Below are positions 1 to 64,000 of a stretch of DNA of 64,000 nt, piece after piece; within the stretch, counting starts at the first letter, position 1, and each line of letters begins with the position of its first letter. A model generated the notes under the pieces. The model was not told the DNA's origin. It saw only the letters and a list, made by a program, of their open reading frames with translations, and searched no databases. The translations under genes were made by a program, and so were the position numbers. This DNA comes from an uncultured Thermoleophilia bacterium (GTDB taxonomy: Bacteria; Actinomycetota; Thermoleophilia; UBA2241): the NCBI GenBank assembly GCA_963702475.1, contig CAVPCT010000003.1, positions 800,001 through 864,000 on the forward strand. The letters run 5' to 3'.

Positions 1-2
1 GT

Positions 3-476
3 GCGGACTTCCTCACGATGGCCAAGGGCGTCGCCGGCGGCTTCCCGCTCGGGGCGTTCGTCTGCACCGAGGAGGTCGCCGCCCGCTTCGAGCTCGGCGA
101 CCACGGCGGCACCTACTGCGGCAATCCCCTGGGGTGCGCCGTGGCGCACGCCGTCATCTCGCACTTGGTGGACAACGACGTCGAGACGCGCGTGGCCGAG
201 CTTGGGGCCGAGGCCCTCGGCGAGCTCTCGGCCTGGGCCGAGCGGTACCCGGGCGTGGTGACCGGCGCCCGCGGCGCCGGTCTGCTGCTGCTCGTCGCGT
301 TCCCCGACGAGCAGACAGCCGGCGCCGTAGCCGCCGGCTGTCTCGAGCGCAAGGTCTTCGTGCGCCAGACGCAGGGCACCGGCATCCGCATCTTCCCGGC
401 GCTGACGATCACGCGGGACGAGCTGTTCGACGGTCTGCGCACCGTCGAGCAGGCTGTCGCGGCCGTCGCCGGGTAG
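3..476 (+). CDS. Class III PLP aminotransferase (ArgD/GabT-like), C-terminal part, 5' truncated by window
   Basis: DFLTMAKGVAGGFPLG PLP-lysine motif, HGGTYCGNP, GARGAGLL, IRIFPALTI. Confidence 0.85.
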   Translation, partial: ADFLTMAKGVAGGFPLGAFVCTEEVAARFELGDHGGTYCGNPLGCAVAHAVISHLVDNDVETRVAELGAEALGELSAWAERYPGVVTGARGAGLLLLVAFPDEQTAGAVAAGCLERKVFVRQTQGTGIRIFPALTITRDELFDGLRTVEQAVAAVAG

Positions 477-609
477 CCGCGGCCGGGCAGCCGCCGCCGG
501 GGCTCCAGGGAGGCCCGCCTCTCCAGAACGCGGCACCCGCGGCCGATGACTGAAGGAGACGGCGGTCGACGGCCGCCGTCTTTCGGACCGCGACGCTCCT
601 GGAGGATCC

Positions 610-2251
610 ATGACCGTTCCGACGACGGTGCAACGCACCGTGGTGCCGGAGCCCGTCCCCGACGGCGCCCCCAAGCTGCTTCCGTACGAGCTGTCCAGGT
701 ACCGGGAGTGCGGGTACGGGCGCTGGGCGTACGGCCCCGGCCTGCCTCACGAGCGCCGGCTCGACCTGCTGCAGCCGGCCGCCGCGGCTCGCGCGGGGCG
801 GCCGGCCACCGCCGGGGCCCCTTCGGAGGCGCCGGCCGAGGGACGGCGGCCGGCGCCGCGCCGCCTCCTGCGCTTCTTCGCCATCACGGACATCCACATC
901 ACCGACGTGCAGTCGCCGGCGCAGGCGATCCTGTTCGGCTACAAGGGCTTCCTCTCGTCGGCGTACTCGGGCGTCATGCTCTACACGCACCACGTCCTGG
1001 ACGCGGCCGTGCGCACGGTCAACGCCCTGCACGCCGAGGACCCGATCGACTTCGGCATCTCGCTCGGCGACACGTGCAACAGCACGCAGTACAACGAGCT
1101 GCGCTGGTACATCGACGTGCTGGACGGCGGGCGCGTCGACCCGGACTCGGGCCTGAAGGCTGGACGCGAGGCGCAGCCACGCGCGGCCTTCCTCGACGCG
1201 TACAAGGCCACCGGGCTCGATCCCTCGATCCCGTGGTACCAGACGCGCGGCAACCACGACCACTTCTGGACGGGGTTCCTGCGCGTGGACGACTACCTGC
1301 GGGCCACGTACACGGGCGAGACGCATCCTCGACCTGGGCAACGTCTTCGAGGACCCGCTGGGTCCGGACAGCCGCGGCTTCTACATGGGCTGCCTGGACG
1401 GTCGCACGCCGTACGGGGACATCTTCGGCCTGGGGCCGGTCGCCTCGTTCGCGACGCCGCCCAAGGTCCTCGCCGCCGACCCCGATCGGCGGTCGCTGAC
1501 GCCTCCGGACTGGGTGAAGGAGTTCTTCGTCACCACCTCCGAGCCTCGCGGCCACGGGTTCGATGAGGACGCCGCCGGGACGGGCTTCGGCTGCTACACG
1601 TTCGAGCCGAAGCCCGGCCTGCCCCTGCGTGTCCTGGTCCTGGACGACACGCAGCGGGACGACGAGCCCTACCACAACGGCTACGGGCACGTGTCGCTCG
1701 ACGCGGAGCGCGTCGCGTGGCTGCAGCGGGAGCTCGACCGGGGGCAGGCGGAAGGCGTGCTGATGGTCGTGGCCGCGCACTGCCCCATCGCCGTCGCGAA
1801 GCCGCCGCACCCGATGGCCTGGAGCGCCGCGGCGTGCGGCAGCGAGGAGGACCTACTGGCGAAGCTGCACGCCTGTCCCAACGTGGTCCTGTGGGTCGCG
1901 GGGCATCGACACTGCAACGCAGTCACACCGCTGCCGTCGCCCGACCCGGCGCGTCCGGAGCTCGGCCTCTGGCAGGTGGAGACCGCGTCGCTGCGGGACT
2001 TCCCCCAGCAGCTGCGCACGTTCGACCTCCGCCTCAACGGAGACGGCACCCTGTCGGTGTTCGCCACGGACGTCGACCCCGCGATCGAAGAGGGCGAGCC
2101 CGCCTGGACGTCGCGGACGTACGCGGTGGCCGCTCAGCAGATCTTCGGCAACGACGTGGGGTCGCCGCCGAGCGGGGCGTACAACGCCGAGCTGGTCGTG
2201 CCGCTGTCGCCCGCGATGCAGGCGAAGCTGGGCTCGCCGGCCGCATCGTGA
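610..2251 (+). CDS. Calcineurin-like metallophosphoesterase (TIGR03768-like), frameshift near 1325
   Basis: DIHITD, LGDTCN and RGNHDH in ORF 610..; AHCP and AGHRH in ORF 1385..2251; GGAGG RBS. Confidence 0.8.
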
Positions 2252-2254
2252 ACC

Positions 2255-2305
2255 TTGCGCGCGCCGCGGTGCTGACGTACAGTCTTGGGCAAGACTGTAC
2301 GTCAG
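2255..2305 (+). promoter_or_regulatory. TA promoter (TTGCGC-N17-TACAGT) overlapped by a perfect 16-bp inverted repeat operator
   Basis: CTGACGTACAGTCTTG-GG-CAAGACTGTACGTCAG at 2272-2305. Confidence 0.7.
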
Positions 2306-2315
2306 GAGCGGCCAC

Positions 2316-2558
2316 CTGAACACGAAGCTCACACTCAGGCTCGACGAAGACCTCATCCGCCGCGCGAAGGAGTATGCCGACCGCTCGGGGAAGTCGGTGT
2401 CGGGGCTGGTCGCCGACTACTTCGCGATCCTCACGAGCGACTCGCCCCGGGAGGCGGGCTTCATCACCCCGCGCGTGCGCGGGCTGCTGGGGGCGATCGA
2501 GGGCAGCGGCGTTGACGAAGAGGACTATGAGCGGCACCTCCTCGAGAAGTACGGATGA
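2316..2558 (+). CDS. DUF6364-like RHH antitoxin, CTG start (absent from ORF track)
   Basis: Manual translation (L)NTKLTLRLDEDLIRRAKEYADRSGKSVSGLVADYF...HLLEKYG*; AGGAG RBS; stop overlaps toxin ATG. Confidence 0.8.
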   Translation: MNTKLTLRLDEDLIRRAKEYADRSGKSVSGLVADYFAILTSDSPREAGFITPRVRGLLGAIEGSGVDEEDYERHLLEKYG

Positions 2559-2989
2559 GACTCCTGTTCGACACCAGTGTCGTCCTCGACGTGCTTCTCA
2601 AGCGTGAGCCCGACGCAGTCACTGCGGCCAAGCTCCTCTCGCTGGCCGACGCCGGCACGCTCGACGGCGTCTTGTGTGCCGGTGCGCTCACGACCGTCGA
2701 CTACGTGGTCGCGAAGGCCATCGGGGCGAGGCGCAGCCGCCGGCTCCTCGACGAGCTCCTCCGCATCTGCGCCATCGTGCCGGTCGACCGCGCCGTGCTG
2801 GAACGCGCCTTGCGGCTGGACTTCGACGACTTCGAAGACGCCGTCGTGCACGAGGCGGCGCGGGTTGCTGGCGCCGCGGCCATCGTCACGCGCGACGCCG
2901 CAGGCTTCTCGCGCGGCACCATCCCGGCGGTCCACCCGCTTGAGCTGCTCTCGTCACTGGCGGTCGCCGAGGTCGACGAGCCGGCCTGA
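2555..2989 (+). CDS. PIN-domain toxin (VapC-like)
   Basis: LFDTSVVLD, DFEDA, IVTRD motifs. Confidence 0.88.
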   Translation: MRLLFDTSVVLDVLLKREPDAVTAAKLLSLADAGTLDGVLCAGALTTVDYVVAKAIGARRSRRLLDELLRICAIVPVDRAVLERALRLDFDDFEDAVVHEAARVAGAAAIVTRDAAGFSRGTIPAVHPLELLSSLAVAEVDEPA

Positions 2990-3174
2990 CTCGTAGCACG
3001 AGGCCGCCGCCGGTCTGCGGCCGGCGGCGGCCGGCCGCTGCGCGAGCCGCCCGTGTTCCAAGCCGCGGCAGCCACCGGTCGGCTGTCAGGCGCGAGGAGC
3101 TGCGCGCCGCCCCGGCGACCATCCAGACGGCCGCCGCTGGGTCGTGCTCGGCTGCCTGCTTCAGGATCCCCACC

Positions 3175-3204
3175 GAAACTCCGCGCGCTCCGCCGTGTCC
3201 AAAG
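3175..3204 (+). promoter_or_regulatory. Putative ECF sigma promoter (autoregulatory copy)
   Basis: GAAAC-N15-GTGTCCAAAG; same motif and spacing at 5328 and 11860. Confidence 0.6.
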
Positions 3205-3267
3205 CAAGAGGGATGGTGCGTCTCAACGCCGGTCCCTGCCGGGCGGTGGGTAAAGCAGAGGTGAGCC

Positions 3268-3879
3268 GTGGGAACGGGGGTCATGACCGTCAGGGGTCCC
3301 GATCTGGTGACTGCGGGCGGAGCCGGCGAGCGGGAGTCCGTACCGTCGTCCGTCGTCGCGGCCGCCCGCGCCGGGGACGCCGACGCGTTCATGGCTATCT
3401 ACGACGCCTACCACTCGCGTCTGCGCGGCCTCGCGTTCCGCACGCTCGGCGACGCCGGCCTTCTCGATGACGCGATGCAGGAGGTGGCCGTCAAGGCCTT
3501 CGTCGGGCTGCCCCACTTCCGCGGCGAGTGCGCCGTGGGGACCTGGCTGTTCCAGATCACCTACCGCACCTGTCTGAACCTCCAACGCGGGCGCGGCCGC
3601 TTCGTACCGCAGCCGGACGTCGAGGCACCGGCGGACGACACGACCGGAGACCCGGGGGAATCGGTGCTGCTGCACATCGAGCTGGCCGCCGCGCTGGCCT
3701 CGCTGACGGCCGTCCAACGAGCTGTGGTCTTCCTGGTCCTGGAGGAAGGGCTGGACCACCAGACGGCGGCGAGGGTGCTCGGCGTACCGCCCGGGACGGT
3801 CGCCTCGCGGCTGTCGGCGGCGCGCGCCGCCTTGGTCAAGTGCCTCGAGGACCCGCGACGCGACAGGGAGATGCGATGA
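3268..3879 (+). CDS. ECF RNA polymerase sigma factor (start GTG 3268 or ATG 3283)
   Basis: ARAGDADAF, DDAMQEV..KAF, FRGECAVGTWLFQI; region 4 LGVPPGTVASRLSAAR. Confidence 0.92.
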   Translation: MGTGVMTVRGPDLVTAGGAGERESVPSSVVAAARAGDADAFMAIYDAYHSRLRGLAFRTLGDAGLLDDAMQEVAVKAFVGLPHFRGECAVGTWLFQITYRTCLNLQRGRGRFVPQPDVEAPADDTTGDPGESVLLHIELAAALASLTAVQRAVVFLVLEEGLDHQTAARVLGVPPGTVASRLSAARAALVKCLEDPRRDREMR

Positions 3880-5315
3880 GCGACGAGCAGGACAAGCGGC
3901 TGCGCGAGGCCCTGCGCGGGTTGCAGCCGCCGCCGCCCGACGCGGAGACCCGCGAGCGGGTCCGCGCCGCCGTCGCGAAGGCGGCGGCGGAAGCGACGCG
4001 CGCGCCCGCAGCGGCCACCCCGGCGGATGCGGCACGGCCGCGCTCGTGGCTACGGCACCCGTTCGCGGTCTTCGCCCGTCACCGCGGGCCGGCGCTCGGG
4101 CTCGCGGCCCTCGCCATCGTCGCCCTCGTCGCAGGCGTCCTGCTGGTCGGTACGCCGGGAGGCGGCGGGCCGGAGCCCGTCAGCGCCGGCCATGTCCTGC
4201 AGCGCGCTCTGCGCGCGCTCTCCTCCGGCCGCACGCTCTCCGCCGAGGTCATCGTCACGACACAGAAGCAGCTCGGCTGGACAACCGAGCCCGACTACGA
4301 CGTGGACCGCTACCGCCTCTGGCTCAAGGCGGACGGCAGCTACCGGCTCACTGGTCTGGGTCCGTCGCGGATCTTCTGGTTGCCGCGCGCCGGCTCGCAC
4401 CCGCCCGTCGACGTCGTCTTCGACGCGAGCACGGGTGTGCTCACCACGTACTCCCCCGGCCGGGGGGTCGTCGAGCACGCTGGCTACCCGCCCGGCCCAC
4501 CCGACCGCTGGGCAGGCCTCGTCACGGAGTACGATTTCAGCGCGGCCGGGCGCGCTCTTCAGGCCCTCGGGGGGGCTCGGCCGATATCGGCTTCGTACGA
4601 ACGTCGACCGGCCTGGGTCCTCACCTGCTCGCTGTACTCGGGGCCCTCTCGCCCGGCGATCACGGACGAGGGGTTCCATTTCGAGATCACGATCGACAAG
4701 GCGACCGCCTTCCCCGTCTGCTTCAAGGGGTTCTTGGACGACGATATGATGCTCGAGGTCCGCTACCGCGACGTGCGCGTCAACGCGCCACTGCCGGACG
4801 ACGCCTTCGCGCTGGAAGCCCCCACCGGTGCCCCAGTGAAGCGTGTGCAGGACGGCTTCCGCCGCATGACGGTCGCCGAGATCGCGAGGCTCCCCGGGTA
4901 CACGACGCTGGTGCCGGCGAGAGTACCACGCGGCTATGGCCTGACGTCGGCAGCGGCCGCCGCGCACGCCGTCACCGCGAACCGCCTCGTCAGGGGGCGC
5001 AACGTCGTGGCCCTGCAGTACTCTCGCGGCTTCGACAGCTTGACGGTGACCACGCGCAGGGTCGCAGACCCATGGCTCGCGACTGAGTACGACCCCTTGG
5101 AGCTGGACCAGTCGTGGGCGAGGCAGGTGGCCTGGCCGGCGGTCATCCCCGACGGCGCCTTCCGTGGCGTCACCGCACAAGTAGTCGTGGCGCCGGTGAC
5201 GACCACGCCGCACCTCTGGGCCGTCAAGGACGGTGTCCTGCTCACGGTCGCCGGCGCCGCGTCGGCCGAGGAGCTCGTTGCGGTCGCCGCCTCTTTGGAA
5301 CCCGCGAGCCGCTGA
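3876..5315 (+). CDS. Putative membrane-anchored anti-sigma factor with extracytoplasmic LolA/RseB-like domain
   Basis: ATG overlaps sigma stop; short cytoplasmic N-terminus, one TM helix, C-terminal IDKATAFP..EVRYRDVRVNAPLPDDAF segment. Confidence 0.65.
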   Translation: MSDEQDKRLREALRGLQPPPPDAETRERVRAAVAKAAAEATRAPAAATPADAARPRSWLRHPFAVFARHRGPALGLAALAIVALVAGVLLVGTPGGGGPEPVSAGHVLQRALRALSSGRTLSAEVIVTTQKQLGWTTEPDYDVDRYRLWLKADGSYRLTGLGPSRIFWLPRAGSHPPVDVVFDASTGVLTTYSPGRGVVEHAGYPPGPPDRWAGLVTEYDFSAAGRALQALGGARPISASYERRPAWVLTCSLYSGPSRPAITDEGFHFEITIDKATAFPVCFKGFLDDDMMLEVRYRDVRVNAPLPDDAFALEAPTGAPVKRVQDGFRRMTVAEIARLPGYTTLVPARVPRGYGLTSAAAAAHAVTANRLVRGRNVVALQYSRGFDSLTVTTRRVADPWLATEYDPLELDQSWARQVAWPAVIPDGAFRGVTAQVVVAPVTTTPHLWAVKDGVLLTVAGAASAEELVAVAASLEPASR

Positions 5316-5327
5316 ACGGCGCCGGGC

Positions 5328-5357
5328 GAAAGTGCAGGGCCTGACCTGTGTCGAAAG
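5328..5357 (+). promoter_or_regulatory. Putative ECF sigma promoter
   Basis: GAAAG-N15-GTGTCGAAAG. Confidence 0.6.
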
Positions 5358-5414
5358 GGTGGAGGGACAGCGCCTTGCGTAGGCCCTCCGCCCGGCGAGG
5401 CAGCGGAGGGGAGC

Positions 5415-7145
5415 ATGGTCATGAAGCTAGGTCCGAAGCTCGCGGGCACGATCGTCCTGGGCTTGTCGGCGCTGCTCGCCCTCGTTGTGGCGCTCGCCCT
5501 TGCCGCCTGCGACGACGCAGCGACGACGCACCCTGACGCGACCGCGACCGCCGGTGTCGCCGCTACCGCCTCGACCAGCGGCCCAGAAGCCGGGCCGACG
5601 CGCGTCGTATTCGTCGGCGCCCTGGACGTGGACCCCCGCGACCCGTCGGTCCTCTACGCCGCCACGACGGAGGGTCTCTTCAAGTCGGATGACGGAGCGG
5701 AGAGTTGGCACCGGCTCCCAGGGACGTTCAGAGGCTTCTACCGGACGGTCGCTGTCGATCCCGCCGCGCCCTCCACGATCTACGCGATCTACTTCAAGGA
5801 CGATGCCGTCCCTTCCGGGCGACTGCAGAGGTCCGATGACGGCGGCGCCACCTGGGTGAACCTGAGCGACGCACGCTCGCCACGGATCGACGGGTATGCG
5901 GTCGTGTGGTTCGATCTGACGGCGACCCCGTCCAGCGTCTACACGTGGGGCGTGACGTGTGGCGTGAAGGGCCGTGACTGGCACGTGTACCGGTCCTCCG
6001 ACCGTGGCGAGACCTGGACCAGAGACCGCACGGCCGAGCAGCGGGACCCGCCGTGGGACCCGGGCGACGTGCCCCGGCAGATGTCCGCCGCTGCGCGACA
6101 GGCGCTCGACGCGTTCATGGCCGAGTTCCAGCCGAGCGGCGGCCGTCCGCAGGCATGGATTCTCGACCACACCGCCGAGGCCGGTCCCCTGCTCAACATC
6201 TTCGGCCGGCCCCTCGTCGACCCGCGGGACCCCTCGGTCTTCTACGCGCGGACCATGGAGGGTGTCTACAAGTCCCTGGACGGCGGCAAGACCTGGAGGC
6301 GGGCGAGCGCAGGCCTCCGCGCGGCCCTGCCCGCTGTCCCGGCCACGCCGCCTCTGCCGGCGCCCATCGTCGCGGGCACTCTGGTCTTCGACAAGGTGGT
6401 CGATCCCGACACCCCCAACTACGACATCTTCCTCGTGAACAGCGATGGCACGGGCCTCAGGCAGCTGACGGACGACCCCGGCGTGGAAGAGCACCCCTGC
6501 TGGTCCCCCGACGGGAAGCGGATCGTCTACAGCGACTATGAGAAGGGCACGTTGCGGGTCATGAATGCGGACGGTTCCGGCGATGTCGCGTTGGGGGGAG
6601 GCGGAGCTCCTCACTGGTCTCCCGACGGTAGGCTCATCGTCTACAGCCGGGGGGACGGCGTCTACGTCATGAACGCCGACGGCAGCAGTCAGCGCCGCGT
6701 AGATACTCGGGGCCCCGCCGACACTCCGTCCTGGGGCCCGAACGGCACGATCGTCTTCGTCCGTGACGGCGACCTCTACGACGTCAACGTCGACGGCACG
6801 GGCCTCGTGCGGCTGACGCGGAACGCGGGGCTTCGTCAGTGCCTCGCCTCTCCGGACGGGAAGGGCATCGCCGCCTACGTGGTGGGCGAGGACCGCCTCG
6901 TGGTCATGCCCCTGCGCGGCGACGGCCCGACCGTGACACTGCTCCACCCGGCGCTGCCCTACATCCCCGACGGCGGCGAACCCACCGCCGGGTGGACCGC
7001 GGACGGCAGGGCGCTCGTCCTGGGCAGCAGCACCTGGGGGGAGAGGCTCGGCTCCCACCTCTACGTCGTCAACGCCGACGGCTCCGGACTCTCACAGGTC
7101 CCCCGGGTCGAGAACGCGCTGAGCGCGGCGTGGCGACCGGAGTAG
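5415..7145 (+). CDS. Lipoprotein with BNR/Asp-box repeats and TolB-like (PD40) beta-propeller
   Basis: LAAC lipobox; SxDGGxTW repeats; WSPDG repeats. Confidence 0.8.
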   Translation: MVMKLGPKLAGTIVLGLSALLALVVALALAACDDAATTHPDATATAGVAATASTSGPEAGPTRVVFVGALDVDPRDPSVLYAATTEGLFKSDDGAESWHRLPGTFRGFYRTVAVDPAAPSTIYAIYFKDDAVPSGRLQRSDDGGATWVNLSDARSPRIDGYAVVWFDLTATPSSVYTWGVTCGVKGRDWHVYRSSDRGETWTRDRTAEQRDPPWDPGDVPRQMSAAARQALDAFMAEFQPSGGRPQAWILDHTAEAGPLLNIFGRPLVDPRDPSVFYARTMEGVYKSLDGGKTWRRASAGLRAALPAVPATPPLPAPIVAGTLVFDKVVDPDTPNYDIFLVNSDGTGLRQLTDDPGVEEHPCWSPDGKRIVYSDYEKGTLRVMNADGSGDVALGGGGAPHWSPDGRLIVYSRGDGVYVMNADGSSQRRVDTRGPADTPSWGPNGTIVFVRDGDLYDVNVDGTGLVRLTRNAGLRQCLASPDGKGIAAYVVGEDRLVVMPLRGDGPTVTLLHPALPYIPDGGEPTAGWTADGRALVLGSSTWGERLGSHLYVVNADGSGLSQVPRVENALSAAWRPE

Positions 7146-7202
7146 GGCCATCGGCCGCCCGGCTCAGAAGTCATGCGGCACGAGCGGGAAGGAGGCGTCG
7201 TC

Positions 7203-8546
7203 ATGAAACCACGTGCAGTGTCCTCGACGGCCGCCGTGGGACGGCGCGCGCACCCAGCCTCGGTCGTGGTCCTCTGCCTGGTCGTCCTCGGCCTCGGTGC
7301 GCTCAACCTCTGCGGCCTCTGCGCCTGCGGCGACACGGGCACGACGGCATCAAGCTCGCCGTCCGCCACCCGCCCGACGACGCCCCCTGCGGTCACGCCT
7401 GCCACTCCGACGGAGAACGCCGCGGCGGCCACTGGCGAGGAGCACGCGGCGATGCTCAGGGCCAACCTCGAGCGGACGGGGGTCTATCCCAGCGGCGGGC
7501 CGACACGGCGGCCCGAGCTGCTCTGGACCTTCAAGACGACCTCGGCCGCCTGGATGGAGCTCATCTCCTCCCCGGTCGTCGCGGACGGTGTGGCCTACGT
7601 CGGCAGCCAGGATTGCCGCCTCTATGCGGTCGACGTCCGCACTGGGCGGGAGATGTGGACGTTCAAAGCGGATGACTGGGTGCGCTCCCCGGCCGTCTCG
7701 CGCGGGGTCGTCTATGTCGGCAGTCATGACGGTTCTCTCTACGCGCTGCGTGCCAAGAGCGGCAGGGAGAAGTGGGAGTTCCGGACGAGGGCTGCGATCA
7801 CGTCCTCCCCGGCCGTCTCAGACAGCATGGTCTATGTCGGCAGCGAACACGGCGCTCTCTACGCGCTGAACGTCCGCGACGGCAAGGAGGTGTGGCACTT
7901 CAACACGGACGCTGCGATCTCCTCGTCTCCCGCCGTCTCCGACGGGGTGGTGTACGTCGGCAGCCATGACCACCACCTCTACGCGCTGGACGCCCAGTCC
8001 GGTCGGCAGAGATGGAAGTTCAAGGCAAGCGGTCCGGTCACGACCGAGGCCGCCGTCGCGGGCGACGTGGTCTACTGCGGCAGTTGGGACAGCCTCGGCA
8101 CTCCAGGTGCGTTCGGCCCCAGCGGTCATCATCTCTACGCGCTGGACGCCCGGACCGGCCGGCAGAGATGGGAGTTCGATCCGCACGGCGTGGTCACGTC
8201 CCCCGCCGTCGCAGGCGGGAACGCCTACGTCGGCAGCGATGACGGCAATCTCTACGCGGTGGACGTCCGGAGCGGCGTGGAGAAGTGGAGGTTCTGGGTG
8301 GGGCGGGGCTACGATGGGGTCCGGTCCTCGCCGGTCCTCTCCGGCGATGTGGTCTACTTCGGCAGCGGTGCGCCGCACCGCGCGCTCCATGCGCTGGATG
8401 CCAGCAGTGGCCGGGAGCTCTGGGCGCTCCCGGCTGGTGGAGAGATCGACGACTCCCCGACCGTCTCGGACGGGGTGGTCTACTTCGTCTATGTCAGCGA
8501 CGCCTCCGACCCCCTCCGCCGCGGCTGCCTCACGGCGGTGAAGTAG
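7203..8546 (+). CDS. PQQ-binding-like beta-propeller lipoprotein (BamB/AfsK-type repeats)
   Basis: Repeated SSPAVxxGxVYVGSxDxxLYALDxxxGxxxW; GGAGG RBS; signal peptide with Cys. Confidence 0.88.
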   Translation: MKPRAVSSTAAVGRRAHPASVVVLCLVVLGLGALNLCGLCACGDTGTTASSSPSATRPTTPPAVTPATPTENAAAATGEEHAAMLRANLERTGVYPSGGPTRRPELLWTFKTTSAAWMELISSPVVADGVAYVGSQDCRLYAVDVRTGREMWTFKADDWVRSPAVSRGVVYVGSHDGSLYALRAKSGREKWEFRTRAAITSSPAVSDSMVYVGSEHGALYALNVRDGKEVWHFNTDAAISSSPAVSDGVVYVGSHDHHLYALDAQSGRQRWKFKASGPVTTEAAVAGDVVYCGSWDSLGTPGAFGPSGHHLYALDARTGRQRWEFDPHGVVTSPAVAGGNAYVGSDDGNLYAVDVRSGVEKWRFWVGRGYDGVRSSPVLSGDVVYFGSGAPHRALHALDASSGRELWALPAGGEIDDSPTVSDGVVYFVYVSDASDPLRRGCLTAVK

Positions 8547-8702
8547 GCACGCGTCGGGCGAGACGAGGGACCAGGAGGGAAGGGGCAAGGCCATGAAAGG
8601 GATCGGCAGATCAGGATCGCGGGCCCGCTCCAGCCGCGACCACGGTCAGCGGGAGGGCCGGCCGGCTTGAGATCCGGTGGGCCATTGGGGAAAGGAGAGG
8701 CC

Positions 8703-9740
8703 ATGGAGGGGCACCGTGGGTCAAGTGATGCGAAGGCAGCGATCATGCCGGCGCTGCTCGTCGTGCTCGCGGCGCTCGCCCTCGCCGCCTGCGGCGGCTC
8801 GCGCCAGAGCGACACCGCGGCAAGCTCGACGATTCCGTCGACAGCGGAGTCACCGGCGACCGCACCGCCCGCCGCCTCCGACCCCGCGCAGGTGGCGCGG
8901 ACCGAGGCGGTGGTGAGGTCAGTCATGACCTCATGGAACAACGCCTGGAGCGCCAAGAAGGACCGACGCGCTCGGTCGTCTCTGTACGCGGACGAGGTGC
9001 AGTACTACGACGCCGCCGCGGGCTACGCGCTGATCACCAAGAGCGACATGGACGCCATGAGTCAGGACCGCGACTGGTGGAAGGCCTTCCGGTTGACCCT
9101 GGAATCGTCCTTCGTCTCGGCCGACGGCCGCTTCGCCGCCACGCTGGGCAAGATCGCGCTGCGCGACGAGATGGGCGACCTGCCGTGGCAGCCGGCAGCC
9201 TCTGTGCTGGCGGTCGCGAACGACAAGATCGTCTGGGAGTGCGACTACTATGGCGGTGAGCGGTTCGTGGCCGGGCAGACGACGCCCATGCCGGCCATCC
9301 CGCCTGGTGTGGTCAAACCCGGATCCCCGGCGGCCGAGAGAGCCGTCGCCGAGGCGACGACCGCCATCGGTCGGTGGCTGGTCGCCTACAACGGCAGGGA
9401 CGCCGCGTCATTCCTGTCCTTCTACGCCGAGGACGCCAGGTACGTCGACCTCGTCAGCCCCAAGTGGCGCGTCATGACCAAGAACCAGCTTGCCGCCGAC
9501 GTCGCCTCGCTGTTTCCCCGGAATGAGTTCCAGTCCAAGCTCGAACCGTCGCCTGGGTCGGCCATGGATTCCGCCTACTTCGTGTCGCCCGACGGGCGCT
9601 TCGCTGCCGTGCAGGGAACCTACCTCGACCTGGGAGTGCCGGGCGGCCTGCCGATGCTGATCGTCATGGAGCTAGAAGCTGGCCAGATCGTCCGGCAGTA
9701 CAACTACGTCGCCATGGACCGGAGTCTGCTGGAGCCTTAG
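8703..9740 (+). CDS. Lipoprotein with tandem SnoaL/NTF2-like domains
   Basis: LAACGG lipobox; two repeats of LYADEVQYYD / FYAEDARYVD and VSxDGRFAA. Confidence 0.7.
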   Translation: MEGHRGSSDAKAAIMPALLVVLAALALAACGGSRQSDTAASSTIPSTAESPATAPPAASDPAQVARTEAVVRSVMTSWNNAWSAKKDRRARSSLYADEVQYYDAAAGYALITKSDMDAMSQDRDWWKAFRLTLESSFVSADGRFAATLGKIALRDEMGDLPWQPAASVLAVANDKIVWECDYYGGERFVAGQTTPMPAIPPGVVKPGSPAAERAVAEATTAIGRWLVAYNGRDAASFLSFYAEDARYVDLVSPKWRVMTKNQLAADVASLFPRNEFQSKLEPSPGSAMDSAYFVSPDGRFAAVQGTYLDLGVPGGLPMLIVMELEAGQIVRQYNYVAMDRSLLEP

Positions 9741-9936
9741 GTGGCTCGAGAGGCGGGCCAGGCCGCTCGCCGTGCTCGTCGTGGCTGCGGCGCCGGCTCT
9801 GGCCGCCTGCGGCGGCGGCACGAGCGTGACCACCACCCGCCAGCATCTTCGGGCGCCGGACAGGTCCAGCCCGTGGAGCGGCACGGCCGTCTGGGTGACG
9901 CGATCGTCCTCTCCGATGGGGGTGATGGGCAGCTGA
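9741..9936 (+). pseudogene. Orphan lipoprotein signal-peptide relic without start codon
   Basis: Frame reads RARPLAVLVVAAAPALAACGGGTSVTT then decays. Confidence 0.35.
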
Positions 9937-10144
9937 GGCGACGGCCCTCGGGCTGAAGTCCGTGGCCACCGTCGCCACCCGCGTGTTGCGGCCGTTCGGG
10001 GCGCAGGGAAGACTGCAGCCATGCGCAGCACCGCAAGGGGGTCTACCGCACCGCCGGGCCGAACGGCACAGGGTCTGTCGCGCAGGAGCGGGCCGGCGCG
10101 CTCGCAGCTTGTCGCCGGTTCGTCAGCCCCTCGGAGGACCGCTG

Positions 10145-10717
10145 ATGGGGATCGTACCGATGTCCGCCCAGACCCTGCCGCAGGCCAAGGCCCTTGTCCA
10201 TCGTGTCTTCGGGCACGAAGGACCGGCGGGGTGGCTGTTCTTCTGGGCGTGGCCCCATCGCGACAGACCCGCGGCCAGACTCCTGCTCGCCCGGGTCGGT
10301 GTCGCCAGCCTCGGCGAGTTCTGGCTGGCGATCGACGATCACGGGCGGGTGGTGGGCACTGTCGGTCTGCACCGGTTCCGCCGGGACGCCAGAGAGGCTG
10401 TCTGGCTCTCGTGGTACTGCGTGGCGCCGGAGTCTCGGGGGCTGGGGATCGGGGCACATCTCCTGGACTATGCCATCGAGAAGGCCCGGGAGTCCGGAGC
10501 CAGGTTCCTCAGGCTGTACACCGGCGATGATCCTGTGATGGCCGAGGCGCAAGGCGCGTACGAGAGCCGTGGGCTGCGCGTCGCGCGAACCTACAACCTG
10601 GTCTTCCGGCGGGTGCTCCAACGGCAACTGGAGCTCGCGCAGGCCGACTGCCGTGACGGCGGCCCGGCACGGGCTCACAATGGCATCCGAACGGACGACC
10701 CTCCGGGTCGCCGCTGA
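10145..10717 (+). CDS. GNAT N-acetyltransferase
   Basis: VAPESRGLGIGAHLL acetyl-CoA motif; GGAGG RBS. Confidence 0.85.
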   Translation: MGIVPMSAQTLPQAKALVHRVFGHEGPAGWLFFWAWPHRDRPAARLLLARVGVASLGEFWLAIDDHGRVVGTVGLHRFRRDAREAVWLSWYCVAPESRGLGIGAHLLDYAIEKARESGARFLRLYTGDDPVMAEAQGAYESRGLRVARTYNLVFRRVLQRQLELAQADCRDGGPARAHNGIRTDDPPGRR

Positions 10718-10753
10718 GGTCGAGCGCGTCAGGCGGACGAAAGGCGGGAGACG

Positions 10754-11155
10754 ATGGGACTCAAGGTCAAGCCCGGCCAGAAGCGCTCACCGCAAGATCT
10801 CGAGGCGGCGCTGATCGCCCCGTGCGGCATGGGCTGCGGCCTCTGCATGTGCTTCTTGAGAGAGAAGAACACCTGCGGCGGTTGCCGGGCCGGGGACGAG
10901 GGCAAGGCGAGATCGGTCCTGTCGTGCACGATCCGCACGTGCGCGACACCCCGGGAGAACACGTCTGGCTTCTGCTTCGAGTGCGAGACGTTCCCGTGCG
11001 CGCGCCTGAAGCGCCTCGACGCCCGCTACCGTGCCAAGTACCGCATGAGCGTGCTCGACAACCTCGCGCACATCGAGGCCGCAGGCGTCGATGCCTTCGT
11101 CGCAGCGGAACGCGACCGGTGGGCGTGCCCTGACTGGGCCGTGGCTCACTCATAG
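10754..11155 (+). CDS. DUF3795-like Cys-rich protein
   Basis: APCGMGCGLC, CGGC, CTIRTC, FCFECETFPC. Confidence 0.8.
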   Translation: MGLKVKPGQKRSPQDLEAALIAPCGMGCGLCMCFLREKNTCGGCRAGDEGKARSVLSCTIRTCATPRENTSGFCFECETFPCARLKRLDARYRAKYRMSVLDNLAHIEAAGVDAFVAAERDRWACPDWAVAHS

Positions 11156-11177
11156 TGGCAGAAAGGCGGATCCGGCG

Positions 11178-11741
11178 ATGTCAAGAGCAAAGGCCCTGAA
11201 GGCCGACCAGCGCGAGGAGCTGCTGAGCGTATTGAAGGCCCGCTTCGAGCAGAACGTGCAGCGCCATCCGGGTCTCGCCTGGGTCAACGTGTACACCAGA
11301 CTGGAACGGCATCCCGAGAAGTCGTGGTCGCTCCACGAGATGGAGCATACCGGCGGCGAGCCGGATGTCATCGGCCAAGACCATGGGACCGGCGAGTACC
11401 TCTTCGTCGACTGTTCTGCCGAAAGCCCGAGCGGCCGGAGAAGCCTCTGCTACGACGGCGAGGCTCTGGAATCGCGCAAGCAAGCCAAGCCCAGATCCAG
11501 CGCGTTGGACATGGCGCGTGAGATGGGTGTCGAGCTGTTGACCGAAGAGCAGTATCGCGGGCTGCAGGCGTCTGGGGAGTTCGACCTGAAGACGTCCAGC
11601 TGGGTGAAGACTCCCGCAAGCATCCGGAAGCTCGGTGGCGCGATCTTCTGTGATCGCCGCTACGACGCAGTCTTCGTGTATCACAACGGGGCGGAGTCCT
11701 ACTACGCTGCCCGCGGTTTCCGGGGCCTCCTCAGAGTCTGA
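11178..11741 (+). CDS. DUF4256 family protein
   Basis: METGGEPD-like, DCSAESPSGRRSLCYD, YHNGAESYYAARGFRG. Confidence 0.85.
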   Translation: MSRAKALKADQREELLSVLKARFEQNVQRHPGLAWVNVYTRLERHPEKSWSLHEMEHTGGEPDVIGQDHGTGEYLFVDCSAESPSGRRSLCYDGEALESRKQAKPRSSALDMAREMGVELLTEEQYRGLQASGEFDLKTSSWVKTPASIRKLGGAIFCDRRYDAVFVYHNGAESYYAARGFRGLLRV

Positions 11742-11859
11742 ATCCTCTGGACCGATACCGCCTCCTCCGAGCCGCCCCGGGCGGCGAGCGCAAGCATCGC
11801 CCCGGCAGCGATTCGCCCTCGAGTGCCTGCCCGTCTGCCTGCCGACAACGGTGCCTGCT

Positions 11860-11889
11860 GAAAGCCCGGGACCCTCCCCGTGTCGAAAG
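11860..11889 (+). promoter_or_regulatory. Putative ECF sigma promoter
   Basis: GAAAG-N15-GTGTCGAAAG. Confidence 0.6.
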
Positions 11890-11952
11890 GGGCGGAGGGC
11901 CCGCTTCCCGCTTCGACCCTCCATCGGGAATCGGAGGTAAGGAGGCATCGTC

Positions 11953-12949
11953 ATGAGACCATGTCCAACGACCTCGAGCGCCGCCGCTCGGCGGCGCGCG
12001 CGCCTGGACTCGATCGCAGTCCTGGGCCTGAGCCTGTTGGTCGGCGGGCTCGCCGTACTGGGCCTCGTCGCCCTCGGCGCCTGCGGCGGCACCGGCAGCA
12101 CGGCCTCGAGCTCGCCGAGCGCGGAGGCCGTCACGCCCTCGGCGTCGCCGACGGTCGTCCCCGCTGAGGAGCCGGTGTCGCAGTGGGATGCGCCGGGCAC
12201 GGCGTCGCTGGCGCGGACACAGGCAGTCACGCGTCGCTACGCCGCGGCACTGCATGCCGAGAAGATCCCCGACGCCAGGCTCTACGCCTCGGACGCCACG
12301 TGGGACATCTGGTCCAGCGAGGAGCACCGCCAGGGCGCCGCGGCGATCACGAAGGTCTACCGCGATGTCGCCGCCGACTGTGACTGGTCGAAGGGCCATG
12401 TCATGGCCGCCCCCGGGGTGGGCGTCGACGAAGGTGTGTTCACCGTCTACGGGACGACCCCGACTCCATCCATCTCCCTGCTCGCGGTGGACGGGAGCAC
12501 GATCGCGCACGAGGAGATCTTCCTCAACGACGGCAGGGGCCGGCCGGTGACGTTCTGCGGCACGGCACCGGGACCCCATGACACGGCGTGACGCAGCGTC
12601 AAGGGTCGGGGGTACAGTCGGCGGGGCGTTCGCCAGCGGCAACCTGGCCGCGCTGCAGGCTCTCCTCGCGCCCGACGTCCTCTTCTACGACACCACGCAG
12701 GGGCGCGGCGCGCGCGGCTCGGACGCCGTGGCCGCGTGGTGGGCCAACGTGCCCGGGACGGTCGCGTTCTACAACAAGTCGCCGATCTCCGGCCGCGGTT
12801 GGGCGGTGGTGCGCTGGACGGCCCGGCGCGTCTACTCGACCGGCGTCGAGCTGGCCATGCCGGGAGCGACGGTGCTGGAGGTGCGCGACGGCAAGGTCGT
12901 GCGCATGACGCTCTACTACAACTCCAAGAAGGTGTCGCTGCAGTTGTGA
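11953..12949 (+). CDS. Lipoprotein with tandem SnoaL/NTF2-like domains, frameshift near 12585
   Basis: LGACGG lipobox; LYASDATW and LLAPDVLFYD domains; VLEVRDGKVVRMTLYY. Confidence 0.7.
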
Positions 12950-12997
12950 GGTGAGCCGGCGGGCGGCGGGCCTGTCAGACCCGCCGCCCGCCGGCCG

Positions 12998-15900
12998 TCA
13001 GTCCGTCTGCTCCGTCAGCGCCGGCCGTCCGGCCGGCGCCCCGGCCGCGCCCGGCGCCACCGGCGCGTCCTCCTCGCGCACCTCGGCGTGCGGCAGCCAC
13101 TGCAGCCAGCGCGGCAGCCACCAGTTCCATGTGCCCAGCAGTACCATGGTCGACGGCACGATCACCAGGCGCACGATGGTGGTGTCCAGGATGATGGCGA
13201 TGGAGAGGCCGACGCCGAACTCCTTGATGATGGGGTCGGGGTGCAGCAGGAAGCTCAGGAACACCGTGACCATGATGACGGCCGCGGCGGTGATCACGCG
13301 TGCGCTCGTGCCCACGCCGGTGCGCACGGCCTGACTCGGGTCCTGGCCCTGACCGTAGGCCTGGAAGATCTGGCTGATGAGGAAGACCTCGTAGTCGGTG
13401 GAGAGGCCGAACAGCACGGCGAACATGAGCAGCGGCACGTAGCTGGCGATCGGCACGGTCCCGTAGGGGTTCGAGAGGCCGATGAGCCCGAGGCCCCAGC
13501 CCCACTGGAACACCGCCGTGATGATGCCGAACGAGGCGCCCACGGCGAGCAGGTTGCAGATCACGGCCTTGAGCGGCACCAGCAGGGAGCGGAAGGCGAT
13601 CATCAGCAGCACGAAGCTGAGGGCGAGCACCGTGGCGATGACCAGTGGGAGCCGGTCGGAGATAAGGTCGGCGAGGTCGGAGAAGGCCGCCGTGCCGCCG
13701 CCCACGTAGGCCGTCACGCCGCCGCCCGCAATGGCCACCGGGACGACCTGCTCGCGCACCCTGTCGACCAGCTCCGCCGTGGCCGGATCGGCCGGCCGCG
13801 TGGTCGGCGTCGCGCTGAGGATCACGGCCGTGCCGGCCTCGTTCACGAGTGGCGGGAGCACCGAGGCGATGCCGGGCGTGGTCTCGAGCGCGCGCTGCAG
13901 CTTCACCACGCGCGGGTCGGTGGCCATGGGCTCGCCGCCGGCGTCGGTGAGCAGGGCGACGAGCTCGTCCTTGAGCGCCTCAGCCTCGTCGGCCTGCCGC
14001 TCGAGGCGGCGCTTGTCCTTCTTCAGCCGGGCAGACTCCTTCTCGAGCGCGGCGCCCTCCTTCTCCAGCCTGACGCCGCGCTTCTTCAGGCTCTCGCCCT
14101 GGGCGGCGAGGGCCGCCCCCTGGGCCTCGAGCTCGGCGCCCCGCGACTCCAGCGCCGCGCCCTGGGCGGCCAGCTCCTCGCCGTCGGCCTGCAGGGCGGC
14201 CGCCTCCTTCTTGAGGGCCGCCCCCTGCTTCTCCAGCGACGCCTGCTCGGTCTCGAGGGCGGACTTCTCCTGCTCCAGCGCGGCCGCCCGCGCCTGCAGG
14301 TCCTGCGCCTGCCGCAGCAGCACGGCCAGCTGCGCCTGCAGGCGCGCCTTCTCCGCGGGGTCGGTCGCGGCGGCGAGCTGCTGCTGCACGTCGGCGATCT
14401 GCGCCTGCAGCTGCGCGCTCTCCACGGCCAGCGCCTGTGCCTCGGCTGCAAGCGCCTGGCCCTCTGCCGCCAGCTCCTCGCCCTGCCGCTCGAGGCTCGC
14501 CTTCTCCTTCTCGAGGCGAGCCTGCTCCGCCAGCAGGTCGTCCTTCTGCGCCTTCAGGGCTGCGGCCTCGGCCTGCAACTCCGCGCCTTCCGCCTCGAGC
14601 GGGGCCTGCTGCGCTTCGAGCTGTGCCGCGAGGCGCATCAGCTCCTTCTGCTCCGCCTTCAGCTCGTCGGCGCGGCGCTCCAGCGCCTTGGCCTTCTTCT
14701 TGAGGCGCTGGCTCTCCGCCTCGAGCTTCTCCTTCAGGGCGTCGGCCTCGGCCTTCATCTCCGTGTACGCGGTGCTCGGCTCGGCTTGCGGGTCGAGTTC
14801 CGCCGCCACGACGAGGGGGCCGTTGGCGCCCGGACCGAGTCCCTCCGAGATCAGGTCGAACGCGCGACGCTGCGACATGGAGGTGGGCATCACGCCCACG
14901 TCCTCCTGGCCGAGGCGTAGCGTGAACATGGGCACGATGAGCGGCGCCAGCACGAGCAGCGAAGCGATGAGCATCGCCCACGGGTGGCGCGTGACGAACC
15001 CCGCCCAGCGCGCCCAGATGTTGGTGTCGGAGGGAGCCCGGGTGGCGCCGCGCCGTCCGGGCAGCCGGAGCGCATCCACGCGACGACCCAGGATTGCCAG
15101 CATGGCGGGCAGCAGCGTGATCGCCGTGAGCACGGCGATGCCCACGGTGAGCGCGGCGGCGTAGCCCATCGCGCCGAGCAGCGGCACGCGCGCCACCAGC
15201 AGGGCGAGCAGCGCCACGATCACGGTGGCGCCGGCGAACACCACGGCGGTGCCGCTGGTGGCCATGGCCGCGGCGATGGACTCGTCCGGCGCCATGCCGC
15301 TGTGCAGCTGGTCGCGGTGGCGGAAGACGATGAAGAGGGCATAATCGATGCCGACGCCAAGGCCAACCATGGTCGCGAGCGTGGGGGCCACGTTGGGGAT
15401 GCTGACCACGTGGCCCAGCAGCCCGACCAGCCCGAGGCCGACGATGAGGCCCACCAGCGCGGTGATGACGGGCATACCGGCGGCGACCAGAGCGCCGAAG
15501 GTGAAGGCCATGATGACCAGGGCGGCGGCGAGGCCGATGGCCTCGCTCTTGCGGTCGGTCTGCTCGGCCAGGCGGGCGCCTATCCCTCCGCCCGCCTCCA
15601 CCTGGATCCCCGCCTTCTCCACGGTCTGCGCCTCGGCCATGATCTTGCTCGCGACCGCCTTGTCCAGCTGGCCCCAGTTCAGGTTCAGCAGGATTTGCGC
15701 CACCGCCGTCTTCTCATCCTCGCTCAGGAACACGTCGCCGCCGGTCGCGAACGGGCTGAAGACGCTGTAGGTCTCCGGGATCTTCTCGATGGCCTTGAGG
15801 ACGTCCTCGACCGCCTTCTTGTTGGCGGGGTCGGTGAGCTTGCCGCTCTTGACGTGGAACACGATGGGGCTGGCGCCGTTCTGCTGTGGCGGGAACTCCT

Positions 15901-16081
15901 CGCGCAGCATGTCGGCCGAGGCCTGATAGCCGGTGCCCGGGAGGGTGATGTCGTTGGTGGTCTGGCGGCCGTAGTGGAGGACGGCGGCGCCGACGACGAG
16001 GACGACGACCACCCAGGCCGCGACGACGATCCACTTGCGGCGCACGCAGAGCGCGCCGAGGCGATGCATCAGGTGTGACAT
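12998..16081 (-). CDS. MMPL/RND family transporter with long coiled-coil insertion
   Basis: GVGIDYALF and FGLSTDYEVFL motifs; about 270-aa heptad stretch. Confidence 0.92.
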   Translation of the reverse strand: MSHLMHRLGALCVRRKWIVVAAWVVVVLVVGAAVLHYGRQTTNDITLPGTGYQASADMLREEFPPQQNGASPIVFHVKSGKLTDPANKKAVEDVLKAIEKIPETYSVFSPFATGGDVFLSEDEKTAVAQILLNLNWGQLDKAVASKIMAEAQTVEKAGIQVEAGGGIGARLAEQTDRKSEAIGLAAALVIMAFTFGALVAAGMPVITALVGLIVGLGLVGLLGHVVSIPNVAPTLATMVGLGVGIDYALFIVFRHRDQLHSGMAPDESIAAAMATSGTAVVFAGATVIVALLALLVARVPLLGAMGYAAALTVGIAVLTAITLLPAMLAILGRRVDALRLPGRRGATRAPSDTNIWARWAGFVTRHPWAMLIASLLVLAPLIVPMFTLRLGQEDVGVMPTSMSQRRAFDLISEGLGPGANGPLVVAAELDPQAEPSTAYTEMKAEADALKEKLEAESQRLKKKAKALERRADELKAEQKELMRLAAQLEAQQAPLEAEGAELQAEAAALKAQKDDLLAEQARLEKEKASLERQGEELAAEGQALAAEAQALAVESAQLQAQIADVQQQLAAATDPAEKARLQAQLAVLLRQAQDLQARAAALEQEKSALETEQASLEKQGAALKKEAAALQADGEELAAQGAALESRGAELEAQGAALAAQGESLKKRGVRLEKEGAALEKESARLKKDKRRLERQADEAEALKDELVALLTDAGGEPMATDPRVVKLQRALETTPGIASVLPPLVNEAGTAVILSATPTTRPADPATAELVDRVREQVVPVAIAGGGVTAYVGGGTAAFSDLADLISDRLPLVIATVLALSFVLLMIAFRSLLVPLKAVICNLLAVGASFGIITAVFQWGWGLGLIGLSNPYGTVPIASYVPLLMFAVLFGLSTDYEVFLISQIFQAYGQGQDPSQAVRTGVGTSARVITAAAVIMVTVFLSFLLHPDPIIKEFGVGLSIAIILDTTIVRLVIVPSTMVLLGTWNWWLPRWLQWLPHAEVREEDAPVAPGAAGAPAGRPALTEQTD

Positions 16082-16169
16082 GCCGCTGTCGGCCCTTTCC
16101 TCTGGGGACTGGGCGAGGGTACAGGACTCAGCGACGGGTGCACCGCGGGAGCACTCGTCACTGAGCGCA

Positions 16170-16198
16170 ACGATACACTCCCCGGAGAGATGTATCGT
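16170..16198. promoter_or_regulatory. Inverted repeat (possible operator) between divergent MMPL and oxidoreductase genes
   Basis: ACGATACA-N13-TGTATCGT. Confidence 0.35.
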
Positions 16199-16245
16199 CC
16201 GCGGTCGCGGTGCGCTCGAGGCGGACGACGGGAAGGGGGAGGACC

Positions 16246-17172
16246 GTGGCGCAGGTGACGGTGATCGGGATGGGTGCGATGGGCAGCACGCTGGCGCGCG
16301 TGCTGGTGGAGCGGGGGCACGACGTGACGGTGTGGAGCCGGCGCGGGATCGGGCCGGAGCGGTGGGAAGGGCTGCTGCAGGCGGGCCCGGGGTCGCCCCC
16401 CAGACCCGGCGTCCGCGTCGCCGCTTCGGCCGCGGAGGCGGTCGCCGCCGGCCCGCTGACGGTGATGTGCGTCAGCCACTACCCGGCCGCGGACGAGATC
16501 CTGGGCGCGCCCGGCGTGACGGAGTCGCTCGCCGGGCGCGTGCTCGTACAGCTGAGTAACGGCAGCGAAGCCGAGGTGCGCGCGCACATGGAGCGCGTGC
16601 GGGCCGCCGGCGGGCGCATGCTCAGCGGCGGCATCATGGCCTACCCGCGGCAGGTCGGGCGGCCGGAGACGGTGATCCTGTACTCCGGGGACGGCTCGGC
16701 TTTCGACGAGCACCGCGGGACGCTGGCCGCCCTGGCGGGCGGGCAGCGGTTCGTGGGCGAGGACCCGGCGGTGCAGAACGCGGTGTACGAATCGGCCTTC
16801 GGCGTGTACTTCGCCGCGCTGTGCGGGTTCCTCGAGAACGCCGCGCTGGTCTCCGCCCGCGGCGTGCCCGTAGCCGAGCTGGCCGCCGTCATGCCCGGCA
16901 TGGCGGCTCTGCTGCTCGACCACCTGGCGGACGCGACGCGGCGCATCGAGAGCGGCGAGTGGGCCGGCGACCAGGCCTCGACCGACACGCATCTGGACGG
17001 CGCCGAGCGTCGCAGGAAGGTGTTCGCGGGGCGCGGCCTGCAGTGCCTGATGGCCGACGGCTACCTGTCGTACTGCCGCCAGGTGCACGAGGCCGGGGAC
17101 GGCGACGAGGACATCGCCGCGATCTTCAAGCGCATTGGCGCGCCGGCGGCACTGCCGCCCTCCGGCGCCTGA
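16246..17172 (+). CDS. NAD(P)-dependent oxidoreductase, imine reductase (IRED)/beta-hydroxyacid dehydrogenase fold
   Basis: GMGAMG, VTVWSR, VQLSNGS, GGIMAYP, ILYSG. Confidence 0.8.
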   Translation: MAQVTVIGMGAMGSTLARVLVERGHDVTVWSRRGIGPERWEGLLQAGPGSPPRPGVRVAASAAEAVAAGPLTVMCVSHYPAADEILGAPGVTESLAGRVLVQLSNGSEAEVRAHMERVRAAGGRMLSGGIMAYPRQVGRPETVILYSGDGSAFDEHRGTLAALAGGQRFVGEDPAVQNAVYESAFGVYFAALCGFLENAALVSARGVPVAELAAVMPGMAALLLDHLADATRRIESGEWAGDQASTDTHLDGAERRRKVFAGRGLQCLMADGYLSYCRQVHEAGDGDEDIAAIFKRIGAPAALPPSGA

Positions 17173-17811
17173 CTCGCTCCGGACTCGCTCCGGACCGGCT
17201 CCCGCGCGCTCGCGCACGAGGCCGCATGCGGCGGCGGCGCGGCCGGCTGTTCCCTCACCCGTCCTCGCGATTGGTTGTGTTTTACAGCGAACCGCGAGGA
17301 CGGGAACAGGATCACAGGCACGCGAGGCGGTAGACGTTGGGATCGCGCCGCGCCTGGGCGCGTCGGCGGGCCGCCGAGCCGCTTCGGTGACGGGCCCATC
17401 AGGCGGGGCCCTCGGCGGATCGCGCGTAAGGAGGAAAGCCGCGCGCAAGCCTGGCCTCGCCTGCCACGAGGCGCCATGTGCCGCGTCGAGGGTGTCACGT
17501 GACATCCTGGTCGCGCACACGGATCATCCCGCCCTCGAGCCCGACGAAGCCGGCTGTACATCGTCGGGCTCGGCGCCGCGCCGAGCACCCGGCCGTACGG
17601 ACGCGCAGTCGCGTGCGCGACACTGTTCGACTCAAGCTCTGAACGTCCACCACGCGCGGCCCCAACGTCACCCTCGAGCTGTGCTCACTCACTTCCGCGC
17701 GGCATGCACATCCGCCAGTATCGTGGCCATGGAGACCGAGCCTGATCGCACACCGAGCCCGACGAGGACGTCTCGATGGAGGGCAAGGCGACCTCTGCTA
17801 TCCTCAGGATC

Positions 17812-18290
17812 ATGAAGCGGACGGGTGTACGTGGAGACCAGCGTCATCAGCTACCTGGCCGGCCGTCCTGCTCGTGACTTGATCGTCGCGTTGCGCATCA
17901 GGGAATCACGCGCGAGTGGTGGGACGAGCAGTCGAACGGCTTCGAGTTGGTCATCTCCGAGCTCGTCGTGCAAGAGGCCGGCGCCGGCGACCCGGAGGCG
18001 TCGCGCGGCCGCCTTGCAGCGATCGAGGGCATGGCGATCCTCGCATTGAGCGACGAAGCCGTCTCCATTGCCGAGCACTTGGCCGGCTGTGGACCGATCC
18101 CGCCGGAGGAGGCCGTGGCGGACGCGCTTCATATCGCCGTCGCCGCCGCCAACGGTATCGACTATCTGCTCACGTGGAAGTGCAAGCACCTCGCGAACGC
18201 GTCGCTGCGCGTTCGGATCGCTGCTGGGTGGGGAACCTGGGCTATGCTTGCCCAGTGATTTGCACGCCCGAGGAACTGATGGAGGGCTGA
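17812..18290 (+). CDS. PIN-domain toxin, several frameshifts
   Basis: VYVETSVISYL, ITREWW, DALHIAVAA, YLLTWKCKHLAN, PVICTPEEL pieces across frames. Confidence 0.75.
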
Positions 18291-18292
18291 CG

Positions 18293-18465
18293 ATGCGATC
18301 CGACCCCATCGTGGAAGAAGTACGACGCGTGCGCCAGGAGTACGCGGCGCGCTTCGGTAACGACCTGCGCGCCATGGCCGCCGACCTCCGTTGCGCGAGC
18401 AGCAGCATCCCGAGCGGCTCGTCACCCTTCCGCCAAAGCCCGCGCCGAACAACAGGACGGCGTAG
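18293..18465 (+). CDS. Small putative antitoxin downstream of PIN gene (one frameshift)
   Basis: MRSDPIVEEVRRVRQEYAARFGNDLRAM, a short ORF type typical of these PIN loci. Confidence 0.6.
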
Positions 18466-18520
18466 GCCCCGGTCGCTCGCGCGCGGAGCGCTAGCAGTCG
18501 CCGGGCGGCGTCCGCCCGCC

Positions 18521-19459
18521 TCAGAGGTACGTGTACAGTCGCGCGTAGGGTCGTGAACCCGCCGGCGCGATGCGCGTGAACGGCTCGGCGAGCAGTCCCG
18601 CGAGGCTTGCGCCGAACGCGTCGCAGTACTCCTGGAGCAGCGGCGACAGGGTCTCCATCTCGGCCTCGGTCGCCGGCGCCACGCGCACCTCGCCGCCGCA
18701 CTGCCACGGCAGCACCTCGCCGCGCACGTAGATCTCGCCGCCGTGCATGCCGGCGCCCAGGTGGCCGCCGACGATGGGGCCCTCCACGCGCGAGCTCACG
18801 CCGAGCAGCACCAGCGTACCGCCGGCCATGTACTCGCCGAAGAAGTCGCGCGCCTTGCCGCCGCACACCACGGCCGGGCCGGCGCCCTCGCTGGCCTTCA
18901 TGTGGATGCCGGCGCGGTAGCCGGCGTCGCCCTCCACGAGCACGCGGCCGCGGCGCATGCCGTACCCCAGCACGTCGCCGGCGCTGCCGTGCACGATGAC
19001 GCGTCCGGAGTTCATCGTGTTGCCGACGCCGTCCTGGGCGTTGCCGAAGATCTCCACCGTGGGCCCGTCCATGAACATCGCCACCGCCTGACCCGGTGTG
19101 CCCTGCACCTCGATGCGCAGTCCCTCGCCGCGGAGGCCGGTGCCGATGTACCGCTGGCCGTTGACGTTCATGAGGCGCACGGTGGTCGCCCCGACCAGGA
19201 CGGCGGCGCGCACGGCCTCGTTGACGGCGCGGTAGTAGACGCCCTGGCAGTCGATGACGGCGGCGTCGCCGTCGCGCTCCACGGGCGGGGTCTCAGTGGT
19301 GTGCCCGAACGGGCGCTTCGCGGCTGGGCCGGGGGTCGGGGCGCCGGAGGTCGCGGCGCCGGCGTCCGTCGACTGTGCCGGCGTGTGCGCGGCTGCGGGT
19401 CGTCCCGCACCCTGCTGTCGGCCGGCTGCGGCCGGGCGTTCGGGACTGATCGCGATCAT
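18521..19459 (-). CDS. Glutamate synthase GXGXG-domain subunit (GltB3/GlxC-like)
   Basis: NVNGQRYIG, GNAQDGVGNTM, FFGEYMAGG. Confidence 0.88.
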   Translation of the reverse strand: MIAISPERPAAAGRQQGAGRPAAAHTPAQSTDAGAATSGAPTPGPAAKRPFGHTTETPPVERDGDAAVIDCQGVYYRAVNEAVRAAVLVGATTVRLMNVNGQRYIGTGLRGEGLRIEVQGTPGQAVAMFMDGPTVEIFGNAQDGVGNTMNSGRVIVHGSAGDVLGYGMRRGRVLVEGDAGYRAGIHMKASEGAGPAVVCGGKARDFFGEYMAGGTLVLLGVSSRVEGPIVGGHLGAGMHGGEIYVRGEVLPWQCGGEVRVAPATEAEMETLSPLLQEYCDAFGASLAGLLAEPFTRIAPAGSRPYARLYTYL

Positions 19460-19470
19460 GTCTTCCTCGT

Positions 19471-20983
19471 TCAAAGTCCGGCCGGCTTCACGCCGATGAT
19501 CTCGCACGTCTGCTGGTCCAGGCCGATGCTGCGCAGGCGGTCGCGGCTGCCGCGCAGCGACTCGATGGCGTTGACGCCCAGCGCGCCGAGGATCTCCTGC
19601 AGCTCGTGGCTCCAGGCGCTGACCAGGTTGGTGAGCCGCTCGGCGCCCCACTCGGGGTCCAGGCGCCGGGTGAGCTCGGGCTTGTGCGTGGTCAGGCCCC
19701 AGCTGCAGCTGCCGGTGTGGCAGCCCTGGCAGAGGTGACAGCCGAGGGCGATGAGCGCGGCGGAGCCGATGGCCACGGCGTCCGCCCCGAGGGCGATGAC
19801 CTTGGCCAGGTCGGCCGAGCCGCGGATGGAGCCCGCGGCGATGATGGAGGCCCGCTGGCGGATGCCCTCGTCGCGCAGGCGCTGGTCGACCACCGCGACG
19901 GCGATCTCCAGCGGGATGCCGACGTGGTCGCGGATCACCTGCGGCGCCGCGCCGGTGCCGCCGCGGAAGCCGTCCAGGTACACGTAGTCGGCGCCGGCGC
20001 GCACGATGCCGCTGGCGATGGCGGCCACGTTGTGCACGGCCGCGATCTTCACGCCGACCGGCTTGTAGTCCGTGGCCTCCTTGATCGAGTAGATGAGCTG
20101 GCGCAGGTCCTCGATCGAGTAGATGTCGTGGTGCGGCGCCGGGCTGATGGCGTCGGAGCCCTGCGGGATCATGCGCGTGGCGGCGATGTCGTGGTCGGCC
20201 TTCTCGCCGGGCAGGTGCCCGCCGATGCCGGGCTTTGCGCCCTGGCCGACCTTGATCTCCACGGCCGCGCCGCGGTTCAGGTAGTCGGTGTCGACCCCGA
20301 ACCTTCCGGAGGCCACCTGCACGATGACGTTGCTTCTCGTAGGGGTAGAGGTCGGCGTGCAGGCCGCCCTCGCCGGTGTTCATGAGGATGCCCAGGCGCT
20401 GTGCGGCCATGGCCAGGCTCTTGTGCACGTTGAGCGACACCGAGCCGTAGCTCATCGGCGCGAAGACCACCGGCACGTCGAGGCGGATGCCGGCGGCGAA
20501 GCCGCGCCGCGTCTTGAGCTTGAAGCCGCCGCCCTCGCCGCACTCCACCTCGAGGCTGTCGGGCTTGCTGCCCAGGTAGGTGCGCAGCTCCATCGGCTCG
20601 CGCAGCGGGTCGATGGAGGGGTTCGTCACCTGGCACGCGTCGAGCACGAGGTGGTCGAAGATGTTGAGGTAGGGGCGGTCGTTGCCCATGCCGGTGAGCA
20701 GGACGCCGCCGGTCTCGGCCTGCCGCCAGGCGGCACGCCGCAGGGCCGGCGTCCAGGACGGGTTCTCTTTGTACGCCAGCGGGCTCCGCTCGATGGAGAT
20801 GGCGCCGGCCGGGCAGTACGTCATGCAGCGGTGGCAGGCGCGGCAGCGGGCGTGGTCCGGCATGGGACGCTCGTTGAACGTGTAGACGTCCCAGCCGCAC
20901 TGCTGCACGCAGCGGCCGCACTTGTGGCACACGTCGTTGTCGATGCGCACGCGGAACTCGGGCTGCACGAGCTGGTTGGTCAT
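19471..20983 (-). CDS. Glutamate synthase FMN-binding subunit with N-terminal 2x[4Fe-4S] ferredoxin (GltB2/GlxD-like), frameshift near 20330
   Basis: CHKCGRCVQQC and CRACHRCMTYCP; MSYGS, NTGEGG, QVASGRFG, GQGAKPGIGGHLPG, CHLCQGCHTGSC. Confidence 0.92.
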
Positions 20984-22212
20984 GAGGCCACCTCCGCCAC
21001 GGCGCAGTCGTCGGCGAACTTGACCGAGCGGGAGCCGCCGGCCACGCGCGCGATGACGGGCTCGCCGGCGCGCGGCGACCAGACGCGCTCCGGCGCGTCG
21101 AGCACCTCGTGCAGCACGCTCTCCTCGGAGGCCACCATGAGGATCGAGCCCTGGCGCGCCGCGACCAGCGGGCGCAGCTTGATGCGGTCGTTGATGGCGA
21201 CCATGCCGCCGTCGAAGCCGAGCACGATGGCGAACGGACCGTTGAGCATGGCCGAGCCGTACACCTCGCGCAGCGCCAGGCTGAGCTCGCGCTCGTCCGC
21301 GTCCATGCGGTCGATCTCGCTCCACAGGGGGCTGGCGAGCACGAGGCAGGCGAGCTCCATGGGCAGGCGGTGCTTGCGCAGCAGCAGGTCGAAGAGGTAC
21401 GCGGCCACCTCGGTGTCGGTGCCCAGGGTGCAGCGGTAGCCGAACTGCTCCAGGTAGCGGCGGTTGATGCCGTAGCTGCTGAGCTCGCCGTTGTGGACGA
21501 CGGCCCAGTCGAGCAGGGCGAACGGGTGTGCGCCGCCCCACCAGCCGGGCGTGTTGGTCGGGAACCGGTTGTGACCGAGCCACGTGTGCCCGCTGTACTC
21601 CTCCAGGCGGAAGAAGTCGGCGATCTCCTCCGGGTAGCCGACGCCCTTGAAGGCGCCCATGTCCTTGCCGGAGGAGGCGACGAAGGCGCCGTCCACGCCG
21701 GCGTTGATCTCGAAGACGGTGCGGACCACGACGTCGTCGGCAGGCAGGCCGATGGCCTCCAGCTTGCGCTCGTGGGGCATCACGAAGTAGCGCCACAGCA
21801 GCGGCGGGTCGACGATGGTGCTCACGTGGCGTGTGGGGATCGGCTCGGCCTGGTCGATCCAGAAGGTCTGGTTGATGATCTCCTCGGCCTCGGTGCGCGC
21901 CTGGTGGTCGTGGTACATCATGTGGAAGCAGTAGTGGTCGGCGAAGTCGGGATAGATGCCATAGCCGGCGAAACCGCCGCCCAGACCGTTGCCGCGGTCG
22001 CGTTGTACGGCCATGGCGCGGATGGCGTTCTCGCCGTCCATGCGCGTCCCGGACTCGTCGCAGATGCCCATGAGGCCGCAGCCGCCGTGGATCTTGTACG
22101 GCGCCTCTTCGCGGTACGCGGGGCGGACGCCCGGCTCGGCGTAACCGGCCGGCCGGGCGCTCGGCATGCGCTCGAGCAGGGGTTCGCCGCGGCGCGGCTC
22201 GTGCCCGGTCAT
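20980..22212 (-). CDS. Glutamate synthase glutamine amidotransferase subunit (GltB1/GlxB-like)
   Basis: GCGLMG, RGNGLGGG, HNRFPTN, HNGELS, NDRIKLRP; ATGA overlaps on both sides. Confidence 0.92.
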   Translation of the reverse strand: MTGHEPRRGEPLLERMPSARPAGYAEPGVRPAYREEAPYKIHGGCGLMGICDESGTRMDGENAIRAMAVQRDRGNGLGGGFAGYGIYPDFADHYCFHMMYHDHQARTEAEEIINQTFWIDQAEPIPTRHVSTIVDPPLLWRYFVMPHERKLEAIGLPADDVVVRTVFEINAGVDGAFVASSGKDMGAFKGVGYPEEIADFFRLEEYSGHTWLGHNRFPTNTPGWWGGAHPFALLDWAVVHNGELSSYGINRRYLEQFGYRCTLGTDTEVAAYLFDLLLRKHRLPMELACLVLASPLWSEIDRMDADERELSLALREVYGSAMLNGPFAIVLGFDGGMVAINDRIKLRPLVAARQGSILMVASEESVLHEVLDAPERVWSPRAGEPVIARVAGGSRSVKFADDCAVAEVAS

Positions 22213-23635
22213 GACCCCTCCTCGGGTGCTGCGGTCTCGTCGCACGCAACCGCCGGCGCGCCCACGCCGGCCAGCGCGGCCGGCACGGCCGCGCCCTCGC
22301 CGGCGGCTCCGCCGTGCGTGCGCGCCAGCAGGCGGGCCAGCGCATCGCCGCCGCTCTGCGGCAGCGCTGGCAGGCCCAGTTTGGCGCGCGCGGAGTCGCG
22401 CGGCTTGCCCAGCAGGCCGTCGCTGGTGAACAGGTCGTAGGCCTTCTGCACCGGCTCGGGGCGGCCGCCCTGCGCGCCGGACTGCTCCTTGAGCACGCGC
22501 AGCGTCTCGGCCAGGCCGATGCGCGAGGGGCACAGCTCCAGGCACGTGAAGCACTCGAGGCACTTCCAGGACTGGCCGTCGGCCATCGACGGCGTCCATG
22601 TCGCCGTCGAGGATGCGCGCCACGATGTCGTTGGGCTGGAAGTCCGGGTCGATCGTGCGCGACCGGGCAGTCGTCCCTGCAGGCGCGGCACGAGTCGCAC
22701 TCCTCCAGCAGACGCAGGTCGAACGACTCGCGGGCGCGGGCGCGGCCCTCTTCACGTTCCTCCCAGCGTTCGAGAAAGCGGTCCACGCTCACGCGGTGCA
22801 TGCCGAGGCCGATCTCCTCGGGGGCGTGGCCGTAGCACAGCGCCAGCAGCTCGGAGAGGTAGAAGACCGGGATATCGAGCTCCTCCCCCAGGCGCTGCAG
22901 CGCGGCCTGGTTGAGGTCGAACTGCTGGAAGCAGTTGGGGCAGACCACGACCAGCGCGTCGACCTGGTGCTCCGTGAGGTCGCGCAGCTTGCGGCGTGCC
23001 ATGTCCAGGGAGCCGTCGCGGTGGCCGACGCGGTCGAGCGCGCCGCCGCAGCACTGCATCTTGCTCGGGTAGTCCACGACGCGCGCCCCGAGCGCCGCGA
23101 CGAGCGCCTCGACCCTGGTCGGCTGCAGCGGGTCGTCCCAGCTGACGGCCGGCTGGGGACGCAGCAGGTGGCAGCCGTAGTGCACGGCCAGGCGCATGCC
23201 GCCGAGGGTGCGCACGGCGCGGCGGGCCACGGAGGCGGGGCCTTCGACCGTGGAGAGGTACTCCGCGAGGTGGTACACCTGCAGGTCCTCGGGCCAGGCG
23301 AGGTCCTCTTCCGCGAGGGCCTCGTCCACTCCGTCGCGCTCCGCGCCGTGCAGCGTGAGGTGACGCTGGGTCTCCTTGAAGGTGGAGTAGCAGCCGTTGC
23401 AGGGCGTGAGCAGGTCGAGGCCGGAGCGGCCGACGATGGCGAGGTTGCGCGCGGCGACCAGGTAGTACAGGTCCGGGTCGCCGGCCTTCACCAGCGTGCC
23501 TTCCGGGCAGCAGGTATGCCCTTCGAGTTCGCGGGCCTGCACGTCCAGGTCCTCGAGGACGAGGCGCGTGGCCTTCTCGATCGCCGGGAAGCGCGCGGGG
23601 ATGGTGCATCCCCAGAACACCGCGTAGTCCCTCAT
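22209..23635 (-). CDS. Heterodisulfide reductase-like HdrB-HdrC fusion, frameshifts near 22660 and 22590
   Basis: FWGCTIP, TCCP..PCNGC, HYGCH, QCCGG..CPNC (two CCG domains); then CDSCRACRDDCP and CLECFTCLELCP. Confidence 0.85.
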
Positions 23636-23714
23636 GCTGCTTCGTTCCTCACGCCGCCACCTCTCCGTCCTCCTGCTGCCGGGTGTCCTTGCCACCGCCA
23701 CCCCGGGACGAGAA

Positions 23715-23795
23715 CGCTCCCCGGAGAGACCCTCGCGGGTCCCGCCGGGGAGCGCCGTTGCTCCCTGCATGTGGGCGGCACGCCGTCGTGCCGCC
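23715..23795 (-). promoter_or_regulatory. ANTAR-target dual hairpin plus overlapping terminator-like stem (proximal copy)
   Basis: GGCGGCAC-GACGGC-GUGCCGCC and GGAGC-AACGGC-GCUCC; second hairpin shares CGCUCCCCGG with stem 23715-23754. Confidence 0.75.
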
Positions 23796-23843
23796 GAGCC
23801 TGCTCCGCGGAGCCGTCCTCCACGAACGGCTCGTGCGCCGTGG

Positions 23844-23969
23844 TTACGCGTCCGAGCGCGACTCCGGCTCGCTTACCGTCGGTGGCGGGGCCTTGATCTC
23901 GGGCGACACTGGATGTTCGACCGGCGCATCGGCCGGCATGCTGGTCGGGTTGTAGCCCTTGTACGTCAT
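23844..23969 (-). CDS. 41-aa Pro-rich small ORF between the two ANTAR elements
   Basis: GGAGG RBS 5 nt before ATG; MTYKGYNPTSMPADAPVEHPVSPEIKAPPPTVSEPESRSDA. Confidence 0.5.
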   Translation of the reverse strand: MTYKGYNPTSMPADAPVEHPVSPEIKAPPPTVSEPESRSDA

Positions 23970-24035
23970 CTCTGCCTCCGTCGGCGTCTGCGTGCCCCGT
24001 GCCGGGGCCGCGTTGGTGGCTCTGCTCGAGTCCCG

Positions 24036-24116
24036 AAACGAAAAAGGCCCCCCGGTCAGCGAAGACCGGGGAGCGCCATTGCTCCTCGTTTCAAGATGGC
24101 GGCACGCCGTTGTGCC
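24036..24116 (-). promoter_or_regulatory. ANTAR-target dual hairpin plus intrinsic terminator (distal copy)
   Basis: GGCAC-AACGGC-GUGCC, 15 nt, GGAGC-AAUGGC-GCUCC (hexaloops with A1 and G4); terminator GGCGCUCCCCGGUC-N6-GACCGGGGGGCC-UUUUU. Confidence 0.88.
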
Positions 24117-24124
24117 GTTCACAG

Positions 24125-24153
24125 AGGATACCACGGTCGCGGCGCGCCGCAAA
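24125..24153 (-). promoter_or_regulatory. Sigma-A promoter of the glutamate synthase operon
   Basis: Extended -10 TGGTATCCT 8 nt before the first hairpin; TTGCGG -35. Confidence 0.6.
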
Positions 24154-24331
24154 CAACCGGTCGCACGGGCCGCTCCTGCGCCGCGCCCCGGGCCGGCTCT
24201 GCCGGCGGTGGGCGCGGCGCAGCGCATGATGCTCACGCCGGGACTGCTGCATCGTCCACCCACCGCTTCGCCAATGTCACCCGACTTGGACAGGCGAGGC
24301 ACGCTGCGCCGCGACGCCGGCTGGTACGCTC

Positions 24332-24366
24332 TTGACATGGAGCACGTTCATGACCAGAGTAGTCAT
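24332..24366 (+). promoter_or_regulatory. TA promoter with operator, leaderless
   Basis: TTGACA-N17-CAGAGT; ATGAC-N7-GTCAT palindrome directly before ATG. Confidence 0.6.
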
Positions 24367-24648
24367 ATGATTGTCACTACGATAGCCACCCTGAAGGCCT
24401 CGCTCAGCGAGCTGCTGGCCGGCGTCAAGGCCGGCGAGGAGGTCGTGGTGACCGACCGCGGGCGTCCGGTCGCGCGCATCGTCCCTTACGTCTCCGGCAC
24501 TGCCGAGCTCGACGATCTCGTGCGCACCGGCCAGCTGCGTCGCGGCGGCGAGCCCCTGCCGCCGGGGTTCTGGTCCAGGTCGCTGCCGGCCGACGCCGAG
24601 GGCCGGCTGCTCCAGGCTCTTCTAGACGAGCGCGAAGGCGGCCGGTGA
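24367..24648 (+). CDS. Phd/YefM family antitoxin
   Basis: LKASLSELLAGVKAGEEVVVTDRGRPVARIVP. Confidence 0.9.
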   Translation: MIVTTIATLKASLSELLAGVKAGEEVVVTDRGRPVARIVPYVSGTAELDDLVRTGQLRRGGEPLPPGFWSRSLPADAEGRLLQALLDEREGGR

Positions 24649-24658
24649 GGTCCGCCTT

Positions 24659-25090
24659 GTGAGGTTCTGGGACTCCTCGGCGCTGATCCCGCTCTTCGTT
24701 CTCGAGGCGCACTCGCAGGCCGTGAAGGCACTGGCCGAGGCCGACCCACACATGGCCGTATGGTGGGCCACCCCGGTGGAGTGCGCGAGCGCCGTGCACC
24801 GGCTGCGCAGGGAGGGGGTCTTCTCGGCCGGCGAGGCGGCGCATGTTCTCGCGGCGATGTCCATGGCGCTCGGCGCCGCCGACACCGTGCAGGCCGGCGA
24901 CGCGCTCTGCGCCAAGGCTCTCCGTCTGCTGGGCGTCCATCCGCTCCGCGCCGCAGACGCCCTTCAGCTGGCCGCAGCCCTCATCCTGGTGCGCGACGCT
25001 CCCGCCGGCCGCGAGCTCGTGAGCCTGGACGAGCGTTTGCGGGAGGCGGCGCTCCTCGAGGGCTTTCGCGTGCTGCCGGAGTCAGTCTGA
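24659..25090 (+). CDS. VapC family PIN toxin
   Basis: FWDSSALIP, LRAADALQLA, SLDERL. Confidence 0.9.
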   Translation: MRFWDSSALIPLFVLEAHSQAVKALAEADPHMAVWWATPVECASAVHRLRREGVFSAGEAAHVLAAMSMALGAADTVQAGDALCAKALRLLGVHPLRAADALQLAAALILVRDAPAGRELVSLDERLREAALLEGFRVLPESV

Positions 25091-25208
25091 GGCCAGGACC
25101 CGCCGGCGATTCCTCATCATCGCGTCGCACGCGCTGCTCGCTGTGAACGGCGTCCTCGTCGGCAGTCCGGCCGCCAGGCCCGATCCCTCGCGGCGTCGAC
25201 GCCTCGAC

Positions 25209-25577
25209 TCAGAGGTGCTTCTCCAGCCACTCGCGATGGAACCGCGAGGGCCCCTGTGCCGAGTCGAACAACATCCCGTGCCAGCCTGGGACCCACTGGA
25301 AGAGCTTCGGCTCGGGCGTGGCGGCGAACATCGCGGCGATGCGCTCGGGCGCGAAGCAGCCGTCGTCGAAGTCCTCCTTGGTGTACTGGAAGAGGAAGGC
25401 CGCGCCGCGACTGTGGGCGATGTACTCGGCAGGGTCCTGCACCTCCCCGTCAAGGCGGGGAGGCAGGCCGCGGATGCTCCCGCCGGCGTAGGTGAGCACG
25501 TAGGCCTTGATACGCCGGTCCACGCCGGCGAGGAGGGCGCCGGTGGCCCCGCCCCAGCGGTCCCTGTGAGTCCTCAT
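25209..25577 (-). pseudogene. C-terminal remnant of an alpha/beta hydrolase
   Basis: Begins at broken nucleophile elbow (xWGGATGALLAGVDRRIKA), ends with PGWH. Confidence 0.5.
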
Positions 25578-25957
25578 GGCCAAGCCCCTTCCCCCTGCGC
25601 TCCCAGGCTCCGGAGGAGCCGGTCCCCACGGTCCCCACAAAGCACGAAGACCGACCCGCGGGCCGGTCTCACCAGTGGCTCCCCGCCCGATGAAGGTGGC
25701 CGTCAGGTACCTCCGGCGGATCTTGGCCTCCCGTGTGCAGCGCTGCACGTCTCAGGAGTCTCGTATGAAAACGGTATACGCCCGACGGCTGACGTCTTCA
25801 AGCGTTTGGGCAGAGGCCGTGCGAGAACCGAGACGCGCACCAGCCGACCCTTGACAGTGAGCCTGAGGGGCTGCTCCGAGGGGCTGCTCATCGTTGTGCG
25901 GCGGGCCTTGGACCTACAGGCGAATGGCGAGCGGAGAGACGGGACGCCCGTCGTGGC

Positions 25958-26527
25958 CTACTCCAGCATCTCGTGGGCGGTGATGACCGCCTCGGCGACC
26001 TCTTTGAGGGACTTGCGCTTGTCCATGGCCTGCCTCTGCAGGCGCTTGAAGGCATCGGGCTCGCTCAGGCCGCCGGCCATCAGGATGCCCTTGGCGCGGT
26101 CGAGCAGCTTGCGCGTCTCCAGGCGCTCGGTGAGGTCCTCGACCTGCTCGGAGAGCGCACTCATCTCCGCGAAGCGGCTGACGGCGATCTGCATGGCGGG
26201 CACGATCTCGGCGCGCGTGAAGGGCTTGACCACGTAGCCCATGGCCCCGGCGCGCGCCGCCTCGTCCACGAGGCTGGCCTGGGAGTAGGCGGTGACCATC
26301 ACGACCGGTGCGATGCTCTCGCCGGAGATGACCCTGGCCGCCTCGATGCCGTCGACATTCGGCATCCTGACGTCCATGAAGACGATGTCGGGCCGCGTGG
26401 AACGGGCCAGATCGATGGCCTGGGCTCCGTCGCGCGCCTCACCGACCACCTCGTGGCCCTCTTCCTCGAGCATCTCGCGCAGGTCCATACGGATGAGCGC
26501 TTCGTCCTCGGCGATCAGGATACGCAC
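25958..26527 (-). CDS. pdtaR: REC-ANTAR response regulator (RNA antiterminator)
   Basis: IAEDE, FMDVRMP, YVVKPF; ANTAR RKLLDRAKGILM..EPDAFKRLQRQAM. Confidence 0.93.
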   Translation of the reverse strand: MRILIAEDEALIRMDLREMLEEEGHEVVGEARDGAQAIDLARSTRPDIVFMDVRMPNVDGIEAARVISGESIAPVVMVTAYSQASLVDEAARAGAMGYVVKPFTRAEIVPAMQIAVSRFAEMSALSEQVEDLTERLETRKLLDRAKGILMAGGLSEPDAFKRLQRQAMDKRKSLKEVAEAVITAHEMLE

Positions 26528-26549
26528 GGCTCTCTCCTCGCCGGCTGTC

Positions 26550-27969
26550 TCAGTCCCGCAACTCGAGGAGCGGGACGCGGATGGTGATGACGGCGCCGGT
26601 GGCCTCTCTGGGCCCGGCGCTGAGCGAGCCCCGCAGGTCCTCCTCGACCAGCGTGCGGACGATCGAGAACCCCAGGCCGCGACTGGTCGCAGGATCGAAG
26701 CCCTCCGGCAGGCCGCGGCCGTCGTCCACGACGGTGATCGTGAGCTCGTCGCCCTCGCGCACCAGGTCGACGGTGACGCGACCCGGTGCGCCCGGCGCGA
26801 AGGCGTGCTCGAGCGCGTTGTGCACGAGCTCGGTGAGGGCGAGGGCCAGCGACGTGGCCTCGCCCGCCGTGATGTACCCGGTGCTGCCGCTCACCTGCAC
26901 GGTGATGTCCTGGTCCACGGTGAGCACGCCGCTGCGCACCAGGTCCACGACGCGGCGCGTGGCCTCGGCGAAGTCCACGCGCTCGTGGTCCGAGTGGGCC
27001 AGCAGGTCGTGGACGGTGGCCATGGAGGCGGCGCGCTCGGTGGCCTCGGTGAGGGCGCGGCGCACCTCGTCGTTGTCGCTGCGCCGCGCCTGCATGCGCA
27101 GGAGCGACGCGATGGTCTGCAGGTTGTTCTTCACGCGGTGGTGGACCTCGCGGATGGTCGCCTCCTTGATGCCCAGCTCGCGCTCACGGCGGCGGGCCTC
27201 GGTGAGGTCCTCGACCAGGACAAGCAGGCTGGACGAGAGGGCGATCGTCCGGTAGCTGAGCGTGCGGCCAGCCGACCTCAAGCTCGCTGGCCAGGGCCCC
27301 GCTGCCGCCGAGGAGCGGCGAGATGCCCACCGCGCCGCCCGGCAGCTCGCCGGCGCGCATGCCGGTCACGCGCTCCTCCACGCCGGCGCTGCGCATGATG
27401 CTCACGGCGTTGGGCGACGCGTACACGAGGTCGCCGCGGGGACCCACACGCAGCACGCCGTCGCCGGCGCGGCGCTCGGTGGCGAACGGCAGGCCGCTGC
27501 GGCTCTCGAGCAGCGGCCCGGTGCGCAGCGTCTGCATGAGGTCCCGTGCCGCGTCGATGAAGGCGGTCTCCATGCGGCTGGCGGTGGTCTCGATCTGCTC
27601 GCCGTAGGTGCGCAGGATCACGGCGTACGGTTCGGGGTCGCCGATGGGGTACGCGTCTGTGGTGCGCGTCACGCCGTTGGGGCCGCGCCGGGGTGTGCCG
27701 AGCACGGGCTGGCGGAGCGCCACCGCTTCGTACGCCTCGGGCTCCACGTCCGGCGACAGGACGTCCCCCCCGCGCGAGGTGGGGAAGGGGTCCATGGCGG
27801 TCGCCGGCCGGGCGTCGGCGAGGACGCTCAGGGTGCCGTCGTCCTCCAGCCAGGCGAGGGCGGCGTCGCCGTAGCCGAGGTCGGCCACGAGCTGCAGGTT
27901 CGCGGTGACGTTCTCGAGGTGGCTGTGGGCGTCGGCCGGGATGGGCGCTGCGGGCTGGTCCTCGTCCAT
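26550..27969 (-). CDS. pdtaS: Cytosolic sensor kinase PdtaS/EutW type (GAF-PAS-HisKA_2-HATPase), frameshift near 27270
   Basis: LQLVADLGYGD, RAGDG..YASPNA, EVHHRVKNNLQ, ELVHNALEH, DDGRG, GLGFSIV. Confidence 0.9.
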
Positions 27970-28062
27970 GGGGCGAAAGTATATGTGAACAGAACGGGAC
28001 GCTGCCGGGGGGCGGCGGACTCACACCGCATGTCGTGCCGCACGGGGGGTCTTGTACTCGAA

Positions 28063-28104
28063 GCACTCAGGCTTGACAGCTCGAAAGCAATCAAGCCTGA
28101 GTGC
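28063..28104. repeat. Perfect 14-bp inverted repeat (terminator or part of a structured RNA)
   Basis: GCACTCAGGCTTGA-N14-TCAAGCCTGAGTGC. Confidence 0.6.
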
Positions 28105-28175
28105 CGGAATGCGGACTCATCCCGTCGGCATCCCCACGCGATCGGGGCTTTGCGGCCAGGTCGCGTTGCCGCCGA

Positions 28176-29372
28176 TCAGCCGCCGCCGGCCCGCTCGCGC
28201 CGCCGACCCCTGCCCGTGGCCCAGCGGCCGAGTGGGTCCGCGTACCGCGTGAGCAGCGGCCCGCCTATGGCGGTGAAGAGCACGTACGTGGCCGCCAGCG
28301 GGGCCAGCACGCTCTCCAGGCCGGCGGCCACTCCGAGCCCGGCGATGACGATGCTGAACTCTCCGCGTGCCACCAGCGCCGTGCCGGCGCGCAGGCGGCC
28401 GGCCACGCCGCTGGTCCTGCGCGCCGCGATCCAGCCGGTCAGGATCTTGGTCGCGGCGGTCACCACGAGCAGCACGGCCGCCACGCCCAGCACGCTCGGG
28501 ATCGCCCCCACGTCGATCTGGATCCCGAACAGCACGAAGAAGATCGCCGCGAAGACGTCGCGCAGCGGGCTGAGCAGCTCGCGGGCGCGGGCCGCGAGCG
28601 AGCCCGATATCGAGAGCCCGACGAGGAACGCGACCACCGCGGAGGACACGCTGATCAGCTCGGCGGCGCCTCCCACCAGGAGCAGCAGGCCCATGACGGT
28701 GAGCAGCACGACCTCGCTCTTGGGGTGCGCCAGCCCGCGAGAGAGGATGTGGCCGTGCCGCCTCGCCACCGCGAGCGCCACGACGGCGAGGCCGACGGCG
28801 GCGACGGCGAGCCCGATGCCTCGCCACGCACTCCCGCCGGCGAGCAGGACGGCCAGCAGCGGCAGGTACGGCGCCATCGCGAGGTCCTCGGTCACGAGCA
28901 CGGAGAGCACCGGGGGCGTCTCCGAGTTGCCCAGGCGGCCGAAGTCGTCGAGCACCTTGGCCACGATCCCCGAGGACGAGATGTAGGTCACGCCGCCGAG
29001 GACGACGCCTGGGAGGACGCCCCATCCCAGGAGCAGCGCGGCGATGAACCCCGGCGGGAAGTTCAATACGAAATCGGCGATCCCGGCCCCGAAGCCGGAT
29101 CGCAGGCTGCCCACGACGTCCTCCGCCGTGTACTCCAGGCCGAACAGGAACAGCAGCAGGATGACGGCGAGGAGCGACTCCACGGAGACGAGGAGCGGAT
29201 CGATCGTCGGAGGGGCGACGTAGCCGATCCCGAGCCCGGCAAGCAGGTAGAGAGGGATGGGGGAGAAGCCGGTCCGGACCGCGACGCGGGCGAGCACCGC
29301 CAGCACCAGCAGCACCAGACCCACTTCGAGCAGGAAGCGCGCGCTGCCGGGCGTGACGGCGAGCACTCCCAC
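28176..29372 (-). CDS. CPA2 cation:proton antiporter (KhtU-like)
   Basis: PIPLYLLAG, LFGLEY, YISSSGIVAK, EDLAMA, RGEFSIVIA. Confidence 0.9.
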   Translation of the reverse strand: MGVLAVTPGSARFLLEVGLVLLVLAVLARVAVRTGFSPIPLYLLAGLGIGYVAPPTIDPLLVSVESLLAVILLLFLFGLEYTAEDVVGSLRSGFGAGIADFVLNFPPGFIAALLLGWGVLPGVVLGGVTYISSSGIVAKVLDDFGRLGNSETPPVLSVLVTEDLAMAPYLPLLAVLLAGGSAWRGIGLAVAAVGLAVVALAVARRHGHILSRGLAHPKSEVVLLTVMGLLLLVGGAAELISVSSAVVAFLVGLSISGSLAARARELLSPLRDVFAAIFFVLFGIQIDVGAIPSVLGVAAVLLVVTAATKILTGWIAARRTSGVAGRLRAGTALVARGEFSIVIAGLGVAAGLESVLAPLAATYVLFTAIGGPLLTRYADPLGRWATGRGRRRERAGGG

Positions 29373-29377
29373 GGCGG

Positions 29378-29864
29378 CTACGTGCTCCGGAGCAGCCGTG
29401 AGAGAGCGTCGACGCCGTCCGGCGTGCCGACCGCGACGACTGTGTCGCCGCCTTGCAGACGTGAACGCCGAGGGCGGCGAAGCGATGGTGGCGTCGTCGC
29501 GGATCACGGCCACGATGGACGCGGCCTCCTCGTCCTCGTGCTCCACGTCGTGCACCGTTCGACCGACGGCCGGCGCCGAGGGGGCTACGGCCAGCCAGTC
29601 GATGCTGAGGCCCTGCAGGGAGAGGCGCATGGCCGTGACCTCTTCGGTCACCTGCGACTGACCGAGGGCCTCGGCGAGCGCCTTGGCGTCGTCGCGCGCG
29701 AGGCGGAGGACCTCGTGGCAGGCGTCGGGGTCGTCCCTGCTGCAGAGCATGATCTCGCAGCGGCCGCTGGCGTGGTTGATCACGACGACCTTGGACCCGT
29801 CACCGGTGGTGAAGTCGAAGCGGATGCCGACGCCGGGGAGGCGTGTCTCGTTCACTCTGGACAT
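29378..29864 (-). CDS. Antiporter regulatory subunit with TrkA-C domain (KhtT-like), frameshift near 29460
   Basis: ETRLPGVGIRFDF, SIVAVIRD; corrected end LQGGDTVVAVGTPDG..*. Confidence 0.85.
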
Positions 29865-29873
29865 GGTGTCAGT

Positions 29874-31517
29874 CTACCCGGCCGGGGCGCGGTGGGAAGC
29901 ACGGCGCCGCGGCAGAAAAGCGCCGGCCACGGCGCCGGCGGCCGCGGCCAGCGCGGCCACGTAGAACGGCCAGCGGAACGCGGCCGAGACGGCGTCCCAG
30001 AAGATGATCTCCAGCTCGTTCTTGAGCTGGACAAGCACGATGCCCTCGAGAAAGCCGACCTGCGGCGCGATGACCTCGGCGATGGGATGGGCGATCCTGC
30101 GGATCTCGCTCATGCCGGCGGTGGCGTCGATGGTGCGCGCCGAGTCGAGGGCGTCGACGATCTGGTCCTTGACGGGCTGGGAGATGCCGGACTGGGCGCG
30201 CGTGACGGCCTGGCCCTCGTCGGCGGCGTCGTTGACGGCGGCCGTCATGGTGTGCGCGAACACGGCCACGAGGACGGCGACACCGAGAAGGAAGCCGAGC
30301 TGGCGCGCCGTGTTGAGCATGCCGGCGCCGGCGCCCTTGACGTCTTCGGCCAGGGCGCCCATGCCCGCGGCCGTGAGCGCCGGTAGGGAGAGGCCGATGC
30401 CGGCGCCGACGAGCACACAGCGCCAGATGACCTGGTCGAGCGGCGCCGTGCGCGAGAGCAGGCCCATGGCGACCAGGCCGGCCGCCGCCAGGACCGCGCC
30501 GAGCACGGCCAGGGGCCGGGCCCCCACGCGGTCCACGAGGCGGCCGGCGAACGGCGCGATGACGAGGGCGGCGGCCGGCAGGGTGGCTATCGTCAGGCCG
30601 GCCTTGAGCTCCGTGTAGTCCATCATCGCCACCATGAAGATGACGAGCATGAACATGGCGCCCATCATGGCGATGTCCACCGTCATGATGGCGGCGCTGG
30701 CGGCGGCCCACGTGCGGTCGCGGAAGTGCCGCAGGTCGAACAGCGGAGAGGGTATCCTCAGCTCCCAGAGTACGAAGCCGGCGAGGATGGCGGCCGCGCC
30801 GGCGAACAGGCCGAGGATCGGCGCGCTCAGCCAGCCCCACTCGTTGCCCTGGATGATGGCCAGGGTGAGACAGAGCAGGCCGGCGCAGCTGAGGCCCACG
30901 CCGGCCCAGTCCAGACGGGCGCCGGCGGCCGCAGGCGGGCGGCGCGGGATGAGCGTCAGGGCGAGCACGACTCCGAGCGCGCCGACCGGCAGGTTGAACC
31001 AGAAGATGGCCGGCCAGTCCCACGTCTGCACGAGCACGCCGCCGAGCACCGGCCCGAACGCGGCGGCGGCCGAGCTGAGGGCGCCGAACAGGCCGGCCGC
31101 GAAGCCCTGCCGCCGCGCCGGGTACGCCTGCATGAGCAGCGCCAGCGAGGCCGGTACGACGGCCGCTGCGCCGACTGCCTGCACCACACGGAAGGCGACC
31201 AGTACCTGCACGCCGCCTGCCGTGGCGCAGCCGACCGAGGCCAGCGTGAACAGCGCGAGGCCGAGCACGAACACGCGCCGGTGCCCGAACCGGTCGGCCA
31301 GTCGCCCCATGGTCAGCAGGAGCACGGCCAGCACGAGGTTGTAGCCGTTCATCACCCACGAGACGGCGATCACCGACGCGGTCATCGAGCGGATGATCTG
31401 CGGGACGGCTACGCTCATCACGGTGGCATCGGCCAGCGTGAGAAAGATCCCCGGGAGGACGGCGACGAGGACGAGCCAGCCGCGGGTCGGGAAGCCGGCG
31501 TCTGCATCGTGGATCAT
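29874..31517 (-). CDS. DHA2 (EmrB/QacA) MFS efflux transporter
   Basis: DATVMSVA, GRLADRFGHRR, WPAIFWFNLPVG. Confidence 0.92.
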   Translation of the reverse strand: MIHDADAGFPTRGWLVLVAVLPGIFLTLADATVMSVAVPQIIRSMTASVIAVSWVMNGYNLVLAVLLLTMGRLADRFGHRRVFVLGLALFTLASVGCATAGGVQVLVAFRVVQAVGAAAVVPASLALLMQAYPARRQGFAAGLFGALSSAAAAFGPVLGGVLVQTWDWPAIFWFNLPVGALGVVLALTLIPRRPPAAAGARLDWAGVGLSCAGLLCLTLAIIQGNEWGWLSAPILGLFAGAAAILAGFVLWELRIPSPLFDLRHFRDRTWAAASAAIMTVDIAMMGAMFMLVIFMVAMMDYTELKAGLTIATLPAAALVIAPFAGRLVDRVGARPLAVLGAVLAAAGLVAMGLLSRTAPLDQVIWRCVLVGAGIGLSLPALTAAGMGALAEDVKGAGAGMLNTARQLGFLLGVAVLVAVFAHTMTAAVNDAADEGQAVTRAQSGISQPVKDQIVDALDSARTIDATAGMSEIRRIAHPIAEVIAPQVGFLEGIVLVQLKNELEIIFWDAVSAAFRWPFYVAALAAAAGAVAGAFLPRRRASHRAPAG

Positions 31518-31551
31518 GAAGCGAGTGTACACGCTCAGGTAGAATCGGTTC
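31518..31551. promoter_or_regulatory. Back-to-back leaderless promoters
   Basis: TAGAAT-N6-ATG on +, TACACT-N6-ATG on -. Confidence 0.65.
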
Positions 31552-33264
31552 ATGGACGTGCGACAGGTCATCGCCGCGGTGGACAGGCTGGCTCCGTTCG
31601 AGCTGGCGGAGTCGTGGGACCATGTCGGCCTGCAGGTCGGCAGCCCGCACGACGTGCTGGACGCGCGACCGGGGGCCGACGCCGAGGGCCTGCCTGCCGT
31701 GCTCGTCACCCTCGAGGTGGACGACGCCGCGCTGGACGAGGCCGGCCGCCTCGGGTGCGCGGCGATCGTGAGCCACCACCCGCTGATCTTCTCGCCGCTG
31801 GAGCGGCTCACCGACGACGAGCCGAGCGCGCGCCTGGCGCTGCGCGCGGCGCGCGAGCGCATCGCCGTCATCGCCGCGCACACGAGCCTGGACAAGGCGC
31901 GCGGCGGCATCGCCGACGTCGTGGCCGGCATGCTCGGCCTCGAGGCGACCGTGCCGCTGGCGCCGTCGGCCGTGGACGCGTACAAGCTCGTCGGCTTCGT
32001 GCCGCAGGACGACATCGACCTGGTGCGCAAGGCGCTGTTCGCTGCCGGCGCCGGTGTGATCGGCGAGTACGAGCACTGCTCGTGGTCGGTCGGCGGCCAG
32101 GGAACCTTCTTCGGGCGCGAGGGCACGAGCCCCGTGGCCGGACAGGCCGGCCGCGACGAAGTAGTGGACGAGCTGCGCCTCGAAGTGGTCTTTCCGCGGC
32201 GGCTGCGCCGCCGCGTCGTCGCCACCTATCTCAAGGCGCACCCCTACGAAGAGCCGGCCTTCGACCTGTACCCGGTCGAGAACGAGGAGCGCACGCTCGG
32301 GCTCGGCCGGCTGGGCGAGCTACCGGCGCCGGCCACGCTGGCCGGCTTCGCCGCCGACGTGGCCGCCGTGCTCGACCTGCCGGACGTACGGTACGCCGGC
32401 GACCCGGACCGCGAGGTCCTGCGGGTCGCTGTCCTGCCGGGCTCGGGTGCCGAGGCCATCGCCCGCGGGGTCGCGCGCCTGGCCGACGTGCTCGTCACCG
32501 GCGACGTCAAGTACCACGAGGCGCGGCGCGCGCGGGACCAGGGCCTGGCCCTGGTCGACGCGCCGCACGGCCTCACTGAACAGGCCGCCGTCCTGCGCTG
32601 GGCGCGTGTGCTGGCGGAGTCCCTTGGCCCGGAGGTGCGCGTGGAGACATTCGCCAACCCGGGGGTAGGCGTGTGGCACGTCACGTCGCATGGCCGCGGC
32701 GTGCGGCCGGGCGCCGGCGCGAACGACGAAGAGACCGGCGCCGTCGAGCCCGACGAGACGGTGGTGCTCGAGCGCGACATCTTCGCCCCGGAGCCGGCTC
32801 TCCCCGTCATGGACGCGCCGGAGCGTGGCTCCCTGCACCTGGACGGCATCCGCGACGATGAGCGCTACCGCCTGTACACCGACGGCGGCGCGCGCGGTAA
32901 TCCCGGCCCTGCCGGGATCGGCGCGCGCCTGCTCACCTCCGGCGGCGACGTGGCCGAGGAGCTTGCCGACTTCATCGGCCAGGCCACCAACAACGTGGCC
33001 GAGTACCAGGCACTGCTCGCCGGCCTGGAGATGGCGCTCGACCGCGGCGTCGAACGCCTCGACGTCTTTCTCGACAGCGAGCTGGTCGTGCGCCAGGTCA
33101 ACGGACAGTACAAGGTCAAGGACGCAGGCCTGAAGCCGTTGCACGCGCAGGCCTGCCTGCTGCTCAGCCGCTTCCACGACGTCGAGGTGCGGCACGTGCG
33201 CCGCGAGCAGAACGCCGAGGCCGACGCCCTGGTCAATCAGGCCATCGACGCCGCCACGCACTGA
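31552..33264 (+). CDS. Nif3/YbgI dinuclear-metal protein (with PII-like insert) fused to ribonuclease HI
   Basis: ESWDHVGLQVG, SHHPLIF, AHTSLD, AHPYEEPA, GDVKYH; C-terminal YTDGGARGNPG, TNNVAEY, DSELVV, NAEADAL. Confidence 0.9.
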   Translation: MDVRQVIAAVDRLAPFELAESWDHVGLQVGSPHDVLDARPGADAEGLPAVLVTLEVDDAALDEAGRLGCAAIVSHHPLIFSPLERLTDDEPSARLALRAARERIAVIAAHTSLDKARGGIADVVAGMLGLEATVPLAPSAVDAYKLVGFVPQDDIDLVRKALFAAGAGVIGEYEHCSWSVGGQGTFFGREGTSPVAGQAGRDEVVDELRLEVVFPRRLRRRVVATYLKAHPYEEPAFDLYPVENEERTLGLGRLGELPAPATLAGFAADVAAVLDLPDVRYAGDPDREVLRVAVLPGSGAEAIARGVARLADVLVTGDVKYHEARRARDQGLALVDAPHGLTEQAAVLRWARVLAESLGPEVRVETFANPGVGVWHVTSHGRGVRPGAGANDEETGAVEPDETVVLERDIFAPEPALPVMDAPERGSLHLDGIRDDERYRLYTDGGARGNPGPAGIGARLLTSGGDVAEELADFIGQATNNVAEYQALLAGLEMALDRGVERLDVFLDSELVVRQVNGQYKVKDAGLKPLHAQACLLLSRFHDVEVRHVRREQNAEADALVNQAIDAATH

Positions 33265-33344
33265 CCTGCAGATCACCCACGCGGTGGGTAAAAATTACCC
33301 ACGTCGTGGTTGATTTGCGTGATTCCTCGCTGTATCCTGTGGGC

Positions 33345-34588
33345 ATGATCGAACGCCGTCTCGCCCCTCGCCTGCTCGATGCTCTCGGGGATCGCCCGGT
33401 GACGCTCCTCGTCGGCCCCAGGCAGAGCGGCAAGAGCACGCTCGCCCAGTCGCTCGCCTCCGGCGCACACCCGGCGCGGTACCTCACGTTCGACGACCCG
33501 CCGGCACTGGCTGCGGCGGCCGGCGATCCCGTCGGCTTCCTTGGCGACCTCGACGGGCGACATCGTGCTGGACGAGGTCCAGCTCGTGCCGGAGCTGTTC
33601 CGCCCGCTCAAAGCTGCGGTCGACCGCGAGCGGCGTCCGGGCCGCTTCCTCCTCACAGGGTCGGCTCAGGTGCTGTTGCTCCCGAGGCTCTCAGAGTCGC
33701 TCGCCGGCCGCATGGAGGTACTGACCTTGTGGCCCCTCGCGGAGAGCGAGACTCGTGGGGACCGCCGGTTCGTTCATCGATGCACTGTTCGCGGCCGGTC
33801 CACTGCCGTCTCCGGCCGCCTCCGTCATCGATGCCGACGAGATCCGCCGGCTCATCACTCTCGGCGGCTTCCCCGAGGTCCGCACGCTGCGCACGCCGGC
33901 GCGACGGGACGCGTGGTTCGCCTCGTACGTCACGACGATCCTCCAGCGGGACGTGCGCGACATCGCCAATATCGACGGTCTGGTGACGATGCCGGCGCTG
34001 CTCTCTCTGCTCGCCGCTCGGAGCGCGGGACTTCTCAACGCGAGTGAGGTGTCGCGCAGCGCGAGCATGAAGCTGACGACACTCAACCGCTACCTCGCCC
34101 TGCTCGAGACGGTGTTCCTCGTGCAGCGGGTGCCTGCGTGGTCCGCCAACCTGGGCAAGCGCCTGGTCAAGGCCCCCAAGCTCCACTTCGTCGACACCGG
34201 CCTGGCCGCCCACCTCCTGGGGCTCGACGAGGACGGGCTGGCCGATGCGCCGATGCAGTTCGGGGCACTTCTCGAGACCTTCGTCGTCGGCGAACTCCAG
34301 AAGACTCTCGGCTGGTCCGACACCCGGACGCGCCTGTTCCACTTCAGAAGCTCCGACCGCAGCGAAGTGGACATCGTGCTCGAGGACGCCCGGGGCCGGA
34401 TCGTGGGCATAGAGGTCCGCGCGAGCGCGACGCCGTCACAGGCCGACTTCGCCGGGCTGCGCTTTCTGCAGGAGCTGACCGGACAACGCTTCGTGCGCGG
34501 TGTGGTGCTGCACCTCGGGGAGGCTGCACTGCCGTTCGGCGACAGGCTCGAGGCGCTGCCCGTCGCTGCTCTTTGGTCGGGGCGCTGA
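33345..34588 (+). CDS. AAA_14/DUF4143 ATP-binding protein, two frameshifts
   Basis: GPRQSGKST, LDEVQ, LTGS, GGFPE, DTGL, EVDIVLE; TATCCT-N6-ATG leaderless start. Confidence 0.88.
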
Positions 34589-34592
34589 CCGC

Positions 34593-35478
34593 TCAGCGCG
34601 GGCGGGCGTGCGCAGCCGCGCCCGCGCGCGCTTCGCCACCCGCGGGCGCGCCCACGAACCGGATCCCCGTGTCGAACCACACGATCAGCGACAGCCACTG
34701 GCGCTTCTGCACGCGCAGCGTGAAGGGGCCGCCGCGGTCGAAGCTGGACACGGCGCTCGAGGCGCTGACGACGTAGGTCGCGGCCGGCAGCGAGACGAGG
34801 AACCCGGCGTGCCTGGTGCTCGCCACCCGCGCGGCCACCCTTCCGTTCGGCCGGTAGAACAGCGAGAGTCGCGTCGCACGGCTCGTCGCTCGGCTCTTCC
34901 GGCCGCACCACCGGCACGATGGGACCGCGCCGCGTCGTCCCCAGAGCGCCCTGGCGGTACGCGTGCCGGCCCGCGGGGGGTTCGACCGGTGTCACCGTAT
35001 GGCCGGCGTCCTTCGCGTCCGGGAACTCGAGGCCCGTGTCGAGCCACAGGCGGACGCTCCTCGAGTGGCCGGGCCGTACCTTCGTCACCACGTCGTGCGG
35101 GATCGGGAGCGTGCTGGGGCCGGGCAGTTCCGCTGTGAAGCGGTAGGTACCGGCCGCGAGGCGCACCGCGAAGCGACCGTCGTCGCCGGTGCGCAGCGTG
35201 CGCAGGGCGGCGTCCTGGCCGTGCCGGAAGATCCTCACCACGGCCTTCTGCGGCGGCCACGAGAGCTGCGTGCCCCGGTCCCCCTTCGTGAGCGGGCCGA
35301 GCACGACGACTCCGCGCACCAGTCCTGTCTTCGCGCCGGCGGCCGCATGCGCGGCCGGCGCTGCCGCCGCCACGAGCAGCGCGGCCGCGACGATCGCCAG
35401 CAGCAGCGCGGCCGTCGACCCGCGCGGGCGACCGCTACGCTCCCCGCGCTCGCTCCGGTCCTTCGTTCTCGCCCTCAC
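34593..35478 (-). CDS. Secreted protein with two carboxypeptidase-regulatory-like beta domains, frameshift near 34865
   Basis: Signal peptide (AHA); repeats GRFAVRLAAGTY..WLDTG and GFLVSLPAATY..WFDTG. Confidence 0.6.
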
Positions 35479-35557
35479 CGCGTTCCTCCCGGGCCGCTCC
35501 ACGAGCCTCTCCACAGCATGCTCCGAGCCGCCATCAGAGGCCAGCCACGCCGGCGAA

Positions 35558-35586
35558 TTGCACGCCGCCCGCACCCTTGGTATCAT
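35558..35586 (+). promoter_or_regulatory. tRNA operon promoter
   Basis: TTGCAC-N17-TATCAT. Confidence 0.7.
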
Positions 35587-35597
35587 CCCACGGCGCT

Positions 35598-35674
35598 GCG
35601 GGTGTAGCTCAGTTGGCTAGAGCGTCTGCTTGCCATGCAGAAGGTCGAGGGTTCGAGTCCCTTCACCCGCTCCA
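35598..35674 (+). tRNA. tRNA-Gly(GCC)
   Basis: Cloverleaf, anticodon arm TCTGC-TTGCCAT-GCAGA, TTCGA T-loop, CCA end. Confidence 0.97.
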
Positions 35675-35763
35675 TTTTCCCCTCTCGGGGTGCGAGGCAG
35701 AGGACAGAGGCCGATGTGCTCTGTCGTCTGCCTCTCGTCACGTCAGGGGGCGCCTCTTCACCG

Positions 35764-35838
<75 letters not shown>

Positions 35839-35950
35839 ACTCTTTCTTCCTGCACAGGGCCAACTTCTCTGTCTCGTGCCTGACCTAGAATCGGCGTCTA
35901 TGCCGCCGAGGTTGCCGACGGCGCTACCGGGAGGGCATTGCGGGGCACGC

Positions 35951-36265
35951 TCACGAGGCAGCGAAGACGACCTCGGCGATGCGCGCCGCCGCCTCCTCCT
36001 GCATCGCCGGGATCGCGTGCGAGTAGGTGTCGAGCGTGATGGCGATGGTCGCGTGCCCGAGGCGTTCGGAGACGACCTTGGGGTGGATGCCGGCGCACAG
36101 CGTCAGGGTCGCGTGCGTGTGCCGTAGGTCGTGCAGGCGAATCACCGGCAGCCGTGAGCGCTTCACCGCCGCACGGAAGAAGCGGCTCACGACCTCCGGG
36201 TGCCAGGCCTCCCCGTCCTCCTTCGTGAAGACAAGACCAGCGTTTTCCTGGCCGTCTGCGCAGTC
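35951..36265 (-). pseudogene. Tyrosine integrase C-terminal remnant
   Basis: GLVFTKEDG..HP, RLHDLRHT, SERLGH, TLDTYSH; N-terminus missing. Confidence 0.88.
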
Positions 36266-36422
36266 GAGTACACTGGAGTTAACGGCGTGAGGGGCATGTA
36301 CGCCTCGGCCGACTCTTCGCGGACGAAGGCGGTCGCGTGCATCGCCTCGACCAGGCCCTCGTAGGTCTCGGCGCGGAGCCGCTGCCGCCGGCCGGTGTGG
36401 TCCTCCGTGGTCATGCTCAGCA

Positions 36423-37390
36423 TCATCGACCCTCCGCAGTCGTGGCCTCGGGCGCGCGCTCCCTGTCCCTTTGGCGCAGGTACGCGACGACGGCCGGCCA
36501 GTCCGGTTCCCGGGAATCGAACCGGATCAGTTCACCGGTGAACTCACCGGCGCCCTTCGTGTCCCTGTCGTCGATCAGGAAGTCGCCGCGGTTGAGGTCC
36601 TTGTGGTGGGTGAGGATGAGGCGCTTGTAGGCCGCCTCGCCGAGGTGCCGCTTCACCCACTCCAGCTTGTCCGACCAGGCCGACGGGTTCTCCCAGGGCG
36701 CCGTCGAGAGGACGTAGGTGTCGTAGAGCAGCGACAACTCCCAGTGCGCCTCGAGTGCCCCCCACACCGGTTCCATGAGGGCGAACACGCCGGGGATGTC
36801 GTCCTCGTGGCCCTCGTAGGCGGCCCGGACCTCTGCCGGGACGCGGTCGAGCCCCGAGCGGAAGTCGACGAGCACGCCGTCCATGTCCACGTAGAGGACT
36901 TGCGCGGCCGGCAGGCGGCGATGAGCCAGGCGCGCTGGTAGGGCTCGGCGTAGTAGCACGAGATGTCATCCTCGCTGCGCAGCTCGTTGCGCCGCAGCTC
37001 CTCGTCGACGTCGCAGGTGACGACCTCGCCGTGGACGCGGTAGCCGGCGCTCCTCAGGGCCTCGATGAGCTGCAGCGTCGGCTCGCGTTCCATGCCGACG
37101 ATCTCGGTGACGATGTTGCGGCGCTCGGCGACGGCGCGCTTGGCGACCAGGCGCCCGATGCGCTCCATGGGGCCCTCGAGCGGACCGGGGAAGTCGAAGT
37201 ACTCACCGCGGCTCAGGCTGAGGAAGATGTCGACCGCGTCGATGAGCACGTAGCCGCTCGCGTACCTCTCCTTGCGCAGCGTCGTCTTGCCGGCCGCGAC
37301 GCCGCCGGAGATGATGACCGCGACCGGCTTTTCGTCGGCCGGGATCGAGGCATCGTCGAAGAGCCTGTCCACTTCGGCGCGAACGTCCAT
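36423..37390 (-). CDS. P-loop kinase (zeta/AAA_33-like) probably fused to 5'(3')-deoxyribonucleotidase (NT5C HAD), frameshift near 36900
   Basis: SGGVAAGKTT, LIDAVD; then LYVDMDGVLVDF, LSTAPW, HHKDLNRGDFLIDD. Confidence 0.75.
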
Positions 37391-37917
37391 CGTGACCCCC
37401 TCCCGTGGCGACCCGCATACCATGCCTCCAACATCCATCATAGCCGTCGTCGGTGACGGCTCGGGGCGGAGCACGCTCGGCCGCCTCACTCAAGCTCGAT
37501 CCGGATTGCGATCTGCCCGTGCTCGGCCCGGCGATGGGTCGCTGCGTCGCGCTCTCGAGGGCCAAGGAAGCAGCTCACATCGTCAGGCCGGGCAACGGCT
37601 GTCCGTTCTCCTCCTCAAGTAGAGGCCCCTGCTCCGACTCCACCGGTGAGCGATGGCCCTGCTCCGAAGCCGGCGGCTGGCTGGCGAGAGGCCGGCCGGC
37701 CTTCCGAGTAAGGGGGTCGCTCGTCGCTCCCCGACGAGAGGTCGGGTCCATGCGGCACGGCGAAAGTATCAGGCTGAAGCCGAGGTCGAGGGTCTCGACT
37801 GGCGAGGTTGAGCTTCTGGTGCTGCTGAGGCAGGCGGTCGTGGCAATCGCCGCAGCAGTCGCGTGGCTATGTAGCCCATGCCTGCATTGCGCGCCGGCCT
37901 TTCCGACCCCTTTCTTC

Positions 37918-37986
37918 TTGACATCGTCATCGCCTCGTTCTATAAGAGTTCTGAACAAGTGTTCAGGTACCTGAGTGTGTGTTCAG
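37918..37986 (+). promoter_or_regulatory. Sigma-A promoter followed by two TetR-type operators
   Basis: TTGACA-N17-TATAAG; CTGAACA-AG-TGTTCAG (37951) and degenerate CTGAGTGTGTGTTCAG (37971). Confidence 0.75.
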
Positions 37987-38028
37987 CTTCACAAGCTGTG
38001 ATGCTCACTGAGATGGGGGAGCGGGGAC

Positions 38029-38641
38029 GTGGCGGGCCGGACGCCAATCGAACAGCTCAGGCGTTCCGAGCTTATCGACGCCACGATCGAGACCATCGCC
38101 GAGCGTGGCTTCCTGCGCACCACTGTGCGCGACATCGCCGAACGGGCGGGCTGTTCTCCCGCCGCCGTGCTCTACTACTTCCCCCGCAAAGACGATCTCC
38201 TCTCCGTCGCCTTCCGCGAATCCGACCAGCGATTCCGCAGCCGCGTACAGGCTGAGATCGCGCTGTACGAGGGCGCGTCGAAGCTGGACCGCGTCGTCGA
38301 ACTGTGCTTCCCCGAGGGCGAGGAGGAGGCCGTCTGGAATGTGGAGTTCGACGTCTGGGCGTTCGCCAGTCGCGCGGAGGATGCCTACTTCCGGGAGATC
38401 TTCGAGATCGCCAGCTCGGACTGGCTCGAACATCCTCACCGCTGCCGTCAGTGACGCCGTGAGGCGGGGTGACCTCGTCGTGCCGGACGCACGCGCCTGG
38501 GCAGTGAAATTCGCAGCCCTGATCGACGGGTTCGGCGTCCATACCCGAGTCACGAAGCACGTCGACAAGTCCACCGCGCGCAGGATGTTGCTCGCGGAGA
38601 TCGATTCGGTGCGGTCATCGACACGAGATGCGATCGACTAG
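38029..38641 (+). CDS. TetR family regulator, BetI-like, frameshift near 38430
   Basis: RRSELIDATIETIAERG..DIAERAG..YYFPRKDDL; AALIDG C-terminus. Confidence 0.88.
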
Positions 38642-38656
38642 GGGGAAGGAAGGGCC

Positions 38657-39839
38657 ATGGACAGGGCAGATCATAGCGGTCTCACCCGGCGAGAAGTCCT
38701 CAAGTACGGCACCGTGGCCGGGCTCGGCTTCACCGTGCTGCCCGGGCTGTCTGGCCGCGTGCGGTGAGTCTGGGACTACCAGTGCCTCGCCCTCGGCCGC
38801 GGCGAGTGCTGTGGTGGCGAAGCTGAATCCGGTAGCACGGTCAAGCTCCTCGCCTGGCAGGGCTACGACAACAAGAAGAACCTCGAGGCTCTCCTGAATG
38901 ACTTCGGAGTGAGCACGAGCACCACCTACATCGCCGGCGACCAGGAGGTCTTCACGAAGCTCGGGGCGCAGAAGGGCATCGGCGCCTGGGACGTACTCAC
39001 CTACAACTCCGGCCTCGTGCCGAGCCTCTTTGAGATGGGCGCTCTCGAGGGCATCTCGCCCTCCTCGGTGCCCAACTCCGCCGACATCTACCCCGAGTTC
39101 ATGACTCTCGACTTCATCCAGACCGGCGAGGGCGACAAGATGATGGGCATGCCCTTCTCATGGGGCTACCAGGGCTTCGTGAGGAGCGGCGACCTGCCCG
39201 AGCTGGCCAACTGGGACCAGCTCTTCGACGCGAGCTACAAGGGCAAGATCGTCACGGTGAACGATCCCACCACTGCCGTAGCCACCGCGTGCCTCGCCTC
39301 CGGGTTCACCCAGTACGACAAGCTCACAAAGGACCAGCTCGACCAGGTGATGGACTGGTGGTACAGGCTCAAGCCGAACCTGCGCACGATCCTCGGCGAC
39401 TACGGCGTGGCCAAGGACTTGCTAGTGCGTGGCGAGATCGATGGCACCGTGCCAGGCTGGCAGGCGATCGTCGCCTGGGCGGCGGCCGACGGCGCGACGC
39501 TCTACCACGACTTCCCCGAGCAGGGCGTCTACGGGTTCATGGACCTGCTGACGATGGTCAAGGGGACGAAGGACCCGGAGAACGCGCTCGGCTGGATCGA
39601 CTTCACGCTGTCTCCCGAGGCGCAGGCGAACCTCGCCACCGAGATGTCGCAGGGGATCACGAACCAGAAGGCCGTGCCGATGCTCTCGCAGGAGCTGCAG
39701 GACGCCTATCAGTACGTCAAGCCTCTCCGAGAACTTCCAGACCTCGCCGATCCGCAGGCTGCCTCCGTTCCGTGGTGAGGGTGACTACGTCGGCTTCGTC
39801 GACTGGGCCGCCGCGTGGGAGCGTTTCACGGCGGCGTGA
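38657..39839 (+). CDS. PotD/PotF-like ABC substrate-binding Tat lipoprotein, several frameshifts
   Basis: LTRREVLK Tat motif, LAAC, LLAWQGY, MPFSWG, WIDFTLSPEAQ. Confidence 0.8.
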
Positions 39840-39865
39840 CCTCGGCAGCCCTCTCGGGAGGTGCG

Positions 39866-41014
39866 GTGAGCAGCCTGGCGAGCAGCGACGCGGCGGAGGC
39901 CGCGGGCAACGTGGCGGCCGCGAGCGCGGCTGCGCGCACCGAGCCGGTGGTGCGTCTTCGGGGCGTCTCCAAGCGGTTCGGCGAGGTCGTCGCGGTCGAC
40001 GACGTGACCCTCGAGATCCCGCAGGGGCACTTCACGACGCTGCTCGGCCCCTCGGGCTGCGGCAAGACGACCCTGCTGCGCATGCTCGCCGGATTCGAGG
40101 AGCCGGCGACGGGGACGGTCGAGATCGACGGCCGTGACATGCGCGGGGTGCCGCCGGAGCGGCGCCCCGTGAACATGGTCTTCCAGCGCTACGCGCTCTT
40201 CCCGCACCGCAACGTCATCGAGAACGTGATGTTCGGACTCGAGTCGGCCCGCGTCCCGCGCCCGAGCGCTCTCGCTCGGGCGCGGGAGGCCCTCGCCACG
40301 TGCAACATCGAGAACCTCGAGACGCGGCGCATCAGCGAGCTCTCGGGCGGGCAGGCGCAGCGCGTCGCGGTGGCCAGGGCACTCGTCAACCGCCCGAAGA
40401 TCCTGCTCCTCGACGAGCCACTCGCCGCCCTCGACCTGAAGCTCCGTAGACACCTGCGCTTCGAGCTGCGACGCCTGCAGCAGGAGCTCGAGACGACCTT
40501 CCTCTACGTCACGCACGATCAGGGCGAGGCGCTCGCCATGTCCGACTCGATCGTCCTCATGAACGGCGGCCGCGTCATCCAGCACTGCTCGCCCGCGGGA
40601 GCTCTACGACGCGCCCAACTGCGTCTTCGCGGCGACCTTCATCGGCGAGGCGAACGTGCTCGAGCTGCACGGTCCGGAGCGTGGAGCAGGACGTGGCCGT
40701 GGTAGCTGATCGACGGCATCGCCATGCAGCGCCTCCACGCGCGGGCCGGTGCCCGGCGGGCGCCGCGGCACACCTCTACGTGCGCCCCGAGCGCGTCGTG
40801 CTGCACCGCGGGGGTGAGCGGGAGGGCCTCCAGGTGACGGTGACGGACGCCGCCTTCGAGGGCGGCATCGTGCGCTACTGGCTGACGGTCAAGGACGCGC
40901 AGATCGAGCTGGTGGCGGAGGCGCCGGTGCGCGCCGGCGACGAGATCTTCCCTGCTCGGCGCGAGCCTGCAGGCATCGTGGGAGGCGGGCGAGGCCCATG
41001 TCCTCCTTGAGTAA
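39866..41014 (+). CDS. PotA-like ABC ATPase, frameshifts in C-terminal part
   Basis: GPSGCGKTT, LSGGQ, LLLDEP, VTHDQ. Confidence 0.9.
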
Positions 41015-42721
41015 ACGGCGCAAGGATGAGCTGACCGTCGCCGGCGAGCTCGCGCCGCTCGGCACGTTGCTCCTGCTGGCCTTCTTCGTGCCGCTCAGCC
41101 TGCTGCTCGCCTACTCGTTCTGGAAGCAGAGCGGCTTCGAAGTCGTGCACGAGTTCACCCTGGCGAGCTACGTCACGGCGCTCACCGACACCTTCTATCT
41201 CAAGCTCCTGCTCCGCTCGCTCGTCATCGGTGCGGCCGTTGCCTTCCTCTCGGTCGCCCTCGCCTACCCCTATGCCTACGCCGCGACCTTCCGCTTCCCG
41301 CGCGCGCGAGGGGCGCTGCTGTTCGCGGCGCTTCTCTCCATGTTCACCTCCTACCTGGTGCGGGTGTACGCCTTCCAGACCATCCTCGGCGAGACCGGCG
41401 TCATCAACAGCGTGCTCCGGGGCCTCGGCCTGATCGACGAGCCGCTCTCCTTCCTGCTCTTCAACTCCTTCGCCGTCGTCATCACACTGACCAACGTCTT
41501 CCTGCCCTACGTGCTCCTGCCCGATCTGGGCGGCGATGCAGTCGGTCGAGCGCAACCAGCTCGAGGCGGCGCGCGACCTCGGGGCGACGGCCATTCGCGA
41601 CCTTCTGGCGCGTCGTCTACCCGATGACGAAGAACGGGGCCAGGGCCGGCTTCCTCTTCGCCTTCGTGCTGGCAGCCGGCGACTACGTGACGCCGACCCT
41701 GGTCGGCGGGCCGAGCGGCACGATGATCGGTCGCGAGATCTCGGTCGCCTTCGGCCTGCTCAATGACTACCCGCTCGGGGCGGCGCTCGCGTTCGTGCTG
41801 CTCATCGCCTTCGCCGTGGCGGCGTGGCTGCTGCCCGCGCTCGTCGCGCGCATCCCGCGGCCGCCCTCAGTGCGCTGGGTACTCTCGGCGCCGCTGCGCG
41901 CCAGCGACCACGTACGCCTGCCGCTCTCGCGCTACTGGGCGCACGCCTACGTGGTCGCCGTCGTGCTGTTCCTGTTCGTGCCCCTCGCCATCATCATCCT
42001 GCTTTCCTTCAACACGAGCTCGGTGCCGGCCTTCCCGATGCGCGGCCTCACCTTGCACTGGTACGCGCGCGTGTTCTCCAACATCTCGTTCCGCGACGCT
42101 CTCTACACGAGCCTCAAGGTGGCGGCTCTCACGGCGGCGATCGGCGCCGTCCTGGGCACGCTCGCGGCGCTTGCCTTCGCGCGCCACAAGTTCCGCGCCC
42201 GGGGGCCACTCATGGGCCTGCTCTTCGCCCCCCTCGCGATGCCGGGCCTGATCACCGGCATCGCGATGCTGACCGTCTACGTGGCGCTCAGCGTCACCCT
42301 CTCGCTCTGGACGATCACCCTCGGCCACCTCGTGTACGCGACGCCGTTCGTCGTGCTCGCCATCGTCGCCGGCCTCTCCGACCTCGACCCGGCCCTCGAG
42401 GAGGCGGGGCGCGATCTCGGCCGCGGCCCCTTCGGGGTGTTCCGCAAGGTGACGCTGCCGCTCGTCTTCCCGGTGATCGTGGGAGCGGCGTTCGTCGCCG
42501 CGGCGCTCTCGCTGGACGAGTTCATCATCACGAACTTCGTCGCCGGCAGCACCGTGACCTTGCCGCTCTACATCTGGTCCAAGCTGCGCATCGGCGTGAC
42601 CCCTGACACCAACGCTGTGGGGACGCTCATCCTCGTGGGTCTGGCGCTGCTCTCGCTCGCGGCCTGGTACCTCACGCGACTGACGTCGACCTTCATCAGC
42701 AGAAGAGGAGAATCGAAGTGA
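40998..42721 (+). CDS. ABC permease with PotB- and PotC-like halves apparently in one polypeptide, frameshifts near 41525-41600
   Basis: Two EAA loops (LEAARDLGA, LEEAGRDLG); no stop between the halves in ORF 41624..42721. Confidence 0.8.
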
Positions 42722-43870
42722 GCAGACTCCGTGTCGGCGTCGTCGGCCTCGGCGCGATCGCCCAGATCCAGCACCTCCCGAACCTCGAGCAGCTCCGCGA
42801 CGGCTACGAGCTCGCGCACGTCTGCGACCTCTCGCCGCGGCTCGTGGAGACCATCGGCGAGCGCTACGGCGTCGCGGCGCGCACGACGGACTGGCGCGAG
42901 CTGTGCGCGGATGCGAGCCTCGACGCGGTGATCCTCCTCAACTCGGGGTCACACGGACCGCAGGCGCGGGCGGCGCTCGAGAGCGGCCTCCACGTGCTCG
43001 CCGAGAAGCCGCTCTGCTTCACGGTGCGGGAGGCGGACGAGCTCGAGGCGCTGGCGCAGTCCAGCGGCCGCGTCCTGCAGGTCGGCTACATGAAGTCGCA
43101 CGAGGCGGTGATGGCCCGGGCGCGCGCTGAGGTCGAGCGCCTCGGCGACCTGCGCTTCGTGCGGCACGCCGTCTTCCATCCCTCCGAGGTGCAGCAGCAG
43201 GAGCACGTCAACGTGCTGCGCTTCGACGACGCCGATCCCGATGCGCTGCGCCAAGCTGCGGAGGAGAACGCGGTCCTCGTGCGGGAGGCGATCGGCGACG
43301 TCGCGCCGGGGCTGCAGTGGCTCTACAGCGAGCTCGGACTGGGGTCGATCGTGCACTACCTGGCCGTCTTTCGCTCGCTCTTCGGGCGCCTGCCCGAGTC
43401 GATCATCGCGGCCTACGCATGGCCTTTCGACCCGGAGAGCCCACCCCTCGGCTGGGGTCCCGACGACCAGCTGCCGACGCTCTCGGTCTTCGCCTCCTTC
43501 GGCGGCGAGTGTCGCCTCGACCTCACCTGGGCCTGGCTGCAGCGCTATCCCGAGTACCGCGAGCTGGTCGAGGTCTTCTCCCCCGAGGGCGGCGTGCGCC
43601 TGCAGCTGCCGCCCCCCTACCTCCATCACCGCACCGCGGCTCTGACCGTCGAACGCCTGGGCGGCGACGGCGGGCACGAGTCCGTGGGCGCCTCGGGCGC
43701 CTTCGACGCGGCCTTCCTGCGCGAGCTGCGCGACTTCCACGCGGCCGTGACCGAGCGGAGTACCAGTCGTCTCGACCGCGGCCGACGCTCGCGACGACGT
43801 AGGCTTCTGTCAGGAGCTTGTGGCGCGCGTCGCCGAGAGCCTCGCGGCGGATGTGGAGCGTGTGTCATGA
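42718..43870 (+). CDS. Gfo/Idh/MocA dehydrogenase (IolG-like), frameshift near 43765
   Basis: GLGAIA, HVLAEKP; corrected frame ends ..ERVS* overlapping iolB ATG. Confidence 0.85.
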
Positions 43871-44763
43871 GCACTGTCACGCCCTCGCCCGGCGAGAAGG
43901 TGCGGAGTCTCCACTACCGCGCCGGGCAACTCGCAAAGGGGGAGGATGAGCTCCTCATCACGCCCGAGCGGATGGGGTTCTCCTTCGCCGGCCTGCGCGT
44001 CGTGCGGCTCGAACCGGAGGCCACGCTCACGCTCCGGACGGACGCAGACGAGCTCGTCGTGCTGCCCCTCGCCGGCGGTTGCCGCGTCGAGACGGACGGC
44101 CTGTCGGCAGACCTCCAGGGGCGCGAAGACGTCTTCGCGCGCATCAGCGACTTCGCCTACGTGCCCCGCGACAGCGAGGTGCGCATCACGGCCGCCCGCA
44201 GCTGCGAGCTGGCCCTGCCCTCAGCCCGGGCGCGGCGCCGCCTCGAGCCCGCTTACGGCGAGGCCGAGGCGGTGGGCATCGAGATCCTCGGCGCCGGACA
44301 GGCGACACGCCAGAAGAACAACTACCTCGCGCCCGGGGGCCTCCCCGCGGACCGCCTCTGCCTGTGCGAGGTCCTTACCCCCGACGGCAACTGGTCCTCC
44401 TATCCACCGCACAAGCACGACGACCCGATGACCGGCGAGTCGGTCCTCGAGGAGATCTACTACTACCGCCTCGGCGGCGGTCCCGCCGCCTACGGCTGCC
44501 ACCGCACCTACGACCTCGAGCAGGGCTGGGACGTGACGGTGACGGTGCGTAGCGGCGACGTCTTCCTCGTGCCGCGTGGCTACCACGGGCCCTGCATGGC
44601 CGCGCCCGGCTATCCGATGTGGTACCTCAACGTGCTCGCCGGGCCCGCGGCGGAGCGCTCGCTCATCGTCGCCGACGACCCCGAGCAGCACTGGATACGC
44701 GAGTCCTGGCAGACGCAGGCGATAGACCCGCGCATCCCGCTGACGACGGCGGTGGCCCGATGA
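43867..44763 (+). CDS. iolB: 5-deoxy-glucuronate isomerase
   Basis: GNWSSYPPHKHD, LEEIYYY, VPRGYHGP, YLNVLAG. Confidence 0.93.
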   Translation: MSTVTPSPGEKVRSLHYRAGQLAKGEDELLITPERMGFSFAGLRVVRLEPEATLTLRTDADELVVLPLAGGCRVETDGLSADLQGREDVFARISDFAYVPRDSEVRITAARSCELALPSARARRRLEPAYGEAEAVGIEILGAGQATRQKNNYLAPGGLPADRLCLCEVLTPDGNWSSYPPHKHDDPMTGESVLEEIYYYRLGGGPAAYGCHRTYDLEQGWDVTVTVRSGDVFLVPRGYHGPCMAAPGYPMWYLNVLAGPAAERSLIVADDPEQHWIRESWQTQAIDPRIPLTTAVAR

Positions 44764-46697
44764 AGACGCGCCGGTTGACGATGGCCCAGGCCATCATCGA
44801 GTTCCTCACCGCCCAGGAGGTCGAGCGCGACGGGGTGCGCAATCGGTTCTTCGCCGGCTGCATCGGCATCTTCGGACACGGCAACCTCGCCGGCATCGGG
44901 CAGGCCCTGCAGGAGCGGCCCGACTTCCGCTATATCCAGGCGCGCAACGAGCAGGCCGCGGTGCACATCGCCTCGGGCTTGGCCAAGCAGAGCAGGCGCC
45001 GGCGCACCCTCGCCTGCACCTCCTCGATCGGCCCCGGGGCGACCAACATGGTGACCGGGGCGGCGGTGGCCACCGTCAACCACCTGCCGGTGCTGCTCCT
45101 GCCTGGCGACGTCTTCGCGGGTCGACGGCCCGACCCCGTGCTGCAGCAGCTGCAGGTGCCCTACGCCGGTGACGTCAGCGTCAACGATTGCCTGCGTCCC
45201 GTCTCGCGCTACTTCGACCGCCTCACGCGGCCCGAGCAGGCTCCGAGCGCCCTGTTGCAGGCGATGCGCGTCCTCACCGACCCGGCCGAGACCGGCGCCG
45301 TGACGCTCGCCCTGCCCCAGGACGTGCAGGCCGAGGCCGCCGACTATGCGGACGAGCTCTTCGCGCCGCGCGTCTGGCACATCCCTCGCGCCGTGCCCGA
45401 CGCGGCCGCCCTGGAACGTGCGGCCGCGCTGCTGCGTGCGGCCCAGCGGCCGTTGATCGTGGCCGGCGGCGGCGTCCTCTATTCAGAGGCCTCGGAGGCA
45501 CTCGCCGCGTTCAGCCAGGCGACGGGCATACCGGTCGCGGAGACCCAGGCCGGCAAGGGTGCGATGCACTTCGCCGACCCCCTCACCCTGGGGAGCGTCG
45601 GGGTCACAGGGACGCTGGCGGCGAACGCGCTGGCTCGCGAGGCCGACCTCGTGCTCGGCGTCGGTACCCGCTACTCGGACTTCACGACCGCCTCGCACAC
45701 CGCCTTCGCGGACCCTGACGTGCGCTTCGTCAACGTCAACGTGGCGGGCTTCGACGCCGGCCGCTTCGCCGGCTGCCCACTGGTCGGCGACGCGCGCGCC
45801 ACGCTCACCGCTCTGGCCGCTCTCCTCGAGGGCCACCGGTCTCGAGCGGAGTGGACCGCCAAGGCTGCCGCTCTCCATGAACAGTGGGAGGCTGAGCTCG
45901 AGCGCGTCTGCACCCCTCCCGACCAAGCGACGCTGACCCAGGCCGCGGTCATCGCGGCGGTCAACGAGGCGGCAGGGGAGGACGGCGTCGTGGTCAACGC
46001 CGCCGGGAGCCTGCCCGGCGACCTGCACAAGCTCTGGCGCAGTCGCCACCCGCGCTCCTATCACATGGAGTACGGCTACTCCTGCATGGGCTACGAGGTG
46101 GCCGGGGGAATCGGCGCGAAGCTCGCCGACCCCGAGAGGCCGGTGTTCGCGATGGTCGGCGACGGCTCGTGGCTGATGATGTCGAGCGAGCTGGTGACCG
46201 CGGTGCAGGAGGCGGTCCCGCTCGTCTGCGTGCTCGTCGACAACCACGGCTTCGCCTCGATCGGCGGGCTCTCGCAGTCGCTCGGCAGCGCGCGCTTCGG
46301 CACCGCCTATCGCAGGCGAGGAGCCGACGGGCAGCTGTCGGGCGAGCTGTTGCCGATCGATTTCGTCGCCAACGCCGCCAGCTTGGGCGCGCGCGCTCGC
46401 CGGGCAGACACGCTCGCGGAGCTGCGCGAGGCGCTCGCCGAGGCGCGGAGCAGCGAGCGGCCCGTCGTCATCGTCGTGGAGACGAGCCCGGACCACAGTG
46501 TCCCGAGCTACGGGTCGTGGTGGGACGTGGCCGTGGCTGAGGTCAGCGCGATGCCGGCGGTCGCGACCGCCCGGGAAGCCTACGAGACGGCGCGCCTCCG
46601 CGAACGACCATTTGTGGCGCCGGCTGGGGGTCGCGCGTCAGCCGATGTGCAGGCTGACCGTCCACCGAAGTCGGCCGGAGACGGGAGCAGCCCATGA
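44760..46697 (+). CDS. iolD: 3D-(3,5/4)-trihydroxycyclohexane-1,2-dione acylhydrolase (TPP-dependent)
   Basis: IFGHGN, SIGPGATNM, HMEYGYSCMGYE, GDGS. Confidence 0.95.
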   Translation: MKTRRLTMAQAIIEFLTAQEVERDGVRNRFFAGCIGIFGHGNLAGIGQALQERPDFRYIQARNEQAAVHIASGLAKQSRRRRTLACTSSIGPGATNMVTGAAVATVNHLPVLLLPGDVFAGRRPDPVLQQLQVPYAGDVSVNDCLRPVSRYFDRLTRPEQAPSALLQAMRVLTDPAETGAVTLALPQDVQAEAADYADELFAPRVWHIPRAVPDAAALERAAALLRAAQRPLIVAGGGVLYSEASEALAAFSQATGIPVAETQAGKGAMHFADPLTLGSVGVTGTLAANALAREADLVLGVGTRYSDFTTASHTAFADPDVRFVNVNVAGFDAGRFAGCPLVGDARATLTALAALLEGHRSRAEWTAKAAALHEQWEAELERVCTPPDQATLTQAAVIAAVNEAAGEDGVVVNAAGSLPGDLHKLWRSRHPRSYHMEYGYSCMGYEVAGGIGAKLADPERPVFAMVGDGSWLMMSSELVTAVQEAVPLVCVLVDNHGFASIGGLSQSLGSARFGTAYRRRGADGQLSGELLPIDFVANAASLGARARRADTLAELREALAEARSSERPVVIVVETSPDHSVPSYGSWWDVAVAEVSAMPAVATAREAYETARLRERPFVAPAGGRASADVQADRPPKSAGDGSSP

Positions 46698-47617
46698 ACG
46701 TCAAGGTATCGTCCGCGCCCTGCTCGTTCGGAGTCTGGGAGACCAACGTTGAGGAGGGCGTCCACCCCGAACCGGCGCAGTTCGTGCGGCTCGTGCGAGA
46801 GTGCGGCTACGAAGGGACCGAACTCGGTCCGCCCGGCTATCTGGGGAGCGGCGAGACAGTGGCGAGGCTCTTGCAGCAGGCCGACCTGCGGCTGGCCGGG
46901 TCCTTCCTGATGTTCCGCCTCTCACGGGAGGACGAGTTCCGCCAGGACCTCGCGGCCCTGGACGGGACGCTCGCCGAGCTCAGTCTCGCTGCGGGAGACA
47001 ACGAGCTGCCCATCGTCCTCCTCGCTGACGCGTTCGGCGCCGAGCCCGACAGGATGCAGTACGCCGGCGCCATCGAGCAGCATCCCGAGACGTGGTTGAG
47101 CGCGGAGCGCTCGAAGCTGCTCGTCGCCAACCTGCAGCGCACCGCGTATCGCTGCTGTGAGCTCGGCTTCACCTGCTCGCTGCACCCCGACTACGGCAGC
47201 TACATCGAGACCGAGCGCGAGATCACCTCGGTCTTCGAGGCCACCGACCCCGACCTCCTCGGCCTCTGTTTCGACACCGGCAACATCGCCTTCGCCGGTT
47301 CCCGGCCGGCCGAGCTCCTCAAGCAGTACATGCCGGTGGTGAACCACGTCCACCTGAAGGACCTCGATCTCGGCCTGCTCGCGAGGGTCCAAGGCAGTGG
47401 CCAGGGGGTGGAGGGCGCCTGGGACGCGGGGGTCTTCTGTGAGATCGGCAGCGGCGACGCCCAGGTCGCCGAGTGCCTCGAGGAGCTCGACCGTGCGGGC
47501 TACGAAGGCTGGCTCGTGGTCGAGCACGAGCGCCCACTGGTGGAGGGCTGGGCACTTGAGGACGCTGTAGCCGCGCAGCGAGCGAACCGAGCCTGGCTTG
47601 CTGATCGGGGGGTCTAA
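46694..47617 (+). CDS. Xylose-isomerase-like TIM barrel, IolE (inosose dehydratase)-like
   Basis: APCSFGV, ELGPPGYL, FDTGN, HVHLKD, WLVVE. Confidence 0.8.
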   Translation: MNVKVSSAPCSFGVWETNVEEGVHPEPAQFVRLVRECGYEGTELGPPGYLGSGETVARLLQQADLRLAGSFLMFRLSREDEFRQDLAALDGTLAELSLAAGDNELPIVLLADAFGAEPDRMQYAGAIEQHPETWLSAERSKLLVANLQRTAYRCCELGFTCSLHPDYGSYIETEREITSVFEATDPDLLGLCFDTGNIAFAGSRPAELLKQYMPVVNHVHLKDLDLGLLARVQGSGQGVEGAWDAGVFCEIGSGDAQVAECLEELDRAGYEGWLVVEHERPLVEGWALEDAVAAQRANRAWLADRGV

Positions 47618-47680
47618 CAAGCAGGCGATGTCTTTGAGTCACTCGAGCTGAGCGCCATGCCCTATCCGGAGGAGACGCAC

Positions 47681-48817
47681 ATGTCCGTCAGCACACCCTC
47701 GTCCTCGCCGGCCGAGCGGCCCGGCCCGACCCCGGCGGGTCCGCGCCGCGAGCCCCTTGAGGAGACGGCCGCGACCACCGCGACCGACTACTGGAACGAT
47801 TCCTGTTCAGTGGAGGAACTGGACTACGCCATCACCCGAGGGGCCGTCGGGGCGACGACCAACCCGACCATCGTCGGAGACGTGCTTAAGAAGGAGATGC
47901 ATCTCTGGCGCGAGCGCATCGCGGAGCTCATCGCCGGCAACCCGACGTGGACCGAGGACGAGGTCACCTGGAGGCTGATCGAGGAGATGGCGCAGCGCGG
48001 TGCCGAGCTGCTTCTGCCCGTGTTCGAGCGCGAGGGCGGCAGGAAGGGCCGCCTCTCCATCCAGACCGACCCGCGCTACTACCGCGACGCGGCGCGCATC
48101 GTCGAGCAGGCCGTCCGCTTCGCAGCGCTGGCGCCGAACATGCAGGTGAAGATCCCGGTGACGCACGCGGGCATCGCAGCCATAGAGGAGGCCACCGTGG
48201 CCGGCGTGAACGTCAACGCCACGGTGTGCTTCACCGTGCCGCAGGCGCTTGCGGTCGCAGAGGCGGTCGAACGCGGCCTCGCCCGTCGTGCGATGGCTGG
48301 CGAGGACGTCACTCCGATGACGCCGGTCTGCACGGTCATGATCGGGCGCCTCGACGACTGGCTGCAGGTACTGGTCAAGCGCGACGGCGTCGTGGCCGAC
48401 CCCGGCATCGTGCACTGGGCGGGGGTAGCCTGCTTCAAGAAGGCGTACGGCATCTTCATGGAGCGCGGCTACCGCACCCGCCTGCTGGCCGCGGCCTACC
48501 GCCACCACCTGCACTGGTCGGAGCTCATCGGCGGCGACGTCATCCTCACCATCCCCTACGCCTGGCAGCGCCTGTTCAACGAGTCCGACATCGAGGTCGT
48601 GCCGCGCATGGACGAGCCGGTGCCGGTGGAGATCGTCGATGAGCTCTACCGCCGCTTCCCGGACTTTCGGGGAGCCTACGACGAGGACGGCATGACGGAC
48701 GCGGAGTTCGACGCCTACGGCGCCACGGCGCGCACGCTGCGCGGGTTCATCAGTTCCTATCACGACCTGGTCGCCGTGGTCCGCGACTTCATGTTGCCTG
48801 ACCCGGACGTGAGGTAG
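47681..48817 (+). CDS. Transaldolase family protein with atypical active site
   Basis: WNDS, TTNP, SIQTDP, VKIP, NVNAT, MIGRLDD, AAAYR. Confidence 0.9.
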   Translation: MSVSTPSSSPAERPGPTPAGPRREPLEETAATTATDYWNDSCSVEELDYAITRGAVGATTNPTIVGDVLKKEMHLWRERIAELIAGNPTWTEDEVTWRLIEEMAQRGAELLLPVFEREGGRKGRLSIQTDPRYYRDAARIVEQAVRFAALAPNMQVKIPVTHAGIAAIEEATVAGVNVNATVCFTVPQALAVAEAVERGLARRAMAGEDVTPMTPVCTVMIGRLDDWLQVLVKRDGVVADPGIVHWAGVACFKKAYGIFMERGYRTRLLAAAYRHHLHWSELIGGDVILTIPYAWQRLFNESDIEVVPRMDEPVPVEIVDELYRRFPDFRGAYDEDGMTDAEFDAYGATARTLRGFISSYHDLVAVVRDFMLPDPDVR

Positions 48818-49163
48818 GTCTCCACCCGCGCACCGGTTCGCACGGCCGCCATGTGGACCGGTGCGCACCCGCTCCGAAATTGAATGCGCGATTCCAAGTC
48901 CGGCTCATCGCGCATCGAGATGTTCGGCATCACTGTGGGTGCAGGCGATATCTCAGGCTAGGCGAATGGCGTGCCGACATCTTGCCGACGAGATGCATCG
49001 CCACGGCCCATCACGACCAGTCACAGGCCGCCAGCGGGTCTACTCAGGAACCTGGACTGTGCAGCACAATTGCGTCTATCTCATTACGCCTGAGCACCGC
49101 CAGCTGACGACATCAAGACCCCCTGCAGATCCAATCGTGGAACAATGCCGTCGTGAGCTATCG

Positions 49164-50150
49164 TCACCCCTGGTCGTCCATGCCCGACTCCGCGAGCTCA
49201 CCCACGTCTGGCCAGGCTTCGTCGGACAGTCTGAGCAGATCTTCCTGCGACGTGCGCTGCGACAGGTAGGCTTCGACTGTGGGCCGCGACCAAGCTGACA
49301 AGAAGCGCAGGGTGAAGAGCTTGGCCTCCTCCGGATGCCAGGCGTGGGCCTCGATCAGGCGGGCGTGAAGCTCGGCCTTCGAGAGTCGCTCCGGGGAGTC
49401 GCGCAGCAGCCGCCCGATCTCCTGCTCGTAGACCTCGCTCCACCGGAGGCTCTCGTCGATCTGCGCGGCCACCTGCTCGCCCGTGAGCACGGGGGACGGC
49501 TGATAGCGATAGAGATGGGCTGTGACGAGCCGCTCCGCCTCGAGCTCGCGCAGGCGCCGGAGCGACGCGCGGTATGCCGCAACGTCGGTGATGATCGGCA
49601 GGCCCTGTGAGTAGTCGCCGTTGCCCTGCACAGCGTCGCCGCACAGGAGGAGGCGCTCGCCAGCGCACCACAGACTGATGGCCGTCGACGAATGGCCCGG
49701 GGTGTGCAGAACCTGGAAGACGATGTCGCCGCAGGCGAGCTCCTGTCCATCCGCGAGGGGGATGTCCACGCCGTCCGGCACCGAAGCAGCGGCGTCGGGA
49801 TGCGCGGCCACCGGCGCTCCCGAGGCCCGCTTGAGTGGGACATTGCCGAGCACGTGGTCGAAGTGGTCGTGGCTGTTGACGATGACGCGGATGGAGCGCG
49901 GTCCGAGCCCCCTGGCGCCCAGGAACGGCAGCAGGTAGGTGGCGGGGTGGTAGGCGAGGCCGGGGTCGACCACAAGTACGTCGTCATCGGCGATTACGAC
50001 CACCGTGCCGATGTAGATCGCGGCCGGTGAGATCACCCCGGTCGGTCCCCACAGGGGCGCGCGTACCAGGTAGACACCGTCCGTGACGGTCTCCCAGGCG
50101 GCCGGATAGTCGATGGCGAGGTGGCCGATGGTGCCGTAGCCGTCCATCAT
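49164..50150 (-). CDS. Metallo-beta-lactamase-fold hydrolase
   Basis: SHDHFDH, TPGHS, CGD, TAH. Confidence 0.88.
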   Translation of the reverse strand: MMDGYGTIGHLAIDYPAAWETVTDGVYLVRAPLWGPTGVISPAAIYIGTVVVIADDDVLVVDPGLAYHPATYLLPFLGARGLGPRSIRVIVNSHDHFDHVLGNVPLKRASGAPVAAHPDAAASVPDGVDIPLADGQELACGDIVFQVLHTPGHSSTAISLWCAGERLLLCGDAVQGNGDYSQGLPIITDVAAYRASLRRLRELEAERLVTAHLYRYQPSPVLTGEQVAAQIDESLRWSEVYEQEIGRLLRDSPERLSKAELHARLIEAHAWHPEEAKLFTLRFLSAWSRPTVEAYLSQRTSQEDLLRLSDEAWPDVGELAESGMDDQG

Positions 50151-50196
50151 TGCTGCCTCTCCTTTCCCCTCGGCCAAGGTCGCTTGTCTCGCGTGA

Positions 50197-51798
50197 CTAG
50201 CTGCCGAAGAAGTAGGTGTCGAGCCGGGCCTCCCCTTTGCCCAGCCCCAGTTTGCGTCTGATGCTGCGGCGATGGAAGGTCACGGTGGCCGGTGACAGGT
50301 AGAGCGTCTCCGCGATCTCGGCGGTCGTCCTGCCGGCGCGAATGAGGTTCAGGACCTCGGTCTCGCGGCGCGTAAAAGACGCCCGATGTTGGGCGCCCGC
50401 GGGGTTGCTCGCGGGCAGGCCCAGCAGCGGCCTGCTGATCTCTCGCAGCGAGCGGGCCAGCGCCTCCAGCTGGGCCGCCTCGGGCCGGAGGCCCAGAGAA
50501 CGGCGGGTGCGGTCGAGCGTGGGCAGCACGAACTGCTCGAGATTTCGGATGACGGTCTGCTCGAGGTCGTGGCGGTCCTGCTGCATCTGGCCGAGGGTGG
50601 CCACCAGCACGGCGTCGCGCTTCTCCAGCAGCTCGGCCTGCTGCCGCAGGGCACTCTCCGATTCCTCGAGTGCGCCGCGCAGATCGCGAAAGAGCGGCGT
50701 CACGTCCGTGCCAAGCAAGAAGGCGAAGCTGTCGCCGCCGACATTGCAGGGGACGATCGTGAAGAGCAGGTGGCGTGGCCTGTCGTCGTGATGCAGCTCC
50801 GCCTCACGGCGTTGAACGCTCTCCGTGGCCAGCGACTGCCGCACGGCGTCGGTGAAATCCTTGGCAAAGAGGTCCTCCAGTGCCTCGCCCAAGACGGCTT
50901 TCTCCGGAGCTCCCAGCAGCTCGAGGCCGGCGGGATTGGCGTCGAGAACGGTGATCTGGGCATCGACGCGGTAGGCGGGGTTGGTAGCCGTCGTGAACAG
51001 GGTGCGGTAGAGCTCCCTGGAGTCGCGCAGCGCCTGCTCGGCTTGACGCTCGCGCGTGATGTCCCGGACGGTGCCGACCTGGTGCGACGGCGACCCGTCG
51101 GCGCCAGTGATCACGATCCCCCTGTCCTGGACGAGGATGTAGCTGCCGTCCTCGCGCCGCATGCGGTACTCGCCGACGTACGGGTCTCCGCGTGCGACGG
51201 CGGCGTCGTTGGTGCGGATGACCTCCACGCGGTCGTCCGGGTGGATCCGCTCGCGAAAGCCGATGTTGGTGCGCGGCAGCCCCCCCGGCTCCAACCCCAG
51301 CATGAGGTCCAGTGGGGCGGTGAGCTCGACGAAGTCCGTCAGGATGTGCCAGTCGTAGTAGGCGTCGGCGATGCCTTCGAGGAGGGCCTTGAAGCGCTTG
51401 GCCGAGGCCCCCACGCCGGTGATGGCGCGCTCGTCTTCAACGACTTCTGTGAGTTCCACGACGAGATAGGGTCGAGCGTGATGCACCAGGCGAGCCTCGA
51501 ACCGCATCAAGCGAGCGTGGTCACGCAGATCGACCGTCAGCCGTCCACGTTGCGTCTCCCCTGGTCTCAGCGCACGGAACGCGGTCATCGGAAGGCCCTG
51601 TGGGCGGTCCGCGGCGAGGGCGCGCAGCCAAGCGGAGGTCGGCGGCGACCCACGCAGCCCAAGAGACGAACGGGCGGGCGTGTTGCCTGCGACGAAGCTG
51701 AGCGAGGTGGGGTCGAACACGAGCACCAGCGACCGCGACGGCAGCTTCAGGCAGTCGAGCTCGGATGCCGCTGCTTCCGCGTCGGACGTCGTGTTCAC
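50197..51798 (-). CDS. PAS-domain LuxR-type HTH regulator
   Basis: IHPDDR..EYRMRREDG PAS/PAC; FTRRETEVL..EIAETLYLS..HRRSIRRKLG. Confidence 0.9.
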   Translation of the reverse strand: MNTTSDAEAAASELDCLKLPSRSLVLVFDPTSLSFVAGNTPARSSLGLRGSPPTSAWLRALAADRPQGLPMTAFRALRPGETQRGRLTVDLRDHARLMRFEARLVHHARPYLVVELTEVVEDERAITGVGASAKRFKALLEGIADAYYDWHILTDFVELTAPLDLMLGLEPGGLPRTNIGFRERIHPDDRVEVIRTNDAAVARGDPYVGEYRMRREDGSYILVQDRGIVITGADGSPSHQVGTVRDITRERQAEQALRDSRELYRTLFTTATNPAYRVDAQITVLDANPAGLELLGAPEKAVLGEALEDLFAKDFTDAVRQSLATESVQRREAELHHDDRPRHLLFTIVPCNVGGDSFAFLLGTDVTPLFRDLRGALEESESALRQQAELLEKRDAVLVATLGQMQQDRHDLEQTVIRNLEQFVLPTLDRTRRSLGLRPEAAQLEALARSLREISRPLLGLPASNPAGAQHRASFTRRETEVLNLIRAGRTTAEIAETLYLSPATVTFHRRSIRRKLGLGKGEARLDTYFFGS

Positions 51799-52086
51799 GG
51801 GTCCCTCCGTGCCTGGCGTGAACTCAGCCTATCCAAGACCTATGACTATCCTCCCATAACGCTCCGTTGAACAGCGTCAGGTGCCGCCTAGCATCGAGTC
51901 GAAGGGTACGGCACTCTCACACTCCGAGGCCGGTTGCGTGACGATCGTGGCTCGCCGCGACACTCAGCGCCCCAGCTCGACACCTTCCTGTTCGCTGCTG
52001 CCCGTTTTTCGTGACCTCCGTCAAGCCGCTCGTCCGCGACCCCCGTGAGCGTCGGCGGCACTCACCGGTCGTCAAGGAGGTACGAC

Positions 52087-53034
52087 ATGAGAGACCTGAA
52101 CGCCATCGGCGTTGCACTGATCCAGCAGCGTGTCCTGTCAGGCATCGAGAACAGAGAGCGCAATCTCGAGCGCGCACTGGAGCTCATCGACGTCGCGATG
52201 CACGGCAAAGGCGACCTTGGGACAGTGGACATCATCGGCCTCGCGGAGACGTTCGCCACCGGGTTTCCGAGCTTCTATCCCCCAGACCGAGAGCTGTTCC
52301 AGAAGTGGGGCGAGCGTGTACCGGACACGCGGGGAGAGGTGCCGGCTTCGAGCACGATTCTGGGCGTGCTGTCGGAGAAGGCACGCGAGCATCACGTGTG
52401 GATCCAGGCGGGATCGGTCCTCGAGACCGACGACGAAGGCGAGATCCACAACACCGCCGTCCTGCTCGACGACGAGGGGCGCTTCGTGGGCAAGTACACG
52501 AAGGTGCAGCCGTGGACGCCTGAGCCGCCCTACGCGCGAGCCACCCTGCCCGTCTTCGACACCCCGTTGGGCGTCATCGGTATGAACATCTGCTACGACG
52601 GCAGCTTCCCGGAGATCTCACGCATCCTCGCCCTCAAGGGCGCGGAGATCATCTTTCGCCCCTCGGAGATGAACGACCCGCTTAACGCCCTCGGCTGGGA
52701 GTGGTGGCAGATCGAGAACCGGGCGCGGGCCATCGAGAACCACTGCTACGTGGTCGCCGTGTCCTGCATCAAGCAGGACGAGATCTTCACCTACCCCGGC
52801 TGCAGCCAGCTCGTCGATCCCTTCGGGCGCGTGCTCATCGAGTCGAGCGACAACATGGGCGAACGCGTCCTCTTCGACACCATGGACATCCTCAACGTGC
52901 GTCGCATCAGGAAGGAGTGGATCAGCGACAACCATTTCAAGGATCTGCGCGTCGACCTCTACGCGAAGGAGTACTCAGAGCTGGCCGCTCTGCGTGAAGC
53001 CGATCCGTCCCAGCCAGCTACCTCGGCATCGTGA
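52087..53034 (+). CDS. Carbon-nitrogen hydrolase (amidase/formamidase-like)
   Basis: E-K-C triad in LAETF, YTKVQPW, ICYDG. Confidence 0.9.
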   Translation: MRDLNAIGVALIQQRVLSGIENRERNLERALELIDVAMHGKGDLGTVDIIGLAETFATGFPSFYPPDRELFQKWGERVPDTRGEVPASSTILGVLSEKAREHHVWIQAGSVLETDDEGEIHNTAVLLDDEGRFVGKYTKVQPWTPEPPYARATLPVFDTPLGVIGMNICYDGSFPEISRILALKGAEIIFRPSEMNDPLNALGWEWWQIENRARAIENHCYVVAVSCIKQDEIFTYPGCSQLVDPFGRVLIESSDNMGERVLFDTMDILNVRRIRKEWISDNHFKDLRVDLYAKEYSELAALREADPSQPATSAS

Positions 53035-53067
53035 CGGACAACGTGTGAGAACAAGAAGGGAGTGGAT

Positions 53068-54690
53068 ATGAGCGTTCCCACAGCCTCGGGCACGGACCTC
53101 TCCTTCGCCAGGAAGGCGAGTGGTCTGGTGAGGGGGCTCTCGCTGATCGACTGTTTTGGCGTCGGGCTCATGACGCAGGGCGTGACGCCGAGCCTCTGGG
53201 TGTTCATCAGCCTGGGACTGGGCGTGTACATGGGCGGGAACCTGCTGCTCGCCACGCTCATCTCCGTCGTTCTCGCCGGCATCGGTATCCCCATCGTCTG
53301 GGGTATGCTCTCAGGCAGCATGCCGCGAGCCGGCGGTGAGTACATCTACAACTCGCGCATCCTGCATCCGCTTCTCGGCATGGCGGAGAGCTTCACCACG
53401 GTCATCGTCTTCCTCCTGTGGATAGCGCTCCTCGCACCCTGGGTCGCCGACCCGGGCCTCACAACCATGGCCTCGCTGCTCGGTTGGCAGGGTATCGCCG
53501 ACTTTGTGGCCACGTCTTGGGGCGTGTACGTCGTCGCGACCGTGACCAACATCATCGCCTTCCTCTTCGTTGTCTTCGGGGTGAAGTGGTACGCGATCTT
53601 CCAGAAGATCTTCATGGCCGTTGGACTGATCGGCCTCGTTGTCATGGGAATCGTGCTGCTCACGGTCAACAAGGCCACCTTCGTCCAAAATTGGAACGAA
53701 CTCGCGGGTCAGTACGATTCGCTGCGCTACGAGGCCTTCATCCCTGCCGTGGCGAAGGCCGCCGGCCAGGCGATCCCGACGACCTGGAACTGGCTCGACA
53801 CCTTCGGGCTGCTGATGTCGGCGTCGTGGCTGTTCGGGGCGAGCTACATGACCGTCTACGTGGCTGGTGAGGTCAAGCGGCCTGACCGCACTCTGATCCT
53901 CGCCAACCTGTTTGCCATCCTCGTGCCGGCCGTCTTCACAGTGTGGATCGTCGGTGGCCTGCAGCGTCTCATGGACCACCAGTTCATGGCGGCGACTTCC
54001 TGGATGGACGTGAACGGCGCGGTACCTGGCTACAACCTGCCGTTCTCGACCAACTTCATGGGCCTCATCCACATTGGCAACGGCAGCGGCATTCTGGCGT
54101 TCATCATGGGCTGCTCGTTTATTGCGTTCGGCCTGTGGTGGACAGCTCTGGAGTATCTCGGCTTTCCACGTGCGCTTTTCGCGTGGGGCATGGACCGCAT
54201 GGGTCCGAAGTGGTTCACGGACGTGAACCCGCGCTTTGCGTCTCCGGTGAAGACGCACGTCCTGTGTTTCGTCCTCGGCCAGACCCTGATCACGGTCTAC
54301 GTGTTCTGGACCAGCAACCCCCTGGCCGCTTTGAGCGCGACGCTGCAGCAGGTGTTTGGGCTGTTCGGACTGACCGCGATCTCGGCCTTGGTCTTCGCCT
54401 ACCGCAAGCGCTCACGGCTCATCTGGGAGAGCTCGCCGTACCACGAGACGAGGCTCTTCGGGATACCGGTCATCGCGCTCGGCGCGATCGTGTACCTCGT
54501 CTACCTGACGCTGCTCGCGGTCGCCTTCTTCGCCATGCCCGACACTGGCGCTCTCACCTGGGGTTCCGCGATCTTCATCGGCGGCTCCTGGGTGATCGGT
54601 ATCGCCTGGTACTTCATCTGGAAAGCACGGGCCCGCACCCAGGGGGTGGACATCTCCAAGCTCGCCTACAACCAGCTGCCGCCTGACTGA
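53068..54690 (+). CDS. APC family amino acid/amine permease
   Basis: FARKASGLVR, MPRAGGEY, AGEVK, RALFAWGMDR; many TM helices. Confidence 0.9.
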   Translation: MSVPTASGTDLSFARKASGLVRGLSLIDCFGVGLMTQGVTPSLWVFISLGLGVYMGGNLLLATLISVVLAGIGIPIVWGMLSGSMPRAGGEYIYNSRILHPLLGMAESFTTVIVFLLWIALLAPWVADPGLTTMASLLGWQGIADFVATSWGVYVVATVTNIIAFLFVVFGVKWYAIFQKIFMAVGLIGLVVMGIVLLTVNKATFVQNWNELAGQYDSLRYEAFIPAVAKAAGQAIPTTWNWLDTFGLLMSASWLFGASYMTVYVAGEVKRPDRTLILANLFAILVPAVFTVWIVGGLQRLMDHQFMAATSWMDVNGAVPGYNLPFSTNFMGLIHIGNGSGILAFIMGCSFIAFGLWWTALEYLGFPRALFAWGMDRMGPKWFTDVNPRFASPVKTHVLCFVLGQTLITVYVFWTSNPLAALSATLQQVFGLFGLTAISALVFAYRKRSRLIWESSPYHETRLFGIPVIALGAIVYLVYLTLLAVAFFAMPDTGALTWGSAIFIGGSWVIGIAWYFIWKARARTQGVDISKLAYNQLPPD

Positions 54691-54712
54691 AAAGGACTAG
54701 CGGCGACGTCGG

Positions 54713-54742
54713 CGGGGCGGGGTCTGCGAAGACCCCGCCCCG
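54713..54742 (+). terminator. GC-rich hairpin after APC permease
   Basis: CGGGGCGGGGTCT-GCGA-AGACCCCGCCCCG. Confidence 0.65.
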
Positions 54743-54895
54743 GCTGCGCGCATAGTCGCCGCCGGATTGCCGACGAGACGCCTCACCACGGCGCAATAAG
54801 CCTGCGCACGGCCCGCCATGGAGCTGATGCAGAACCTTGGATTGTGCAGCAGAATTGCGCACGGCAGCCTACGGCCCAGCACCGTAGGCTGACGA

Positions 54896-54942
54896 CTGCA
54901 AGACCTCCATCACCGGTTCGACTCCGGTCGCCGCCTCCAACT
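54896..54942 (+). repeat. attR: duplicated 3' half of tRNA-Cys
   Basis: CTGCAAGACCTCCATCACCGGTTCGACTCCGGTCGCCGCCTCCAACT. Confidence 0.93.
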
Positions 54943-55517
54943 TCTCTCCTGCAAATGGGCATGTTCTTCTCTGCGCACGTTCTCGGATGTCACCGAATGC
55001 TGCCATGTGCGCCGACGTGTGGCGACCCAAATACGTGGGACGGGGTGGTTTGAGACGGGTCTCGTCTGGAACGGACGGAATTGCGAACCCTCGGCAGCCT
55101 TGGCCGGCGGCTCTCCGGGCAGCCTACGCCGCCCATCCACGATGGGTGTTGATGTCATAGGCGGAAGAGAGCAACTGCATCGGTGCGATGGCGGTCTGCC
55201 CGTCCAGCCGATCGTCCCAGTCCCCTCCGGTGACTCCCAAGTTCTAGTGTCCGGTGAAGGGCTTGACATCACAGGCCCCATTCGGGCTGGCGTCATTGCG
55301 GAAGTGGGCCACGCAGACTGTCCGGAGTCGCACGGAGGCGCGCCACCTGGCCGGGCGACCAGCTCCAGGACTGCTCATCCAGGCAGGCAATAGTCCGTCC
55401 GCTTGGTGGGCGTTTTGAGGAGGAGATCCCGCTAGCCTGTAGCTCGGAGGAGCACCTGGAGGCATGGGTGCTTGACGAGGCGAGAGGATGGTCATGGGAT
55501 CCTTGAGGAGACACTCC

Positions 55518-56417
55518 GTGGGCGGCAAGGCTGAGCTGTGGGTCGGCCTCGTCCTCTGCGCGGCCGTGGTCGCGGCCGGGATACTGCAGCAACTCGTTAA
55601 CGATCGGCCAGACTACGCGGAGATATTCGGTCCGAGCTGGCTGCCCCTCGCCGCCGCCGGCGTCGCCGCGGTGGGCATCCTCATGCGGTTGACCGGTAGC
55701 CCGCAGCTGCGTCTGCAACGCGCCCTGAGCTGGAGCGCTCTCCTGCTGATGCTGGGGGCTGCTGGTGGACTGATGATCGACCTTCTGCGCGTCGTGAGCC
55801 TCGTGATCCCGGGCCTCATGCCGGCGGCGGGTGTCGACTGGCTGGGGCTGGCGACGCGGGCGTTCGCTTGCGCCGTCGCCGTCGTCCTCGCGCATCTAGC
55901 CCTGGCGCGCCCGTCCGCCTTCGCTTCCACCCGCGTCGCCACCTGGTACGGCTACGCCGCACTCGCGTTCGCGCTGCCCTACCCCGTCCTCAAGACGTGG
56001 TGGGCCCTGGGAGGGGACTTCGGCCTGAAGTGGCCGGGAGCGGACGGCTTGGCCGGCTCCTTCGCGCTCTGGCTGCCCGCCGTCCCGTGGCTGCTGGCGG
56101 CCACCCTGTCTCTGCTCTTGGTGGTGACGCCGCGTTGGCTGCCGCGCCGGCCGTTGCTGGCCGCAGGCTGGTTTGCCAGCGTCGTGGTCGCCACGTTCGG
56201 GCTCTCGGCCTGCTCTGCGTTCGTCGTCGGGCTCCTTCGCGGCGATGTCGACTCGGGAGGCATGGCCACCTGGGTCTTTGGTCTCGTCTACGGCAGCTGG
56301 TTCCTCTGGGCCATAGCGGCCGGCGCTGCCACCCGCTCGTATCAGCTGCGTAGTGGGGTCCCTGCCGACGTCCTCGCCAACGAGGCGCGTGGCCAGGTCG
56401 TGCAGTTCACAAGCTAG
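55518..56417 (+). CDS. Multi-pass membrane protein of unknown function
   Basis: About 8 hydrophobic segments; GAGGAG RBS before GTG. Confidence 0.7.
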   Translation: MGGKAELWVGLVLCAAVVAAGILQQLVNDRPDYAEIFGPSWLPLAAAGVAAVGILMRLTGSPQLRLQRALSWSALLLMLGAAGGLMIDLLRVVSLVIPGLMPAAGVDWLGLATRAFACAVAVVLAHLALARPSAFASTRVATWYGYAALAFALPYPVLKTWWALGGDFGLKWPGADGLAGSFALWLPAVPWLLAATLSLLLVVTPRWLPRRPLLAAGWFASVVVATFGLSACSAFVVGLLRGDVDSGGMATWVFGLVYGSWFLWAIAAGAATRSYQLRSGVPADVLANEARGQVVQFTS

Positions 56418-56439
56418 GTGAGCGCTACTGCTCGCAGTG

Positions 56440-56600
56440 CCAGGTGGGTCGGAGAGCTCGACTTCATCTGCGGCCCGTCAAATGCTCGGGAGATCGCTCG
56501 CCGCGTCTCCGGATCCGAGCTGGTGATCCTTCCGGACTGCGGGCACATCCGCGCCTACGAGGAGCCGATGGCATTTCGTCAGACAGTCCTCAAGTGGTGA
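56440..56600 (+). pseudogene. Alpha/beta hydrolase C-terminal remnant
   Basis: VGELDFIC..LVILPDCGH..EEP. Confidence 0.6.
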
Positions 56601-56636
56601 GATTCGCAATGATGCCCGACTCATTCGTTGTCGAGG

Positions 56637-56680
56637 TGATAAGGAAGAGGTCCGTGGTTCGAATCCACGTGCGCCCACCA
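56637..56680 (+). repeat. 3' half of a tRNA, probably Ile(GAT); att-site relic
   Basis: TGATAAGGAAGAGGTC-CGTGG-TTCGAAT-CCACG-TGCGCCC-ACCA; no 5' half. Confidence 0.8.
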
Positions 56681-56725
56681 GCGATTTGCAGCGAAATCGC
56701 TTTCTCCACGCTCCGCCAGACACTC

Positions 56726-56823
56726 GTTCTGCAACCATTCTGCAACCCAAATGCGCGCGTCTAGATTCTGCACCGACATTCTGCACGACATTCTGCACGA
56801 CATTCTGCCGACATTCTGCCGAC
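56726..56823 (+). repeat. Short direct repeats with TTCTGC core (2 + 5 copies)
   Basis: TTCTGCAACC x2; ATTCTGC(A)C(C)GAC x5 in tandem. Confidence 0.85.
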
Positions 56824-57090
56824 GAGACTCCCAGTGATAGGGCGACACGGCTGAATATGGAGCGGCACGGACATCTGCTGCTCAGCCCCGAGCGACGGCC
56901 CTCTGGCGCAGCACCCGTGGACGCTGCAGCCCGCTGGACTCAGGGTGCCGCCGATAGCGTGAGAGCCTCACCGTTTGATGCTGGGAGTAGGATTAGTCCG
57001 AAGAGCATCGCAGGGAGTGGGACATAGGGCGGTGACAGAAGACGGTCGCCGATCGAGGACTATTCGCCTCTTGAGGACCGAGGAACGCGT

Positions 57091-57918
57091 ATGCAGCGTC
57101 ACGATCCCGCCACCAAGCGCGCCCAGGTGCGGACCGCGCTGCTGCTCGCCGCCGGCGTGGGTTGCCGGCTGGCGCCGCTGACCGAAGCGCTGCCGAAGTG
57201 CCTCGTCTCCGTGAGCGGAGTGCCGATCCTCGAGCGACTGGTTCGCGCCCTCGACGCTCACGGCTTCGAGCGCCTGGTCATCGTCACAGGCTACAAGGCC
57301 GAGATGATACGCGACTACCTCGGCGAGTGCTTCGGCGGCATCACCGTCGAGTACATCGTCAGCCCGCTGTTTGCGACCACCAACACCATCTACTCACTGT
57401 GGCTGGCGCGACAGCTGATCGACGAATCGCTCCTGCTCGTCGAAAGCGATGTCGTCTTCGACGAGCAGCTGCTGACGCCGCTGCTGCGGCCCGACCGCAT
57501 CGCCGTCTCGAGGCAGCTGCCGTGGATGAGCGGCGCCACGGTCACGCTCGACGCGAGCGGCAACGTCAGCGCCTTCTATCCGCCGCCCCCGGGCGCGCCC
57601 GACCAACACTGCACCGACGCCGACCACTTCATGGCAGTCAACATCACCAGCCTAGCACGCGACACTTGGGCCGAGGTCTGCGAGCGACTCGACCGGCATG
57701 TGGCAGCCGGCGAGACCGGCTTCCTCCACGAGACCGTGTTCGAGGAGATGACCGCAGATGGCAGTATGACCCTGGCGGCCGTGATCTTCCCCAGCGAACG
57801 CTGGTACGAGGTCGACACGGCGACCGATCTGGTCGCGGCCGAGCTGGTGTTCCCCAGGCACCCGATCATCGCCAGAGGAACGCGGCGGCGGACGCACCGC
57901 GACGGAGCGGAGGTGTGA
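57091..57918 (+). CDS. Phosphocholine cytidylyltransferase (LicC)-like nucleotidyltransferase
   Basis: LLAAGVGCRL..PKCL, TNTIYSL, ESDVVF, WYEVDT. Confidence 0.88.
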   Translation: MQRHDPATKRAQVRTALLLAAGVGCRLAPLTEALPKCLVSVSGVPILERLVRALDAHGFERLVIVTGYKAEMIRDYLGECFGGITVEYIVSPLFATTNTIYSLWLARQLIDESLLLVESDVVFDEQLLTPLLRPDRIAVSRQLPWMSGATVTLDASGNVSAFYPPPPGAPDQHCTDADHFMAVNITSLARDTWAEVCERLDRHVAAGETGFLHETVFEEMTADGSMTLAAVIFPSERWYEVDTATDLVAAELVFPRHPIIARGTRRRTHRDGAEV

Positions 57919-58562
57919 GCCGGGGGGCCTCGCGGTCGCCCGGGAGTCCCAGGCCGATGCTCTCCTTCGCCCGCGACCTGCCCAACCTGTGCTCGCTGGC
58001 TGGGCTGCTCGCCGCGCTGCTCGGACTCTACTTCGCGATCCGCGGCGTCTACCCGGCGGCGATGATCGGCCTGCTCTGGGCGGTCGTCTTCGACTGGAGC
58101 GACGGCCTCATCGCGCGCCGCATGAGGGGCCGCACGGCCGAGCGACGGGCGTTCGGGGCGCAGCTCGACTCCCTGATCGACATCGTCAGCTTCAGCGTCG
58201 CGCCCGCGCTTCTGCTGCTGAGCGTCGGCCATTTCGGCCCCTTGTTCATCCCCGGCGCCTTCGTGATCCTTGCCACGGGGGCCATACGCCTTAGCTACTT
58301 CAACGTCTTCGGACTGCTCGACGATTCGACCTACCGTGGCTTGGCGCTCGACAACAACGTTTTCGTCCTCGCGCTCCTCTTCGTCTTCGAGCCGCTCGTC
58401 GGCCAAGCGACTTTCGCCCTCGTCCTCTACGTCGCCTTGCTGGTGCTCGCCGCCCTCAACGTGGCGTCGATCGAGACGCCCAAGCTCGGCGGGCGCTGGT
58501 ACTTCGCCGTCATCGGGTACGCACTCGTGCTGAGCGCGGTCTACGGGTGGCAGCTGGCGTAG
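57915..58562 (+). CDS. CDP-alcohol phosphatidyltransferase (PssA-like)
   Basis: LPNLCS, DWSDGLIARR..FGAQLDSLID signature, IRLSYFN. Confidence 0.9.
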   Translation: MSRGASRSPGSPRPMLSFARDLPNLCSLAGLLAALLGLYFAIRGVYPAAMIGLLWAVVFDWSDGLIARRMRGRTAERRAFGAQLDSLIDIVSFSVAPALLLLSVGHFGPLFIPGAFVILATGAIRLSYFNVFGLLDDSTYRGLALDNNVFVLALLFVFEPLVGQATFALVLYVALLVLAALNVASIETPKLGGRWYFAVIGYALVLSAVYGWQLA

Positions 58563-58916
58563 CCCACTGGGCGAGGCGCGACCTTCGGCCGGTGGCCCCG
58601 CCGCAGCGCCGTCGATGGACCGCAGCGATTCGCGGACGGCGTCTGCGATCAGCGTTCGCCCGGAGCGGGCCGGTGCCGTCCCTCTACGGTGGTAGCGTCA
58701 TTCTTCGCTTGATCTCGTACTGCGTGCCGGATCCCACGCGCTGCGACACGGGAGGGGGAATGGGGATCGCCTACCTGCGGGACCAACCATGGAGTGGTTG
58801 GACGCAAGAGGAGCGTACCCAGTGACAGCACCATGAGGTAGACGCGCGTTCCTGTTGTCCTGGAAGTCGCCTACTGCCGAGGCGGCCGAGTGCCTAGAGG
58901 GAGGGGGGTGGCAACG

Positions 58917-60406
58917 ATGTTGTTCCAGAACTTCTACGAGTTCCGCGACGCTCAGCTCACGTGTCCTGACTGCGGCTGGTCAGGCACGGGCCGAGAGACG
59001 GGAGTCGGCGAGATCTTCTCCGAGCTGTTCGAGTTCAACTGCCCGAGGTGCGACGAGAAGCTCGGCATCTGCAACCACCCCTCTATCGAGGACGCGCGCG
59101 AGAAGTGGAATCGGCTGAGCGAGGCCGAGCGCCGCGACTGGGAGGCCCACGAAGACCGCCGGGAGCGCCGCCAGCGTGAGTCGCTGCATTCGCACGACGA
59201 GCTGCCCGACCCGGACGCGGACGTCATCGTCGTCAGCTGGGACCTCGAAGAGCTGGACGAACAGACGCGCTGGTACGTCCTGCGCTGCGGCGAGCGGGAG
59301 CTCTGGCGAGAGCCGGCGGGCTTCAAGGACTACCGGCGCTTCGAGGAGGTCGTCGCGCTCCTCATGGCCAAGTACGGCACGCGCCTCAAGGACGTCGTCC
59401 CTTCCGGGGCGGCCACGTTCTTCCTCTGGGGCGACCGCCTCTCTGCGGGGCGCGTGATCGCCGAGGCCCGCGAGCGGGTTCAGGCGGCGGCCGAGGGTCG
59501 CCCCACGGAGATGGAGCTGAGGCAGCGCGCGGAGGAGGCGCGGATCGCGGCGGCCGAGAAGGAGAAGGCGTTCCACGCCCGCCGCCGGCGAGGGAAGCTG
59601 AGGTCCGCCGAGCAGCTCCCGGACCTGGACGCGGAGGAGATCGTCATCACCTGGGACTGGGAGGAGGGGCCGCGGGAGGAGTGGGGTGGTCCCCTGCTGC
59701 CCGCCTGGTACTACGTCCTGAGCTGCGGCGAAGAGCTGGTGTGGCGCCAGCCCGCAGGTTGGGAGGACTACGAGCTCTTCGGCGAGATCGCCTCCATCCT
59801 CGTGGACAGGTACGGACTGCGCCTCAAGGACCTCATCCCCTCGCCTGCAGCCAGGGGCAGTCTGGGGGTGACCGCCTCTGCGCCGGGGCCACCCTGGATG
59901 ACGTCCGCCAGCGGGTTCAGGATGCCAGAAGACTCCTCTACATCGACGTGGACAGCGCCCTCGTCGACTTCGCCTCAGGCGTCGCCCGCCTCTCCGCCTC
60001 CGAAGCGCGAGAGTACGCGGGCCGCCTCGACGAGGTGCCCCGCATCTTCGCCCGCATGTCCCCCGCATCCGGCGCCCTGGAGGCTGTTCGTGAGCTGGCG
60101 GTGCACTACGACATGCGCTTCGTCGCGAAGCCGCGTTGGAAAGATCAGTCGGCCTGCGAAGACAAGGAACGCTGGCTCGAGCGGCGCCTCGCCGCAGTGC
60201 CGTGGAAGCGCCCACTTCTGCCTCGCTCCACAGATGATCGTGGCGACTACCTGGTCCACGGAGGGATCACGGAGGACGCCTCTCGGATCGCCCGTGAAGT
60301 CATTCAGCTCGGCAGCGAGGAGTTCCCCGACTGGCAGTCAGTCACAGCCTATCTTCTGGCTCGGCGACGCGACTGGCTGCAGCTGGCGGGTGATTTGCGC
60401 GAGTGA
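58917..60406 (+). CDS. Zn-ribbon + duplicated unknown domain + degenerate NT5C-like HAD domain, frameshift near 59865
   Basis: CPDC..CPRC; two copies of LPD.DA..I.V.WD..Y.L.CG..L.WR.PAG..DY; YIDVDSALVDF..FPDW. Confidence 0.65.
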
Positions 60407-60522
60407 TCTGGAGCTAGGCCCGGAAGGGTCGACGCGGCTGGAACGTCAGCCGAAGGTCGGCGGTGGGCCAAGAAGTCGTGGACGTCGCGCTGTTACCTGA
60501 GCGGCACAGGTTCGCGTGACCT

Positions 60523-61002
60523 GTGGCGCGCATGGAAGTGCCGGCTGGACGGGTCGGGTTCTGCTGGCACCGCGAACCGCCAGAGGATGAGGGGCTTGCG
60601 CGGGGTCGTAGACTCGAAGAAGGGTGGCATTCTACCTTCGTCCGACCCAGGGAGGACACCATCGGAGCCTTAGGCGTGCTTGCGGTCCTGACTCTCATTC
60701 CGGCCATGGTCTTATTCACGATAGCCCGCGGCCTCGCCCACGACCTGGTGCAGTTGTATGTCAAGCGTAGCGCCAACCCAGATCTTCAAGTCCTGCCGGT
60801 CTCGAAATGGTGGCGTGAGGCGCTCGCGCTGGAGAGGTTCTTCGTAGTTGTTGGGCTGTGCGACCTCGCGCTGCTTGCGCTGTTTCTCGTCTACCTCGCC
60901 ATCTGGCATCCCGGCGAATTCGGACTTGCCCTTGAGCTAACCCTCATCTTTGGAGGCATTGGGCTGTTCGCCCTCTACTTGATGGGGCACTACTCCGAAT
61001 GA
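60523..61002 (+). CDS. Hypothetical membrane protein
   Basis: Three hydrophobic segments; start uncertain. Confidence 0.45.
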   Translation: MARMEVPAGRVGFCWHREPPEDEGLARGRRLEEGWHSTFVRPREDTIGALGVLAVLTLIPAMVLFTIARGLAHDLVQLYVKRSANPDLQVLPVSKWWREALALERFFVVVGLCDLALLALFLVYLAIWHPGEFGLALELTLIFGGIGLFALYLMGHYSE

Positions 61003-61048
61003 TGGCTGCGGACGCTGCGGCGAGACCCGTGACGAGTCGGGGGGCGAC

Positions 61049-61537
61049 ATGACGATTGCCGTACGTCCAGCGCGGTTCACGGACCTGCGAGCCCTGGTCG
61101 AACTGAGCGGTTTGGTGCAGGAGCTCCACGTCGCAAACCTGCCTGCGGACTTCAGACCGCCGCGCGAACGCGAGGTCGCGAGATGGTTCAACGACATGCT
61201 GCAGGATGAAGAGACGTGGGTCTGGATTGCCGAACACGAGCGCTACCCTGTGGGCTTTGCCGTTGCGTTCATCAATGAACGGCCGGACCATCCCTACTGC
61301 TGCCCGTCCCGATCGCTCGAGATCGACCAAATCGGCGTTCGTGCTGAGTGGCAGAGGCGAGGCATTGGAAGGGCTTTGGTGGGGAAGGCCCTGGAGGTGG
61401 CACGGGAGAGAGGGCTTGATCGTGTGGAGCTTGGCTCATGGAGCTTCAACCGCGACGCTCATGAAGCCTTCCAGCATCTCGGCTTCGCTCCGCTTTCGAC
61501 ACGCTACCGACGAGATGTGATTGCTGGCGACGCCTGA
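61049..61537 (+). CDS. GNAT N-acetyltransferase
   Basis: IGVRAEWQRRGIGRAL, FNRDA..F. Confidence 0.88.
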   Translation: MTIAVRPARFTDLRALVELSGLVQELHVANLPADFRPPREREVARWFNDMLQDEETWVWIAEHERYPVGFAVAFINERPDHPYCCPSRSLEIDQIGVRAEWQRRGIGRALVGKALEVARERGLDRVELGSWSFNRDAHEAFQHLGFAPLSTRYRRDVIAGDA

Positions 61538-61764
61538 CGTCGAGGCGGCGTCAGACCCGCACCTTGCAACGGCGTTTCTCCCCTCTGCCCTCCGAACGAG
61601 GCATCGAGGGGCTCGTCGGATTTCGCTCAAGCGTCGGCAACCCGTCGGCGGTGTGCTCTACTCTGCTGCACTGAGGCCATCCTGGGCCGATGCACAGGTC
61701 GTGTAGACCTGTCGCCAGAAGAGGGACGGATGTCGTGCGCCTGCCGCCTCGATGCCGAGCGCGC

Positions 61765-61996
61765 ACCACAGATCACTTCGCGGCTCAACTCGATCAGGTG
61801 GTGAGGAACCCGCAGGGCTACGAGGTGTACGGCTCGCCCGACCAGTTCTTTGCCCTCACGTACCCGACTCAGGGCCTCAAGACGATGCTGGCCCGCAGCT
61901 TCGGACGCCTCACGGGCGCCAAGGTCGAGGGCGCCCAGCACGGCGTCATCCGCTCCGAGACGAGCTTCGGTGGCGGCAAGACGCACAGCCTCATGG
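61765..61996 (+). pseudogene. DUF499-like AAA+ ATPase N-terminal remnant
   Basis: FAAQLDQV, Y..PDQFFALTYPT, TSFGGGKTHSL. Confidence 0.7.
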
Positions 61997-61999
61997 GTC

Positions 62000-62813
62000 G
62001 CCACCGAGCTACGACGCGATCCTCGTCGACGAGGGTCAGGACTACACCCTTGAGTGGTGGAACACGCTGCGCCTGACCTTGGCCGAAGGCGGCGAGATGC
62101 TCCTCGTCGACGACCTTGCGCAGGACATCTTCGGGCGCAAGGACAACTGGACCGACGAGAAGAAGACGGGCTCGGGCCTGGCGAAGCCGACCAAGCTCAA
62201 GTGCAGCTATCGACTGCCGGCGCCGCTGATTGAGCAGGCCAGCTACTTCGCGGAGCGCTACCTGACGGCAGAGCCGGACGACCTGCCCGTCGCGCCCCCC
62301 GGTCAAGCGGACTTCGTGACGAAACTGCGCTGGGTGCAGACCGACCTCGATGACGCCAGTGAGCTCGTCACTGAGGAGGTCTGCAAGCTCGCCGCTTCGG
62401 CCACTGGTCTCGGGATGACCGAGATCACGGTGCTGACGACCGACGTGCACACCGGAGTTGGCGTGGTCTGGTGCTTGCGCGAGAGTGACATCGAGTGCGT
62501 GACTACATTCAGCATGGACGACGACGGTCCCGACCCAGGCAGAGAAGACACTCGCCTCAAGCGAGCCTTCTTCCTGGGCAACCCACGGCTCAAGGTTACG
62601 ACCGTCCACAGCTTCAAAGGCTGGGAGTCGAGGGCAATCGTCCTTCACCTCAGGCATCAGGCGGACGAGGAGGGCCTGGCCCTTGCCTACACCGGCCTGA
62701 CTCGGCTCAAGCGGTCCGACCATGGGAGCTTCATGACCGTGGTGTGTGCGATGGACGCACTGGCCGACTACGGCAAGGGTTGGCCGGAGTTCGAGGACTC
62801 GCGCTTCATGTAG
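62000..62813 (+). pseudogene. SF1 (UvrD-like) helicase C-terminal part lacking its own Walker A
   Basis: ILVDEGQD, DDLAQDIF, SYR, TVHSFKGWE, YTGLTR. Confidence 0.75.
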
Positions 62814-63332
62814 AGCGGGGAGCCGTTCGGTGACGAGGCAGAAACCTGGATCGTCCAGCACTTTGCCGCACTGACTCTCGGATCGGCCATGCGCGGAGCA
62901 TCCGCCGACCCACCGCAGGGTGGGCCCGGCTCAGGCCGCCGCCAGCGTTGGGCTCGTGCCTCTGAAACGCAGGCGCACCGTGATGGAGATGCCGTCGGGC
63001 GTCGCCTTCCAAGATACCTCGACGTGCTTTCGCGCGAACCCGCCCGCGGTCTTGGCCGCCTTGAAGGCGAACTCCTTGGATGGCTCAAACGGGATGGACA
63101 TCGGGACCCCTCCGGCGTTGCTGAACTTCAGCGACAGTGACGCGTAGTTTAGTACCACGCCGGGACGGGTGTCAAACACGCCGCTGTCGTTGTCGTCTAC
63201 CGCGGTCAGTATCCGTAGACGTCAGCTGCAGTGCCGTGTAAAATATTGCGCATCGAAAGTGGGTCGTCAAGCGCATCACCGTCACTGACTCCGACGCTGG
63301 CAAGGACCGGCCATGGATGTCCAGGAGGCGCG

Positions 63333-64000
63333 ATGGCAGAGAAGACCTACAGCATCACGGAGCTCACCGACCTCACCGACGTGACCGAGCGCACTGTGCG
63401 CTACTACATCACGCTCGGGCTGCTGCCGAAGCCCGAGGGGATCGGCCGCTGGAGTCACTACACAGAGGAGCATCTGAACCGGCTGACGCTCATCCGCAAG
63501 CTTCAGGAAGGGCACATGCCGCTCAGCGAGATCGGCGAGTTCATCAAGGCGCTGGACGCGCAGGAGGCCGAAGCGAAGGCCTCCCAGCGGCACGGCTTCG
63601 GTGAGAAGCTCCGCAAGAAGGGCAAGGGCGAGAAGGCCGGCCCGAGAAGGCGGAGCCAGAGGCGGACGCAGAGACGCAGGACGCCGGCGACGAGGAGGCG
63701 TCGGAGGCCCATTGGTGGTCGTTCGACCCGCAGGCGATCGCCGAGTCGGTCCTCCAGCAGGTCCGTGGAGCGGCAGCTGGCGCGGCCGAGTTCCCCGCGC
63801 ATCGTGCCTAGGAGGGAGCGGTCAGCCCAGAGCGAGACCTCTGAGGTGGGGCAGCGCACGCGGTGGGAGCACATCGTCCTCGCGCCCGGCGTGGAGCTCA
63901 ACGTCAAGGTGACTCGGTCGGGCAAGCAGAAGGCAGCGGTCGAGGCGCTCATCGAGCGCGCGAAGGAGCTCTTCCCGAGGACGAGCCTCGGTCGTCCGAC
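63333..64000 (+). CDS. MerR-type HTH regulator, runs off the window (absent from ORF track)
   Basis: AGGAGG RBS; MAEKTYSITELTDLTDVTERTVRYYITLGLLPKP..YTEEHLNRL; C-terminal RTRWEHIVLAPGVELNV. Confidence 0.85.
   Translation, partial: MAEKTYSITELTDLTDVTERTVRYYITLGLLPKPEGIGRWSHYTEEHLNRLTLIRKLQEGHMPLSEIGEFIKALDAQEAEAKASQRHGFGEKLRKKGKGEKAGPRRRSQRRTQRRRTPATRRRRRPIGGRSTRRRSPSRSSSRSVERQLARPSSPRIVPRRERSAQSETSEVGQRTRWEHIVLAPGVELNVKVTRSGKQKAAVEALIERAKELFPRTSLGRP

Follow-up and report, generated by a model that had tools for sequence, protein, structure and literature searches.

The iol-type operon and its genome

Positions 38909–48817 of the window, the whole 64,000-nucleotide stretch of DNA analysed here, form a single operon on the forward strand. 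It encodes an importer of the PotABCD type, a dehydrogenase of the GFO family, IolB and IolD, as well as a divergent IolE-like protein and, last, a transaldolase-family protein of 386 aa. The importer consists of a PotD/SBP_bac_8-type solute-binding protein (38909–39778; PF13416, 79.8 bits), a PotA-type ABC ATPase (39815–40705; PF00005, 128.5 bits) and PotB- and PotC-like permeases (40998–42721; PF00528, 52.3 bits for the second ORF). Downstream lie the GFO/IDH/MocA-family dehydrogenase gene (42718–43870; PF01408, 78.7 bits) and iolB (43867–44763; TIGR04378, 261.5 bits against a cut-off of 205), which encodes the 5-deoxy-glucuronate isomerase that yields 5-dehydro-2-deoxygluconate (DKG) and has ATGA overlaps with its neighbours at both ends. 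These are followed by iolD (44760–46697; TIGR04377, 904 bits against 715), encoding the ThDP-dependent ring-opening hydrolase and the genome's sole copy above cut-off, and by the gene for the IolE-like protein, a xylose-isomerase-fold protein presumed to be an inosose dehydratase (46694–47617; PF01261, 60.3 bits). The last gene encodes the transaldolase-family enzyme (47657–48817; PF00923, 144.7 bits), which is of a Gln/Met/Ala type and is proposed to cleave DKG. Profile scores thus bear out the order dehydrogenase-iolB-iolD-iolE-like-transaldolase, and the gene identities, given in a preliminary description of this DNA.

The dehydrogenase was rejected as an IolG orthologue, scoring just 68 bits with TIGR04380 against a cut-off of 355. 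The IolE-like protein likewise reaches just 111 bits with TIGR04379 (cut-off 290), compared with 193–218 bits for IolE from related loci. With both proteins well under the IolG and IolE cut-offs, the imported compound may be other than myo-inositol.

Parts of the operon are affected by frameshifts, as seen by translation and by comparison with a syntenic, ~91% identical short-read contig from peat metagenomes. An ORF of 681 aa (42718–44763) contains a GFO_IDH_MocA domain at residues 4–124 as well as IolB, but it was rejected as a fusion since three-frame translation shows the C terminus of the dehydrogenase running on in another frame; in the DNA, its TGA overlaps the iolB ATG (ATGA, 43867–43870). 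In the peat contig, single bases are missing at 43754 and 43757, precisely where the frame changes, and this frameshift is probably an assembly error. The same contig lacks one base at 39721, within the solute-binding protein gene, the ORF of which is probably shortened by an indel. The C terminus of the PotA-type ATPase is out of frame, with five single-base differences in the interval 40595–40752 when compared with the peat contig. Because of frameshifts the permease genes read as ORFs 40998–41627 and 41624–42721, the translation of the second ORF beginning with the tail of the first permease, with indels relative to the peat contig at 41067, 41520 and 41588. All genomes compared in this work are MAGs, the window's own being 93.8% complete with 6.5% contamination.

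Canonical myo-inositol catabolism, as in Bacillus subtilis, ends with IolC, a PfkB-family DKG kinase, and IolJ, a class II DKGP aldolase. The absence of iolC, iolJ and iolA from the island, already apparent in the preliminary description, extends to the genome: its best TIGR04382 score is 52 bits (cut-off 300), three IolC queries found nothing by tblastn at E 1e-5, DUF2090 is absent, and MMSDH/IolA exceeds its cut-off solely on contig C6, a different contig from the window's. The genome has one PF01116 match, on contig C5, and encodes DhaK.

Active site and fold of the transaldolase-family enzyme

The 386-aa protein has the transaldolase fold and is predicted to be a class I aldolase acting through a Schiff-base lysine. 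Its AlphaFold2 model (pLDDT 90.8) adopts this fold, with a TM score of 0.83 to 3clm/7oey, and the protein falls far under the cut-off of every NCBIfam transaldolase/FSA model (best PRK03343, 122 against 367). We mapped its residues by alignment to PDB 3r5e and to E. coli TalB, positions D17, N35, E96, K132, N154, T156, S176, F178, R181, S226 and R228 of which were verified in the fetched gene. The corresponding residues of the enzyme are D48, N69, Q136, K165, N187, T189, T226, M228, R231, A280 and R282. Asp48, Asn69, the Schiff-base Lys165, Asn187 and Thr189 are retained, Gln136 replaces Glu96, Met228 replaces Phe178, Ala280 replaces Ser226, and Thr226 stands at the position of Ser176. Residues earlier called by eye (Asp, Asn and Lys kept; Gln, Met and Ala as replacements) are the same in this alignment. 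Arg231 and Arg282 are equivalent to TalB's two distal phosphate-holding arginines, and their retention fits an anionic substrate tail. Q136, K165, T189, M228, R231, A280 and R282 are invariant in 189/189 clade sequences, and N187 is retained in 188 of them.

The enzyme shares with TalB and the long actinobacterial and neisserial transaldolases (1onr, 3r5e and 3clm) its fold (TM 0.76–0.83) along with the Asp, Asn, Lys, Thr and two distal Arg residues, and its length class is near that of 3r5e and 3clm. It differs from them in its ~23% identity, in the three substitutions, in scoring far below the family cut-offs and in being a non-housekeeping protein found in iol clusters. A parallel for Gln at the transaldolase Glu position is E. 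coli FsaA, a fructose-6-phosphate aldolase that also keeps the Lys and Thr and, as a true aldolase, releases dihydroxyacetone; its Gln is Q59, as confirmed in the gene sequence. FsaA, however, is a short-type protein of 220 aa with Tyr131 as proton donor, whereas the enzyme is long-type with Met at that site. Hence neither the transaldolase catalytic Glu nor the FSA Tyr is present, which counts against the reading of function that we favour below since it leaves the acid-base chemistry unaccounted for. Moreover, the Gln/Met pattern is common to a wide transaldolase-like subfamily, including a second paralogue in the window's genome that adjoins transketolase, so the pattern alone is no pointer to DKG.

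The sulfo-TAL pathway of sulfoglycolysis relies on a transaldolase-family enzyme that cuts an unphosphorylated fructose analogue, whose anionic tail is not a phosphate, and transfers the C3 unit to GAP. The proposed role of the window's enzyme follows the same kinase-free logic as that of the sulfofructose transaldolase BmSF-TAL (PDB 8bc3). BmSF-TAL, in contrast, is short-type, gives a weak local match to the enzyme (E 3.5e-7 over ~76 residues), acts on a sulfonate rather than a carboxylate tail and belongs to another pathway.

Gene linkage and distribution relative to iolC

Related genes were collected from 79 distinct loci in Actinomycetota, Chloroflexota, Acidobacteriota and Verrucomicrobiota; many of these loci end at contig edges, and in 45 of the 79 IolB or IolD lies ≤10 kb from the enzyme. 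The distance to IolB or IolD is ≤300 bp in 27 of those 45. IolA/MMSDH matches occur in 28/79 loci, ≤160 bp from the enzyme in 19. Gene fusions are also found: public protein P0128 (655 aa) is an IolE-like TIM barrel fused to the enzyme, and P0147 joins the enzyme to an IolB domain. IolC is present in just six of the 79 loci and another PfkB-like match in just two.

The enzyme is encoded by an accessory rather than a housekeeping gene, present in 9/201 and 11/201 genomes of two class samples. These samples together contain 48 iolD-positive genomes, of which 27 have iolC only, 11 the enzyme only, two both and eight neither (Fisher p ~2e-4 for iolC against the enzyme, a value exaggerated by the non-independence of related genomes). 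The eight genomes with neither indicate that other pathway endings or assembly gaps exist. In a separate set of 50 enzyme-bearing genomes, iolD is found in 41 and iolC above cut-off in only seven; the nine without iolD include the window protein's four closest relatives. The distribution of the enzyme is therefore largely complementary to that of iolC. The preliminary description would have had the clade keep apart from iolC in iol clusters, and this mostly holds (11 iolD-positive genomes with the enzyme only, two with both) but fails in a minority, iolC and the enzyme sharing a cluster in six of the 45 iol-linked loci (L041, L042, L047, L053, L061 and L088).

In one of these, L061, the enzyme and iolD are separated only by iolC. 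The annotated genes of four iolC-bearing clusters (L041, L042, L047 and L061) include neither a class II aldolase nor a DUF2090 protein, and assembly G034, in which iolC adjoins the enzyme, has no PF01116 or DUF2090 match anywhere. Such arrangements would fit an enzyme acting after the kinase and replacing IolJ only, converting DKGP to DHAP and malonate semialdehyde with a kinase, IolC or an unrecognised one, still required. Indeed, iolC-linked enzymes are scattered on the tree and form no clade of their own, implying that the same enzyme works with and without iolC. We nevertheless consider replacement of IolJ alone unlikely: iolC is missing in 43/50 enzyme-bearing genomes and in 11/13 iolD-positive, enzyme-bearing genomes of the class samples, PfkB kinases are almost absent from the window's genome, and the enzyme's neighbour genes share no conserved kinase family. 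Furthermore, Asn187 and Thr226 occupy the positions of TalB N154 and S176, which we take to interact with the donor's free C1 hydroxyl; their retention would speak against a substrate phosphorylated at C1, and we know of no transaldolase-fold member that uses a 1-phosphorylated ketose.

The same data make it very improbable that the enzyme is an ordinary F6P/S7P transaldolase balancing pentose-phosphate flux, with no part in cleaving an inositol-derived acid. Its Pfam TAL_FSA domain and fold would suit that role, and the separate gene that passes canonical transaldolase models, on contig C2 adjoining zwf, has Gly for the Schiff-base Lys and also carries N35D and N154D, so another protein may have to supply transaldolase activity. 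An ordinary role is contradicted, however, by scores far under all curated transaldolase cut-offs, by the invariant replacement of the catalytic Glu, Phe178 and Ser226 and by the enzyme's rarity in the class samples, and it leaves unexplained both the placement between IolB and IolD or IolA and the inverse relation to iolC.

Proposed cleavage of DKG and the closest relatives of the enzyme

From the observed gene content, active-site residues, fold, linkage and distribution complementary to iolC, we infer which substrate the enzyme acts on, which bond it breaks and what becomes of the three-carbon unit: with a probability of roughly 0.6, it cleaves unphosphorylated DKG into malonate semialdehyde and a dihydroxyacetone unit. 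A transaldolase-like enzyme would then have taken over the final carbon–carbon cleavage of an inositol-type pathway. In this route a cyclitol would be imported by the operon's transporter, oxidised by the GFO dehydrogenase, dehydrated by the IolE-like protein, ring-opened by IolD and isomerised by IolB to 5-dehydro-2-deoxy-D-gluconate. The C5 ketone of DKG would condense with Lys165 to an imine, and rupture of the C3–C4 bond would allow malonate semialdehyde to depart. The dihydroxyacetone unit held on the lysine would be transferred to an acceptor aldehyde, yielding F6P when this is GAP, or be freed as dihydroxyacetone, and the malonate/methylmalonate-semialdehyde dehydrogenase of contig C6 would convert malonate semialdehyde to acetyl-CoA and CO2.

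The chemistry is coherent. By Fischer projections, DKG corresponds to D-fructose read from C6, with C5 deoxy and a carboxylate at C6. It would hence have fructose's D-threo configuration at the carbons flanking the scissile bond (3S,4R, as in the substrates cleaved by transaldolases and FBP-type aldolases), with CH2-COOH replacing CHOH-CH2-O-phosphate. The enzyme would occupy the slot of IolC/IolJ, after IolB and before IolA, and is likewise predicted to yield a C3 ketose unit besides malonate semialdehyde. It has no sequence or fold relation to them, however, being a Schiff-base class I rather than a metal-dependent enzyme, and its proposed reaction is phosphorylation-free, with dihydroxyacetone (bound or free) rather than DHAP as the C3 unit. 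Both the IolC kinase and the IolJ aldolase would be dispensable. If this is true, the usual sugar-acid kinase and aldolase have been replaced, in the operon of a soil actinobacterium, by an unusual transaldolase-like enzyme; the literature searched contained no report of kinase-free DKG cleavage by such an enzyme.

Direct cleavage of unphosphorylated DKG, as first put forward in the preliminary description, thus gains from the iolB/iolD/iolA linkage, the complementarity to iolC and the chemistry, and loses from the six iolC-containing clusters and from close relatives without iol neighbours. The accompanying claim of an ATP-sparing variant does not follow if the unit is transferred to GAP and the resulting F6P enters glycolysis, because ATP is then spent at phosphofructokinase instead.

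The genes for the window protein's four closest relatives (80–85% identity) have no iol gene near them. They are flanked by mobAB on one side and by modABC or a molybdate MFS transporter on the other, with a pyrogallol-transhydroxylase homologue alongside, and iolD was not found in those genomes. In the tree the protein groups with L012–L015 (support 99). The gene in L013–L015 lies between mobAB and modABC or MFS_MOT1, and its neighbour there matches the pyrogallol hydroxytransferase large subunit 4v4c_A over its full length (E = 0, 1214 bits). A transhydroxylase homologue occurs, moreover, in three of the four enzyme-positive, iolD-negative genomes of a class sample, adjoining the enzyme in two. 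The clade could then be a lyase of wider range that forms malonate semialdehyde from 3-hydroxy-5-oxo acids and acts also, or mainly, on 3-hydroxy-5-oxohexanoate from phloroglucinol or pyrogallol breakdown, or on another keto-acid, with the iol pathway as only one use. This we regard as quite unlikely, given that the enzyme is missing in 36/40 genomes with a transhydroxylase homologue (26/26 in family f4) and from the mob/mod island of the window's own genome (C3:563–568 kb). Neither a phloroglucinol reductase nor a cyclohydrolase was identified, the adjacent SDR being generic, and acetone release requires a proton donor, as which Met228 cannot serve.

A precedent for such a lyase is the 3-hydroxy-5-oxohexanoate aldolase (HOHA) of the Collinsella phloroglucinol pathway, ascribed to Li et al. 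2024 in the review PMC13039779, which cuts 3-hydroxy-5-oxohexanoate to acetone and malonate semialdehyde. According to that review, a 3-hydroxy-5-oxo C6 acid is split into a ketone and malonate semialdehyde, and a malonate-semialdehyde dehydrogenase acts next, as in the DKG cleavage that we propose; DKG would be the 4,6-dihydroxy form of the HOHA substrate. HOHA is filed there as EC 4.1.2.4, the number assigned to deoxyribose-phosphate aldolase, and so probably belongs to another family than the window's enzyme.

Organization of the operon and its genome

The operon at 38909–48817 lies wholly on the + strand, in a window of ~70% G+C, and four-base overlaps join most of its genes. An SBP_bac_8 solute-binding protein (38909–39778), a PotA-type ATPase (39815–40705) and two permeases (40998–42721) are followed by a GFO/IDH/MocA dehydrogenase (42718–43870; TIGR04380, 68 bits against a cut-off of 355), IolB (43867–44763; TIGR04378, 261.5 against 205), IolD (44760–46697; TIGR04377, 904 against 715), an IolE-like TIM barrel (46694–47617; TIGR04379, 111 against 290) and, last, a 386-residue transaldolase-family protein (47657–48817; PF00923, 144.7 bits), hereafter the enzyme. 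IolB and IolD thus pass their models. No closer IolG than this dehydrogenase was found in the window's genome (G000). Given a polyamine-type importer and a dehydrogenase and IolE-like protein that match IolG and IolE poorly, what the operon brings in may be some cyclitol other than myo-inositol.

A 681-residue open reading frame spanning the dehydrogenase and IolB was considered as a fusion and rejected as a frameshift product; the dehydrogenase C terminus runs on in another frame, and its TGA stop overlaps the iolB ATG. A 12,974-base short-read contig in two peat metagenome runs is ~91% identical to the window and syntenic over 38837–48820, and comes from a relative at that distance, not from the window's strain. 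Single bases at 39721, 40595, 40661, 40704, 40728, 40752, 40953, 41067, 41520, 41588, 43754 and 43757 are absent from the peat contig. Because these 12 indels, those listed of 34, all run in one direction and coincide with apparent frameshifts, the disrupted importer and dehydrogenase frames probably reflect assembly errors rather than decay. From IolB through the transaldolase-like gene the reading frames are intact.

A search of sequencing runs gave no RNA run among its matches, and any single run contained at most 0.09 of the words sampled. Scanning 36000–50500 for promoters and terminators brought up nothing promoter-like and a single terminator-like site, which lies outside the operon. 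The upstream stretch at 36000–38900 is lower in G+C (0.66–0.67), its open reading frames have no NCBIfam matches, and it yielded no regulator for the operon. Convergent with the operon end, a metallo-beta-lactamase-fold protein (337 residues) and a PAS-PAS-LuxR regulator (533 residues) are encoded on the − strand at 49164–51798.

G000 (4.3 Mb in 9 contigs; completeness 93.8%, contamination 6.5%) has a single iolD above the cut-off, the window's copy. It yielded no iolC, the gene for the kinase of 5-dehydro-2-deoxygluconate (DKG): TIGR04382 reached no more than 52 bits against 300, and three IolC proteins used as tblastn queries found no match at E 1e-5. Nor was DUF2090 (PF09863) found in the genome, and class II aldolase (PF01116) has one match, on contig C5. 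DhaK is also on contig C5, and IolA/MMSDH (TIGR01722, 534 bits against 448.5) lies outside the island at C6:269320–270753.

Fold and active site of the enzyme

The enzyme belongs to the transaldolase/fructose-6-phosphate aldolase (FSA) superfamily, the gathering score of PF00923 being 27. PF00923 is the only domain found in its sequence; neither PF01116 nor PF09863 was found in it, which places it outside the IolJ (phosphorylated-DKG aldolase) and DUF2090 types. It falls far below the cut-off of every curated model of either kind, the canonical transaldolase models (PRK03343, 122 against 367; TIGR00876, 95.8 against 233.75; TIGR00874, 49 against 396) and the FSA model (TIGR00875, 55.7 bits against 245.95). 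Whereas Escherichia coli FsaA is a short form of ~220 residues with Gln59 and Tyr131, the enzyme is far longer, keeps the Gln and has Met at the Tyr position. A phmmer search of the PDB returned transaldolases only, the best being that of C. glutamicum (3r5e, E 1.8e-21), in which SIEVD, IKIPAT and ASFFVSR align with SIQTD, VKIPVT and CTVMIGR of the enzyme. The AlphaFold2 model (pLDDT 90.8) has a transaldolase fold, with 7oey, 3clm and 3r5e as best Foldseek matches (probability 1.00; TM (target) 0.80–0.83) and a TM of 0.83 to the N. gonorrhoeae transaldolase at ~23% identity.

Residues were compared with those of E. coli transaldolase B (TalB) and FsaA, whose genes were fetched and whose literature residues were confirmed at the expected positions. 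Asp17, Asn35, the Schiff-base Lys132, Asn154 and Thr156 of TalB are kept in the enzyme as Asp48, Asn69, Lys165, Asn187 and Thr189, so that the lysine and its Asp, Asn and Thr helpers are all present. Both arginines of the phosphate site are kept as well (Arg181 as Arg231 and Arg228 as Arg282), and its Ser226 is replaced by Ala280. The catalytic Glu96 is replaced by Gln136, FsaA likewise having Gln; Phe178, which is Tyr in FsaA, becomes Met228, and Ser176 changes conservatively to Thr226. Asn69, Gln136, Lys165, Thr189, Met228, Arg231, Ala280 and Arg282 are invariant in 189/189 sequences of the clade formed by the enzyme and its relatives, and Asn187 is present in 188 of the 189.

Searched exhaustively, the 50%-identity representatives include 4,536 relatives at E ≤0.001, of which 392 reach E ≤1e-30. 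From the 150 best, we aligned 52 representatives with lengths of 325–420 residues, and most of these keep the pattern D/N/Q/K/T/M/R/R. Gln and Met are common in distant representatives and therefore mark a wide branch rather than this clade alone. This Gln/Met-type branch is large and unstudied, with at least 392 clusters (50% identity, E ≤1e-30) and no solved structure above ~23% identity. Gln163, on the same strand two residues before the lysine, is more specific to the clade, being found in 186/189 members against 21% of distant representatives.

As a sign of DKG specificity the Gln/Met pair was rejected, for it occurs both in distant family members and in a second Gln/Met-type paralogue of G000. 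This paralogue (L101:5994–7310; contig C2, 29997–31310) is 29–31% identical to the enzyme and lies among genes for a HisC-like aminotransferase, a true transketolase, an amino-acid permease and an 805-residue transketolase-like protein; members of its clade were found in 20 of the 201 genomes sampled from the class, every one in the window's taxonomic family. G000 also has, near zwf, a gene that passes canonical transaldolase models (L102:5660–7315; C2, ~262.7–264.3 kb; PRK03343, 408.7 against 367). Its product has Gly (codon GGC, in IGIPGT) at the Schiff-base Lys position together with N35D and N154D, and on these substitutions looks catalytically dead, or else misassembled.

Gene neighbourhoods and the distribution of iolC

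A protein search found at least 8,000 relatives of the enzyme, the best 120 at 71–100% identity. Among species genomes 552 relatives were confirmed, and the best 80 loci (79 distinct) were taken. They come from Thermoleophilia, Solirubrobacterales, Gaiellaceae, Anaerolineae and other Chloroflexota, Terriglobia and one Verrucomicrobiota genome. Neighbours were counted over the 79 loci by tblastn with the window's proteins and proteins from the loci, and the query representatives pass curated models (TIGR01722, 573 bits; TIGR04380, 467 bits). IolB was found in 43 loci, IolD in 40, one or the other in 45, an IolE-type protein in 35, IolA/MMSDH in 28, IolG (at least 40% identity) in 12 and IolC in 6; these counts are lower bounds, many loci ending a few kilobases from the gene. 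In 27 of the 45 iol-linked loci no more than 300 bp separate the enzyme from IolB or IolD, and in 19 loci IolA is found at most 160 bp from it. Moreover, the public protein P0128 (655 residues) fuses a transaldolase-like domain to an IolE-like xylose-isomerase barrel; in another, P0147 (566 residues), such a domain is joined to an IolB/KduI domain, which may be a gene-calling or read-through artefact. A conserved alternative kinase adjoining the enzyme was sought and not seen, either in a relaxed PfkB search or in the annotated neighbour clusters, where small clusters of 5–7 loci are annotated in part only.

Genomes were profiled for 50 of the 79 loci; 41 of them have iolD (38 over the cut-off) and 7 have iolC over the cut-off. 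Two even samples of 201 genomes each were drawn, one from the window's class and one from the class of G034, an Anaerolineae genome itself found via the enzyme. The enzyme is present in 9 genomes of the first and 11 of the second, iolD in 13 and 35, and iolC near or over the cut-off in 7 and 23. With so few carriers in either class, the enzyme was rejected as the lineage's normal, housekeeping transaldolase. Across both samples 48 genomes are iolD-positive: 27 have iolC only, 11 the enzyme only, 2 both and 8 neither (Fisher p ~2e-4, descriptive only, as the genomes are related and two are the chosen sample centres). The preliminary description had the enzyme standing in for the kinase and aldolase, and the mostly complementary distribution agrees with this; iolC in the same cluster as the enzyme at six loci (L041, L042, L047, L053, L061 and L088) does not.

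In L061 the gene order is IolB, enzyme, IolC, IolD. The other genes annotated in L041, L042, L047 and L061 encode GFO dehydrogenases, LacI-type regulator or binding proteins, a class III aminotransferase, an aldehyde:ferredoxin oxidoreductase and a saccharopine-dehydrogenase-like protein; no aldolase is among them. Of five iolC-linked genomes, one carries DUF2090 on another contig, four carry class II aldolases elsewhere, and G034 has neither. In a quick maximum-likelihood tree the iolC-linked enzymes did not form a subclade of their own, being scattered with at least three origins. In the Anaerolineae locus L061 (4252–8974) the aminotransferase, the oxidoreductase (tungsten-type) and the saccharopine-dehydrogenase-like protein stand directly upstream of the IolB–enzyme–IolC–IolD genes, a hint of an amino-cyclitol or of an alternative aldehyde-oxidising step.

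A proposed route from DKG to malonate semialdehyde

Among soil carbon sources inositol, supplied by phytate and plant tissue, ranks as a major one, and bacteria degrade it by a textbook route of seven enzymes. Gene context and active-site residues suggest, with a probability of roughly 0.6, that the enzyme directly cleaves unphosphorylated DKG to malonate semialdehyde. IolB would produce DKG, the enzyme would cut between C3 and C4, and IolA would then use the malonate semialdehyde. The cut is assigned to the enzyme because this is the one step lacking and because in four phyla the gene stands between those of IolB and IolA, for the most part where iolC is absent. Read from its C6 end, DKG corresponds to D-fructose in which C5 is deoxy and C6 a carboxylate (derived from Fischer projections); at the bond cut by transaldolases its configuration is accordingly the same, D-threo. 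Asn187 and Thr226 would fit the free hydroxyl on the carbon adjoining the keto group, and the two kept arginines would fit an anionic tail; retention of these residues favours direct cleavage of the unphosphorylated compound.

The fate of the C3 unit can be read in two ways. Methionine at position 228 cannot donate a proton, and judged by this residue the enzyme leans towards transfer of the unit to an aldehyde acceptor, in which DKG and GAP would give F6P, rather than its release. Against transfer stand Gln136, an FSA-type residue, and the presence of DhaK in G000. Dihydroxyacetone kinase was dropped as a discriminator between the two, since its occurrence in this genome decides nothing. The ATP saving claimed in the preliminary description would hold only if F6P were used as such, and not for F6P sent down glycolysis, which costs ATP at phosphofructokinase.

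Full-text literature searches turned up no paper that connects a transaldolase with DKG, malonate semialdehyde, iol genes or inositol cleavage. One of the two closest analogies is the sulfofructose transaldolase of sulfoglycolysis, its structure (PDB 8bc3) being a weak match to the enzyme. The other is an aldolase of Collinsella, which according to a review yields malonate semialdehyde together with acetone (PMC13039779). Direct cleavage of DKG, if true, would give the inositol route a second ending, kinase-free and of transaldolase fold, and the transaldolase family a carboxylate-tailed substrate beside its sulfonate-tailed one from sulfoglycolysis; it would also open up the Gln/Met-type branch. 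Among uncultured Chloroflexota, Actinomycetota, Acidobacteriota and Verrucomicrobiota the clade is widespread, and inositol use in them would therefore escape pathway tools that require iolC and iolJ.

The closest relatives of the window's protein cut the other way. It groups (support 99) with those of loci L012–L015, in whose genomes no iolD was found. In L013–L015 the gene is flanked by mobAB on one side and by modABC or a molybdate MFS transporter on the other, and it adjoins a full-length match to the pyrogallol hydroxytransferase large subunit (4v4c_A, E = 0), in an island with a transhydroxylase Fe-S subunit, an AOR-like protein and IclR regulators. An SDR neighbour in L014 was rejected as a phloroglucinol reductase, being a generic SDR. 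The clade might be a general carboxylate-tail transaldolase/aldolase within the large Gln/Met-type branch acting on non-phosphorylated substrates, releasing malonate semialdehyde from any 3-hydroxy-5-oxo C6 acid and serving both cyclitol (DKG) and anaerobic trihydroxybenzene breakdown (3-hydroxy-5-oxohexanoate, from phloroglucinol). Two major plant-carbon routes of peat and soil bacteria would then be joined at one enzyme. We regard so general an enzyme as improbable. A transhydroxylase homologue occurs in 40 of 201 genomes of the window's class and the enzyme in 4 of those 40, a weak link, and the mob/mod island of G000 lacks the enzyme gene. G000 itself has four homologues of the pyrogallol hydroxytransferase large subunit (C2:356640–359201, C9:106022–108589, C4:267313–269892 and C3:566812–568512), 63–88% identical to the L013 protein.

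The transhydroxylase family is often present in several copies per genome in the class, some with in-frame stop codons. In E. coli K-12 (L099, L100), talB adjoins mog and fsaA adjoins moeB/moeA; transaldolase-family genes thus stand beside molybdenum-cofactor genes both there and in Thermoleophilia (mobAB–gene–modABC, L013–L015), an adjacency in unrelated organisms that may be coincidence.
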